Shown here: in pieces, positions 1-32,000 of the stretch
Layout: each line of letters begins with the position of its first letter
Position numbering within the stretch: the first letter of the stretch is position 1
Origin: Thermincola sp.
GTDB taxonomy: Bacteria; Bacillota; Thermincolia; Thermincolales; UBA2595
Direction of reading: 5' to 3'
Assembly: GCA_032027005.1 (NCBI GenBank)
Contig: JAVSMW010000015.1
Span: 10,354 to 42,353 of the forward strand
Length of the DNA stretch: 32,000 nt
Made by a program: the position numbers and the translations under genes
The notes under the pieces: model-generated
Seen by the model: the letters and a program-made list of their open reading frames with translations, nothing else
What the model was told of the DNA's origin: nothing
Database searches by the model: none

Positions 1-637
1 CGAATTGGCTGATAAGTGGCTTGCAATAGCTGCCAGGCTCAATGAGAAAATAAAAGAGTATTTCTGGGATGCGGATGTGGCAAGATATCTGCGCACCGGA
101 TGGTTGAGTGTCCATTATGATGAATTTGCCAGGCGGCAGAGCGGTGGGGAGAGAGTCCGGGAACTGGCAGGCCCTAAAGGTCAGATTACCCACCTGGTTT
201 TTGGTGACGACAGGGCGGATATATCCCTGCTTGGTTTGGCTGTGCCTTTTGAAGTACTTAGTCCGGCAGACGAGGGTATGCAAAAAACTTTTGAGCATCT
301 CGTGAAATGCCTGACCAACCCAGATGTTGGCGGTATTCATCGTTATGTCGGGGACAATTATATTGGTGGTAACCCCTGGGTTTTAACTACACTCTGGCTG
401 GGCCTTTTTGAAGCTATCCTGGGTAAATGGGATGCTGCTGCAGGGCGCCTGGACTGGGCCGTTCTGCACAGGACTGCCCTTGGATTTCTGCCCGAACAGG
501 TTGACCGGCATCATGGGCATGCTGCCTGGGTAGTTCCTTTGGCTTGGTCTCACGCGATGTATATTTTATTAGTCAATTTTTTATCACAGGCGAATAAAGT
601 GAAACTTACTTCAGATGGAGCTTTTTTCTCCATCTGA
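1..637 (+). CDS. Glycoside hydrolase family 15 (glucoamylase/glucodextranase-like), C-terminal part; the 5' end lies outside the window
   Basis: The frame is open from the window edge to the TGA at 635-637. Barrel-type motifs GGIHRYVGDNYIGGNPWVLTTLWLGLF and WSHAMYILL are present. The TTG at 5 used by the ORF track is probably internal. Confidence 0.75.
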   Translation, partial: ELADKWLAIAARLNEKIKEYFWDADVARYLRTGWLSVHYDEFARRQSGGERVRELAGPKGQITHLVFGDDRADISLLGLAVPFEVLSPADEGMQKTFEHLVKCLTNPDVGGIHRYVGDNYIGGNPWVLTTLWLGLFEAILGKWDAAAGRLDWAVLHRTALGFLPEQVDRHHGHAAWVVPLAWSHAMYILLVNFLSQANKVKLTSDGAFFSI

Positions 638-644
638 AGTTTAG
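608..644 (+). terminator. Hairpin overlapping the GH15 stop codon (possible weak intrinsic terminator)
   Basis: Perfect 13-bp stem acttcagatggag (608-620) / ctccatctgaagt (628-640) with loop ctttttt. Only a short TTTAGTT follows. Confidence 0.45.
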
Positions 645-768
645 TTGAACTTATCCAGGGGCTTAGCGCCACTTATCCCCCGCTCACAGAAGCGGGAGTT
701 TAATGGCGGTTAGCCATCGGGCAAACTTTAGGCCGTCCTGGTTTGACTGCCGGATAGGAGGGGAAACA

Positions 769-2748
769 ATGATTTTCAGTCGCGAGGAACTGGGTAATTT
801 TGAAAGCAGCATCGATAAGCAGTGGGTTGTCTCCAACGGTTTAGGTGGTTATGCCTCATCTACCATCACAGGCACCAATACCAGTAAATATCACGGCTTG
901 TTGTTTGCCGCCCTTAGGCCGCCAGGTGAAAGAACTTTATTACTGGCCAAACTTGATGACGAGATTGAGATTAACGGATCTGCCTATGCTTTGGGCAGCA
1001 ATCATACCGGCACAGGGGTATTCCCGTCCGGTTATCTGCACCTGCAGAGTTTTGAACTGCGGCCTTATCCGACCTACACCTATGCTATTATGGATACATT
1101 AGTGGAAAAGGTTATCTTTATGATCAGGGAAACCAATACTACTGTTGTTCGTTACACGATTTACGCCGGCAGGGGGACTTCTGTGAAATTAAAAGTTACC
1201 CCCTTTGTGAACTGCCGGCATTACCACCATACCACCAGGAAAAATGACTGGCCCTTTAACTCAACGGCGGGGGAAAAAGATGTTCTGATTGAAGCCTACC
1301 CTGGGGCACCTAAACTCAACCTGTATTCTGATAAAGCCCTTTATGTACCCGGCCGGGGCTACTGGTTTGAAGGCCTTTTTTACAGCCAGGAGGACCGCCG
1401 GGGACTCGATCCCTGGGAAGATCACTTTATGCCCGGTCATTTTGAAATTGAGCTGGTTAATGGTGAAACCTTTGCCATCACCGCCTCTACCGATGGAGAA
1501 AAACCCGTCAGCAACCCCTTGCTGGAACAGGTTGGTGCTGAACGGAGACTGGTTACACTGGTTGAGCAGGCCGGTTTTCAAGAGGAATTTACCAACAGGC
1601 TCATCTTGGCGGCAGATTCCTTTATTGTGAACCGGGAGTCGACGGGAGCCAAAACGATTATCGCCGGTTATCCATGGTTTACCGATTGGGGCCGGGACAC
1701 TATGATTGCCCTGCCCGGGCTCACCCTGGTAACCAGGAGATTTGCTGAAGCCAGGGAAATTTTGCTTACTTTTGCCAAGTATTGTGATCACGGCCTCATC
1801 CCCAATATGTTTCCCGATCAGGGGGAAAAGCCGTTGTATAACACTGTAGATGCTTCTCTTTGGTTTTTTCACGCGGTTTCCAGGTATATAGCCTACACGG
1901 GGGATAATGCCTTCATCAAAGAATCAATTTACCCTGTGCTGAAAGAAATTGTTAACAGCTACCGCCTGGGGACTCTTTTTAATATTAAAATGGATAAAGA
2001 CGGGCTGATTTCAGCCGGAGAACATGGTCAACAGCTGACCTGGATGGATGCCAAGGTTAACGATTGGGTAGTTACACCAAGGCATGGCAAGCCTGTGGAG
2101 ATAAATGCCCTGTGGTATAATGCCCTGCACGTGATCAGCAAGCTGGCCAAAACTTATGGAGACAAACCGGAGGACTACTTGGAACTGGCTAAAACAGTCC
2201 AGGTTAGTTTTAATCAGAAATTTTGGAACCATGAGGCAAAATGCCTCTTTGATTTGATTTCCGAAAACGGACCTGATCCGGCTGTCCGACCAAACCAAAT
2301 CCTGGCCGTGGCCTTAACATATTCACCATTGGATCACAGCAGGCAGGTCGATGTGGTGAACAAGGTTTGGCGGGACTTATATTTTTCCTATGGACTGCGC
2401 AGTTTGTCTCCATCATCACCGGAGTACCGCGGCAGATATATGGGGGGCGTAGTGCAGCGCGACGGAGCATATCACCAGGGAACAGGCTGGGCTTGGCTGA
2501 TTGGGCCATTTATAACTGCTTTCCGGCGGGTACACGGTTTTTCTGCGGAGAGCAAGACCATTGCCGAAAGATTTATCGACCCCTTAAAAGCCCATTTACG
2601 GCACCATGGGGTGGGCTCGATTTCGGAAATTTTTGACGGTGATCCGCCTCATGCCCCCAAAGGCTGCTATGCCCAGGCCTGGAGTGTGGCTGAGGTTTTA
2701 CGGACCTATGTGGAAGATATTTTGGGGATATCTCCGGAAAAAAAATAA
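769..2748 (+). CDS. Glycogen debranching enzyme, amylo-alpha-1,6-glucosidase family (GDE_N + GDE_C, archaeal/bacterial type)
   Basis: N-terminus NGLGGYASSTITGTNTSKYHGLL; C-terminal domain motifs GYPWFTDWGRDTMIALPGL and QLTWMDAKV. I place the start at ATG 769, preceded by GGAGGGG (756-762), rather than at the track start 703. Confidence 0.85.
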   Translation: MIFSREELGNFESSIDKQWVVSNGLGGYASSTITGTNTSKYHGLLFAALRPPGERTLLLAKLDDEIEINGSAYALGSNHTGTGVFPSGYLHLQSFELRPYPTYTYAIMDTLVEKVIFMIRETNTTVVRYTIYAGRGTSVKLKVTPFVNCRHYHHTTRKNDWPFNSTAGEKDVLIEAYPGAPKLNLYSDKALYVPGRGYWFEGLFYSQEDRRGLDPWEDHFMPGHFEIELVNGETFAITASTDGEKPVSNPLLEQVGAERRLVTLVEQAGFQEEFTNRLILAADSFIVNRESTGAKTIIAGYPWFTDWGRDTMIALPGLTLVTRRFAEAREILLTFAKYCDHGLIPNMFPDQGEKPLYNTVDASLWFFHAVSRYIAYTGDNAFIKESIYPVLKEIVNSYRLGTLFNIKMDKDGLISAGEHGQQLTWMDAKVNDWVVTPRHGKPVEINALWYNALHVISKLAKTYGDKPEDYLELAKTVQVSFNQKFWNHEAKCLFDLISENGPDPAVRPNQILAVALTYSPLDHSRQVDVVNKVWRDLYFSYGLRSLSPSSPEYRGRYMGGVVQRDGAYHQGTGWAWLIGPFITAFRRVHGFSAESKTIAERFIDPLKAHLRHHGVGSISEIFDGDPPHAPKGCYAQAWSVAEVLRTYVEDILGISPEKK

Positions 2749-2772
2749 ATTATGCTGTGAGGGGGAATTTCT

Positions 2773-3846
2773 ATGAAAAATTCAGTGGATTTGAATAATC
2801 TTGATGCCATTCTGGCTAATGACCCCGGCAGGATGCTGGAAGCACTCCGGAATTTACCGGAACAATGCCAGGAAGCCCTGGAAATTGGGCGCAAAGTAAA
2901 TATACCGGCTGGTTATGCCGAAATATCAAATATTGTTGTCACCGGTTTGGGCGGTTCGGCCATCGGCGGAGATTTTCTGCGCTTATTTGTCGGTGACCGC
3001 ATAGGGGTGCCGGTGATTATTAACCGGGATTATACCCTGCCGAAATTTATTGATGCCAAAACTCTGATTTTTACAGTCAGTTACTCAGGGAATACAGAAG
3101 AAACCCTGAGTGCATATGCGGAAGCCAGAGAAAAAGGGGCCAAGATAGTAGCCTTGACAAATGGCGGACAGCTGCGGCAGTTGGCTGAAGCGGACGGGAT
3201 GCCGGTAATTGTGGTACCGGCCGGGATCTCACCCCGGGCAGCCACGGGCTACCTGCTGATCCCAACTTTGGCCGTACTTGAAAGCATAAGTTTGATTAAT
3301 GATCTGGATAATCAAATTTCGGACCTGACTACAGCTTTAAAGACACTAAGAGATAAATTGCAGCCTGAGACACCGGCTGACCGGAACCCGGCCAAGCAGT
3401 TGGCTGGAAGGTTTTACGGCAAGCTGCCTGTGATCTGGGCAGCCAGCGGCAATACTGAGGTGGTGGCTACCAGGTGGAAGGGGCAAATTAACGAAAATGC
3501 CAAAGCACCGGCCTACTGGAATATTTTCCCAGAACTTAATCATAACGAAATAGTTGGCTTTGAGGAGCCTGCAGAATTGCTCAAGAACCTGGAAATCGTA
3601 ATGCTGCGTGATCAGAATGACCACCCGCGGGTTCAGAAGCGGATGGAAGTCAGCCGCGAAATAATTCAAGATGTAGTCAGTGGGGTGACTGAAGTGTGGT
3701 CAGAGGGCGAATCCCGGTTGGCCAGGCTGTTTACCCTCACCTATATCGGAGACTTCACCAGTGTCTACCTCGCCACCTTATACGGCATCGACCCTACTCC
3801 TGTGAAGAACATAGATTTCCTGAAAAACAAACTCGCTCAAGGATAA
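2773..3846 (+). CDS. Bifunctional phosphoglucose/phosphomannose isomerase (SIS-domain PGI/PMI family)
   Basis: SIS motifs VVTGLGGSAIGGD and FTVSYSGNTEETL; C-terminal PGI/PMI-type WKGQINENAKAP...FPELNHNEIVGFE. RBS GAGGGGG lies 7 nt upstream of the ATG. Confidence 0.8.
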   Translation: MKNSVDLNNLDAILANDPGRMLEALRNLPEQCQEALEIGRKVNIPAGYAEISNIVVTGLGGSAIGGDFLRLFVGDRIGVPVIINRDYTLPKFIDAKTLIFTVSYSGNTEETLSAYAEAREKGAKIVALTNGGQLRQLAEADGMPVIVVPAGISPRAATGYLLIPTLAVLESISLINDLDNQISDLTTALKTLRDKLQPETPADRNPAKQLAGRFYGKLPVIWAASGNTEVVATRWKGQINENAKAPAYWNIFPELNHNEIVGFEEPAELLKNLEIVMLRDQNDHPRVQKRMEVSREIIQDVVSGVTEVWSEGESRLARLFTLTYIGDFTSVYLATLYGIDPTPVKNIDFLKNKLAQG

Positions 3847-3876
3847 TTAAAAGAAGCATAGTCGTGATATGGGGAC

Positions 3877-4206
3877 TAAAAAGAAGACGCAGAGATTACA
3901 GAGCACACAGAGGGCGCAGAGGAAACAATATGTACATCAGCTCCGTTACTTCTTTCTGCTCCTCTGAGTCTCTTTCAAAATCCTTACCGAAACGATTTTT
4001 ATAGTTTACGAGATGCTATCATAGTAGGCCCTCGGAAATGGTTAAAGCCGGACAACAAGAAAATATACCACAGAGTGCGCAGAGACTTAGTGCTAAACCA
4101 GAAATTATTTTTTAACAACTGTGGTACAATTACTTCTTTGTAATTGCTTTTAATATCTTTCTCTGCGTCCTTTGCGACCTCCACTTCCTCCGCGTTTTCT
4201 TTTTGG
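3877..4206. repeat. Repeat-rich non-coding block: a tandem NNNNCAGAG 9-mer array plus inverted copies
   Basis: Four tandem 9-mers at 3887-3922 (gacgcagag attacagag cacacagag ggcgcagag). Two more at 4068-4085. Inverted copies ctctgag (3962) and ctctgcgtc (4161). Ends aaaaagaagacgc (3877) and gcgttttcttttt (4192) form a 13-nt inverted repeat with 1 mismatch. Confidence 0.4.
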
Positions 4207-4310
4207 ACCGGATAAAGTGGAGGAAAATAGAAAAAGTCCAATGCGCCAAGCCTTGAGCATAAAGGTAACTTAACTTCCGAGAGACTTAAGTGATTTTGTA
4301 GGAGGAAAAA

Positions 4311-5048
4311 ATGATCAAGCCCGTAGCAGATTTACATATTCATACTATCAGCAGCGGCCACGCTTATAGCACGGTTGGGGAGATTTTCGATGCAGCCAGG
4401 CTTAAAGGGCTGCAGATGATTGCCATCACCGACCATGGACCGGCAATACCTGGTGGCCCGCACCTTTATCATTTTGGGAATCTGCGGGTCCTGCCCGCTG
4501 AAATAGGCGGCCTCAGGATTTTGAAAGGTGTGGAAGCCAATATCATTAATGAACAGGGAGAACTGGACATGCCGGTATCTTATCTTGAGCGGCTGGATAT
4601 TGTTCTAGCCGGATTCCACGCACCTTGTTTCCCTTCTAACGACCGCGAAATTTGTACACGGGCTATGCTGAATGCCATCAAAAACCCTTATGTAGACATC
4701 GTTGTACATCCCGGAAATCCTGAGTTTCCTGTTGATTTTGAGCAAGTTGTAAAAGCGGCCGCCGAACAGGGGGTTCCTTTGGAGCTAAATAACAGCTCAT
4801 TTTGTGGCAGCCGCCGGGGAAGTGAACATCACTGCCCTGTGGTAGCTGAGTTAATTGCCCATTACGGAGCCCTGACTGTCATTGACAGTGACGCTCATTT
4901 TGCAGGTGATGTAGGAAAATTCGACCAGGCCTTGGAAACGGTGCAAAATGCAGGTGTGCGCCCTGAGCAGGTCTTAAATACCTCGGTGGAAAAAGTTTTA
5001 AAATATTTAGCAGAAAGAAGGAATTTGCGTCAGGCAGACTTAAGATAA
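4311..5048 (+). CDS. PHP-domain metal-dependent phosphatase (YcdX-like)
   Basis: N-terminal DLHIHTISSGHAYST and ITDHGP motifs, later VHPGNP and DSDAH, typical of PHP/YcdX phosphoesterases. Strong RBS AGGAGG lies upstream. Confidence 0.8.
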   Translation: MIKPVADLHIHTISSGHAYSTVGEIFDAARLKGLQMIAITDHGPAIPGGPHLYHFGNLRVLPAEIGGLRILKGVEANIINEQGELDMPVSYLERLDIVLAGFHAPCFPSNDREICTRAMLNAIKNPYVDIVVHPGNPEFPVDFEQVVKAAAEQGVPLELNNSSFCGSRRGSEHHCPVVAELIAHYGALTVIDSDAHFAGDVGKFDQALETVQNAGVRPEQVLNTSVEKVLKYLAERRNLRQADLR

Positions 5049-5073
5049 ACATTAAGTTTAACCCGAAGCGGAG

Positions 5074-6039
5074 ATGATGAAATTGCATGAACTAATTATC
5101 GGAGTTGACCTGGGTGGGACCAATATCAAGGGAGCACTGTTAGATAAACAGGGCAGTATCATTATCAAAGACCAGAAATCCACCCAGGCTAATGCTGGGC
5201 CTGAAGCTGTAGCCAGGAGAATGTCTGAGATGATCTCTTCTCTCGAAGGGATAGCGGCCTCGAAGGGAGCCCAGGTATTGGGTATCGGCATAGGAGTGCC
5301 GGGGCAGCCTAATTCGCGCCTGGGCACAGTTGTATTTGCTCCTAACCTGCGCTGGCGGAACGTACCTCTGGTTAAATACCTGCATGGTGCGACCGGCCTG
5401 CCCATATTTCTGGAAAATGACGCTAATATGGCGGCCTTGGGAGAACAGTGGCTTGGTGCCGGCCGGGGCGCGCTGAACATGGTTATGATCACAATCGGTA
5501 CAGGCATTGGCGGGGGGCTGATTATTAATGGCCGCCTGTACAGTGGGGGCAGCGGCACAGCCGGGGAAATCGGCCATACTGTCATAGACCCCAATGGACC
5601 GTTGTGCAGTTGTGGGCGGAGGGGCTGCCTGGAAACCATGACTTCAGCCACAGCGATGATCAGAATGGCCAGAGAGGCCATAGATTCGGGTGAGGTTTCA
5701 GTGTTAAGCAAGGCGGAAAACCTGGAGGCCAGGGATATAATTAGGGCTGCCCAGGCCGGGGACAAAGTTGCGGACCGGATTATCAATAATGCCGCTTATT
5801 ACCTGGGGCTGGGGCTGGGCAATGTGATAAATCTCCTGAACCCCGATACAATTGTGGTTGGCGGGGGTGTTTCCCGGGCCGGGGAAATTCTCTTTGCTCC
5901 CTTAAGAGCAAATACCGCTCTCCATTCCCTGGAGTCAGCAGGACAGGCAGTCAAAATTGTTCCGGCAGAATTGGGCAATGATGCCGGATGTATTGGGGCG
6001 GCGGCCCTTGTCCGGCAGGAAACCTCCCTAAAAAAGTAG
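5074..6039 (+). CDS. glcK: ROK-family glucokinase
   Basis: ATP-binding IGVDLGGTNIK, ROK signature region and zinc motif CSCGRRGCLE. The start could equally be the adjacent ATG at 5077. Confidence 0.85.
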   Translation: MMKLHELIIGVDLGGTNIKGALLDKQGSIIIKDQKSTQANAGPEAVARRMSEMISSLEGIAASKGAQVLGIGIGVPGQPNSRLGTVVFAPNLRWRNVPLVKYLHGATGLPIFLENDANMAALGEQWLGAGRGALNMVMITIGTGIGGGLIINGRLYSGGSGTAGEIGHTVIDPNGPLCSCGRRGCLETMTSATAMIRMAREAIDSGEVSVLSKAENLEARDIIRAAQAGDKVADRIINNAAYYLGLGLGNVINLLNPDTIVVGGGVSRAGEILFAPLRANTALHSLESAGQAVKIVPAELGNDAGCIGAAALVRQETSLKK

Positions 6040-6115
6040 TGCCATCATTTTTAGTGAAAGTAGCAAAAGATGACAAGTCATAGATTAACTGCGGGTACAT
6101 TATATAAGAGGCGGC

Positions 6116-6160
6116 AAACCCCTATGGTCGTGGGCTTCGGCCGTTAAAGGGGTTTTTGTT
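6116..6160 (+). terminator. Intrinsic terminator after glcK
   Basis: Stem aaacccct (6116-6123) / aggggttt (6148-6155), enclosing an inner GGC-ttcg-GCC hairpin, followed by a T-run. Confidence 0.7.
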
Positions 6161-6263
6161 ACTTTTTATACATTTTTTAAAATTGAATTTACAGGAAATA
6201 GAGGAAAAGATTGAAAAATACCGAATAACGTAATTTAAAGTATTTTTTATACGAGGTGATCAA

Positions 6264-7895
6264 ATGCTGAAGGGAAAGTATCCACTTAACCTGATCGAGA
6301 GGTTAGGCCTGGAGGGACACATATTTTTGAAGTTAAGTTTTAATATCAAATATGTTTTTCCTGCGATTTATGTAAGTTTATTTTCCTTTTTAGTACCTTC
6401 CGTACTGTATCAGGGAAAATGGAACAGCATGAGTACTATAGTTCTGACTGTTTCACTCATTGGACTGATAGTTAATGTTATACTGGGCAGTAAAGTTTCA
6501 GCATTGAAAAGCTTCTCGGCAATTTTACAGCCTGTTTGGGCTTATCTGACAACGATTATTTTCGGTGTGGTTTCCGGAATCAGTGTTCGTGACTGGCTTT
6601 TGGCACTGGTTTTCGTGGTTTTCGGGGCAGTATGCTGGTGGATTATCAGTGCCGGTATGGCCAATGCCCTTCGTTCGATCCTTAATGGGATAGATTTAGC
6701 CGTGAGAGACCAGAGCCAAAGAATAAACTTAAGAATTAAGCGGAATGATGAAATTGGTATACTGGCTTCTAAGTTAAACAGGTTTTTTGATGAACGGGAG
6801 AAGTATTTATCCGTAATCTCTGAACACGCCTGGGTTTTAGACGAGACAAGCCGGGACATCAACACTAATTTCCAGGCCTCCTCACAGGCCACAGAGCAGG
6901 TTGCCAACGCTGTGGAACAGGTTACCAGAGGCTCTGTGGAACAGGCCAGGCATTTATCAGAAATAGCAGAAATTATGAAGCAGGTTAGGCAGGCGGTAGA
7001 GCAGGTTGCCACAGGTGCCGGAGACCAGGGCCGGGAAATTCAGGATATTTTAGAACTTATCAAATCGATAGCCGGCAAAATGGATGAAACTTCTCAAATT
7101 CTGGTTAAGGCTAAGGAGACTACTGTTGTTAACAATCAAAATGCTCAAAATGGTGTGGATGCTGTAAAGAGAACAGAAGAAGTCATGACCCAGATAAAAA
7201 CTTCAGTTCTGCAGACAGCAGACAAGATTCGCGGTCTTGGGGAGCAATCAGAGAAAATAGGTCAGATTATTCAGGTCATAGACGATATTGCGGAACAAAC
7301 AAACCTCCTTGCTCTAAATGCTGCTATAGAGGCTGCGCGGGCAGGAGAACATGGCAAAGGTTTTGCAGTTGTGGCAGATGAGGTGCGCAAACTCGCCGAA
7401 AGGTGCAGTAAAGCGACTAAAGAGACTGCAGATTTAATTACCAGGATTCAACATGAGACTGATATAGCTGTAAAGTCCACGCAAACTGCCTCAGAGCAGG
7501 TCAAAGTGGGTGAAGCACAGGCCCAGGAAGCCCAGCTGGCTTTAAATCAAATTGTGCAAGGTGCGCAGAATTCAAGCCGAAATGCAGGCAGGACTGCTGA
7601 AATGATAGAAGAAATGCTGCAGGACAGCAAAGAAATAGAACGGGCGGTTACGAGTGTAGCAACTGTAGCAGTGCAAAATGCGGCAGTCTCCCAACAGATG
7701 ACAGCTTCCGCTGAACAAGTTGATTCAGCTGTTGGGAATATTGCCGCCACTTCACAACAAAATGCGGCCGCTGCCCAGGAAGTGGCTGCTTCCACTGTGG
7801 AGTTAAGTAATTCTGTGCAAGAAATGGCTTCCTCAAGCGAAAAGTTATCTGGTGTGTGTCAGGAACTGCGGAACCTGGTCATTAAATATAACTAA
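6264..7895 (+). CDS. Methyl-accepting chemotaxis protein with a multi-TM N-terminus and no obvious extracytoplasmic domain
   Basis: Highly conserved signalling hairpin [41 protein letters not shown]. The N-terminal ~130 aa are hydrophobic helices, followed by a HAMP-like linker. Confidence 0.9.
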
Positions 7896-7922
7896 GCGGG
7901 ATAGCTGGTTATAATAGGGTTT

Positions 7923-7958
7923 AAGAGGTCATTGTGTAGAACACTTTGCCTCTTTTTT
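7923..7958 (+). terminator. Probable terminator after the MCP gene
   Basis: AAGAGG (7923-7928) pairs with CCTCTT (7949-7954), with an inner gtgt/acac pairing, followed by TTTTTT. The stem is interrupted. Confidence 0.45.
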
Positions 7959-7985
7959 ATTTCAAATCATGAAATGGAAGGGGGA

Positions 7986-8282
7986 ATGTTTGTGGCATAT
8001 TTGCTGTACGGGGTAGGCGGGCTTATACTGTTATATGCAATTGTCATGCCCTTGGTAATGAAGAAAAGGAATATTGAAAAAGCCGAAATAGCCGTGGTCA
8101 GACGGTATTATTATTCGATATGGATACTGGGGATGGCCTTTGTTGCGGACTTCATGGACAAGACTATACTCAAGCAGCTTGGAGCAAATAAATTAGGCTT
8201 TAACGAGACAGTATGGTTTATTATTATAATGTTCCAAAAGACATTAACTATCTTATCGTCCCATATAACAGCTCCCTCGTAG
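7986..8282 (+). CDS. Hypothetical small membrane protein (98 aa)
   Basis: ATG 7986 is preceded by GGAAGGGGG. Hydrophobic segments include FVAYLLYGVGGLILLYAIVMPLV and YYYSIWILGMAFVADF. I recognise no homolog. Confidence 0.45.
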   Translation: MFVAYLLYGVGGLILLYAIVMPLVMKKRNIEKAEIAVVRRYYYSIWILGMAFVADFMDKTILKQLGANKLGFNETVWFIIIMFQKTLTILSSHITAPS

Positions 8283-8395
8283 AGGACCAATTCTATGTAA
8301 TAATGTCCACCAAAAACGACCTTTACAACGTAGAACACGTTATGGTGCTTATGCTGCTACAGGCGTTTGAAGTCCAGATTTTATGAGATTAGGCA

Positions 8396-8425
8396 TTGTC
8401 AAAATGGGACAGGCAGTATTATAAT
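8396..8425 (+). promoter_or_regulatory. Sigma-A type promoter for small ORF 1
   Basis: TTGTCA (8396-8401), 18-nt spacer, TATAAT (8420-8425). It lies inside the longer track ORF (8367), which argues for the shorter start. Confidence 0.5.
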
Positions 8426-8447
8426 AAAAGCAGGAGGAGGTGTTAGT

Positions 8448-8618
8448 TTGGCTACTCGATTTACTAAAGAGGATTTGGAAAAAGCAAAAGAAAGAATCGC
8501 AAAAGAAGGTCTACGTTCGATTTACGTCAAGTGGCCTTCTAATTACCCGGATCGTATTTCAATTGTAACGGAAAAAACCGAGAAAATGTTGCAAGAATTA
8601 GAACTTAAACGGGCGTAA
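8448..8618 (+). CDS. Small hypothetical protein (56 aa), paralog of the next ORF
   Basis: TTG 8448 lies 7 nt after AGGAGGAGG (8432-8440). Flanked by its own promoter and terminator. The N-terminal motif FTKEDLEKAKERIAKEG is shared with ORF 8727. Confidence 0.5.
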   Translation: MATRFTKEDLEKAKERIAKEGLRSIYVKWPSNYPDRISIVTEKTEKMLQELELKRA

Positions 8619-8624
8619 AAGAGC

Positions 8625-8656
8625 GAGGGGGCATGTAAAAATGCTCCCTTTTTATT
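8625..8656 (+). terminator. Intrinsic terminator
   Basis: Stem gagggggcat / atgctccct with 1 mismatch, loop gtaaaa, then TTTTATT. Confidence 0.7.
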
Positions 8657-8726
8657 GTTTAAGCAACCCAGAAACCGGCAATACTCTAGCTAATATTTAA
8701 TATGTTTAAGTTGAGGGGTTGAGATT

Positions 8727-8909
8727 GTGGCTGGGACAAAGTTTTATAAGTCAGACCTTGAAAAGGCTAGAGAGAGATACAAAAAAAGGGGGCCTGTTAA
8801 GCCAGGTGAGCTGACCAGGCATTCCCCGAACGACAAGTTTGAAAAGGTAATAAACAAAAGCCGGGAAATGTCCGTCATACTAAAATTTTTAAACTCAATG
8901 TACAAATAG
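8727..8909 (+). CDS. Small hypothetical protein (60 aa), paralog of ORF 8448
   Basis: GTG 8727 lies 8 nt after GAGGGG (8713-8718). The N-terminal motif FYKSDLEKARERYKKRG parallels FTKEDLEKAKERIAKEG. Its own terminator follows. Confidence 0.45.
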   Translation: MAGTKFYKSDLEKARERYKKRGPVKPGELTRHSPNDKFEKVINKSREMSVILKFLNSMYK

Positions 8910-8939
8910 GATTGCTTTTACGTTCAAAGAATGAGTTCA

Positions 8940-8981
8940 AGAGGCTGATTTGTGTTCAATAACACAAATTGTCTCTTTTTT
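8940..8981 (+). terminator. Intrinsic terminator
   Basis: Perfect 9-bp stem atttgtgtt / aacacaaat with loop caat, extended by agaggc/gtctct, then TTTTTT (8976-8981). Confidence 0.7.
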
Positions 8982-9086
8982 GCTTTCAGGGAATAAGATG
9001 CTGTAGTAGCATTAAATATAAAAAAATAAGAGACCAGAACTAACATTTCTGTTCATCCAGAAGTGTTTTTTGCGCTTCCGCCCCCA

Positions 9087-9095
9087 TGGTATAAT
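9087..9095 (+). promoter_or_regulatory. Extended -10 box TGGTATAAT upstream of the second PHP gene
   Basis: TGgTATAAT at 9087-9095. The -35 region is weak. The same 9-mer recurs at 13145, 23046 and 28197 upstream of other genes. Confidence 0.4.
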
Positions 9096-9195
9096 TTGTA
9101 ACGGCTGCACACAATCTATATTAATACGGACTTTCATGTTGAAATTGTACAGTTACAAAAAAATAGCCTTTAATAATAAAGTGAGGTGTTTTTTT

Positions 9196-9939
9196 ATGGA
9201 GTTTTTTGCTGATTGGCATACCCACTCCAAATATAGTGACGGGCGTGGGAGCATAGAGCAAAACGTGGTCGCCGCTTTAAACAGGGGGTTGGATGAGATT
9301 GCCATTACTGACCACGGGCCGGCTAATATTTCTGCCGGAGTTGAAGGAATCCACAGCTATAATTTGGTCAGAGAAGAAGTTAAAAGAATTAATGAAAAGT
9401 ATCCCCAGATCCGGGTCAAGACCGGGGCTGAAGCAGATATTACGGACTTGGAGGGTACTATTGACCTGCCTGTTAAATGTGCAGACAGCCTGGATGTTCT
9501 GATTGTGGGACTGCACCCGTACGTTTGGCCGGCAACCCTGGACGCTGCCTGGTCTTTGGTAGTCAGAAACCGGACAGCTCAGGTCAGCCGCGGATCCAGG
9601 GAAAAAGTCAGGACCACCAACACTAAGGCATTAAAGGAGGCGGTTAACAGGTATGATGTGGATTTTGTCAGTCATCCGGATTTACAGATGCCTGTGGATA
9701 TAGGCGAGCTATCCAAAGCTTGTGCCGCTCAGGGGACCGCTATTGAAATAAACACCGGGCATCTCTACGATAAAACCGCTTTGGTGAGTATAGCCGCTAA
9801 AACAGGGGTGGGTTTTGTAGTCAACAGCGACGCGCATTTTCCGGAAACCGTTGGCCATTTGGAGGAGGGGGGGAGACTCCTGGAAAAACTTAATATCCCT
9901 GTCCAACGTGTTCTGAATGCGAGGGACCCTAAAAATTGA
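9196..9939 (+). CDS. PHP-domain phosphoesterase (histidinol-phosphatase-like family)
   Basis: DWHTHSKYSDG, ITDHGP, HPD and NSDAH metal-ligand motifs. ATG 9196 follows GTGAGGTG. The track start 9070 would include the promoter region. Confidence 0.8.
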   Translation: MEFFADWHTHSKYSDGRGSIEQNVVAALNRGLDEIAITDHGPANISAGVEGIHSYNLVREEVKRINEKYPQIRVKTGAEADITDLEGTIDLPVKCADSLDVLIVGLHPYVWPATLDAAWSLVVRNRTAQVSRGSREKVRTTNTKALKEAVNRYDVDFVSHPDLQMPVDIGELSKACAAQGTAIEINTGHLYDKTALVSIAAKTGVGFVVNSDAHFPETVGHLEEGGRLLEKLNIPVQRVLNARDPKN

Positions 9940-9995
9940 AGGGAAAACATATTTTTTGGCGAACTAGGTAGTAACAGTTCATATGGGGTGGAGAC

Positions 9996-10877
9996 ATGAA
10001 AGATATTAGGTTTGTTATTGTGACAGGACTTTCAGGGGCCGGGAAAACTCAGGCAATCCGCGGTTTGGAGGATCTGGGATTTTTTTGCGTGGACAATCTT
10101 CCGCCAACCTTGATCCCCAAATTTGCCGAGCTCTGTGCACAATCTGAAGGCAGGGTTAATAAGATAGCATTGGTGGTAGACATCAGGGGCGGCGGTTTTT
10201 TCGATTCTGTTTACGAATCCCTGGAAAGCCTTAAAAGTTTGGGTATAAAATATGAAATCCTGTTCCTGGAAGCATCTGACGAAACCTTAGTCAGGAGGTT
10301 TAAGGAATCAAGACGGAGACATCCCCTCAGTGACAAGGGGAGTACTCTCGAAGGTATTCTTAAAGAGAGGGCCAGACTCGAGGAACTGAAAGGTAAGGCT
10401 CACAAGATTATTGATACATCTAACCTTACCAATAAGCAATTAAAAGAACAGATCACTTCCATATACGGGGCCGCCAGTGGGGAGCAGAGGCTTAATATCA
10501 CCCTGATGTCTTTTGGATATAAATATGGGATCCCCCTGGATTCAGACCTGGTATTTGATGTTAGGTTTCTTCCCAACCCTTACTATATTGACGAGTTAAG
10601 ACCCCTGACAGGTAATGATTTAGAGGTTCAAAGATATGTTATGGACTCACCTGTCTGCAAAACCTTTATGCGTAAATTTTCGGGTTTGATAAATTTTTTA
10701 ATACCTCATTACATCAAAGAGGGCAAAACAAATTTAACCATAGCCATTGGCTGCACCGGCGGCCAGCACAGGTCGGTGACACTGGCCAATAAACTGGCTG
10801 AAATCCTGGATACTAAGAATTACAATGTCAATAAACGGCACCGGGATATAGAGAAATTATCTGCAGGAGTGTCATAA
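9996..10877 (+). CDS. rapZ: RNase adapter / nucleotide-binding protein RapZ (YvcJ)
   Basis: Walker [31 protein letters not shown] and C-terminal [11 protein letters not shown] motifs. Conserved rapZ-yvcK-whiA neighbourhood. Confidence 0.92.
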
Positions 10878-12227
10878 ATGAATAAATTGAAGTGGTTATA
10901 CCCTGGTATGAGGGTTAAAAGGTGGATGGTTCTGTCGGTTCTGGGCGCAATGTTCTTTGGAGCAGGTTTTATCCTGATCACAAATGTCGGGGCCTTTAGA
11001 ATCCTTAGCTACCTTTATTACCAAAGCTTTGACCCGGACGGTGCCGGCTCGCCGGTTGGTCCCGGAATTGTGGTCCTGGCAGTAGGTTTGGTGATGATTA
11101 TCATTGGTATTCGGAACACAATTTCTTCAATCATAAAGGCTTTAGCTCCGGAAAAACAGGGCGAAGTGGCCGAGTTTATTTATCAAAAACACTACCTGAG
11201 CCGTGGCCCAAAAGTTGTAGTTGTGGGAGGGGGAACGGGGCTTTCGGTTCTCCTCAGGGGGCTGAAAAAATTTACCAGCAATATTACTGCCATTGTCACA
11301 GTAGCAGATGACGGCGGCAGTTCAGGCAAACTGCGGAATGAATTTGGCATGCTGCCCCCCGGTGATATCAGGAACTGCCTGGTGGCCCTGGCGGATAAAG
11401 AAACCTTGATGGAAGACCTGTTTCAACACCGTTTTTCTATTGGCGAAGGTTTGAACGGCCATAGTATGGGTAACCTGCTGATTGCTGCCATGACCCAAAT
11501 CGCCGGTGATTTTGAAACAGCAATTCGTGAAATGAGTAAAGTCCTGGCTATCAGGGGACACGTTTTGCCTGCTACCCTTGACCAGTGCCGCCTTTGCGCT
11601 GAATTTGAGGGTGGCTTGGTGGTTGAAGGTGAGTCAGAGATAACCGAGGTAGGCAAGCGGATAAAAAAGCGGATTAACCGGGTATTCCTGAAGCCTGGAC
11701 ATTGTGAACCACTACCGGAGGCCTTGGCAGCCATTGCTGATGCTGATTTGATTGTTCTAGGCCCGGGCAGCCTTTATACCAGTATTATTCCTAACCTTTT
11801 GGTCAAAGGTATGGCTGAAGCTATAACCAAATCATCTGCCGCAACTGTTTATGTCTGCAATATTATGACCCAGCCCGGGGAAACTGACGGGTACAAAGCT
11901 TCCGAACATATCAGAGCAATTCGCGAACATGCCGGTTCCGGGCTGATAAATTTCGCTATTGTAAACGGTGAGGATATTCCCAAAACTCTGCAGCAAAAAT
12001 ATAGACAGGACGGAGCTGTGCCGGTTAGCCCTGATGTTAAGGAAATCGAAAAAATGAATATAAAACCTATAAAAAGAAACCTTGTTTTTGAAACAGATGT
12101 TGTCCGGCATGACCCTGAAAAACTCTCCGAAGCCATCATGGAACTTGCGGACCAGCTTAAATACGGTAGTGAGAAGTTTAATCTGCAGAGCTTATTCCTG
12201 GGGAAGCAAAGGATTAGGGAAATGTAA
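10878..12227 (+). CDS. yvcK: Gluconeogenesis factor YvcK (CofD-like, UPF0052) with an N-terminal ~110-aa two-TM extension
   Basis: The core begins at PKVVVVGGGTGLSVLLRGLK (about residue 113) and includes TVADDGGSSG and LGPGSLYTSIIPNLL. The N-terminus contains VLSVLGAMFFGAGFILITNVGAF and GIVVLAVGLVMIIIGI. Confidence 0.9.
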   Translation: MNKLKWLYPGMRVKRWMVLSVLGAMFFGAGFILITNVGAFRILSYLYYQSFDPDGAGSPVGPGIVVLAVGLVMIIIGIRNTISSIIKALAPEKQGEVAEFIYQKHYLSRGPKVVVVGGGTGLSVLLRGLKKFTSNITAIVTVADDGGSSGKLRNEFGMLPPGDIRNCLVALADKETLMEDLFQHRFSIGEGLNGHSMGNLLIAAMTQIAGDFETAIREMSKVLAIRGHVLPATLDQCRLCAEFEGGLVVEGESEITEVGKRIKKRINRVFLKPGHCEPLPEALAAIADADLIVLGPGSLYTSIIPNLLVKGMAEAITKSSAATVYVCNIMTQPGETDGYKASEHIRAIREHAGSGLINFAIVNGEDIPKTLQQKYRQDGAVPVSPDVKEIEKMNIKPIKRNLVFETDVVRHDPEKLSEAIMELADQLKYGSEKFNLQSLFLGKQRIREM

Positions 12228-12230
12228 ACT

Positions 12231-12258
12231 GAGAGTGGGTAGTGGAGAGTGGGAAAGG
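12231..12258. repeat. GTGGNNA heptamer repeat, copy A (G-rich half only)
   Basis: gagagtgggtagtggagagtgggaaagg lies immediately after the yvcK stop. Same unit family as 13091, 19873 and 27703. Confidence 0.55.
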
Positions 12259-12319
12259 ATAGTTTGGCGTGCAGATGGATGTTTTTAGCGAGGATGTTGA
12301 ATCGGGCGGTGTTTAGGTT

Positions 12320-12721
12320 GTGGACTTTTTAGCTGTAGGGCTGGGCGGGTTTCTGGGGGCTGCAGCCAGGGCCTGGTTGGCAAATCATTTAATACTAGAG
12401 AATTCGGGCAATTTTCCGTTTGGCACACTAATCATAAATCTAACTGGATCATTTGTCCTGTGTTTTTTTATGCTTATCACAGTTGACAGGCTTCAGGTCA
12501 ATTCAAATTTGCGTTTGGCGGTGGGAACCGGTTTTTGCGGGGCTTACACCACATTTTCCACTTTTTCGTTGGAAAATATCAACCTACTTAGAGATGGCAG
12601 GTATGTCGGTGCTTTTGCGTATATCGTTATTACCGCCTTTGGCTGTGTCCTGTTCGGATGGCTCGGCTCAAGAGCCGGCGGCCTGATAGCCCGAAAAGAT
12701 GACGCAGAGACGGAGGGCTAA
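12320..12721 (+). CDS. crcB: Fluoride ion channel CrcB/FluC, subunit 1
   Basis: GTLIINLTGSFVLCF and GFCGAYTTFSTFSLE motifs, four TM helices. GTG start with a weak RBS. Confidence 0.85.
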   Translation: MDFLAVGLGGFLGAAARAWLANHLILENSGNFPFGTLIINLTGSFVLCFFMLITVDRLQVNSNLRLAVGTGFCGAYTTFSTFSLENINLLRDGRYVGAFAYIVITAFGCVLFGWLGSRAGGLIARKDDAETEG

Positions 12722-12722
12722 G

Positions 12723-13106
12723 ATGGAATACCTGCTAGTCGGGGCCGGCGGGGTACTGGGTGCTATAGCCAGATATGGCATTGGGAAATGGGCCGGCAGA
12801 AGGTGGGATAAAAGGTTTCCGCTGGCTACATTTTGTATAAATATAACCGGGTCCTTTGCTCTTGGTCTGTTGTACATAATCCTTTCAGGCACTGGAGGGA
12901 TTATCGGCGAAATGTTAAAACCTTTTGCCGCCACCGGTTTTCTGGGGGCCTATACTACTTTTTCGACCTTTAGTCTGGAGATTGTAAAATTACTGGAAGA
13001 CAGACAGGCGGCTGTCGCTGCTGCATATTTTGCGACGAGCCTGGCAGGCGGTCTGACGGCGGGCTACATTGGAATATTGGTGGGACAGGCAGTGGGTAGT
13101 GGGTAG
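12723..13106 (+). CDS. crcB: Fluoride ion channel CrcB/FluC, subunit 2
   Basis: ATFCINITGSFALGL and GFLGAYTTFSTFSLE motifs. ATG 12723 lies 5 nt after GGAGGG and 1 nt after the crcB1 stop, so the two are translationally coupled. The last 4 codons and the stop lie in repeat copy B. Confidence 0.85.
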   Translation: MEYLLVGAGGVLGAIARYGIGKWAGRRWDKRFPLATFCINITGSFALGLLYIILSGTGGIIGEMLKPFAATGFLGAYTTFSTFSLEIVKLLEDRQAAVAAAYFATSLAGGLTAGYIGILVGQAVGSG

Positions 13107-13128
13107 TGGGAAACCACTGGCCACTCGC
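13091..13128. repeat. GTGGNNA heptamer repeat, copy B (short hairpin with GAAA loop)
   Basis: agtgggtagtgg (13098-13109) / ccactggccact (13114-13125): 12 positions, 10 Watson-Crick, 1 G-U, 1 mismatch, loop gaaa (13110-13113). An extra upstream agtgggt unit (13091-13097) is unpaired. Overlaps the crcB2 stop TAG at 13104-13106. Confidence 0.7.
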
Positions 13129-13144
13129 CTGAAAACCCAAAACG

Positions 13145-13153
13145 TGGTATAAT
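13145..13153 (+). promoter_or_regulatory. Extended -10 box TGGTATAAT upstream of whiA
   Basis: TGgTATAAT at 13145-13153, 32 nt before the whiA ATG. No good -35. Confidence 0.4.
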
Positions 13154-13185
13154 AAATTGAAACGTTCCCTGGTGGGAGGCCGAAA

Positions 13186-14127
13186 ATGTCCTATTCAATT
13201 GATACCAAAAATGAATTAGCCAGGATAGTGGCAGCCAAAACTTGCTGTCAGCTTGCCGAGCTTGCCGCTATTGTCAAAATGGATGGGATAATGCAGCTTA
13301 GCGGTAAGCATGAAATTTCATTAAATATAATGACTGAAAATGCTGCCGTAGCCCGCAAGGTTTTCACTTATTTGAAAAATCTTTTTGGTGTGCCTACAGA
13401 TATAATGATGACCAAGAAAAACAGGCTGAAGAAAAATAATGTTTATCTGGTCAGAATGTCCCCCCAGGCCGAAGTTATCAATGTCTTGGGCTCAATCGGG
13501 ATGATTGATGAACAGGGTGGACTGCCTGGACTGATCAAGCCTGAATTACTGAAAAAAGACTGCTGCCGCCGCGCCTATCTGCGGGGGGTGTTTTTGGGCG
13601 GTGGTTCGGTAAGTGATCCTGAAGGTGATTATCACCTGGAAATCCTGGTTAATGATGAAAATTTCAGCAGATTTCTATGCCGGCTGCTAAAGAGGTATAG
13701 TTTAACAGCCAGGATTAATGAACGGAAGAATTGGGATGTGGTCTACCTTAAGGGCGGGGAAGATATTATTAAACTCCTTAACCTGATGGGGGCACACCAG
13801 GCCCTTCTCAGCTTTGAAAATATCAGAATATATAAAGATGTGAGAAATCAGGTTAATCGCCTGGTTAACTGTGAAACTGCAAATTTGAATAAAACGGTTA
13901 ATGCTGCTGTGCAGCAGATTGAAGACATTAAACTGCTTGACGAGGCTGTTGGTTTGGCCAAGCTGCCGCTTCCTCTACGTTCAGTCGCAGAAATCCGTCT
14001 GAAGTATCCGGATATCAGTTTGAAGGAACTGGGAGAAAAGCTGGACCCGCCCATAGGGAAATCCGGTGTCAATCACCGGATTCGCCGCCTGCAGAAAATG
14101 GCGGATAAAATAAAAGAGAAACATTAG
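13186..14127 (+). CDS. whiA: DNA-binding protein WhiA
   Basis: N-terminal MSYSIDTKNELARI..CC motif, degenerate LAGLIDADG-like core (RAYLRGVFLGGGSVSDPEGDYHLE) and C-terminal HTH (SGVNHRIRRL). Standard position after rapZ-yvcK. Confidence 0.92.
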   Translation: MSYSIDTKNELARIVAAKTCCQLAELAAIVKMDGIMQLSGKHEISLNIMTENAAVARKVFTYLKNLFGVPTDIMMTKKNRLKKNNVYLVRMSPQAEVINVLGSIGMIDEQGGLPGLIKPELLKKDCCRRAYLRGVFLGGGSVSDPEGDYHLEILVNDENFSRFLCRLLKRYSLTARINERKNWDVVYLKGGEDIIKLLNLMGAHQALLSFENIRIYKDVRNQVNRLVNCETANLNKTVNAAVQQIEDIKLLDEAVGLAKLPLPLRSVAEIRLKYPDISLKELGEKLDPPIGKSGVNHRIRRLQKMADKIKEKH

Positions 14128-14217
14128 CCTAAATATATATTGATTAGAATAAGGACATATTTTACTTGAATAAACTGATATTAAGTGATAGAAGTAAAAA
14201 ATCAAGGAGTGTCTTTT

Positions 14218-15615
14218 ATGCGAATGGGGTTTAGAATCACTCAGGAACAGACACAAAAACTAATAATGACCCCGGAACTTCGGGTAGCTATCAAAATTTT
14301 GCAGCTATCTACTGTTGAATTAGTTCAATATATTGACCAACAGCTGATTGAGAATCCCGTCCTGGAAGTTGTGGAAGGACCAGTTGAACATGAAGCTGAA
14401 GAACCTGTAGAAAAAGCGTCGGAGAAGGAAAATCAAGTTGATATAGATTGGGAACAATATTTTGAAGATGCCGGTGAGCCGAAAGCGGAAAAAACAGTTA
14501 ACCGGGATCGGGAAAACCGACCTTTTGATAATTTTGTTACAGCTGTGCCGAACTTACACGATCACCTTCTCTTTCAGCTTTCTATGGCCAATTTGCCCAA
14601 AAACGAGTGGGATGTTGGCGAATTTCTGATTTTGAGCCTGGATGATAACGGGTATCTGCAGTGCAGTATTAATGAAGCGGCTGTTCGTTGTGGTGTTACT
14701 GTTGAAACGGCCGAAAAAATCTTAAAGGTGATTCAGGGATTTGACCCGCCAGGCATTGCTGCCCGCGACATCAGAGAGTGTTTGCTAATTCAGTATGAAC
14801 AGTTGGAAATTAAAAATGAGCTGTTAAAAAAATTAATCGAAAATTATTTGGGAGAACTTGCTGAGGGCAAAATGATGAAAGTTGCCAAAAAGTTAGGAGT
14901 CTCACTGCCGGATATTCAAAAAGCGGTTGATGAGTTAAAGCTCCTGGAACCCAAGCCGGGGCGAAAATTCTCCGTTAGTGATAATGTCAGATATATTGTT
15001 CCTGATTTAGTGGTAGAAAGAGTGGATGGGGAATATATTATTATGGTTAATGATGTTTCTGCTCCCAGGTTGACTTTGAACCCATTCTATAAAGAACTTG
15101 TCCGCACCGGCTCTTCTGATCCCGAGAGCCGCAAGTTTTTGGAGTCCAAACTCAATTCTGCCGTCTGGCTGATGAGGAGTATTGAGCAGCGCCGGGGCAC
15201 CCTTTACAAAGTGGCCAGATATATTGTTGACGCTCAGGTGGATTTTTTCGAAAAAGGGATAAAATATTTAAAACCGATGATTCTTAAACATGTGGCAGAT
15301 GCCACCGGTCTGCATGAATCCACTGTGAGCAGGGCCACATCCAATAAATATATGCAAACCCCCAAAGGTCTGTTTGAACTGAAATTTTTCTTTTCCAGCG
15401 GAATTTCACATATCCAGGGTTCTGCGGTATCTTCTGAAGCGGTGAAGAAAATTATCAGGGAATTGATAGATGCAGAAGATTCGCAGAAGCCTCTCAGTGA
15501 CCAAAAAATTGCAGATATCCTGCAGGATAAGGGTATGGATATTTCAAGACGGACTGTGGCAAAATATCGTGATGAAACAGGGATTCTTTCTTCAGCCCGG
15601 AGGCGTCGGTACTAG
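14218..15615 (+). CDS. rpoN: RNA polymerase sigma-54 factor
   Basis: Region I QEQTQKLIMTPELRVAIKILQLS, acidic linker, core-binding region and the C-terminal RpoN box ISRRTVAKYR. ATG 14218 lies 8 nt after AAGGAG. Confidence 0.92.
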   Translation: MRMGFRITQEQTQKLIMTPELRVAIKILQLSTVELVQYIDQQLIENPVLEVVEGPVEHEAEEPVEKASEKENQVDIDWEQYFEDAGEPKAEKTVNRDRENRPFDNFVTAVPNLHDHLLFQLSMANLPKNEWDVGEFLILSLDDNGYLQCSINEAAVRCGVTVETAEKILKVIQGFDPPGIAARDIRECLLIQYEQLEIKNELLKKLIENYLGELAEGKMMKVAKKLGVSLPDIQKAVDELKLLEPKPGRKFSVSDNVRYIVPDLVVERVDGEYIIMVNDVSAPRLTLNPFYKELVRTGSSDPESRKFLESKLNSAVWLMRSIEQRRGTLYKVARYIVDAQVDFFEKGIKYLKPMILKHVADATGLHESTVSRATSNKYMQTPKGLFELKFFFSSGISHIQGSAVSSEAVKKIIRELIDAEDSQKPLSDQKIADILQDKGMDISRRTVAKYRDETGILSSARRRRY

Positions 15616-15735
15616 TTTGTTTTTTTACGACATATATTTACAAGAAACTCATGGTTAAAAAAGAGGATTTTACCATGGAACCGGAGAATTATTATTCTGC
15701 TTTGAGAGAAATTTTTCGCTTAATTTTGAGTTTAC

Positions 15736-15771
15736 CGGGACGTGAAATTGTACCCTGGGACACGAAATGAC
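15736..15771 (+). promoter_or_regulatory. CggR operator (tandem direct repeat)
   Basis: cgggac-gtgaaa-ttgt-accc-tgggac-acgaaa-tgac closely matches the B. subtilis CggR operator architecture CGGGAC-N6-TGTC-N4-CGGGAC-N6-TGTC. It lies 27 nt upstream of cggR. Confidence 0.6.
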
Positions 15772-15797
15772 CAGCCGCCTTCAAAGGGAGCGGGAAA

Positions 15798-16823
15798 ATG
15801 AGAGATATTATCAGTCTGCAGCAAAAGATTGTGCCTGAATTAATAGAACTAATGGAAAGAAGATATACTATATTGCGATATGTTTCTCACTCCCAGCCGG
15901 TAGGCAGGCGTTTACTTGCCAACGGATTGAAGATGGGTGAAAGGATTGTCCGCTCTGAACTTGAATTTCTTAAAAACCAGGGGCTCCTTGGAGGGGATGT
16001 AAGTGGTGTCAGGCTCACTGATGAAGGTACGCTCTTGGTCCACGAACTGGCTGATTTTATTAAATGTATGAGGGGTTTGGCCGATCTCGAAGCCCGTCTG
16101 AAAGAACAGTTGGGGCTTAGTCAAGTGGTCGTAGTACCGGGGAATTCGGATGAGGATGAGCTGGTCAAAAAGGAACTGGGCAGAGTAGCTGCCAGATGCC
16201 TTTTGGATAATATGCAGGGAGCGAGTACCGTAGCAGTTACCGGAGGCACCACGGTATGGGAAGTAGCTGAAGCCGTTCCGGCATCAAACGCACCCCATCA
16301 TATCCTGTTTGTCCCCGCTCGCGGAGGTTTGGGGGAAGATGTAGAAATCCAGGCAAATTCAATTGCAGCCAAAATTGCCAAAAAGCTGGCAGCAACTTAT
16401 CGCCTGCTGCATGTCCCTGACAATATCGGTGAAGACGCAGTCAAATCACTCAGTAAAGATCTGCATATTCAAGAAGTTATAACAACCATCAAGTCAGCCG
16501 ATATTTTAATTCACGGCATCGGTAATGCCGGGGAATTATCTGTCAACCGTGGCGATGCTCCGGAGACAACCCGTGAGTTAATGGCAGCCGGGGCTGTCGG
16601 GGAAGCTTTTGGCCACTATTTTGCCAAAGACGGGACTATTGTGAGAACTATCCACAGCCTGGGGGTACGCCTGAATGATCTGAAGAATATTGGCCATGTA
16701 ATAGGGGTTGCCGGTGGCCAAAAGAAAGCTGCAGCTATTATGGCAGTGATGTCAAATGGGTTTGAAACTGTTCTGATCACAGATGAAGCGGCCGGAAAAG
16801 CTATTCTGGCTATAGCAAAGTAA
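15798..16823 (+). CDS. cggR: Central glycolytic genes regulator CggR (SorC/DeoR family)
   Basis: N-terminal wHTH (ILRYVSHSQPVGRRLLANGLKMGERIVRSELEFLK) and a C-terminal sugar-phosphate-binding SorC domain. Located directly upstream of gap. Confidence 0.9.
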   Translation: MRDIISLQQKIVPELIELMERRYTILRYVSHSQPVGRRLLANGLKMGERIVRSELEFLKNQGLLGGDVSGVRLTDEGTLLVHELADFIKCMRGLADLEARLKEQLGLSQVVVVPGNSDEDELVKKELGRVAARCLLDNMQGASTVAVTGGTTVWEVAEAVPASNAPHHILFVPARGGLGEDVEIQANSIAAKIAKKLAATYRLLHVPDNIGEDAVKSLSKDLHIQEVITTIKSADILIHGIGNAGELSVNRGDAPETTRELMAAGAVGEAFGHYFAKDGTIVRTIHSLGVRLNDLKNIGHVIGVAGGQKKAAAIMAVMSNGFETVLITDEAAGKAILAIAK

Positions 16824-16829
16824 TAACTA

Positions 16830-16846
16830 TAAGGCTTAAAGCCTTA
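16830..16846 (+). other. Stem-loop in the cggR-gap intergenic region
   Basis: taaggct-taa-agcctta, a 7-bp perfect stem with no U-tract, so not a terminator. In B. subtilis the cggR-gapA transcript is processed near this junction; function here is inferred only. Confidence 0.3.
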
Positions 16847-16864
16847 AGAATATAGGAAAGTTAA

Positions 16865-17914
<1,050 letters not shown>

Positions 17915-17935
17915 TAAGCCGGAGGGAGTGTACTA

Positions 17936-19123
17936 ATGAATATCAATACGGTTAAAGATTTGGATGTCAAAGGTAAACGGGTGTTTGTCAGGGTAGATTT
18001 TAATGTACCCTTAAACGACGACAGGGCTGTTACTGACGATACAAGAATCAGGGCGGCTGTTCCTACCATAGACTATCTGACGGGTAAGGGTGCCCGGGTG
18101 ATTCTGGCTTCTCATCTTGGACGCCCTAAAGGGCAGGTCAATGAAAAATATTCCCTGGCGCCGGTAGCAGCTAAACTGAGTGAAATTATGGGGCAATCCA
18201 TTGCCTTCGCTAAAGACTGTATTGGGGAGGAAGCCCGCAAAGTTGTTGACGGCCTCAAGGACGGCGAGGTGGCCCTTTTGGAAAACCTCAGGTTTCATGC
18301 TGAGGAAGAAAAAAACGAGCCTGGTTTTGTCCAAGAGCTGGCTAGTCTAGCAGATGCCTATGTCAATGATGCTTTCGGCGCTGCCCACCGGGCCCATGCC
18401 TCAACTGCAGGGATTGCCGGACATCTGCCGTCAGCGGCAGGGCTCCTGATGGAAAAGGAAGTGGAATATCTCAGCAAGGCTCTGGCTGACCCGGTGAAGC
18501 CCTTTGCTGCTATTATTGGCGGAGCTAAAGTTACTGACAAAATCGGAGTTATCGAGAACCTGTTGGATAAGGTTGATACCCTGATTATCGGCGGGGGTAT
18601 GGCCAATACTTTTCTGAAAGCCCAGGGGTATAATCTGGGTAAATCCCTGGTTGAGGAAGATAAGACCGGTTTGGCCAAAGAAACTTTGGCAAAGGCTGCT
18701 GCCAAAGGTGTTCAATTATTGCTGCCGACCGATTTAATTATTGCGGAAAAGGTTTCTCCTGATGCAGATCATAAAACTGTAGCCAAGGATCAGATTCCTG
18801 CCGAGTGGGCGGCAGTTGATATCGGCCCCGAAAGTGCGCGCATTTTTGCGGATGCTGTCAGGGAAGCAAATACTATTGTCTGGAACGGTCCCATGGGGGT
18901 TTTTGAAATGGAGCCCTTTGCCAAAGGCACTGAGGCTGTGGCCAAGGCTGTGGCGGCATCGGGCGGCACATCCATCGTCGGGGGCGGTGACTCGGTAGCG
19001 GCTGTTAAAAAAATGGGAGTAAGTGCAGAGATAAGCCATATTTCCACAGGCGGCGGTGCTTCCCTGGAATTCCTTGAAGGTAAAGAACTGCCGGGAATCA
19101 AGGCTCTGGAGAGAAGGAGTTGA
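17936..19123 (+). CDS. pgk: Phosphoglycerate kinase
   Basis: [25 protein letters not shown] and C-terminal [13 protein letters not shown] motifs. Confidence 0.95.
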
Positions 19124-19127
19124 TATA

Positions 19128-19904
19128 ATGCGCAAACCCATCATCGCGGGGAACTGGAAAATGCATAAAACTGTACAAGAAGCCAAAGCACTAGTCACTG
19201 AACTCAGCGCCGAGCTAAAAGATGTCGGTGATGTTGAAATAGTCGTTTGCCCGCCCTTTACGGCCCTGAATGCTGTGCTTGCCACCGCCCAGGGGACAAA
19301 TGTCGCCGTAGGGGCGCAAAATATGCACTGGGAAGACCAGGGGGCCTATACCGGCGAGGTTTCACCGGTCATGCTCAGGGAAATGGGCTGTAAATATGTA
19401 ATTATCGGCCATTCTGAACGCCGGGAATATTTTGCCGAAACTGACGAAAATGTTAACAAAAAAACCAAAGCCGCCTTCAAACACGGCCTGCTGCCTATTG
19501 TTTGTGTCGGAGAAAAGTTAGACCACAGAGAACAGGGGATCACTGAGCAGATTGTTAAAGCTCAGGTCCAAGGCGGCCTTGCCGGCCTCGAAAAAGATCA
19601 GGTGGCCCAGCTTGTGGTGGCCTATGAGCCAGTTTGGGCCATCGGCACGGGTAAAACAGCTTCTGACGATGACGCCCAACAGGTCATTGGTTTTATCAGG
19701 GGCGTTATCACAGAGATGTACGGTCAGGAACCGGCTGGACAGGTTCGTATTCAGTATGGCGGCAGTGTCAAGCCTGATAACATTTCCGGATTGATGCAGC
19801 AAAAAGACATAGATGGCGCCCTGGTAGGCGGTGCCAGCTTAGATGTCCGGAATTTTGCCGGGATTGTTAAACGTAGTGGAGAGTGGAGAGTGGGGAGTGA
19901 GTAG
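19128..19904 (+). CDS. tpiA: Triosephosphate isomerase
   Basis: IIAGNWKMHKT, IGHSERR, AYEPVWAIGTG and QYGGSVKP motifs. ATG 19128 follows GAGAAGGAG. The last ~10 codons (RSGEWRVGSE) and the stop lie inside repeat copy C. Confidence 0.93.
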   Translation: MRKPIIAGNWKMHKTVQEAKALVTELSAELKDVGDVEIVVCPPFTALNAVLATAQGTNVAVGAQNMHWEDQGAYTGEVSPVMLREMGCKYVIIGHSERREYFAETDENVNKKTKAAFKHGLLPIVCVGEKLDHREQGITEQIVKAQVQGGLAGLEKDQVAQLVVAYEPVWAIGTGKTASDDDAQQVIGFIRGVITEMYGQEPAGQVRIQYGGSVKPDNISGLMQQKDIDGALVGGASLDVRNFAGIVKRSGEWRVGSE

Positions 19905-19979
19905 TGGGTAGAAAAAAGGCGAGTTAGGGAACACTAACCACTGACCGCTCACCACTCATCACTCACCACTCCCCACTAC
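19873..19979. repeat. GTGGNNA heptamer palindromic element, copy C (largest)
   Basis: The left arm 19873-19911 is tandem heptamers (gtggaga gtggaga gtgggga gtgagta gtgggta). The right arm 19934-19979 is the complementary array (taaccac tgaccgc tcaccac tcatcac tcaccac tccccac). The loop is 22 nt. Confidence 0.8.
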
Positions 19980-20005
19980 AATGAATCAGGGAGGTGGCGT
20001 TATTA

Positions 20006-21553
20006 GTGGCGGCTGACCGAAAACCGTTAATGTTATTAATCCTGGATGGCTGGGGAATTAGCCGGGAAAAAGAGGGAAATGCAGTCGCTCAGGCCAATAC
20101 CCCCTATTTTGACAGCTTGATCTCTACATATCCTAATACCTTCCTGCAGGCCGGAGGTGAAGATGCCGGGCTGCCGGAAGGCCAAATGGGAAATTCAGAG
20201 GTGGGTCACCTTAATATTGGAGCAGGCCGGATAGTCTATCAGGACTTTACCCGGATTTCGAAATCCATCCGGGAAGGTGAATTTTTCAGCAACGAGGTTC
20301 TCCTGGCAGCTTTAAAAAATGCACGGGAAAAGGGGACTGCCCTGCATTTGATCGGTCTGCTTTCCGACGGTGGTGTGCACAGTCATATTACCCACCTTTA
20401 TGCTTTGCTGGAAATGGCCAAGCAGTGCGGGCTGTCAAGAGTCTTTGTCCATGCCCTGCTGGATGGGCGTGATGTACCCCCGGCCAATGCCAGGGAATAC
20501 ATTGATGCTTTGGAAAACAAATTTAAAGAGCTGGGCATCGGGGCTATCGCCACTGTGATGGGGCGTTATTATGCCATGGACCGTGACAAGAGATGGGACA
20601 GGGTTGAAAAAGCATATCATGCCATGACTTTAGGGGAGGGCTTAAAAGCAACCCTGGCCTCAGGGGCCGTTGCCCGTTCATATGAAGAAGGCAATACAGA
20701 TGAATTTGTGCTGCCCACAGTTATCAGTAAGCCGCCAGGGCAGCCGGTGGGCGTAATAAGTGACGGGGATTCGGTTATTTTCTTTAATTTCCGCCCTGAC
20801 AGGGCCAGGGAAATTACCAGAGCCTTCGTAGATGAAGATTTTACCGGTTTTCCACGCCGGCCGGGTTTTCCCAAAGTTCATTATGTGTGCATGACACAAT
20901 ATGACAAGACTATTAATGCCCCTGTTGCCTTCAGACCGCAGACCCTGGCCAATACCCTGGGGGAATACCTCGGCAGGCAGGGACTTAGGCAGCTCAGGAT
21001 TGCCGAAACTGAGAAATATGCTCATGTGACCTTCTTTTTCAACGGGGGGGTAGAGCCCCCCAATGAGGGCGAGGAACGGATTCTGATCCCTTCTCCCAAA
21101 GTGGCCACCTATGACATTAAGCCTGAAATGAGTGCTTATGAGGTAACCGAGGCGGTACTTAAGGAGATTGATGCAGATACGTTTGACGTTATAATTCAAA
21201 ACTTTGCCAATCCTGATATGGTGGGGCATACAGGTGTGATGGAAGCTGCAGTTAAAGCAGTGGAGGTCATTGATGATTGTTTGTCCAGGATAGTGGAAAA
21301 GGTGAAAGCCCGGAATGGCATCGTATTAATTACGGCAGACCATGGGAATGCTGAGCAAATGGTTGATGCCGGGGATGGGCAGCCTTTTACCGCCCATACA
21401 ACGAACCCGGTCCCCTTTATTTATATTGATGACCGGCATAAAAATGCCAGGCTCAAGGAAGGCCGGCTGGAAGACATAGCTCCTACCATGCTCAGGCTGC
21501 TGGGACTTGAGATACCTGCAGAGATGACGGGTAAGCCCCTGATAGGCAGGTAA
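20006..21553 (+). CDS. gpmI: 2,3-bisphosphoglycerate-independent phosphoglycerate mutase
   Basis: [31 protein letters not shown] and ADHGNAE motifs. I prefer GTG 20006, 8 nt after GGAGGTGG, over track start 19994, which lies inside the RBS. Confidence 0.92.
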
Positions 21554-22897
<1,344 letters not shown>

Positions 22898-22920
22898 CAC
22901 TTTCATAATAAAATAGTAAT

Positions 22921-22978
22921 AATAACAAGTCTGCAGTCATAGAAGTATTAGGGGTGCAGACTTGTTATTCCTATTTTT
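22921..22978 (+). terminator. Intrinsic terminator of the glycolytic operon
   Basis: Perfect 15-bp stem aataacaagtctgca (22921-22935) / tgcagacttgttatt (22955-22969), then cctattttt. Confidence 0.8.
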
Positions 22979-23025
22979 GCTGTAGTCAAAAGGTTTTGAA
23001 TCTTCTTGATATTGCCTGAATTATG

Positions 23026-23054
23026 TTGTTTTTTTATGTTTTCTATGGTATAAT
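23026..23054 (+). promoter_or_regulatory. Sigma-A promoter of hppA
   Basis: TTGTTT (23026-23031), 17-nt spacer, TATAAT (23049-23054) with TG extension (TGGTATAAT). This leaves a ~150-nt leader. Confidence 0.55.
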
Positions 23055-23204
23055 TGACCATCATGGGTTGAGCTGGTTTGGGGGTTGTAGACTACATATC
23101 AGGTTTACTTGTTTGACCGTCAGCCCATGTGAAAATAGGGGTTAGAGACAAAGCACCCCAGGGTTATCCTAAAATACAAAGTATGAGGAGAGTGAGAGTT
23201 TCCA

Positions 23205-25310
23205 ATGAATTTAAGTGATCCGACTAGTGCTTTGGCTTGGTTATCATTTGGCGCAGGTATCATTTCTCTTATCGTAGCGTTCTTATTCCTTGCCAATGTA
23301 CTAAAGCAAGACCCGGGTACTCCGAGAATGAAGGAATTATCCGACGCTATCTTTGAAGGGGCAATGGCATTTCTAAACCGCCAGTACAAATCTATGGCTC
23401 CGATTGTAGCTATCATTTTCATTATTCTTTTGGCTGTTGGCATGACAAACCCTGCCTTGTTAATGGAAGTAAAAGATGAGAGTATTGATTTGACAAGTAT
23501 GTCAACTAAACTGGCCCTGCCTATCTCATTCCTGGTAGGTGCAGTTGCATCAGCAATTGCCGGATACTGTGGGATGGTTAGTACAACTAAATCAAATGCC
23601 CGTACAACCCACGCTGCCCGTAAAGGTCTGCAAAGAGCCCTGACCATTGCCTTCCGCGGTGGTGCTGTTATGGGTCTGTCAGTTGCAGGTCTCGGTTTGG
23701 CCGGTGTATCAGGACTTTATTTATTGTTTGGAAATCCGGCAGTTATCAACAGTTTCGCCTTTGGAGCCAGCGCCGTAGCTCTGTTTGCGCGGATTGGCGG
23801 TGGTATTTATACCAAAGCTGCTGACGTAGGTGCTGACCTCGTTGGTAAAGTTGAAGCCGGAATCCCCGAAGATGACCCGCGGAACCCCGCTGTTATCGCT
23901 GACAACGTAGGTGATAACGTTGGTGACACCGCCGGTATGGGTGCTGACTTGTTTGAGTCCTATGCTGCAACTGCTATTGCTGCCATGGTTATTGGTAACA
24001 AGGTTCTTGGCATTGAGGGTGTACTTTTCCCACTGTTGATCGGTGCTATAGGTATTATCGCTTCTATCATCAGTACTGCTTTTGTACGTATGAGCAGCGA
24101 AGACTCCAACCCACAGACTGCATTGAATATGGGTCTGTATGGAACCAACATTCTCACAGCCATAGCAGGTTACTTCCTGGCGAAAGCTCTGTTTGGTGAT
24201 GTAGCCATGGGTATTTTCATCGGTATTGTTATGGGTCTTGTAACCAATATCGCTATTGGCTATATTACTGAGTTATATACTTCTTATAATTATCGTCCGG
24301 CTCAGGAAATTGCTGAGGCGTCCCAGACCGGTCCGGCCACTAACATCATCAAGGGTCTGGCTGTTGGTCTGAAGTCTACAGTTTATCCGGTGCTGGTTAT
24401 CGTTATAGCTATCTGGGTGTCTTATTTCTTTGCTGAAAATGCCGGAGAACACCTAGGAATCTATGGTATCGCCATGGCTGCCATGGGGATGCTCTCAACT
24501 GCAGGTATGGTTGTAGCCATCGACTCCTTCGGTCCGGTAGCTGACAACGCCGGTGGTATTGCTGAAATGGCAGAACTGGGACCGGAAGTTCGGAAGAACA
24601 CCGACCGCCTGGATGCTGTTGGTAACACAACTGCTGCAGTGGCCAAAGGTTTCGCTATCGGTTCTGCAGCTTTAACAGCTCTGGCTCTGTTTACCGCCTA
24701 TGCTGAGTCTGCAGGTTTAGCTGAAGCAGGCATCAACATTCTGGAGCCCATTGTTATTATCGGTCTGTTTATCGGTGCAACTGTACCCTTCCTTGTAGCA
24801 TCATTTGCTATGGAGGCTGTTGGTAAAGCTGCTTTTGAAATGATTGACGAAGTACGCCGTCAGTTCCGTGAGATTCCCGGCCTGATGGAAGGTAAAGCCA
24901 AGCCCGACTATGCCCGCTGTGTTGACATCAGTACCCGGGCTGCTATCAAGCAAATGGTTGCTCCCGGTCTCGTGGCAATTGGTACCCCTGTAGTTGTTGG
25001 CTTCCTCCTGGGACCTCTGGCTCTCGGTGCTGTGCTGGCCGGTGGTACCGCTTCCGGTGTGTTACTGGCCCTCTTCATGGCTAACGCCGGTGGTGCCTGG
25101 GATAACGCTAAGAAATATATTGAGACCGGCAAATTAGGCGGCAAAGGCAGCGAAGTTCACAAAGCGGCAGTTACCGGTGACACCGTAGGTGACCCCTTCA
25201 AGGATACAGCCGGTCCTGCCATGAACCCGCTGATCAAGGTTATGGGGACTATCTCCCTGATCTTGGCTCCGATTGTGGCGAAGGTGTACTTGTTCAAAGA
25301 TCTGATCTAA
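23205..25310 (+). CDS. hppA: Membrane-integral ion-translocating pyrophosphatase, K+-dependent type
   Basis: [29 protein letters not shown] and [17 protein letters not shown] motifs. [10 protein letters not shown] has Ala rather than Lys at the position known to distinguish K+-dependent enzymes. Confidence 0.93.
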
Positions 25311-25313
25311 TTT

Positions 25314-25360
25314 GCAAATAGATTGAGGGTGCAGAGGAATCTGCACCCTCAATTATTTGC
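25314..25360. terminator. Long hairpin after hppA, potentially a bidirectional terminator
   Basis: 20-bp stem with one bulge. The GC-rich upper part is attgagggtgcag (25322-25334) / ctgcaccctcaat (25341-25353). The A/T-rich lower stem can act as a U-tract on either strand. Confidence 0.75.
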
Positions 25361-25380
25361 GATGCATGCTATGTGCATGC

Positions 25381-25494
25381 AGGTGAAAATGCCCTCTGGC
25401 TTCGTTGCGCTGGCCGACCCAATCCTCAACGTACAACTAGTACGCCTCCGGTTGGGTCGGCCAGTGCGCCTTGCCAGAGGGCATTTTCACACCT
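25381..25494 (-). repeat. Conserved-apex long hairpin, copy 1 (candidate structured RNA; strand inferred from G-U pairs)
   Basis: Arms: 17-bp perfect gtgaaaatgccctctgg / ccagagggcattttcac, plus 16-bp gcgctggccgacccaa / ttgggtcggccag(tg)cgc. The apex 25421-25453 is the reverse complement of the apex of copy 2 (31101-31135). Confidence 0.8.
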
Positions 25495-25552
25495 CTGGGT
25501 CGGAAATTTGGCCAATAATATTTATGCAAGATTCTTTGGTAACTCAGCTAAA

Positions 25553-25872
25553 TTTTTGCTTACCAGTGAATCCGAGCAGTTATTACCGTTTGCGGAAGTT
25601 TCCCTTGGGCGGCATCGTTATGAATCTTGCTGTAAAGCGGAGAGCAGCAAGCCGGGGAGTCCCCGTATGTCCGCAGACGGCGAAGGCCGCCGGGAAGTTT
25701 CGCTGGCTATAATCGCGAAATGGGAGGCGGCCCTCTCATAAGGAATGCATTCTGAGCCGTCAAGTTCGGGGACGCCGGCTTGCTGCCGGAGCTTTACAGC
25801 TAGATGAATAGATGCCGCCCTAGGAAACTGGAGCAAACGGTAATACCTGCGGTGGATTATGGTGAGCAGAAA
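25553..25872 (+). ncRNA. Candidate large structured RNA: ~320-nt rod-like imperfect hairpin with a multi-hairpin apex (unclassified)
   Basis: Perfect helices: 13 bp (25581-25593/25833-25845), 7 bp (25597-25603/25823-25829), 10 bp (25607-25616/25811-25820), 10 bp (25629-25638/25791-25800), 12 bp (25644-25655/25775-25786), 6 bp (25660-25665/25767-25772). They are separated by small internal loops. The 101-nt apex holds at least 3 local hairpins. Confidence 0.45.
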
Positions 25873-25908
25873 ATTGAGGGAAGCTAAGAATAATCTTAAG
25901 CCCAACAC

Positions 25909-25937
25909 TTGCTTTCAACAAACTGCCGGGTTATAAT
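25909..25937 (+). promoter_or_regulatory. Sigma-A promoter of the GntR/YtrA-like operon
   Basis: TTGCTT (25909-25914), 17-nt spacer, TATAAT (25932-25937). Confidence 0.6.
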
Positions 25938-25950
25938 ATAAGTGTATTAG

Positions 25951-25962
25951 TGTACTAGTACA
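25951..25962. promoter_or_regulatory. Perfect 12-bp palindrome, likely autoregulatory operator
   Basis: TGTACTAGTACA lies just downstream of the -10 box, preceded by a GTGTA half-site (25942-25946). The position is typical for a GntR/YtrA operator. Confidence 0.5.
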
Positions 25963-25981
25963 GCATGAGGAGGCGGAGCAG

Positions 25982-26371
25982 TTGTGGTTTCATGTTGATC
26001 CCTCAAGTGGAGTGCCGATATATTTACAGATACTTAACCAGGTGAAACGAGCGGCTGCTTCAGGCATGCTCAAACCCGGAGACCAGATGCCTTCGGTGCG
26101 GGAACTGGCTACTGAACTCACCGTAAACCCCAATACCATTGCCAAAGCTTATCGGGAACTGGAACGCGACGGGGTGATTAAGACAGTACGCGGTGTAGGC
26201 ACCTTCGTGGCTGAAACAGAAGTTAAAATTGTCCATGAGGAACGGGTCAAGGTTATTTATAATGCCATTGACAAAGTACTTGTCGAAGCCCATTACCTGG
26301 GATTTAACGAAAATGAGGTCAGACAGTTTATAGATGATCGCATCAGGGAATGGAAGGAGAGGAAAAAGTGA
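25982..26371 (+). CDS. GntR-family transcriptional regulator, YtrA subfamily
   Basis: IYLQILNQVKRAAASGMLKPGDQMPSVRELATELTVNPNTIAKAYRELERDGVI is a GntR wHTH, and the short C-terminal helical domain is typical of YtrA. TTG start lies 8 nt after GAGGAGG. Confidence 0.85.
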   Translation: MWFHVDPSSGVPIYLQILNQVKRAAASGMLKPGDQMPSVRELATELTVNPNTIAKAYRELERDGVIKTVRGVGTFVAETEVKIVHEERVKVIYNAIDKVLVEAHYLGFNENEVRQFIDDRIREWKERKK

Positions 26372-26529
26372 TGATGGAAATTGCTATAAAAACCAGCGAG
26401 TTAACCAAAAGCTATGCCGTCATTCAGGCTATTAATGGTCTGAATCTGCAGGTTAACAAGGGAAGTATATACGGTTTCCTGGGCCGGAATGGGGCAGGCA
26501 AAACTACTACTATCGGTAATGTTGTTTGA
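26371..26529 (+). pseudogene. ABC transporter ATP-binding protein, N-terminal 52-aa fragment ending just after Walker A
   Basis: My translation is MMEIAIKTSELTKSYAVIQAINGLNLQVNKGSIYGFLGRNGAGKTTTIGNVV followed by TGA at 26527-26529. The start overlaps the regulator stop. Q-loop, signature and Walker B are all absent. Confidence 0.75.
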
Positions 26530-26535
26530 GAAAAA

Positions 26536-26751
26536 ATGAAAAGTGCGTTAGCTTCCATCTTTACCGTGTTTTTGCTGCAAATATCATCTTGGCTGCCGTT
26601 CTCAAAAAAATTCTCAATTTTTTATCATATGTCAGGGCCGGGGATTTATTCCGGACATGGCTTCCCGTATATAACCCTGGTGGTTTTGGCAGCAATATCG
26701 GCACCACTTTACTATCTTGGCAGAACGAGATTTGTGAGCAGGGACTTTTAA
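26536..26751 (+). pseudogene. Probable C-terminal remnant of the cognate ABC-2 type permease
   Basis: Same reading frame as the ATPase fragment. Hydrophobic ALASIFTVFLLQISSWL and YITLVVLAAISAPLYYL end in a basic/acidic tail (GRTRFVSRDF), as in ABC-2 permease C-termini. No RBS. Confidence 0.4.
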
Positions 26752-26810
26752 AACCATGGCTGGAATGGAAGAGTCAGGTTTGTTTACCGTTAATGAAAAG
26801 GAGGGGCATT

Positions 26811-27692
26811 ATGACAATCTATAAACCGACACCAGGTAAAGGATTTTTTTGGAGCGTTATTTTTATGATATTTGTGACCGGTGCTGTGGCTGCGCCTCTG
26901 ATAATCAGTACAGTCAGCGGCACGCCGCGGCTGGAGTTCCAGCTTATCATGGGTGGGGTCCTGGTATTGGTCCTGGGGATTTTTGGATATCTGGCCTGGA
27001 CGGCAAAAAATCTCACGTATGAGATTAATAAGGAAAACATGACAATTAAATGGGCTTTTAACAGGAAGACTATACCACTGACCAGTATCAAAGGCATTAA
27101 CCGGGTGGTTGGCAATAGTGCCACCAAAGTAGTAGGGGCCAGTCTGCCGGGTTTGCATATCGGGTCCTTCACCAGTCCAACGGGAAAAGGCTCAATAAAT
27201 CTTTTTGCCACCAGGCTATGGGGAGAAATCCTGCTTATCCGGACCAAATGGGAATTAATCGGAATTACCCCGGAAAACCCCGAAGAGTACCTGGAAGAAT
27301 TGTCTGCCAAAGTACCAGGCCTTAACTCTGACGGCCTGGCCGGTTTAGATCATAATCCCGCACCTTTTTCGCCCTGGCAGGCAAAACACTTCCTGGCCGT
27401 GATGGGCTTAACGGCAGCGACCATAATTGGTACAGGAATATACCTCTTGAAAACTATTCCAGCCCTGCCGGCAAAAATCCCAATGCACTATGATTTTTAC
27501 GGTCAGGTCAACCGCTATGGCTCTCCCAGTGAATTATGGGTAATTTATGGGATTGGGGTTGGCATAGTGGCTTTCATGATAATCCTCATGAGCACAGTTG
27601 TCAGAAACAACCGGACATCAGCATATTTGATGGCTTATACGTCGCTATTCATTGCCATCTTGTTTTCGGTAATCAGTATAGCTATTGGATAA
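26811..27692 (+). CDS. Membrane protein with a bacterial PH-like domain and a C-terminal DUF1648/SdpI-like region
   Basis: ATG 26811 follows AAAGGAGGGG. Two TM helices are followed by YEINKENMTIKWAFNRKTIPLTSIKGI (bPH-like). The C-terminal IPMHYDFYGQVNRYGS plus TM helices resembles DUF1648. Confidence 0.6.
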   Translation: MTIYKPTPGKGFFWSVIFMIFVTGAVAAPLIISTVSGTPRLEFQLIMGGVLVLVLGIFGYLAWTAKNLTYEINKENMTIKWAFNRKTIPLTSIKGINRVVGNSATKVVGASLPGLHIGSFTSPTGKGSINLFATRLWGEILLIRTKWELIGITPENPEEYLEELSAKVPGLNSDGLAGLDHNPAPFSPWQAKHFLAVMGLTAATIIGTGIYLLKTIPALPAKIPMHYDFYGQVNRYGSPSELWVIYGIGVGIVAFMIILMSTVVRNNRTSAYLMAYTSLFIAILFSVISIAIG

Positions 27693-27702
27693 GAAGTGAC
27701 CT

Positions 27703-27770
27703 GTTGTTAGTGGCGATTTGACAAGTGAGAGGCGATCTTCACTAACCACTCGCCCTAACAACTAACCACT
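27703..27770. repeat. Heptamer-repeat-related palindromic element, copy D
   Basis: gttgttag(t)ggcga (27703-27716) pairs with tcgccctaacaac (27750-27762). It contains ctaaccact twice (27742, 27762), a 9-mer also present in copy C at 19934. Confidence 0.6.
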
Positions 27771-27785
27771 AAAATGTATTTTCTG

Positions 27786-27814
27786 TTGCCAATGCGGACA
27801 AAATATGCTAAAAT
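27786..27814 (+). promoter_or_regulatory. Sigma-A promoter of secG
   Basis: TTGCCA (27786-27791), 17-nt spacer, TAAAAT (27809-27814) with upstream TGc. Confidence 0.6.
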
Positions 27815-27852
27815 TTAAATGTTGATTTTGTAAATCACCGGGAGGTGATATT

Positions 27853-28092
27853 TTGAACGCTTTACGCATTATTGTTTCGATGTTTCATATAATTTTTGCA
27901 CTTGGTGTAGTTGTTACCGTCTTGCTACAGTCTGGTAAAAGTGCCGGTTTATCCGGATCTATAGCCGGTGGTGCAGAAACCTTTTTTGGCAAAAAAAAGG
28001 GTATGGATGAGTTTCTCGGCAAATTATCCGCCGGTTTCGCAGTTGGTTTCCTGCTGACTTCTTTATTACTTAGCGTACCAGCATTAAGATAG
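27853..28092 (+). CDS. secG: Preprotein translocase subunit SecG
   Basis: 79 aa, two TM helices, conserved VLLQSGKSAGLSGSIAGG motif. TTG start follows GGAGGTGA. Confidence 0.85.
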   Translation: MNALRIIVSMFHIIFALGVVVTVLLQSGKSAGLSGSIAGGAETFFGKKKGMDEFLGKLSAGFAVGFLLTSLLLSVPALR

Positions 28093-28108
28093 TTGTTTGG
28101 GGATGATT

Positions 28109-28140
28109 AGTAGTGCCGTTTATCGGCACTATTTTTATTT
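28109..28140 (+). terminator. Intrinsic terminator after secG
   Basis: Stem tagtgccg / cggcacta, loop tttat, then TTTTTATTT. Confidence 0.8.
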
Positions 28141-28196
28141 ACACATGGAAAAGAGTTTACCTGGTGAAAAATTTCGGGACAGCTGTCAAGGCTGAA

Positions 28197-28205
28197 TGGT
28201 ATAAT
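28197..28205 (+). promoter_or_regulatory. Extended -10 box TGGTATAAT upstream of rnr
   Basis: TGgTATAAT at 28197-28205, about 115 nt upstream of the rnr ATG. Confidence 0.4.
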
Positions 28206-28322
28206 ATTTAGTAAATGGCCATGAAGGATATTCACGATGTTTTGGGGCTGTAATAATTCGATTAACGACTGCGTTTGCCAATTTAACAAGGTGGGCAGAC
28301 TAAGGACAAAGAAGGTGACGAA

Positions 28323-30479
28323 ATGAAAGAAAAAGTAATGGAATTCATGAAAAGGGAAGCCTACCGTCCATTATCGGCAGCGGAATTATATAACGCCCTT
28401 GGCTTTTCTGATCATGACGGATTTTTAAAAATCCTAGAGGAACTGGAAAATGAGGGTAAGGTTATTTGCACCAGGAAAATGAAGTACGGTCTGCCGGAGA
28501 AAATGAATCTGGTAGTGGGAAAACTTCAGGGGCATGCCAATGGTTTCGGTTTCTTAATTCAGGACACACCTGGAGTGCCTGATGTGTTTATCAGTGCTGA
28601 CAACATGAACAGTGCCATGCATAACGACAGGGTAATTGCCAGGTTATTGGGGCGAAGCTGGGATGGTCCCAAACAAGAGGGAGAAATCATCAGAATCTTG
28701 TCAAGGGCCAATAAGACTATTGTGGGGACCTTTGACAGGGGAAACAGGTACGGTTTTGTCACACCAGACGAAAACCGGATCAGTACCGATATTTTTATCC
28801 CCAAGGGGCAGGAAATGAATGCCCGGACCGGTGACAAGGTAGTTGTAGAAATTACCGACTGGCCGGAGCGCCGCTGCAACCCGGAAGGGCGTATTATTAC
28901 AATAATTGGTCATAAAAATGAGCCTGGAACAGATATAGAATCTATTATCTGGAAGTTTGGCCTGCCTAAAGAGTTTCCGAAGCCTGTCTTGGCAGAGGTC
29001 GCCAAAATTCCCATGGAGGTCATTGCCGCGCAGGAGGCTGGACGCCGTAATCTCAGGGATCTTATGATGGTAACCATTGACGGTGAAGATGCTAAGGATC
29101 TTGATGATGCTGTATCCTTAGAGGTTCTGCCTAATGGCAACTTTCATCTGGGAGTCCACATTGCCGATGTTGGCAGCTATGTAACACCTGGCAGCGCCCT
29201 GGACAAAGAGGCCTATAAAAGAGGGACCAGTATTTACCTGGTGGACAGGGTGATTCCTATGCTGCCGCATGAATTATCCAATGGGATCTGCAGCCTGAAT
29301 CCGAAGGTGGATCGGCTGGCATTGTCTGTCTTCATGGAGATTGACAACAAAGGCCGGGTGCTGAGGCATGACATTTGCGAATCAGTTATCAATATCAATG
29401 AACGAATGACTTACAGTAATGTTAAAAAGATTTTGGTTGATAAGGACCAGGAACTGATTAGCAAATATGATTACCTTGTGGAAACTTTTAATTTGATGGA
29501 AAGATTGTGCCTAATTTTAAATGGGCGCAGGCTGGCACGGGGCACTGTGGACTTTGAATTTCCGGAAGTCAAGGTAAAACTTGACGAAAAAGGGCAACCC
29601 ATTGATATACTTAAATATGACCGTTCTGTTGCTGACAGGATAATCGAGGAGTTCATGCTTGTTACCAATGAAACGGTGGCCCAGCATTTCTTTGAACAGG
29701 GCGTACCTTTTGTATATCGGATTCATGAGAAGCCTGACTCTGAAAAAGTATCTAATCTTAACAGATTCCTGTTTACCTTTGGTCTTAGTATAAAAGGGTT
29801 CAATAAAATTCATCCGGGTGCTTTTCAGGAAGTCTTGAAAAAGGTTGCGGGGCGCCCAGAAGAACGAGTAATCAGCACTGTCATGCTGAGAACTATGAAA
29901 CTGGCCAGGTACAGTGAAGAAAATAGCGGTCATTTTGGGTTGGCTGCCGAACATTACTGCCATTTTACGTCCCCCATCAGAAGGTACCCGGACCTTGTTA
30001 TTCACCGGATCATCAAAGAAGTCCTGGTCAAAGGGCAGCTGCCCGGTCAGAGAAAAGATAAGCTGGCCATCTTTGTTACTGATGCGTCGATACAGTCTTC
30101 GGAACGGGAAAAGCTGGCTACTGAGGCAGAACGGGATAGTGTGGACCTTAAAAAAGTAGAATTTATGCAAAATAAAATCGGTGAGGAATATCAGGCGATT
30201 ATTTCGGGAGTTACTTCCTTTGGTATCTTTGTGGAGCTAGATAACATGGTCGAAGGTTTGGTTCACGTCACCACCATGATGGATGATTTTTACGAATATG
30301 ATGAAAATAAACTGTCTTTGACCGGGCGGCATACAGGCAGGTCCTTCCGGATTGGGGATAGTGTCAGGGTAAGACTAGAGCAGGTTAATCTTGATGAACG
30401 CAAGCTGGATTTTGAACTGGTAGAAAATGTCGACAGACCAAGTAAAATATTGGTCGGGAGCGGCATTTCTACCCCTTGA
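28323..30479 (+). CDS. rnr: Ribonuclease R
   Basis: N-terminal wHTH and cold-shock-like domains, RNB catalytic domain (TIDGEDAKDLDDAVS, HFGLAAEHYCHFTSPIRRYPDL) and C-terminal S1 domain (GVTSFGIFVEL). Confidence 0.93.
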   Translation: MKEKVMEFMKREAYRPLSAAELYNALGFSDHDGFLKILEELENEGKVICTRKMKYGLPEKMNLVVGKLQGHANGFGFLIQDTPGVPDVFISADNMNSAMHNDRVIARLLGRSWDGPKQEGEIIRILSRANKTIVGTFDRGNRYGFVTPDENRISTDIFIPKGQEMNARTGDKVVVEITDWPERRCNPEGRIITIIGHKNEPGTDIESIIWKFGLPKEFPKPVLAEVAKIPMEVIAAQEAGRRNLRDLMMVTIDGEDAKDLDDAVSLEVLPNGNFHLGVHIADVGSYVTPGSALDKEAYKRGTSIYLVDRVIPMLPHELSNGICSLNPKVDRLALSVFMEIDNKGRVLRHDICESVININERMTYSNVKKILVDKDQELISKYDYLVETFNLMERLCLILNGRRLARGTVDFEFPEVKVKLDEKGQPIDILKYDRSVADRIIEEFMLVTNETVAQHFFEQGVPFVYRIHEKPDSEKVSNLNRFLFTFGLSIKGFNKIHPGAFQEVLKKVAGRPEERVISTVMLRTMKLARYSEENSGHFGLAAEHYCHFTSPIRRYPDLVIHRIIKEVLVKGQLPGQRKDKLAIFVTDASIQSSEREKLATEAERDSVDLKKVEFMQNKIGEEYQAIISGVTSFGIFVELDNMVEGLVHVTTMMDDFYEYDENKLSLTGRHTGRSFRIGDSVRVRLEQVNLDERKLDFELVENVDRPSKILVGSGISTP

Positions 30480-30503
30480 CATCAGAAAGCTATATGCTAT
30501 AAT
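30476..30503 (+). promoter_or_regulatory. Near-consensus sigma-A promoter for smpB, overlapping the rnr stop
   Basis: TTGACA (30476-30481), 16-nt spacer, TATAAT (30498-30503) with TGc extension. Confidence 0.7.
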
Positions 30504-30544
30504 GTAATGTACGTCTCAAGGATTAGTTATCGAGGTGGCCGAAA

Positions 30545-31009
30545 ATGGCTGACAGTATTAAGGTAATAACTGAAAACAGAAAAGCCCGGCACGATTTTCA
30601 TATTGAAGAAACTTTTGAAGCCGGGATTGTTCTGGCCGGTACGGAAGTGAAATCTCTGCGGGCCGGCAAAGCCAATTTAAAAGACAGTTTTGCCAGGGTT
30701 GATCATGGGGAGATATTTCTTTACAATGCCCATATCAGTCCTTATGAGCAGGGGAACAGGTTTAACCACGATCCTCTAAGGACCCGCAAGCTGTTAATGC
30801 ATGCCTTTGAAATACGCAAGCTCATTGGCAAAGTTCAGGAGAAAGGCCTTACTTTGGTGCCGCTAAAGATGTATTTCAAAAACGGCAAAGCCAAAGTCCA
30901 GTTAGCCCTGGCCAAAGGGAAAAAGCTCTATGACAAGCGAGACGACATGGCTGCCCGGGATGCGAAACGAGAAATGGAGAAGGCATTTCGGGAGAGGCAG
31001 AAAATGTAG
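30545..31009 (+). CDS. smpB: SsrA-binding protein SmpB
   Basis: [29 protein letters not shown] and RTRKLL motifs. Adjacent to tmRNA. Confidence 0.95.
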
Positions 31010-31058
31010 CTCTGAGAATGATGAATGACTTTCATTCTTACTTTAAAAGTTTTTGCTA

Positions 31059-31179
31059 GGCTGTTCAAAAGCGAGCATAGCTAGGAGCCATTTGTGTCGG
31101 AACCGGAGGCGTACTGGGTATGTACGTCGAGGATTACGGCACAAATGGCGACAACGCTAGGCGACGCTTTTCAACAGCC
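31059..31179 (+). repeat. Conserved-apex long hairpin, copy 2, between smpB and ssrA
   Basis: Outer stem 31059-31073 / 31165-31179 (14 of 15 bp). Inner stem 31087-31096 / 31140-31149 (10 bp perfect). Apex 31101-31135 is aaccggaggcgtactgggtatgtacgtcgaggatt. It ends 8 nt before the tmRNA 5' end. Confidence 0.8.
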
Positions 31180-31187
31180 GTAAACAT

Positions 31188-31537
31188 GGGGGTGTAATGG
31201 TTTCGACGGGGGAAGAATAAACACAATAAGCGAGCCGGGATCCCACAGGCCCGTTAAACAGTGGAACTTAAATTAAACGCTAAAAACGATTTAGCTTACG
31301 CAGCTTAATTGCTGCTCACCTCTCTGCTTCTGTGCTCTGTGTGAGGCAGATGAGGTCATTTAACAGAGCTGGCTGACCCCCAATTCTCGGAGGGGTGACG
31401 CGAGATTTATCGAGATAGTGAGCCGGTAGCCTGTCGGTAGGCGATTGGTGAGCGAAATTTAAAATACTCGACTACGCTCGTAGAAGGTTGTGTGGGTTCT
31501 CTTTCGGACGCGGGTTCGACACCCGCCACCTCCACCA
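31188..31537 (+). ncRNA. ssrA: tmRNA (SsrA)
   Basis: 5' GGGGGUGUAAUGGUUUCGACGGGG and 3' GGACGCGGGUUCGACACCCGCCACCUCCACCA. The acceptor stem GGGGGUG/CACCUCC has the G3-U wobble. Tag reading frame 31279-31308: gct aaa aac gat tta gct tac gca gct taa = AKNDLAYAA. Confidence 0.93.
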
Positions 31538-31610
31538 AATAATCTACCATCTATTGATAAAATTCAGTTTATTGTTGGTGGTTTTTAAATAGTCAATAAA
31601 CCCAGTATTT

Positions 31611-31646
31611 AAGCCGCTTTCGCAGGTTTTGCGAGGCGGCTTTTTT
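31611..31646 (+). terminator. Probable terminator of the ssrA transcript
   Basis: Stem aagccgctttcgc / gcgaggcggctt (imperfect), followed by TTTTTT (31641-31646). Confidence 0.6.
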
Positions 31647-31690
31647 CGTTTGCTGAAGAATTTTTGGGCGGAGTGTTTTAATAACACTGG

Positions 31691-31897
31691 TTGAATTGGT
31701 ATCAATTTGATGAAGACGCACCTGTGGAGCAAATTCTTGGTATACTCGAAACCGTCACCATCACTGATCTTGTAGTCATACGGGACAATAACCTGCTTAA
31801 CGATAGCGTGACGGCTACTGACAATGTAGTAGTAACAGGGGCAAACAACGGGGCATATTTAGCAGACACGGCTAAGGCAGACTTCTGCAGTGCTTAG
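31691..31897 (+). CDS. Hypothetical protein (68 aa), uncertain
   Basis: TTG start without a well-spaced RBS. Its stop is followed by AGGAAGGAG and a further ORF, which suggests a coupled pair. No recognisable motifs. Confidence 0.3.
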   Translation: MNWYQFDEDAPVEQILGILETVTITDLVVIRDNNLLNDSVTATDNVVVTGANNGAYLADTAKADFCSA

Positions 31898-31913
31898 GAA
31901 GGAGTGGGCGAGC

Positions 31914-32000
31914 TTGATTAATGAAAAAATTGGCATTGTTGGCCGGGTAAAGGTTAGGACATACCCGGCGCACCTTGAACAAAAAATTATACAGCTTTTT
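31914..32000 (+). CDS. Hypothetical protein, 5' part only (runs off the window)
   Basis: TTG 31914 lies 9 nt after AGGAAGGAG. The frame is open to the window end (LINEKIGIVGRVKVRTYPAHLEQKIIQLF). Confidence 0.3.
   Translation, partial: MINEKIGIVGRVKVRTYPAHLEQKIIQLF

Follow-up and report, generated by a model that had tools for sequence, protein, structure and literature searches.

The closest described counterparts of the repeat analyzed here are the REP/REPIN elements (BIMEs, mobilized by RAYT), which are high-copy, extragenic, noncoding palindromes lying between the genes of operons in both orientations. They keep conserved mismatches within the hairpin, their arms evolve in concert, most copies have no linked gene, and they leave no target duplication; the same can be said of our repeat, the last point being true of its main subfamily. 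Both are also landing sites for IS110-family elements: PMC12288879 describes such elements inserting in REPs, and one copy of the repeat contains an IS110-family insertion sequence (PF01548 plus PF02371), the only IS seen. Several features set the repeat apart. PMC3733652 and PMC6006769 define the REP tag as GTAG or CGTC at the hairpin foot, whereas the repeat carries neither tag and has a YTA(R) flank. A REPIN is made of two REPs of 20 to 40 nt, whereas the repeat is one hairpin of ~125 nt with three conserved blocks; its core is common to about ten phyla, whereas REP families are species or genus specific; and one of its subfamilies shows TNA duplications.

Other families share part of this description. 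ERIC and Correia/NEMIS elements are imperfect palindromes of ~100 to 150 bp that occupy transcribed intergenic regions in both orientations and have TA-associated flanks; they are confined to a family or genus, carry TA duplications on both sides, and have centers that are not conserved across phyla. Like them, the repeat has size variants produced by internal insertions (167 to 196 nt), in which conserved inserts replace the apical cap. Miniature inverted-repeat elements (MITEs) derived from IS5 resemble it in their terminal inverted repeats, lack of coding capacity, YTAR/TNA-type flank and TNA duplication (the last in the Desulfobacterota subfamily of the repeat). They differ from it in that the main subfamily has TA on one side and no duplication, in that no parent IS was found in the loci examined, and in that the interior of the repeat is more conserved across phyla than its ends. 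As in MITEs generally, the repeat is small (MITEs measure less than ~600 bp), noncoding and dispersed, has conserved terminal inverted repeats, and is polymorphic for insertion between related genomes; no autonomous IS or transposase with matching ends was found in about 0.8 Mb of loci. Integron attC sites, too, are imperfect palindromes, recognized in folded single-stranded form by their conserved unpaired bases, and the stop codon of the upstream ORF often overlaps the start of the site. Identity with attC was rejected: the repeat lacks a RYYYAAC/GTTRRRY core, its flanks are TAG more often than TAA, its apex does not vary as that of attC does, and neither one-directional cassette arrays nor a neighboring integrase was seen.

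The kind of element is known. What is unusual is an interior that, over about ten phyla, is better conserved than the ends, conserved modules that are purine rich on one strand only, and one end that falls exactly on TAG/TAA stops. We conclude that the repeat is probably a dispersed, noncoding palindrome of ~125 nt, mobile or recently mobile and of the REP/REPIN-MITE kind, and not a gene.

Two copies in the Thermincola window

The window, by which we mean the whole 32,000-nt stretch of Thermincola sp. DNA that was analyzed, holds exactly two copies of the repeat in a scan with the covariance model R1. Copy 1 spans 25377..25498 with its G-rich, better-folding strand on the - strand (80.1 bits, E = 1.3e-15, model positions 1-129), and copy 2 spans 31056..31184 with the G-rich strand in the + sense (76.7 bits, E = 7.5e-15), so that the two lie in opposite orientations within the same transcriptional context. 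Read from the sequence, the apical module of copy 1 (25421..25453, - strand) is AACC-GGAG-GCGTAC / cap / GTACGT-TGAGG-ATT, a P3 stem with a purine-rich internal loop containing tandem G.A; the reverse complement of 25421-25453 is aaccggaggcgtactagttgtacgttgaggatt. The corresponding module of copy 2 (31101..31135, + strand), identified from the sequence and a match to the apex pattern, is aaccggaggcgtactgggtatgtacgtcgaggatt. The earlier note on this DNA had given the coordinates and sequences of both apices exactly, and its suggestion that two hairpins with a near-identical apical module belong to one family is borne out: the pattern CCGGAGGCGTAC-N3-12-GTACGYYGAGG has two matches in the window against 0/100 shuffles, and both hairpins are R1 matches.

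The arms were also correctly described as self-complementary. In copy 1 the outer pair (25383-25400/25473-25490) is 18 nt long and 100% complementary and the inner pair (25407-25422/25452-25467) is 94% complementary, with a minimum free energy of ~ -82 kcal/mol and z = -10.7 (+ strand) and -10.1 (- strand) against shuffled controls. The arms of copy 2 are 31059-31073/31165-31179 and 31087-31114/31122-31149, and its fold gives z = -7.7 and -7.0 against the same kind of control. Both copies share a lower internal loop in the R1 alignment, 5'-(A/T)AGG ... AACG(A/C)-3'. Its 5' side is CAAGG at 25469..25473 and its 3' side AACGAAG at 25400..25406 in copy 1 (- strand), as placed by the near-invariant AGG and A-A-C-G columns of alignments A1 and A4 and by the R1 alignment; in copy 2 (+ strand) the alignment and R1 place the two sides at 31081..31085 (CTAGG) and 31153..31160 (AACGCTAG). 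The same R1 alignment shows end motifs common to the two copies, (C)AGG..TG.T(C/G)AAAA / TTTTCA..C. In copy 2 the left, or TCAAAA, end is GGCTGTTCAAAAG (31059..31071, + strand), which fits the Nitrospira end consensus AGG(A/C)TG(C/T)TCAAAAAG, and the right, or TGAAAA, end is CTTTTCAACAGCC (31167..31179, + strand; reverse complement GGCTGTTGAAAAG); set against each other, the two ends give a conserved C.C mismatch.

With gene identities taken from the same contig in public assemblies, the order of genes is enolase, an H+-pyrophosphatase (23205-25310), a terminator-like hairpin, copy 1, a GntR/ABC/bPH_5 cluster, secG, RNase R, smpB (30545-31009), copy 2, tmRNA (31188-31537) and then a prophage, all of these genes being on the + strand. 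Neither copy abuts a stop codon; they lie 67 and 47 nt downstream of one. The tmRNA gene is the sole Rfam match in the window, and its mature 5' end is 3 nt from the end of copy 2. No sigma-70-like site was found between copy 2 and tmRNA, and any read-through from smpB to ssrA must transcribe copy 2. Copy 1 is positioned behind the terminator of the pyrophosphatase gene, a perfect 14-bp, terminator-like stem at 25322-25353 directly after it. A - strand transcript from copy 1 had been proposed to end at this hairpin. The hairpin exists. The one promoter-like match (sigma-70-like, TTACCA-16-TATTAT, 25542 to 25515 on the - strand), which immediately precedes the G-rich strand of copy 1, is among three found against 1.1 expected by chance and is not conserved in the sister species (locus L131).

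Anatomy and covariation of the repeat

On the G-rich strand the repeat has conserved, slightly asymmetric ends, (C)AGG(A/C)TG(C/T)TCAAAA ... TTTTCAGCA(G/T)CC(TG), and its basal stem contains a fixed C.C mismatch where TCAAAA at one end faces TGAAAA at the other. Inward from the basal stem come stem P1 and a conserved asymmetric internal loop, 5'-(N)AGG / AACG(A/C)-3', followed by stem P2, which covaries freely and often has extra tandem G.A mismatches. Above P2 lie a conserved purine-rich loop, C-GGAG-G / Y-GAGG-A, and the apex, a conserved stem of 5 to 7 bp (GCGTAC/GTACGY) with a variable cap. In a subfamily missing one G, the loop is a clean 2x2 with tandem G.A. A K-turn was rejected as a reading of the apex, the loop being, from its sequence, 3x2 or symmetric with tandem G.A and having no 3-nt bulge. 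What we take to be a likeness of GUACG..GAGGA..CCGGAG to the 23S sarcin-ricin loop sequence conflicts with the pairing found in the repeat, and a mini-ORF in the 3' arm of some Nitrospira copies (ATG...TAA) was discarded because its start codon is not conserved.

An alignment of 68 sequences with a 44-pair structure shows that the helices are maintained by paired change. Paired cells make up 89.5%, against about 38% (33 to 41%) when partners are slid by 1 to 3 columns; 33 of the 44 pairs change on both sides, every helix covaries, and 0/500 shuffles reach any of the observed measures. The P3 stem covaries as well in copies outside the search pattern (CGTAG/CTACG, TGTAT/ATACA). That the arms of the two window copies differ and still pair, as had been claimed, is strengthened by this covariation, but the arms are not unrelated, since they share the lower loop and the end motifs. 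Mismatches are unequally distributed between the strands: the G-rich strand has 118 G.T against 50 A.C and 180 purine-purine against 79 pyrimidine-pyrimidine mismatches, which marks it as the better-folding strand. The asymmetry of G.U and A.C next to the GCGTAC/GTACGY stem, from which the earlier note took the G-rich strand to be a functional RNA, is real, and the mismatches do favor that strand as the folded one, while the evidence weighed below speaks against an sRNA gene.

Conservation is distributed differently within Nitrospira and between phyla. Among unselected Nitrospira copies, identity is highest of all blocks in the terminal ~17 nt (0.88-0.91), followed by the apex (0.84-0.85), the lower-loop modules (0.83) and P2 (0.52-0.58), and the end motifs are recognizable between Bacillota (window copy 2) and Nitrospirota; the view that this was not a MITE since its ends were not conserved thus finds no support. 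Between phyla, the apex and lower loop have held where the arms and ends have diverged completely, although collecting loci by their apex inflates the apparent invariance of the apex, and the 21 specified apex bases are all intact in only a minority of unselected copies. The internal modules are near-constant from Clostridia of 27% GC to Eisenbacteria of 75% GC, over which range the arms change completely, a constancy that a plain DDE-type MITE leaves unexplained. The outermost stem bases differ among copies yet stay complementary inside each copy.

Distribution of the family and evidence for mobility

A scan of one genome per species with GGAGGCGTAC-N3-14-GTACGYYGAGG found the exact apex pattern at no fewer than 120 genome loci, spread over about ten phyla. 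Among the matches listed, most are from Nitrospira/Nitrospiraceae, and the other hosts are Acidobacteriota, Planctomycetota, Desulfobacterota, Myxococcota, Rokubacteria/Methylomirabilota, Eisenbacteria, Gemmatimonadota, Spirochaetia and Bacillota, the last including Peptococcaceae and low-GC gut Clostridia. Seven matches without hairpin context (L004, L009, L019, L058, L072, L096, L120) were excluded as chance. The exact pattern also occurs on four viral contigs. One of these, L126, has genes for capsid and portal and is a genuine phage contig; R1 detects two copies in it, between genes. R1 found 131 copies in 699 kb of fetched loci, ~31 of them outside the exact apex pattern, with five copies in one locus of 6.8 kb (L088), four in another (L016) and three in tandem in a third (L074). 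The repeat itself, at ~125 nt, is without coding capacity.

No Rfam family accounts for these copies. Searched at gathering and permissive thresholds, Rfam 15 gave no credible match to copy 1 (E <= 10) or to a canonical Nitrospira copy or the 196-nt variant (E <= 1). Copy 2 and the Nitrospira consensus had no blastn match among 72,556 plasmids, a full-text search for the apex sequence returned unrelated primers only, and a limited literature search (Nitrospira repeats, REP, MITE, and MITE with stop codon and IS5) did not find the repeat family described.

The surroundings of the copies are as varied as would befit a mobile element. All-against-all clustering of mechanically called ORFs in 120 loci found no recurrent neighbor gene apart from widespread paralogous families, among them ABC transporters, histidine kinases and TPR proteins, and 150 flanking ORFs match 181 different Pfam families. 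Related genomes differ in occupancy: one intergenic site is filled in two Nitrospira loci (L043, L030) and empty in a third (L084), and the site between ureB and ureC is filled in L014 and empty in L092. Both window sites are filled in the sister species L131, whose SmpB is 95% identical, but in Phosphitispora sp. TUW77 (SmpB 92%) and HGW-Firmicutes-14 (SmpB 93%) they are empty. The spacer between smpB and ssrA is ~25 nt in HGW-Firmicutes-14 (L130), and L129 has an unrelated spacer there. If the repeat is mobile, both window insertions would date to the common ancestor of the source organism and the L131 species. No usable clean empty site was available for recent Nitrospira insertions, the spacers being too diverged.

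Target duplications depend on the subfamily. The Desulfobacterota subfamily, which has ends of the form T[A/T]CC..TTTGCATTCAAG and is without the A/T tract, shows perfect 3-bp direct repeats in five of eight copies (TAA, TAA, TGA, TTA, TTA) and a 3-bp TNA repeat with one mismatch in the remaining three. In the Nitrospira subfamily no duplication was seen and TA is present on one side only; a TA duplication of the IS630/Tc1-like kind was rejected for this type, its 5' flank not being TA. The two window copies have no clear duplication. This difference suggests that the subfamilies may move by different chemistries. The same ~20-nt ends recur in three or more further Nitrospira repeat families whose interiors are unrelated, as expected if one enzyme recognizes those ends. 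Taken with the dispersal in many copies, filled and empty sites and duplications in one subfamily go far toward overturning the earlier view that this is no MITE.

Comparison of the window with L131 shows how single copies have changed in place. Copy 2 has undergone two compensatory double changes, GGCTG/CAGCC to GACTG/CAGTC and TGTGTCGG/ACGGCACA to TGTGCCGG/ACGGCGCA, together with a G-to-C change in the apical loop. The L131 orthologue of copy 1 has lost P3 and the apical-loop sequence and has four uncompensated changes in one arm. With one copy compensated and the other decayed, individual loci show no consistent purifying selection. The decay of copy 1 fits selection on the element rather than the locus, and the compensatory changes of copy 2 could reflect selection on structure in place. 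Template-switch correction of quasipalindromes can also produce compensatory change in inverted repeats, so covariation is no proof of RNA function. By the same token, the mismatched modules persist against a perfecting force, which calls for a function.

Orientation and the stop-codon junction

Copies do not keep one orientation toward the genes around them. Where the flanking ORFs are co-directional, the G-rich strand is antisense to them in 35 cases and sense in 13, with a further 12 copies between divergent genes and 11 between convergent genes; orientation is mixed within one operon (L002) as it is within the window. Read on the C-rich strand as ...NNN TAG|CAGGATGCTGAAAAAG, the stop codon of the incoming ORF occupies exactly the last three model positions in 34 of the 74 copies with an incoming ORF of at least 100 codons, and any neighboring stop offset accounts for at most five copies. 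These 34 stops are TAG in 22 cases, TAA in 11 and TGA in one, against 10 TAG, 14 TAA and 16 TGA among non-junction stops, so the junction rule is specific for TA. The ORFs at the junction are real genes with natural C termini (UreC, PurH, a TonB-dependent receptor, GrpE, L10), and the junction also occurs in Clostridia, Rokubacteria and Desulfobacterota.

At this junction the third base of the stop is paired to the element's far end, so that TA is the flank and R the first base of the element. The opposite flank is not TA. On the C-rich strand the commonest flanking tetranucleotides are TTAG, CTAA and CTAG, which fit YTAR, the target motif of IS5 (PMC5009759). We infer that insertion is directed to TA and followed by purifying selection, the survivors being those that fall where a stop codon meets the following ribosome-binding site (RBS) or in spacers. 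Such survival would also account for the orientation bias.

Mechanism and alternative explanations

If the repeat is a mobile palindrome, its copies would depend for their movement on an enzyme that acts in trans from a gene at another site of the genome. RAYT is single copy per genome, and no RAYT gene was seen among the neighbors in the 8-kb loci around copies. The conserved modules are not complementary between the arms and are purine rich on one strand, which suggests that they are read in a folded single strand. We favor a single-stranded DNA hairpin formed during transposition as this folded form, in the manner of the ends of REP/RAYT or IS200/IS605 elements. For the Nitrospira and window type we lean toward a single-strand hairpin mechanism (HUH type), on the grounds of the one-sided TA, the lack of duplication in the main subfamily, the conserved mismatches including that of the terminal stem, the strand asymmetry, and outermost stem bases that are variable between copies and complementary within each. 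A DDE/IS5-like mechanism is favored in its turn by the TNA duplications of one subfamily, the YTAR-like flank, and ends common to other families. Taken to its end, that alternative makes the repeat an ordinary cut-and-paste MITE of the IS5-family kind, in which the interior is conserved because the family is young and has spread horizontally and no single-strand reading occurs. We regard this as unlikely. The 3-bp TNA duplications, the flank that is usually YTAR-like on one side (TTAG, CTAA, CTAG) and the shared ends suit it, as do ends that presumably resemble IS5-family inverted repeats, but it sits poorly with a main subfamily that makes no duplication, with arms and ends that diverge between phyla where apex and lower loop do not (the opposite of neutral decay), with strand-asymmetric modules that are noncomplementary between arms, and with outermost stem bases that vary from copy to copy and remain complementary within each.

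A different explanation is that the repeat acts in cis as an RNA module of the mRNA, for example, as a barrier to 3' exonucleases, a site of processing by RNase III or RNase E, a terminator or attenuator working in both directions, or an insulator that separates stop codon and RBS, its loops binding a host RNA-binding protein or the anti-Shine-Dalgarno (one strand has GGAGG/GAGG and the other CCUCC). Repeats of the ERIC, REP and Correia kinds have been reported to act as cis RNA modules, and such a role is compatible with mobility, the element then being the vehicle. The covariation of all helices, the two compensatory changes in place in copy 2, the tandem G.A and excess of G.U that mark the G-rich strand, the many copies exactly between a stop codon and the next gene, and A5/T5 tracts beside GC-rich stems that resemble a two-way terminator would all be explained. 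Against it, the G-rich strand is sense in only 13/48 co-directional contexts, 12 copies lie between divergent genes, the A/T tract is missing in the Desulfobacterota subfamily, and the copy 1 orthologue decays uncompensated; a cis-acting module is possible, if somewhat doubtful. By analogy with REP, ERIC and Correia elements, effects of the hairpin at the RNA level in operon transcripts seem likely all the same, but they do not explain the orientation statistics. Far less probable, and in our view close to being dismissed, is that copy 1 is an independent sRNA gene on the - strand that ends at the 25322-25353 hairpin, the family being a structured noncoding RNA and not mobile. The sigma-70-like match upstream of its G-rich strand, the hairpin downstream and the conserved structure would suit such a gene, yet the promoter match is one of three where 1.1 would arise by chance and is not kept in L131, no conservation of the sequence upstream of the element is seen across at least 100 copies, copy 2 and most family members stand in other orientations and contexts, and the filled and empty sites, target duplications in one subfamily and lack of an Rfam family all point elsewhere.

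Beyond the mobile palindrome that we prefer, a bolder reading can be put forward, tentatively and with considerable doubt. The two conserved, noncomplementary, purine-rich modules (the apical loop with its stem, and the lower loop) might form a protein-recognition fold in the single strand, common to about ten phyla and carried on a hairpin transposon that homes to the TA of stop codons. The repeat would then be either a new and widespread class of substrate for single-strand transposition (HUH type or other), served by a conserved enzyme, or a mobile RNA module whose insertion puts a regulatory hairpin exactly at the stop-codon/RBS junction of operons.

Implications

If our reading holds, the repeat is an abundant interspersed element that seems not to have been catalogued, and by extrapolation Nitrospira genomes may hold hundreds of copies each. 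In practice, it would yield false candidates for structured RNAs and break assemblies, and its insertion polymorphisms would be useful for strain typing. In terms of mechanism, the conserved interior and the landing on TAG/TAA would point to a conserved partner protein and a testable targeting rule. Each copy amounts to a hairpin of -60 to -90 kcal/mol between operon genes, such as those for urease, the liv transporter, phage structural proteins and smpB-ssrA, and hairpins in these positions should affect mRNA processing, polarity and translational coupling.

Genomic surroundings of the repeat in the window

The gene cluster between secG and copy 1, the hairpin repeat copy behind the H+-pyrophosphatase gene, comprises GntR-like, ABC-fragment and bPH_5-DUF1648 genes (25982-27692). 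In all three relatives compared, namely the sister species (L131), Phosphitispora sp. TUW77 (L129) and HGW-Firmicutes-14 (L130), this cluster is missing and the pyrophosphatase gene is followed directly by secG. The cluster adjoining copy 1 is therefore a lineage-specific insertion. A terminator-like hairpin 3' of the H+-pyrophosphatase gene (25322-25353) is kept in the sister species (L131:4710-4745) with a compensatory change from GCAGA/TCTGC to GCGGA/TCCGC, and is not present in the two more distant relatives.

Copy 2 lies between smpB and the tmRNA gene, ssrA. The corresponding spacer is ~25 nt in HGW-Firmicutes-14 and ~200 nt in Phosphitispora sp. TUW77 (L129:8469-8669), where the sequence is unrelated and contains repeated AACTA/TAACT-like words. 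Directly 3' of the tmRNA gene, a prophage-like region encoding a holin, an amidase and two large serine recombinases runs from 31540 to 32000 and onward beyond the window (L121:11147-20465), and the 3' end of the tmRNA gene seems to serve as an integration site. Elsewhere in the window, a long hairpin at 19866-19979 is unrelated to the repeat: its arms (19889-19906 and 19960-19977) are 83% complementary; short purine-rich repeats of the GTGGRGA type make up one arm, and their complement makes up the other.

Variants, chimeras and probable mobility of the repeat

Long variants of 167-196 nt occur at seven loci (L086:4928-5123, L041:3266-3461, L099:1610-1805, L012:703-897, L032:112-286, L007:1535-1707 and L048:6831-6997). 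In place of the apical cap, these carry one of two conserved inserts, either of ~65 nt, starting GGGGCGCACGGTGCGACGAATAAGGAGCACC, or of ~45 nt, with TTCTCACCCGCCC, CCCGAGCTG and CAGCTC in succession; a 196-nt variant had no match in Rfam. The ~20-nt ends, GCAGGATGCT[C/G]AAAAAG, are common to the hairpin repeat and other Nitrospira repeat families, despite which the interiors of types B (e.g., L007:6733, L054:5144, L065:857), C (e.g., L066:7903, L086:3227, L091:1971) and D (e.g., L086:2278, L091:530) are unrelated to it. Chimeric copies were also found, with one arm from the hairpin family and the other from type B.

At locus L002, two copies in opposite orientations (1-80 and 839-964) flank both sides of the ATPase gene in a branched-chain amino-acid ABC transporter operon; thus, one transcription unit tolerates the repeat in both orientations.

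Another copy, in L013, is interrupted by an IS110-family insertion sequence (3081-4240) whose transposase ORF (3096-4082, minus strand) carries PF01548 and PF02371. The insertion point falls between GACCGGAG and CGACTG, and two similar 16-nt stretches, CGAGTGAAGACCGGAG and CGAGTCGAAACCGGAG, lie on either side of the element. Its position inside the copy and these similar flanks suggest that the conserved apex region is a landing site for IS110 elements, as REPs, short bacterial palindromic repeats, also are (PMC12288879).

Two intergenic copies (747-874 and 5426-5553) lie on the phage contig L126 (IMGVR_UViG_3300037424_002862), whose portal and capsid genes are P22-like. Phage carriage is a possible route for the repeat to spread between hosts.

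Follow-up and report, generated by a model that had tools for sequence, protein, structure and literature searches.

The window, the whole stretch of 32,000 nucleotides that was analysed, is a core-genome stretch in which cggR-gap-pgk-tpi-pgm-eno are followed by hppA (23205-25310; H_PPase, E = 1e-272). Beyond the intergenic region lie the gene for a GntR regulator (25982-26371), a decayed ABC cassette, secG, rnr, smpB and tmRNA (31188-31537). In this intergenic region the original prediction placed a long fold-back, from 25553 to 25872, and took it for a candidate large structured RNA in a gap free of credible open reading frames. We determined that this fold-back is a real hairpin whose base-pairing has been maintained by evolution. 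An inverted-repeat search recovered its arms at the predicted position (Table 1). The + strand of 25540-25890 (351 nt) folds at -183.3 kcal/mol, compared with -117.0 +/- 5.2 kcal/mol in dinucleotide shuffles (z = -12.7), and the - strand of the same segment reaches -175.7 kcal/mol (z = -16.3, dinucleotide-preserving shuffles). The inverted repeat extends beyond the limits first proposed, from ~25523 to ~25899, by way of degenerate outer arms, and the rod, as we call the hairpin here, comprises ~135 bp in total. The loops with the same sequence on both sides had been placed correctly, both GGA/GGA in its outer position and ATGAAT at 25620-25625 and 25804-25809; a third loop of this kind, GGA/GGA between helices 4 and 5, is near-invariant across the family described below, so that two GGA/GGA loops are conserved in it. 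The three mechanical open reading frames of the gap (96-129 aa) gave no Pfam match.

Table 1. Features of the intergenic region between hppA and the GntR regulator gene (window coordinates).
Feature	Coordinates	Strand	Partner, remarks and basis
hppA terminator hairpin	25322..25353	+	Upstream limit of the ~540-bp inserted block; basis, L092, L089 and L090, which are without the block
108-nt hairpin (hp2)	25383..25490	-	Second, unrelated hairpin-repeat family; adjoins the rod in the window and in L085; not part of the rod
5' outer arm	25523..25569	+	Degenerate subfamily-A arm (consensus GATACTGCAAGATTATTGGGTAAC...); imperfect pairing with 25857-25899; fold and 16-copy flank comparison
Conserved core	25570..25856	+	~283 nt, unbranched rod, nine helices; nhmmer/BLAST, alignment A2, consensus fold, covariation
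Helix 1, 5' strand	25576..25593	+	Partner 25833-25850; compensated double changes at 13/18 pairs in the family
G(G/A)A internal loop	25594..25596	+	Faces G(G/A)A 25830-25832; non-complementary in most copies
Helices 2-4, 5' strands	25597..25638	+	Covariation, consensus fold
Helix 2	25597-25602	+	With 25824-25829
Helix 3	25607-25616	+	With 25811-25820
Helix 4	25620-25638	+	With 25791-25809
GGA internal loop	25639..25641	+	Faces GGA 25788-25790; kept in 12/13 and 13/13 copies
Helices 5 and 6 (P2), 5' strands	25642..25668	+	Partners 25773-25787 and 25764-25771
Joining segment GUCCGCA	25669..25675	+	Purine- and C-rich, unpaired, conserved; faces AAGUU ~25762-25766
Apical domain	25676..25761	+	P3, P4, P5, terminal loop and 3' linker
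P3	25676-25681	+	GACGGC with GCCGTC 25756-25761
P4	25685-25691	+	GGCCGCC with GGCGGCC 25726-25732; C-G to U-A covariation in L085 and L123
P5	25697-25703	+	GTTTCGC with GCGAAAT 25715-25721; covariation in L106
Terminal loop	25704-25714	+	Variable, 11 nt
3' linker	25733-25755	+	Variable, 23 nt
3' outer arm	25857..25899	+	...AATAATCTTAA; degenerate partner of 25523-25569
Inverted-repeat arms, outermost pair found	25576-25603/25823-25850		Inverted-repeat search
Inverted-repeat arms, second pair	25600-25616/25811-25827		Inverted-repeat search
Inverted-repeat arms, third pair	25619-25638/25791-25810		Inverted-repeat search
Inverted-repeat arms, fourth pair	25644-25655/25775-25786		12 bp, perfect; inverted-repeat search
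Inverted-repeat arms, innermost pair	25656-25665/25767-25776		Inverted-repeat search

We show that the rod is not a unique RNA gene but one copy of an undescribed dispersed family of ~290-380-nt hairpin repeats in a Thermincola-like lineage, present at many loci and differing in presence between close relatives. The core recurs at a minimum of 16 unrelated chromosomal loci in related subsurface metagenomes, with 78-91% identity. Further copies (on contigs given here by L numbers) were reached by a search with the translation of a spurious open reading frame of the rod, which led to a 111-aa 'protein' on contigs L096-L101. There a rod copy, 83% identical over 329 nt, lies in an unrelated context, between a LysM/PQQ-dehydrogenase gene and a DUF6504/DnaE2-type cassette, with no small hairpin beside it. 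A metagenome scan with a 19-mer invariant in the first three copies returned 27 contigs, about 21 of which carry true copies (81-89% identity); three JGI data sets and one WGS set supplied nearly all of these. After removal of duplicates there remained at least 16 genomic contexts, one tandem pair (L114), one fragment (L125) and one apical variant (L121). The copies lie in intergenic regions, and the genes on either side are ordinary chromosomal ones (LeuRS, SpoIIE, FtsW/RodA, MotB, release factor, Lgt, LspA, YlbF, histidine kinase and others), and no transposase, reverse transcriptase, integrase or phage gene was found among them. Profile nhmmer searches over 1.03 Mb of collected sequence revealed no divergent copies in Phosphitispora, at other Thermincola-like loci or in the rest of the window, and in the same 1.03 Mb the outer-arm motif occurs only at rod copies.

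Short-read contigs start or end inside rod copies in L003/L004 (the window's own samples, start 25778), L086, L104, L114 and L127, and such breaks are the usual signature of a repeat. Gene callers also yield spurious proteins from the rod; one of 77 aa is called in L002, and P0121, of 111 aa, on seven contigs.

All copies have only the core ends GCAGGTATGACCG/CGGTCATACCTGC in common (in the window copy the core reads (A)TCAGAGCAGGTATGACCG ... CGGTCATACCTGCGG), and the outermost arms vary among the 16 copies. Outside the core three states were observed, namely A-type arms, heptamer arms or no extension. A-type arms (...CACC·GATACTGCAAGATTATTGGGTAAC... and its complement) bring the hairpin to ~380-400 nt; the version of the window copy is degenerate, with a fuzzy match, TATGCAAGATTCTTTGGTAA, to the subfamily-A arm at 25523-25542. 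Heptamer arms consist of (GTGGNTA)n runs, inverted on the two sides, which lengthen the hairpin with unrelated sequence; they were seen on both sides in L102 (790-860 and 1147-1200) and L115 (1370-1430 and 1715-1760), and on the 5' side only in L119 (1250-1330). In the variant copy of L121 (655-1066, - strand) the rod stems and the GAGTCCCCG/CGGGGAC helix are kept and the ~85-nt apical domain is swapped for a different domain of ~260 nt with its own perfect hairpin (GATGCCGTTATCGCTTCAGCGATTACGGCATC).

At the hppA locus the rod is part of an inserted block of ~540 bp that consists of the small hairpin, a spacer and the rod. Four further assemblies with the same GntR protein are 100% identical across the region and for this reason add no comparative information. 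L085, from a rock-porewater metagenome and with hppA 94% identical, has both the 108-nt hairpin and the rod, at ~80% DNA identity, but carries the rod without the GntR cassette. In L092, whose hppA is likewise 94% identical, the hppA terminator runs straight to the GntR promoter and there is no rod. Both the small hairpin and the rod are also absent from L087, L088, L093 and L094 (hppA 90-92%) and from L089-L091 (84-85%, including Phosphitispora). Among the matches listed in a genome-collection scan with hppA, relatives appeared only at 65% identity or less. A clean empty site was not recovered from the hppA-locus relatives or at the LysM locus, and no direct repeat that could represent a target-site duplication was visible at the ends of the 16 copies. 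In the LysM-locus relative L129/L130 the rod is absent and the adjacent small gene is inverted, so that this locus gives no clean junction or target-duplication information. An IS110-family transposase gene (DEDD_Tnp_IS110 and Transposase_20; L129 15525-16808) lies ~6 kb from that locus, with no link to the rod seen.

The T tract behind the terminator of hppA is weak (TATTTG) in the window (25322-25360) and in L085, both of which have the block, and long and strong in the block-free L092 (5128-5175). The weak tract in the block carriers is consistent with read-through into the elements. On the other side of the rod two sites follow immediately, within 25909-25962. These are the GntR-operon promoter (TTGCTT, 17 nt, TATAAT at 25932-25937) and a palindrome that resembles an operator, GTGTATTAGTGTACTAGTACA (25942-25962), the latter kept in L088, L092, L093 and L094. 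The GntR-linked ABC cassette is decayed in the window (26350-27692), with an ATPase fragment of 52-59 aa and the permease missing; in L092 and L094 the cassette genes are intact (299-302 aa and 251 aa).

To evaluate structural selection we aligned 15 cores (alignment A2), for which RNAalifold gave a consensus of 90 pairs in nine helices. At 25 of the 90 pairs we observed at least one compensated double change, compared with 10.0 +/- 2.0 in shuffles, and 95.4% of paired cells were compatible with pairing, compared with 92.5 +/- 0.3%; neither value was reached in any of 500 shuffles. When the 3' partners were slid by 1-3 columns, pairing fell to 30-40%. The covarying columns 65/232 and 70/227 show all four combinations and so reflect more than one event. 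Column identity is 88% at paired and 77% at unpaired positions, and the terminal loop and the 3' linker are the most variable parts. These results show that base-pairing in the rod is kept by compensatory substitutions and clearly support selection on the preserved fold; on this point the large structure of the original prediction is supported.

At the shared locus, the core of the window copy and that of L085 are 86% identical, and 7 of the 14 pairs at which they differ are changed on both sides with full compensation. Fourfold-degenerate sites of the two genomes are 63% identical in hppA and 48% in eno, and no alignment was possible for the spacer that separates the rod from the small hairpin. 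At the same time, the family tree is star-like (pairwise 78-91%), and the window copy is 87% identical to its same-locus counterpart and up to 89% to copies at other loci. As it is no closer to L085 than to those, homogenisation or re-insertion is possible and the orthology-based argument for constraint is weakened.

Since template switching during replication can create and repair stems and mimic compensatory change (PMC8794818), the arms of a functionless DNA palindrome might be kept complementary by this route or by intra-palindrome repair, and the - strand too folds far better than shuffles. We regard this as very improbable. Template switching would make loops complementary, and the GGA/GGA and purine loops are non-complementary in nearly all copies; it would also act without strand preference, yet G·U pairs exceed A·C pairs and all 15 copies fold better on the + strand. 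Nor would it account for an orientation relative to genes that is non-random (8/8). It is these strand-specific features, together with the persistence of non-complementary loops, that disfavour a neutral origin.

The apex of the rod differs from what had been proposed. The consensus of the 15 cores is unbranched and tipped by the tttcgc/gcgaaa hairpin, instead of the branched apex of the original prediction. The four apex motifs named there are all present in the window sequence, and two of them are not conserved in the family: gggagg/cctctc is paired in only 67% of cells across copies and the GAATGCATTC palindrome in only 57%. The tttcgc/gcgaaa helix is the true tip, 96% paired and covarying in L106. 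The remaining motif, cggc/gccg, is compatible with every copy, and covariation instead backs the competing pairings GACGGC/GCCGTC and GGCCGCC/GGCGGCC. With two motifs unconserved and a third in competition with covarying helices, the branched apex is specific to the window copy or to its single-sequence fold. A pseudoknot between UGUCC of the joining segment and GGAUA of the linker was dropped, because the changes seen in the linker (GG, UU, UC, GA) have no correlated counterpart.

We also considered whether the apex encodes a peptide of 24 residues (MSADGEGRREVSLAIIAKWEAALS; ATG at 25667 to TAA at 25741) whose translation the hairpin regulates. An ATG with GGAG 7 nt upstream occurs in 14 of 15 copies, and the 24-codon frame in 9 of 15. 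Codon positions 1, 2 and 3 are equally variable (entropy 0.38, 0.32 and 0.38); the shortest frame has 14 codons and the longest 45, and in L102 the variable loop contains an in-frame stop. Homologous proteins were limited to spurious calls on the rod itself, and the peptide is hydrophilic, unlike type I toxins. With no coding signature and no excess of third-position variability we rejected the small-ORF reading, which we hold to be extremely improbable.

It is on the + strand, the sense strand with respect to the neighbouring genes, that the fold is preserved. Predicted minimum free energy is lower on the + strand in 15/15 copies, by 0.5-37 kcal/mol (Wilcoxon p = 6e-5), and the variable pairs contain 37 G·U but only 18 A·C (p = 0.014), which bears out the strand assignment made earlier from the window alone. 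GGA occurs 138 times on the + and 32 times on the - strand, GAG 115 and 7 times, and purines make up 68% of unpaired positions compared with 50% of helices. The rod lies in sense orientation at 8/8 loci with Pfam-verified co-directional neighbours (two-sided p ~0.008), and the verified upstream gene is co-directional with it in 9 of 12 loci.

Strand-specific pairing that tolerates G·T would also be expected if the selected fold were one of single-stranded DNA, adopted by a lagging-strand template or by a transposition or transfer intermediate and bound by a recombinase, transposase or priming enzyme. Single-stranded DNA hairpins of this kind are found at IS200/IS605 ends, integron attC sites and single-strand origins. 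Copies dispersed without target-site duplications resemble IS200/IS605-type elements. Firmicute genes are biased to the direction of replication, with which sense orientation correlates; for genes co-oriented with replication it is the lagging-strand template, and the orientation of the rods is therefore compatible with a single-stranded DNA form. Against this, the surroundings of the copies contain no HUH/Y1 transposase, TnpB, integrase or relaxase, there is no plasmid or phage similarity, known recognition hairpins are far smaller, and the outer arms, judged by eye, misfit the attC R''/R' consensus. Taken together, we consider a DNA-level function unlikely.

The rod matched no known RNA family, in agreement with the original prediction, which had recognised none (our comparison covered 6S, SRP, RNase P, tmRNA, OLE, ROOL, GOLLD, HEARO, raiA, self-cleaving ribozymes and other Rfam families). 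At the gathering score no Rfam family lies near the locus, and the sole hit in the window is tmRNA (31188-31537). At E <= 10 on 25300-26000 only chance matches appeared, none spanning the rod (for instance, the hppA terminator was hit by V_AS5 and the small hairpin by a plant miRNA model), and five other rod copies gave no hits at E <= 0.1. BLAST against plasmids and phages in distant mode gave no matches to the rod, and neither did scans of viral contigs with two apex patterns. OLE, ROOL, GOLLD, HEARO, raiA, 6S and large SRP RNA share with the rod a length of ~300 nt, extensive covariation and conserved unpaired purines, but none of their covariance models matched it even at E <= 10. Those RNAs, most of them multi-branched, either occur as single copies or accompany particular genes or prophages, whereas the rod is unbranched and occurs in many copies beside unrelated genes.

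The same strand-specific constraint could reflect a multi-copy family of independently transcribed RNA genes, each giving a trans-acting rod RNA of ~290 nt that binds protein, for example through its GGA/purine loops, or enters into an RNP. In favour of this, covariation is strong, and both the joining segments and the non-complementary purine loops are conserved. GGA is conserved at seven sites, most of which are unpaired, and shows a strong strand asymmetry. In most copies helix 1 is preceded, at a distance of 5-8 nt, by an A/T-rich box, and at the shared hppA locus the rod has diverged far less than synonymous sites have. No convincing + strand sigma-70-type promoter for the rod emerged from prediction or from inspection by eye, and no terminator or U tract was found after it. 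The two promoter-like sites near the rod, 25918 to 25890 and 25542 to 25515, belong to the - strand, and their frequency does not exceed that in shuffles. Copies that differ by 9-22% and are absent in close relatives would be unusual for an essential trans-acting RNA, outer arms and apex are modular between copies, and the enrichment of GGA over dinucleotide shuffles is modest (z from -0.1 to 2.7). A trans-acting RNA of this kind is a possible but doubtful explanation.

With respect to mobile repeats, the original prediction had named a match to an IS or MITE inverted-repeat structure as an outcome that would speak against it; the dispersal proper to repeats was found, but the databases gave no known IS or MITE as a match. 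Like MITEs, which are short (under ~600 bp) and non-coding, the rod measures 283 nt in its core and ~377 nt with arms, and its copies are dispersed over at least 16 contexts with insertion differences (absent in L092, L087-L091 and L129/L130). Target-site duplication, a defining feature of MITEs, was looked for at the 16 copies and not found, and no clean empty site was recovered. The family may be called MITE-like in the sense that its spread would imply mobility. Preservation of structure by compensatory change on one strand, which marks repeats of the bcr1/ERIC/Correia type, was found in the rod. Other classes were set aside. REP/BIME units are palindromes of 20-40 nt, and the rod unit has at least 283 nt. 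Integron attC sites measure 57-141 nt, compared with ~380 nt for the rod, whose neighbours are housekeeping genes with no integrase, and the arms GGGTAAC/GTTACCC have, by eye, purines where pyrimidines are required (RYYYAAC/GTTRRRY). IS200/IS605 palindrome-associated elements go with TnpA(Y1) or TnpB and have small subterminal hairpins; neither gene was found near any copy, and the structure is a single long rod. Retron msr/msd, 6S RNA and SRP RNA each failed to match in a defining feature.

Lineage-specific hairpin repeats are common. The explanation that we prefer, with a probability of roughly 0.5, is that the rod is such a lineage-specific, non-coding interspersed repeat, with a selected + strand fold, which spread in a MITE-like manner and would act in cis as RNA produced by read-through. 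The family would have spread as a non-autonomous mobile sequence, as its distribution suggests; we infer mobility from this distribution only, because no target-site duplication, clean empty site or transposase was found. The functional form would be RNA, made when transcription of the upstream gene reads into the rod, and in the window this gene would be hppA, with the weak T tract of its terminator. The sense orientation of the rod at the 8/8 co-directional loci would be in keeping with such read-through. The stable purine-looped rod may then act in cis on the host transcript, as a candidate 3'-end barrier to exonucleases, processing site or protein-binding site, by analogy with the mode of action proposed for bcr1, ERIC and Correia elements.

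Among these, bcr1 of the Bacillus cereus group (~155 bp) is, like the rod, a non-coding and dispersed intergenic repeat of Firmicutes, patchy among close relatives; it is mobile and transcribed, and its RNA secondary structure is maintained through compensatory base changes (PMC3184786). Unlike the rod, bcr1 is about half the size, folds into two hairpins that resemble a cruciform, and is bounded by direct repeats of 5 bp; the fold described here is a single rod of ~135 bp, and no target duplication was seen. The ERIC/IRU repeats of Enterobacteriaceae (~127 bp) and the ERIC-like repeats of Yersinia are imperfect palindromes that lie between genes in regions which are transcribed; as part of the transcript of the upstream gene, at its 3' end, ERIC and other repeats can alter mRNA stability (PMC3184786). 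Some ERIC/IRU copies have internal insertions, as L121 does in the rod family. They differ from the rod in phylum, in size (about a third) and in their TA-flanked termini. We know of no sequence relationship between the two. Correia/NEMIS elements of Neisseria (MITEs of 104-157 bp) are likewise multi-copy hairpin repeats in intergenic positions that differ between strains, and they are co-transcribed and act at the RNA level on mRNA fate (PMC3184786), which in the rod family is proposed only. Correia elements have 26-bp terminal inverted repeats and TA duplications, neither demonstrated in the rod family, and the rod is two to three times longer and has a conserved asymmetric apical domain.

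The length of 283-400 nt and the conserved asymmetric purine loops exceed what is typical of bacterial MITEs, which hints at a function more specific than 3'-end protection. The rods might represent a new class of large structured RNA that is at once mobile and functional, a reading that we regard as speculative and distinctly unlikely. In one form of it, a trans-acting RNA would sequester an RNA-binding regulator with its unpaired GGA/purine loops, in the manner of a CsrB/RsmZ-type sponge; to our knowledge, such sponges have not been described in Firmicutes. In the other form, the RNA fold would be needed for spread without any element-encoded protein. If true, either form would explain why the 135-bp rod, the non-complementary GGA/GGA loops and the joining segments are kept, as well as the apparent purifying selection at the resident locus.

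The rods make up a previously undescribed family of interspersed repeats with a defined structure, in a subsurface Firmicute lineage that is uncultured and little studied, with unusually clear evidence for strand-specific, structure-preserving selection. Such repeats fragment assemblies, give rise to spurious gene calls (77 and 111 aa) and can alter the expression of neighbouring genes. If the constraint at the RNA level reflects a host function, the family would offer a large and tractable case for why bacterial repeats keep RNA structure; otherwise the rod model serves the annotation and masking of these genomes.

The small hairpin beside the rod favours the opposite strand to it, as had been proposed, and belongs to a second family of its own. 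In addition to 25383-25490 (-), the window holds a copy at 31057-31180 (+); L085 has copies at 8165-8285 and 11940-12075, and others occur in L125 near 1126 and at the end of L095. No Rfam family matched. The preferred folding strand reads CCGGAGGCGUAC, and a conserved apical loop, CCGGAGGCGUACU.G.U.UGUACGUYGAGGAUU, sits on stems that are wholly different between copies and self-complementary. One copy lies downstream of hppA, and another ends 8 nt before the 5' end of mature tmRNA in both genomes.

Follow-up and report, generated by a model that had tools for sequence, protein, structure and literature searches.

A hairpin in the smpB-ssrA spacer of Thermincola sp. is probably one copy of a dispersed palindromic repeat whose apex is conserved across bacterial phyla

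Hairpin MITEs, exemplified by the Correia/NEMIS elements of Neisseria, the ERIC/IRU elements of the enterobacteria and bcr1 of the Bacillus cereus group, are 100-150 nt in length, reside in intergenic regions and in operons, and are co-transcribed as long hairpins. Their transcripts are processed by RNase III or RNase E, which affects mRNA stability. MITEs carry conserved terminal inverted repeats, are usually accompanied by target-site duplications and do not range beyond a genus or family. REP, BIME and REPIN elements are mobilised by RAYT, a Y1 HUH transposase. REPs measure 20-40 nt and REPINs, which consist of two REPs, approximately 100 nt, and the sequence of both is species-specific (PMC6006769). 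REPs are often found within 15 nt of a stop codon, where they can affect translation and mRNA stability (PMC12306157).

The element considered here lies in a stretch of 32,000 nt from Thermincola sp. (hereafter the window), whose SmpB shares 92% identity with the SmpB of Phosphitispora sp. TUW77. An earlier note, made from the sequence of the window, had described a 121-nt hairpin with an interrupted duplex of about 45 bp, ending at 31179 and lying 8 nt from the tmRNA, as the second of two copies with a conserved apex. Our analysis bears this description out. Folding returned 44 pairs at 31059-31179, 13 of them uninterrupted, and four more, weaker pairs lengthen the stem to 31053-31183. The minimum free energy of 31040-31200, the segment whose folding the note had proposed as a check, was -67.7 kcal/mol against -42.7 +/- 3.6 kcal/mol for 200 dinucleotide shuffles (z = -6.99), none of which folded as well. 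ARAGORN and Rfam RF00023 agree in starting the tmRNA at 31188, leaving a gap of 8 nt (31180-31187) between this copy (copy 2) and the predicted tmRNA 5' end. The other copy (copy 1) was found on the minus strand at 25380-25496, so that two copies occur in approximately 42 kb of the source genome. They have the apex AACCGGAGGCGTAC..GTACGTYGAGGATT in common, and their stems differ in a compensated manner. The apex of copy 2 consists of a GCGUAC/GUACGY stem above an internal loop that is rich in purines and may form tandem G.A pairs, and both GGAGG and GAGGA are present in it. A conserved C.C mismatch (31066/31172) stands beside the A-run and T-run, which together give the element a terminator-like two-way shape. 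The TAG that abuts the hairpin foot is not the stop codon of smpB, which lies 49 nt upstream.

Table 1 Features of the window and of the Nitrospirota contig L133 (positions in nucleotides)
Feature	Position	Strand	Evidence or remark
Hairpin element, copy 1	25380..25496	-	Fold z = -11.4; profile 69 bits, E = 5e-21
smpB promoter, sigma-70-type consensus TTGACA-16-TGcTATAAT	30476..30503	+	Promoter scan, 12/12
smpB	30545..31009	+	PF01668
TAG abutting the hairpin foot	31057..31059	+	Family rule: TAR directly before the element
Hairpin element, copy 2	31059..31179	+ ('E' orientation, strand of smpB and ssrA)	121 nt, 44 pairs
Outer-stem A-run (CAAAA)	31067..31070	+	Pairs with T-run 31168-31171
5' internal-loop motif NAGG (here TAGG)	31082..31085	+	Inside the second GCTAGG
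Family-invariant asymmetric apex AACCGGAGGCGTAC-TGGGTAT-GTACGTCGAGGATT	31101..31135	+	Sequence and family alignment
3' internal-loop motif AACG (here GACAACG)	31153..31156	+	Just 5' of the third GCTAGG
T-run (TTTT) 3' of the inner stem	31168..31171	+	Sequence; family consensus
ssrA (tmRNA), tag AKNDLAYAA	31188..31537	+	ARAGORN; Rfam RF00023, 193 bits
L133: element and tmRNA region	6093..6573
L133: tmRNA, tag ANADYALAA	6217..6573

Two further features flank copy 2 within the smpB-ssrA region. Directly 3' of the smpB stop codon, a small A+T-rich hairpin of nine pairs (31013-31040) precedes a T-rich stretch; it could weakly terminate or pause transcription before copy 2 is reached, and it is not conserved in the related locus L128. 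Directly 3' of ssrA, a prophage-like remnant (31544-32000, and L121 11147-17931) encodes a holin, an amidase and two large serine recombinases. The 3' end of the tmRNA gene is a classic integration site.

Copy 1 is located approximately 70 nt after the stop codon of an H+-pyrophosphatase gene, in the opposite orientation, and its orthologue is present in L128. In the subfamily to which copy 1 belongs, conservation extends beyond the hairpin into both flanks, with TCCGACCC..AGGT at one and GCATGCA at the other (25362-25381 and 25490-25505 in the window; L138, L162, L183, L219 and L228 elsewhere), and given these flanks the mobile unit may be longer than the hairpin. The GCATGC in the window is part of a small palindrome. 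In another metagenome contig, one member of the subfamily (L138, 4-516) follows a tmRNA gene at about 320 nt from its 3' end. Adjoining copy 1, an unrelated hairpin of about 300 nt (25560-25865; -168.5 kcal/mol, z = -11) found no match in Rfam, and the alignment of the window with L128 spans most of it (to 25852). At about 26350-26530 (L121 5806-5985), an ABC-transporter ATPase gene following a GntR-family regulator is called as 52-59 aa only and is probably truncated; the whole GntR/ABC/bPH_5 block is absent from L128.

Transcription of the region was evaluated with a promoter scan. The promoter that the earlier note had assigned to smpB at 30476-30503 matches the consensus perfectly, TG included, and is conserved in L128. 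The note had also seen no convincing promoter in the spacer, and the scan likewise found no promoter-like site between 31010 and 31187. Inspection by eye for an ssrA promoter inside the element, in the window, in L133 and in the relative L129, led to rejection in the window, the only passable case being the decayed remnant in L129. That remnant (10466-10552) reads GGATGTT..GAAACGAGCATAGC..AACATCC and forms by chance a -35/-10 pair (TTTAGA-17-TAACAT) just upstream of the tmRNA. The smpB promoter appears to be the only good candidate for driving smpB, hairpin and ssrA together. A spacer free of promoters behind a consensus smpB promoter suggests that the element is transcribed in a smpB-ssrA precursor, and it is plausible that copy 2 forms the 5' leader of pre-tmRNA. 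With at least 20 bp in the duplex (44 pairs in total, 13 of them uninterrupted), copy 2 could be read as a substrate of RNase III.

The distribution of the element was investigated with the apex pattern CGGAGGCGTAC-N3-10-GTACGNNGAGG, searched on one strand in one genome per species (GTDB). This pattern, which is matched exactly at 31104-31132 in copy 2, occurred in at least 120 genome stretches, where approximately 10 would be expected by chance according to our own rough estimate. About six of the matches (Streptomyces, Actinomadura and similar) look like chance coding matches. The remaining matches listed belong mostly to Nitrospirota, with others in Acidobacteriota, Desulfobacterota, Methylomirabilota/Rokubacteria, Planctomycetota, Myxococcota, Spirochaetota, Synergistota and Clostridia/Peptococcaceae (Bacillota), and the apex is conserved across at least eight phyla. 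A stricter 29-base apex pattern was found in 111 metagenome stretches of many subfamilies, and the metagenome matches came from soil, sediment, rumen and human gut. A sequence profile detected 176 copies in the genome-derived loci and 302 after the metagenome loci were added. Copies reach a density of up to six per 8 kb, some of them in tandem, and approximately six additional copies per 100 kb were present around the genome-derived copies (mostly Nitrospira). In L088 (2406-6715), six copies on one strand within 8 kb include arrays of two and three in tandem, a clustering similar to that of BIMEs.

Members of the family share an architecture that extends beyond the queried pattern. The invariant, asymmetric apex (CCGGAGGCGTAC-loop-GTACGYYGAGGA) sits on a variable sub-apical stem, and the real matches have in common a CAAAA...TTTTC outer stem with a C.C mismatch and a large purine-rich internal loop that carries NAGG on its 5' side and AACG on its 3' side. 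Near-invariant columns in the alignment of 81 sequences (A2) include G37 of NAGG and A103, C104 and G108 of the AACG region. The element is typically 120-135 nt long and reaches at least 175 nt in Acidobacteriota and others. A profile from which the window and its relatives had been left out matched copy 2 from 31054 to 31183 over model positions 6-133 (53 bits, E = 4e-16) and copy 1 at 69 bits. With the apex masked, the arms of copy 2 by themselves were not significant against the profile, so the membership of copy 2 rests on the apex together with the architecture. Rfam 15 gave no match to the window copies beyond chance level, even at E <= 10, and for 13 family loci drawn from several phyla no model reached its gathering score. 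In the L133 region the models matched at E <= 1 were all tmRNA-related. The literature, in a limited check by sequence string and by topic that does not prove novelty, yielded no description of the hairpin family, and the family seems to be undescribed. The plasmid and phage collections contained no family match and the 2.9 million viral contigs only three, all near contig ends; a phage or plasmid vehicle is therefore unsupported.

Pairing within the stems was assessed in a MAFFT alignment of 81 members that was not structure-fitted, with a hairpin model taken from one Nitrospira copy. Standard pairs occupied 80.2% of the cells in this alignment, compared with 65.2 +/- 0.5% after shuffling and 35-40% when the model was slid. 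The covariation score was 0.378, while shuffled alignments gave 0.162 (none of 500 as high) and slid models at most 0.133, and changes on both sides were seen in 35 of the 44 pairs. These results demonstrate that the family stems covary and are free to change while remaining paired. The two apex pairs that adjoin the internal loop are either G.U or G-C (62/19 and 75/3), which marks one strand, termed E, and the E strand of copy 2 is the plus strand. With RNA parameters, 78 of 83 elements fold more stably as the E strand than as its complement (by a mean of -6.8 kcal/mol), and with DNA parameters 93 of 104 do so. The arms of the apex are conserved yet non-complementary at six of 12 positions, indicating that the element acts, or is recognised, as a single strand.

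The copies are found at the 3' ends of ordinary genes. An ORF on the opposite strand (convergent) stops within -19 to +5 nt of the element 3' end in 46 of 83 genome-derived cases, and in 29 of those 46 the stop coincides exactly with the CTA 3' of the outer stem (TAG 20, TAA 8, TGA 1). A same-strand ORF stop at the element 5' end was found in only 10 of the 83. The independent metagenome set gave a similar picture, with convergent-ORF stops in 21 of 36 elements against same-strand stops in six; 13 of the 36 had +/- flanks and only two lay between divergent genes. NTAG or NTAA flanks the element on one strand in 46 of 136 elements, with no fixed GTAG. The copies are flanked by housekeeping genes that are unrelated to one another. 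When the 2,093 ORFs around 120 genome-derived loci were clustered all against all, the recurrent neighbours were confined to generic ABC ATPase and TPR families. No transposase gene lay within +/-4 kb of approximately 120 genome-derived copies, and no RAYT, tnpA or tnpB was seen within +/-4-10 kb around copies. Integron attC sites were rejected as an identity for the element on the basis of these housekeeping neighbours, which offer no cassette context, and of the ends, where inspection found no RYYYAAC / GTTRRRY core sites. Likenesses to the sarcin-ricin loop, the kink-turn and the IS91 target were discarded as well, their topology or motif positions not fitting.

Comparison of filled and empty sites illustrates the turnover of the copies. 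At orthologous filled sites in Nitrospira the element is inserted exactly behind the stop codon (TAA/GGCTGC... and TAG/GGCTGG...), and a third Nitrospira genome, empty at the orthologous site, has 9 nt between the stop codon and the next start; this comparison gives no evidence of a target duplication. One subfamily has TA on both flanks, an ambiguous observation since TA also extends the palindrome. In L207 (2820-2960; identical in about 12 human-gut metagenome contigs) the element stands between dnaK and dnaJ at a distance of 12 nt from the dnaK stop codon, and the mRNA sense corresponds to its reverse complement. Another copy in the same locus (4864-5002) is partly deleted in other strains, the deletion lying between 8-nt direct repeats and removing the 5' arm and the apex. 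The family is dispersed across phyla, multi-copy and preferentially placed at gene 3' ends, directly behind TAG or TAA, and it exhibits both presence/absence polymorphism and decay by internal deletion.

These observations bear directly on the function proposed for copy 2. The earlier note had suggested that it could be a processing or stability element for tmRNA, and had specified that absence of the hairpin from the spacers of all close relatives, combined with many copies elsewhere, would indicate a mobile repeat. This is largely what was found. The same element is present at hundreds of unrelated loci in many phyla, mostly at the stop codons of ordinary genes. Five relatives with SmpB identities of 92-100% were compared at the smpB-ssrA locus. 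Only in L128 (SmpB 95%), the closest lineage, is the orthologous hairpin intact, although its GGAGG is mutated to GCAGG, and the orthologue of copy 1 is retained there too. L129 (92%) has a spacer of 87 nt in which the outer stem and part of the 5' arm survive as a remnant and the apex is deleted. The hairpin is absent from L127 (93%), whose spacer is 25 nt, and from L126 (92%), whose spacer of approximately 200 nt is unrelated in sequence. We therefore consider that copy 2 is probably one copy of a dispersed, non-coding, multi-copy palindromic repeat of the REP/MITE-like kind and not a dedicated tmRNA-processing device.

The leading competing explanation is the dedicated pre-tmRNA leader, in which the long duplex would be a processing or stability signal, for RNase III or another enzyme, that serves tmRNA maturation or the smpB:tmRNA ratio. 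We judge it unlikely. The distance of 8 nt to the tmRNA and the promoter-free spacer are in keeping with it, as is the conservation of the hairpin between the window and L128. At 91.7% identity the hairpin is the best-conserved segment of that comparison, ahead of the tmRNA (87.0%), smpB (85.6%, with 65% at third codon positions) and rnr (80.5%), while the 5' part of the spacer is unalignable at 35%. Only one of the 44-48 pairs has changed on both sides. Neutral self-correction of the palindrome would predict many two-sided changes and fails on this count, so that purifying selection is the simplest account; selection on the hairpin at the smpB-ssrA locus, beyond what a neutral passenger would show, is what the comparison of these two sequences suggests.

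A second family member close to ssrA also speaks for the dedicated leader. In L133, an unrelated Nitrospirota contig with the synteny glnD-smpB-PCYCGC-ssrA, a member of a different subfamily lies on the same strand approximately 6-12 nt upstream of ssrA. By our own rough estimate, a sample of roughly 200 independent elements, as used here, would be expected to contain about 0.03-0.06 ssrA-adjacent cases. As an independent repeat of the arrangement in the window, the L133 case appears suggestive, not conclusive. tRNA is another substrate of RNase P, and in L156 (700-1084) a copy lies 18 nt upstream of tRNA-Lys, in a tRNA cluster and on the tRNA strand. L240 (3088-3532) has a shortened copy between tRNA-Val and tRNA-Asp, again on the tRNA strand. 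Against the dedicated leader stand its absence or decay in three of four distinct relatives of the window (SmpB 92-93%) and its absence from L243 and L244, the same-synteny relatives of L133, which have a 50-nt spacer without the element. The great majority of copies abut the stop codons of protein genes, mostly in the opposite orientation, the L128 orthologue has lost the otherwise invariant GGAGG, and no RNase III-specific sequence feature is known to match.

The apex that is identical across phyla and the exact placement at stop codons imply a widely shared partner, either a transposase or a host factor. The element could be an undescribed cross-phylum device whose purine-rich apex (GGAGG/GAGGA, tandem G.A) docks a universal factor and couples the termination of translation, or the processing of precursors, to the fate of the RNA, the smpB-ssrA copy having been domesticated. 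This proposal, which we consider unlikely, would draw on the single-nucleotide placement at stop codons and on the repeated occurrence immediately ahead of RNAs that RNase P matures (the tmRNA of two phyla and one tRNA). If it were true, a domesticated leader would explain why the hairpin is conserved better than the tmRNA itself.

Quite unlikely, in our estimation, is a two-way intrinsic terminator or insulator, with smpB transcription ending at the T-run and ssrA transcribed from another start. The inner stem is flanked by a 5' A-run and a 3' T-run in nearly all members, and the location of the elements at gene 3' ends, with 13 of 36 between convergent genes, would suit such a role. However, only four T follow the stem and these are themselves paired, and the window returned no terminator call (from a scan that is blind to long interrupted stems). 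Only 16 nt separate the T-run from the tmRNA, leaving no room for a promoter, and efficient termination would silence an essential and abundant RNA. A run of four T that is so short and so near to ssrA could therefore not act as an efficient terminator without silencing the tmRNA. Copies are moreover found inside operons, in dnaK-dnaJ and in the Nitrospira gene pair that is 9 nt apart at the empty site, where strong termination would be polar. An independent sRNA gene, or a decoy for a universal factor (the 30S anti-Shine-Dalgarno or CsrA) that exposes GGAGG/GAGGA, is very improbable despite the presence of both motifs in the cross-phylum apex and the better folding of the E strand, as no promoter is conserved, the 5' flanks are unrelated between copies and most copies are antisense to the E strand relative to the abutting gene.

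The hexamer GCTAGG had drawn attention as a possible repeated contact site for a protein or RNA. The three occurrences stand where the earlier note placed them, at 31055, 31080 and 31156, and the hexamer is absent elsewhere on either strand of the 32-kb window, in which 13.9 +/- 3.7 would be expected; the clustering beyond chance is real. The contact site is not needed to account for it, as stem, loop and TAG parts suffice. The first GCTAGG (31055-31060) contains the foot-flanking TAG that is common to many family members, the second (31080-31085) consists of the last two stem bases, GC, and the family-conserved NAGG loop, and the third (31156-31161) is the stem complement GCUA followed by GG. 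The direct repeat therefore arises because the stem of copy 2 happens to be UAGC adjoining UAGG. L128 and L026, the latter a family member of a different genome, share the second and third occurrences and lack the first, which reads GCTAAG in L128.

Under the reading that we prefer, copy 2 as one copy of a dispersed repeat, the following history may be proposed. In a recent ancestor of the Phosphitispora-like lineage, a copy would have inserted behind a TAG between smpB and ssrA, and would since have been transcribed from the smpB promoter within the smpB-ssrA precursor. Maturation of the tmRNA 5' end by RNase P is well established, and this cut would remove the element from the tmRNA and leave it as a very stable 3'-terminal hairpin on the smpB mRNA. 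There it could present a barrier to 3' exonucleases, and possibly act as a partial attenuator, as other intercistronic REP-type hairpins do. A self-contained hairpin would also keep the leader from mispairing with the acceptor strand of the tmRNA. The repeat would spread or persist as a structure-constrained hairpin. In the weakest step of the proposal, spread would occur through recognition of the folded single strand by a hairpin-binding HUH-Y1 transposase of the RAYT or IS200/IS605 type, which we infer from the strand-asymmetric apex, the (N)TAG at the foot on one strand, the lack of an evident target duplication and the bias in gene orientation. Two findings weigh against a pure passenger, namely the high identity of the hairpin between the window and L128 and the L133 arrangement. 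A further point against this reading is that the element is conserved in its centre rather than its termini, the opposite of a classical MITE.

An annotation of this locus as a tmRNA leader element would be tempting but wrong, and should be replaced by that of a repeat copy, probably constituting a 3' hairpin of the smpB mRNA. Extragenic palindromes are regarded as species-specific, yet an asymmetric apex of approximately 30 nt is identical here from Bacillota to Nitrospirota and Acidobacteriota. Extrapolation from the roughly six extra copies per 100 kb suggests that Nitrospira may have hundreds of copies per genome. In many environmental genomes, terminators, sRNAs and operons could be misannotated on account of the family.

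In comparison with the known systems, the element resembles bidirectional intrinsic terminators as a stable hairpin with an A-run on one side and a T-run on the other, situated between convergent genes. It differs from them in its far greater length, in its conserved internal loops and apex, in a T-run that is paired within the outer clamp stem and in its occurrence inside operons. With the ends of IS200/IS605 elements and with PATEs it shares features of strand-specific recognition of imperfect hairpins, namely insertion 3' of a short sequence, no duplication and a bias in orientation; the hairpins of IS200/IS605 are, however, 20-25 nt long and located at two ends, whereas the element is one long hairpin with no tnpA or tnpB nearby. 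Hairpin MITEs are likewise non-coding palindromic repeats, and the element is short, non-coding, multi-copy and polymorphic for presence and absence, as a MITE should be. In place of conserved terminal inverted repeats and target-site duplications, however, it has termini that differ between lineages, an invariant centre, no evident duplication and a range that crosses phyla. REP, BIME and REPIN elements offer further parallels as extragenic, multi-copy, imperfect palindromes that are sometimes in tandem, cluster at gene 3' ends, produce no target duplication and carry a tetranucleotide at the hairpin foot on one strand (GTAG in REPs, NTAG in the element). The element differs from REPs in being a single hairpin of 120-135 nt (121 nt in copy 2) and not a palindrome of 20-40 nt or a doublet of these, and in the conservation of its apex, not its foot, across at least eight phyla, and it is not a REP as that class is defined. 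The element behaves like the REP/BIME/REPIN group and the hairpin MITEs, yet its single long hairpin and cross-phylum apex place it outside the membership of both.
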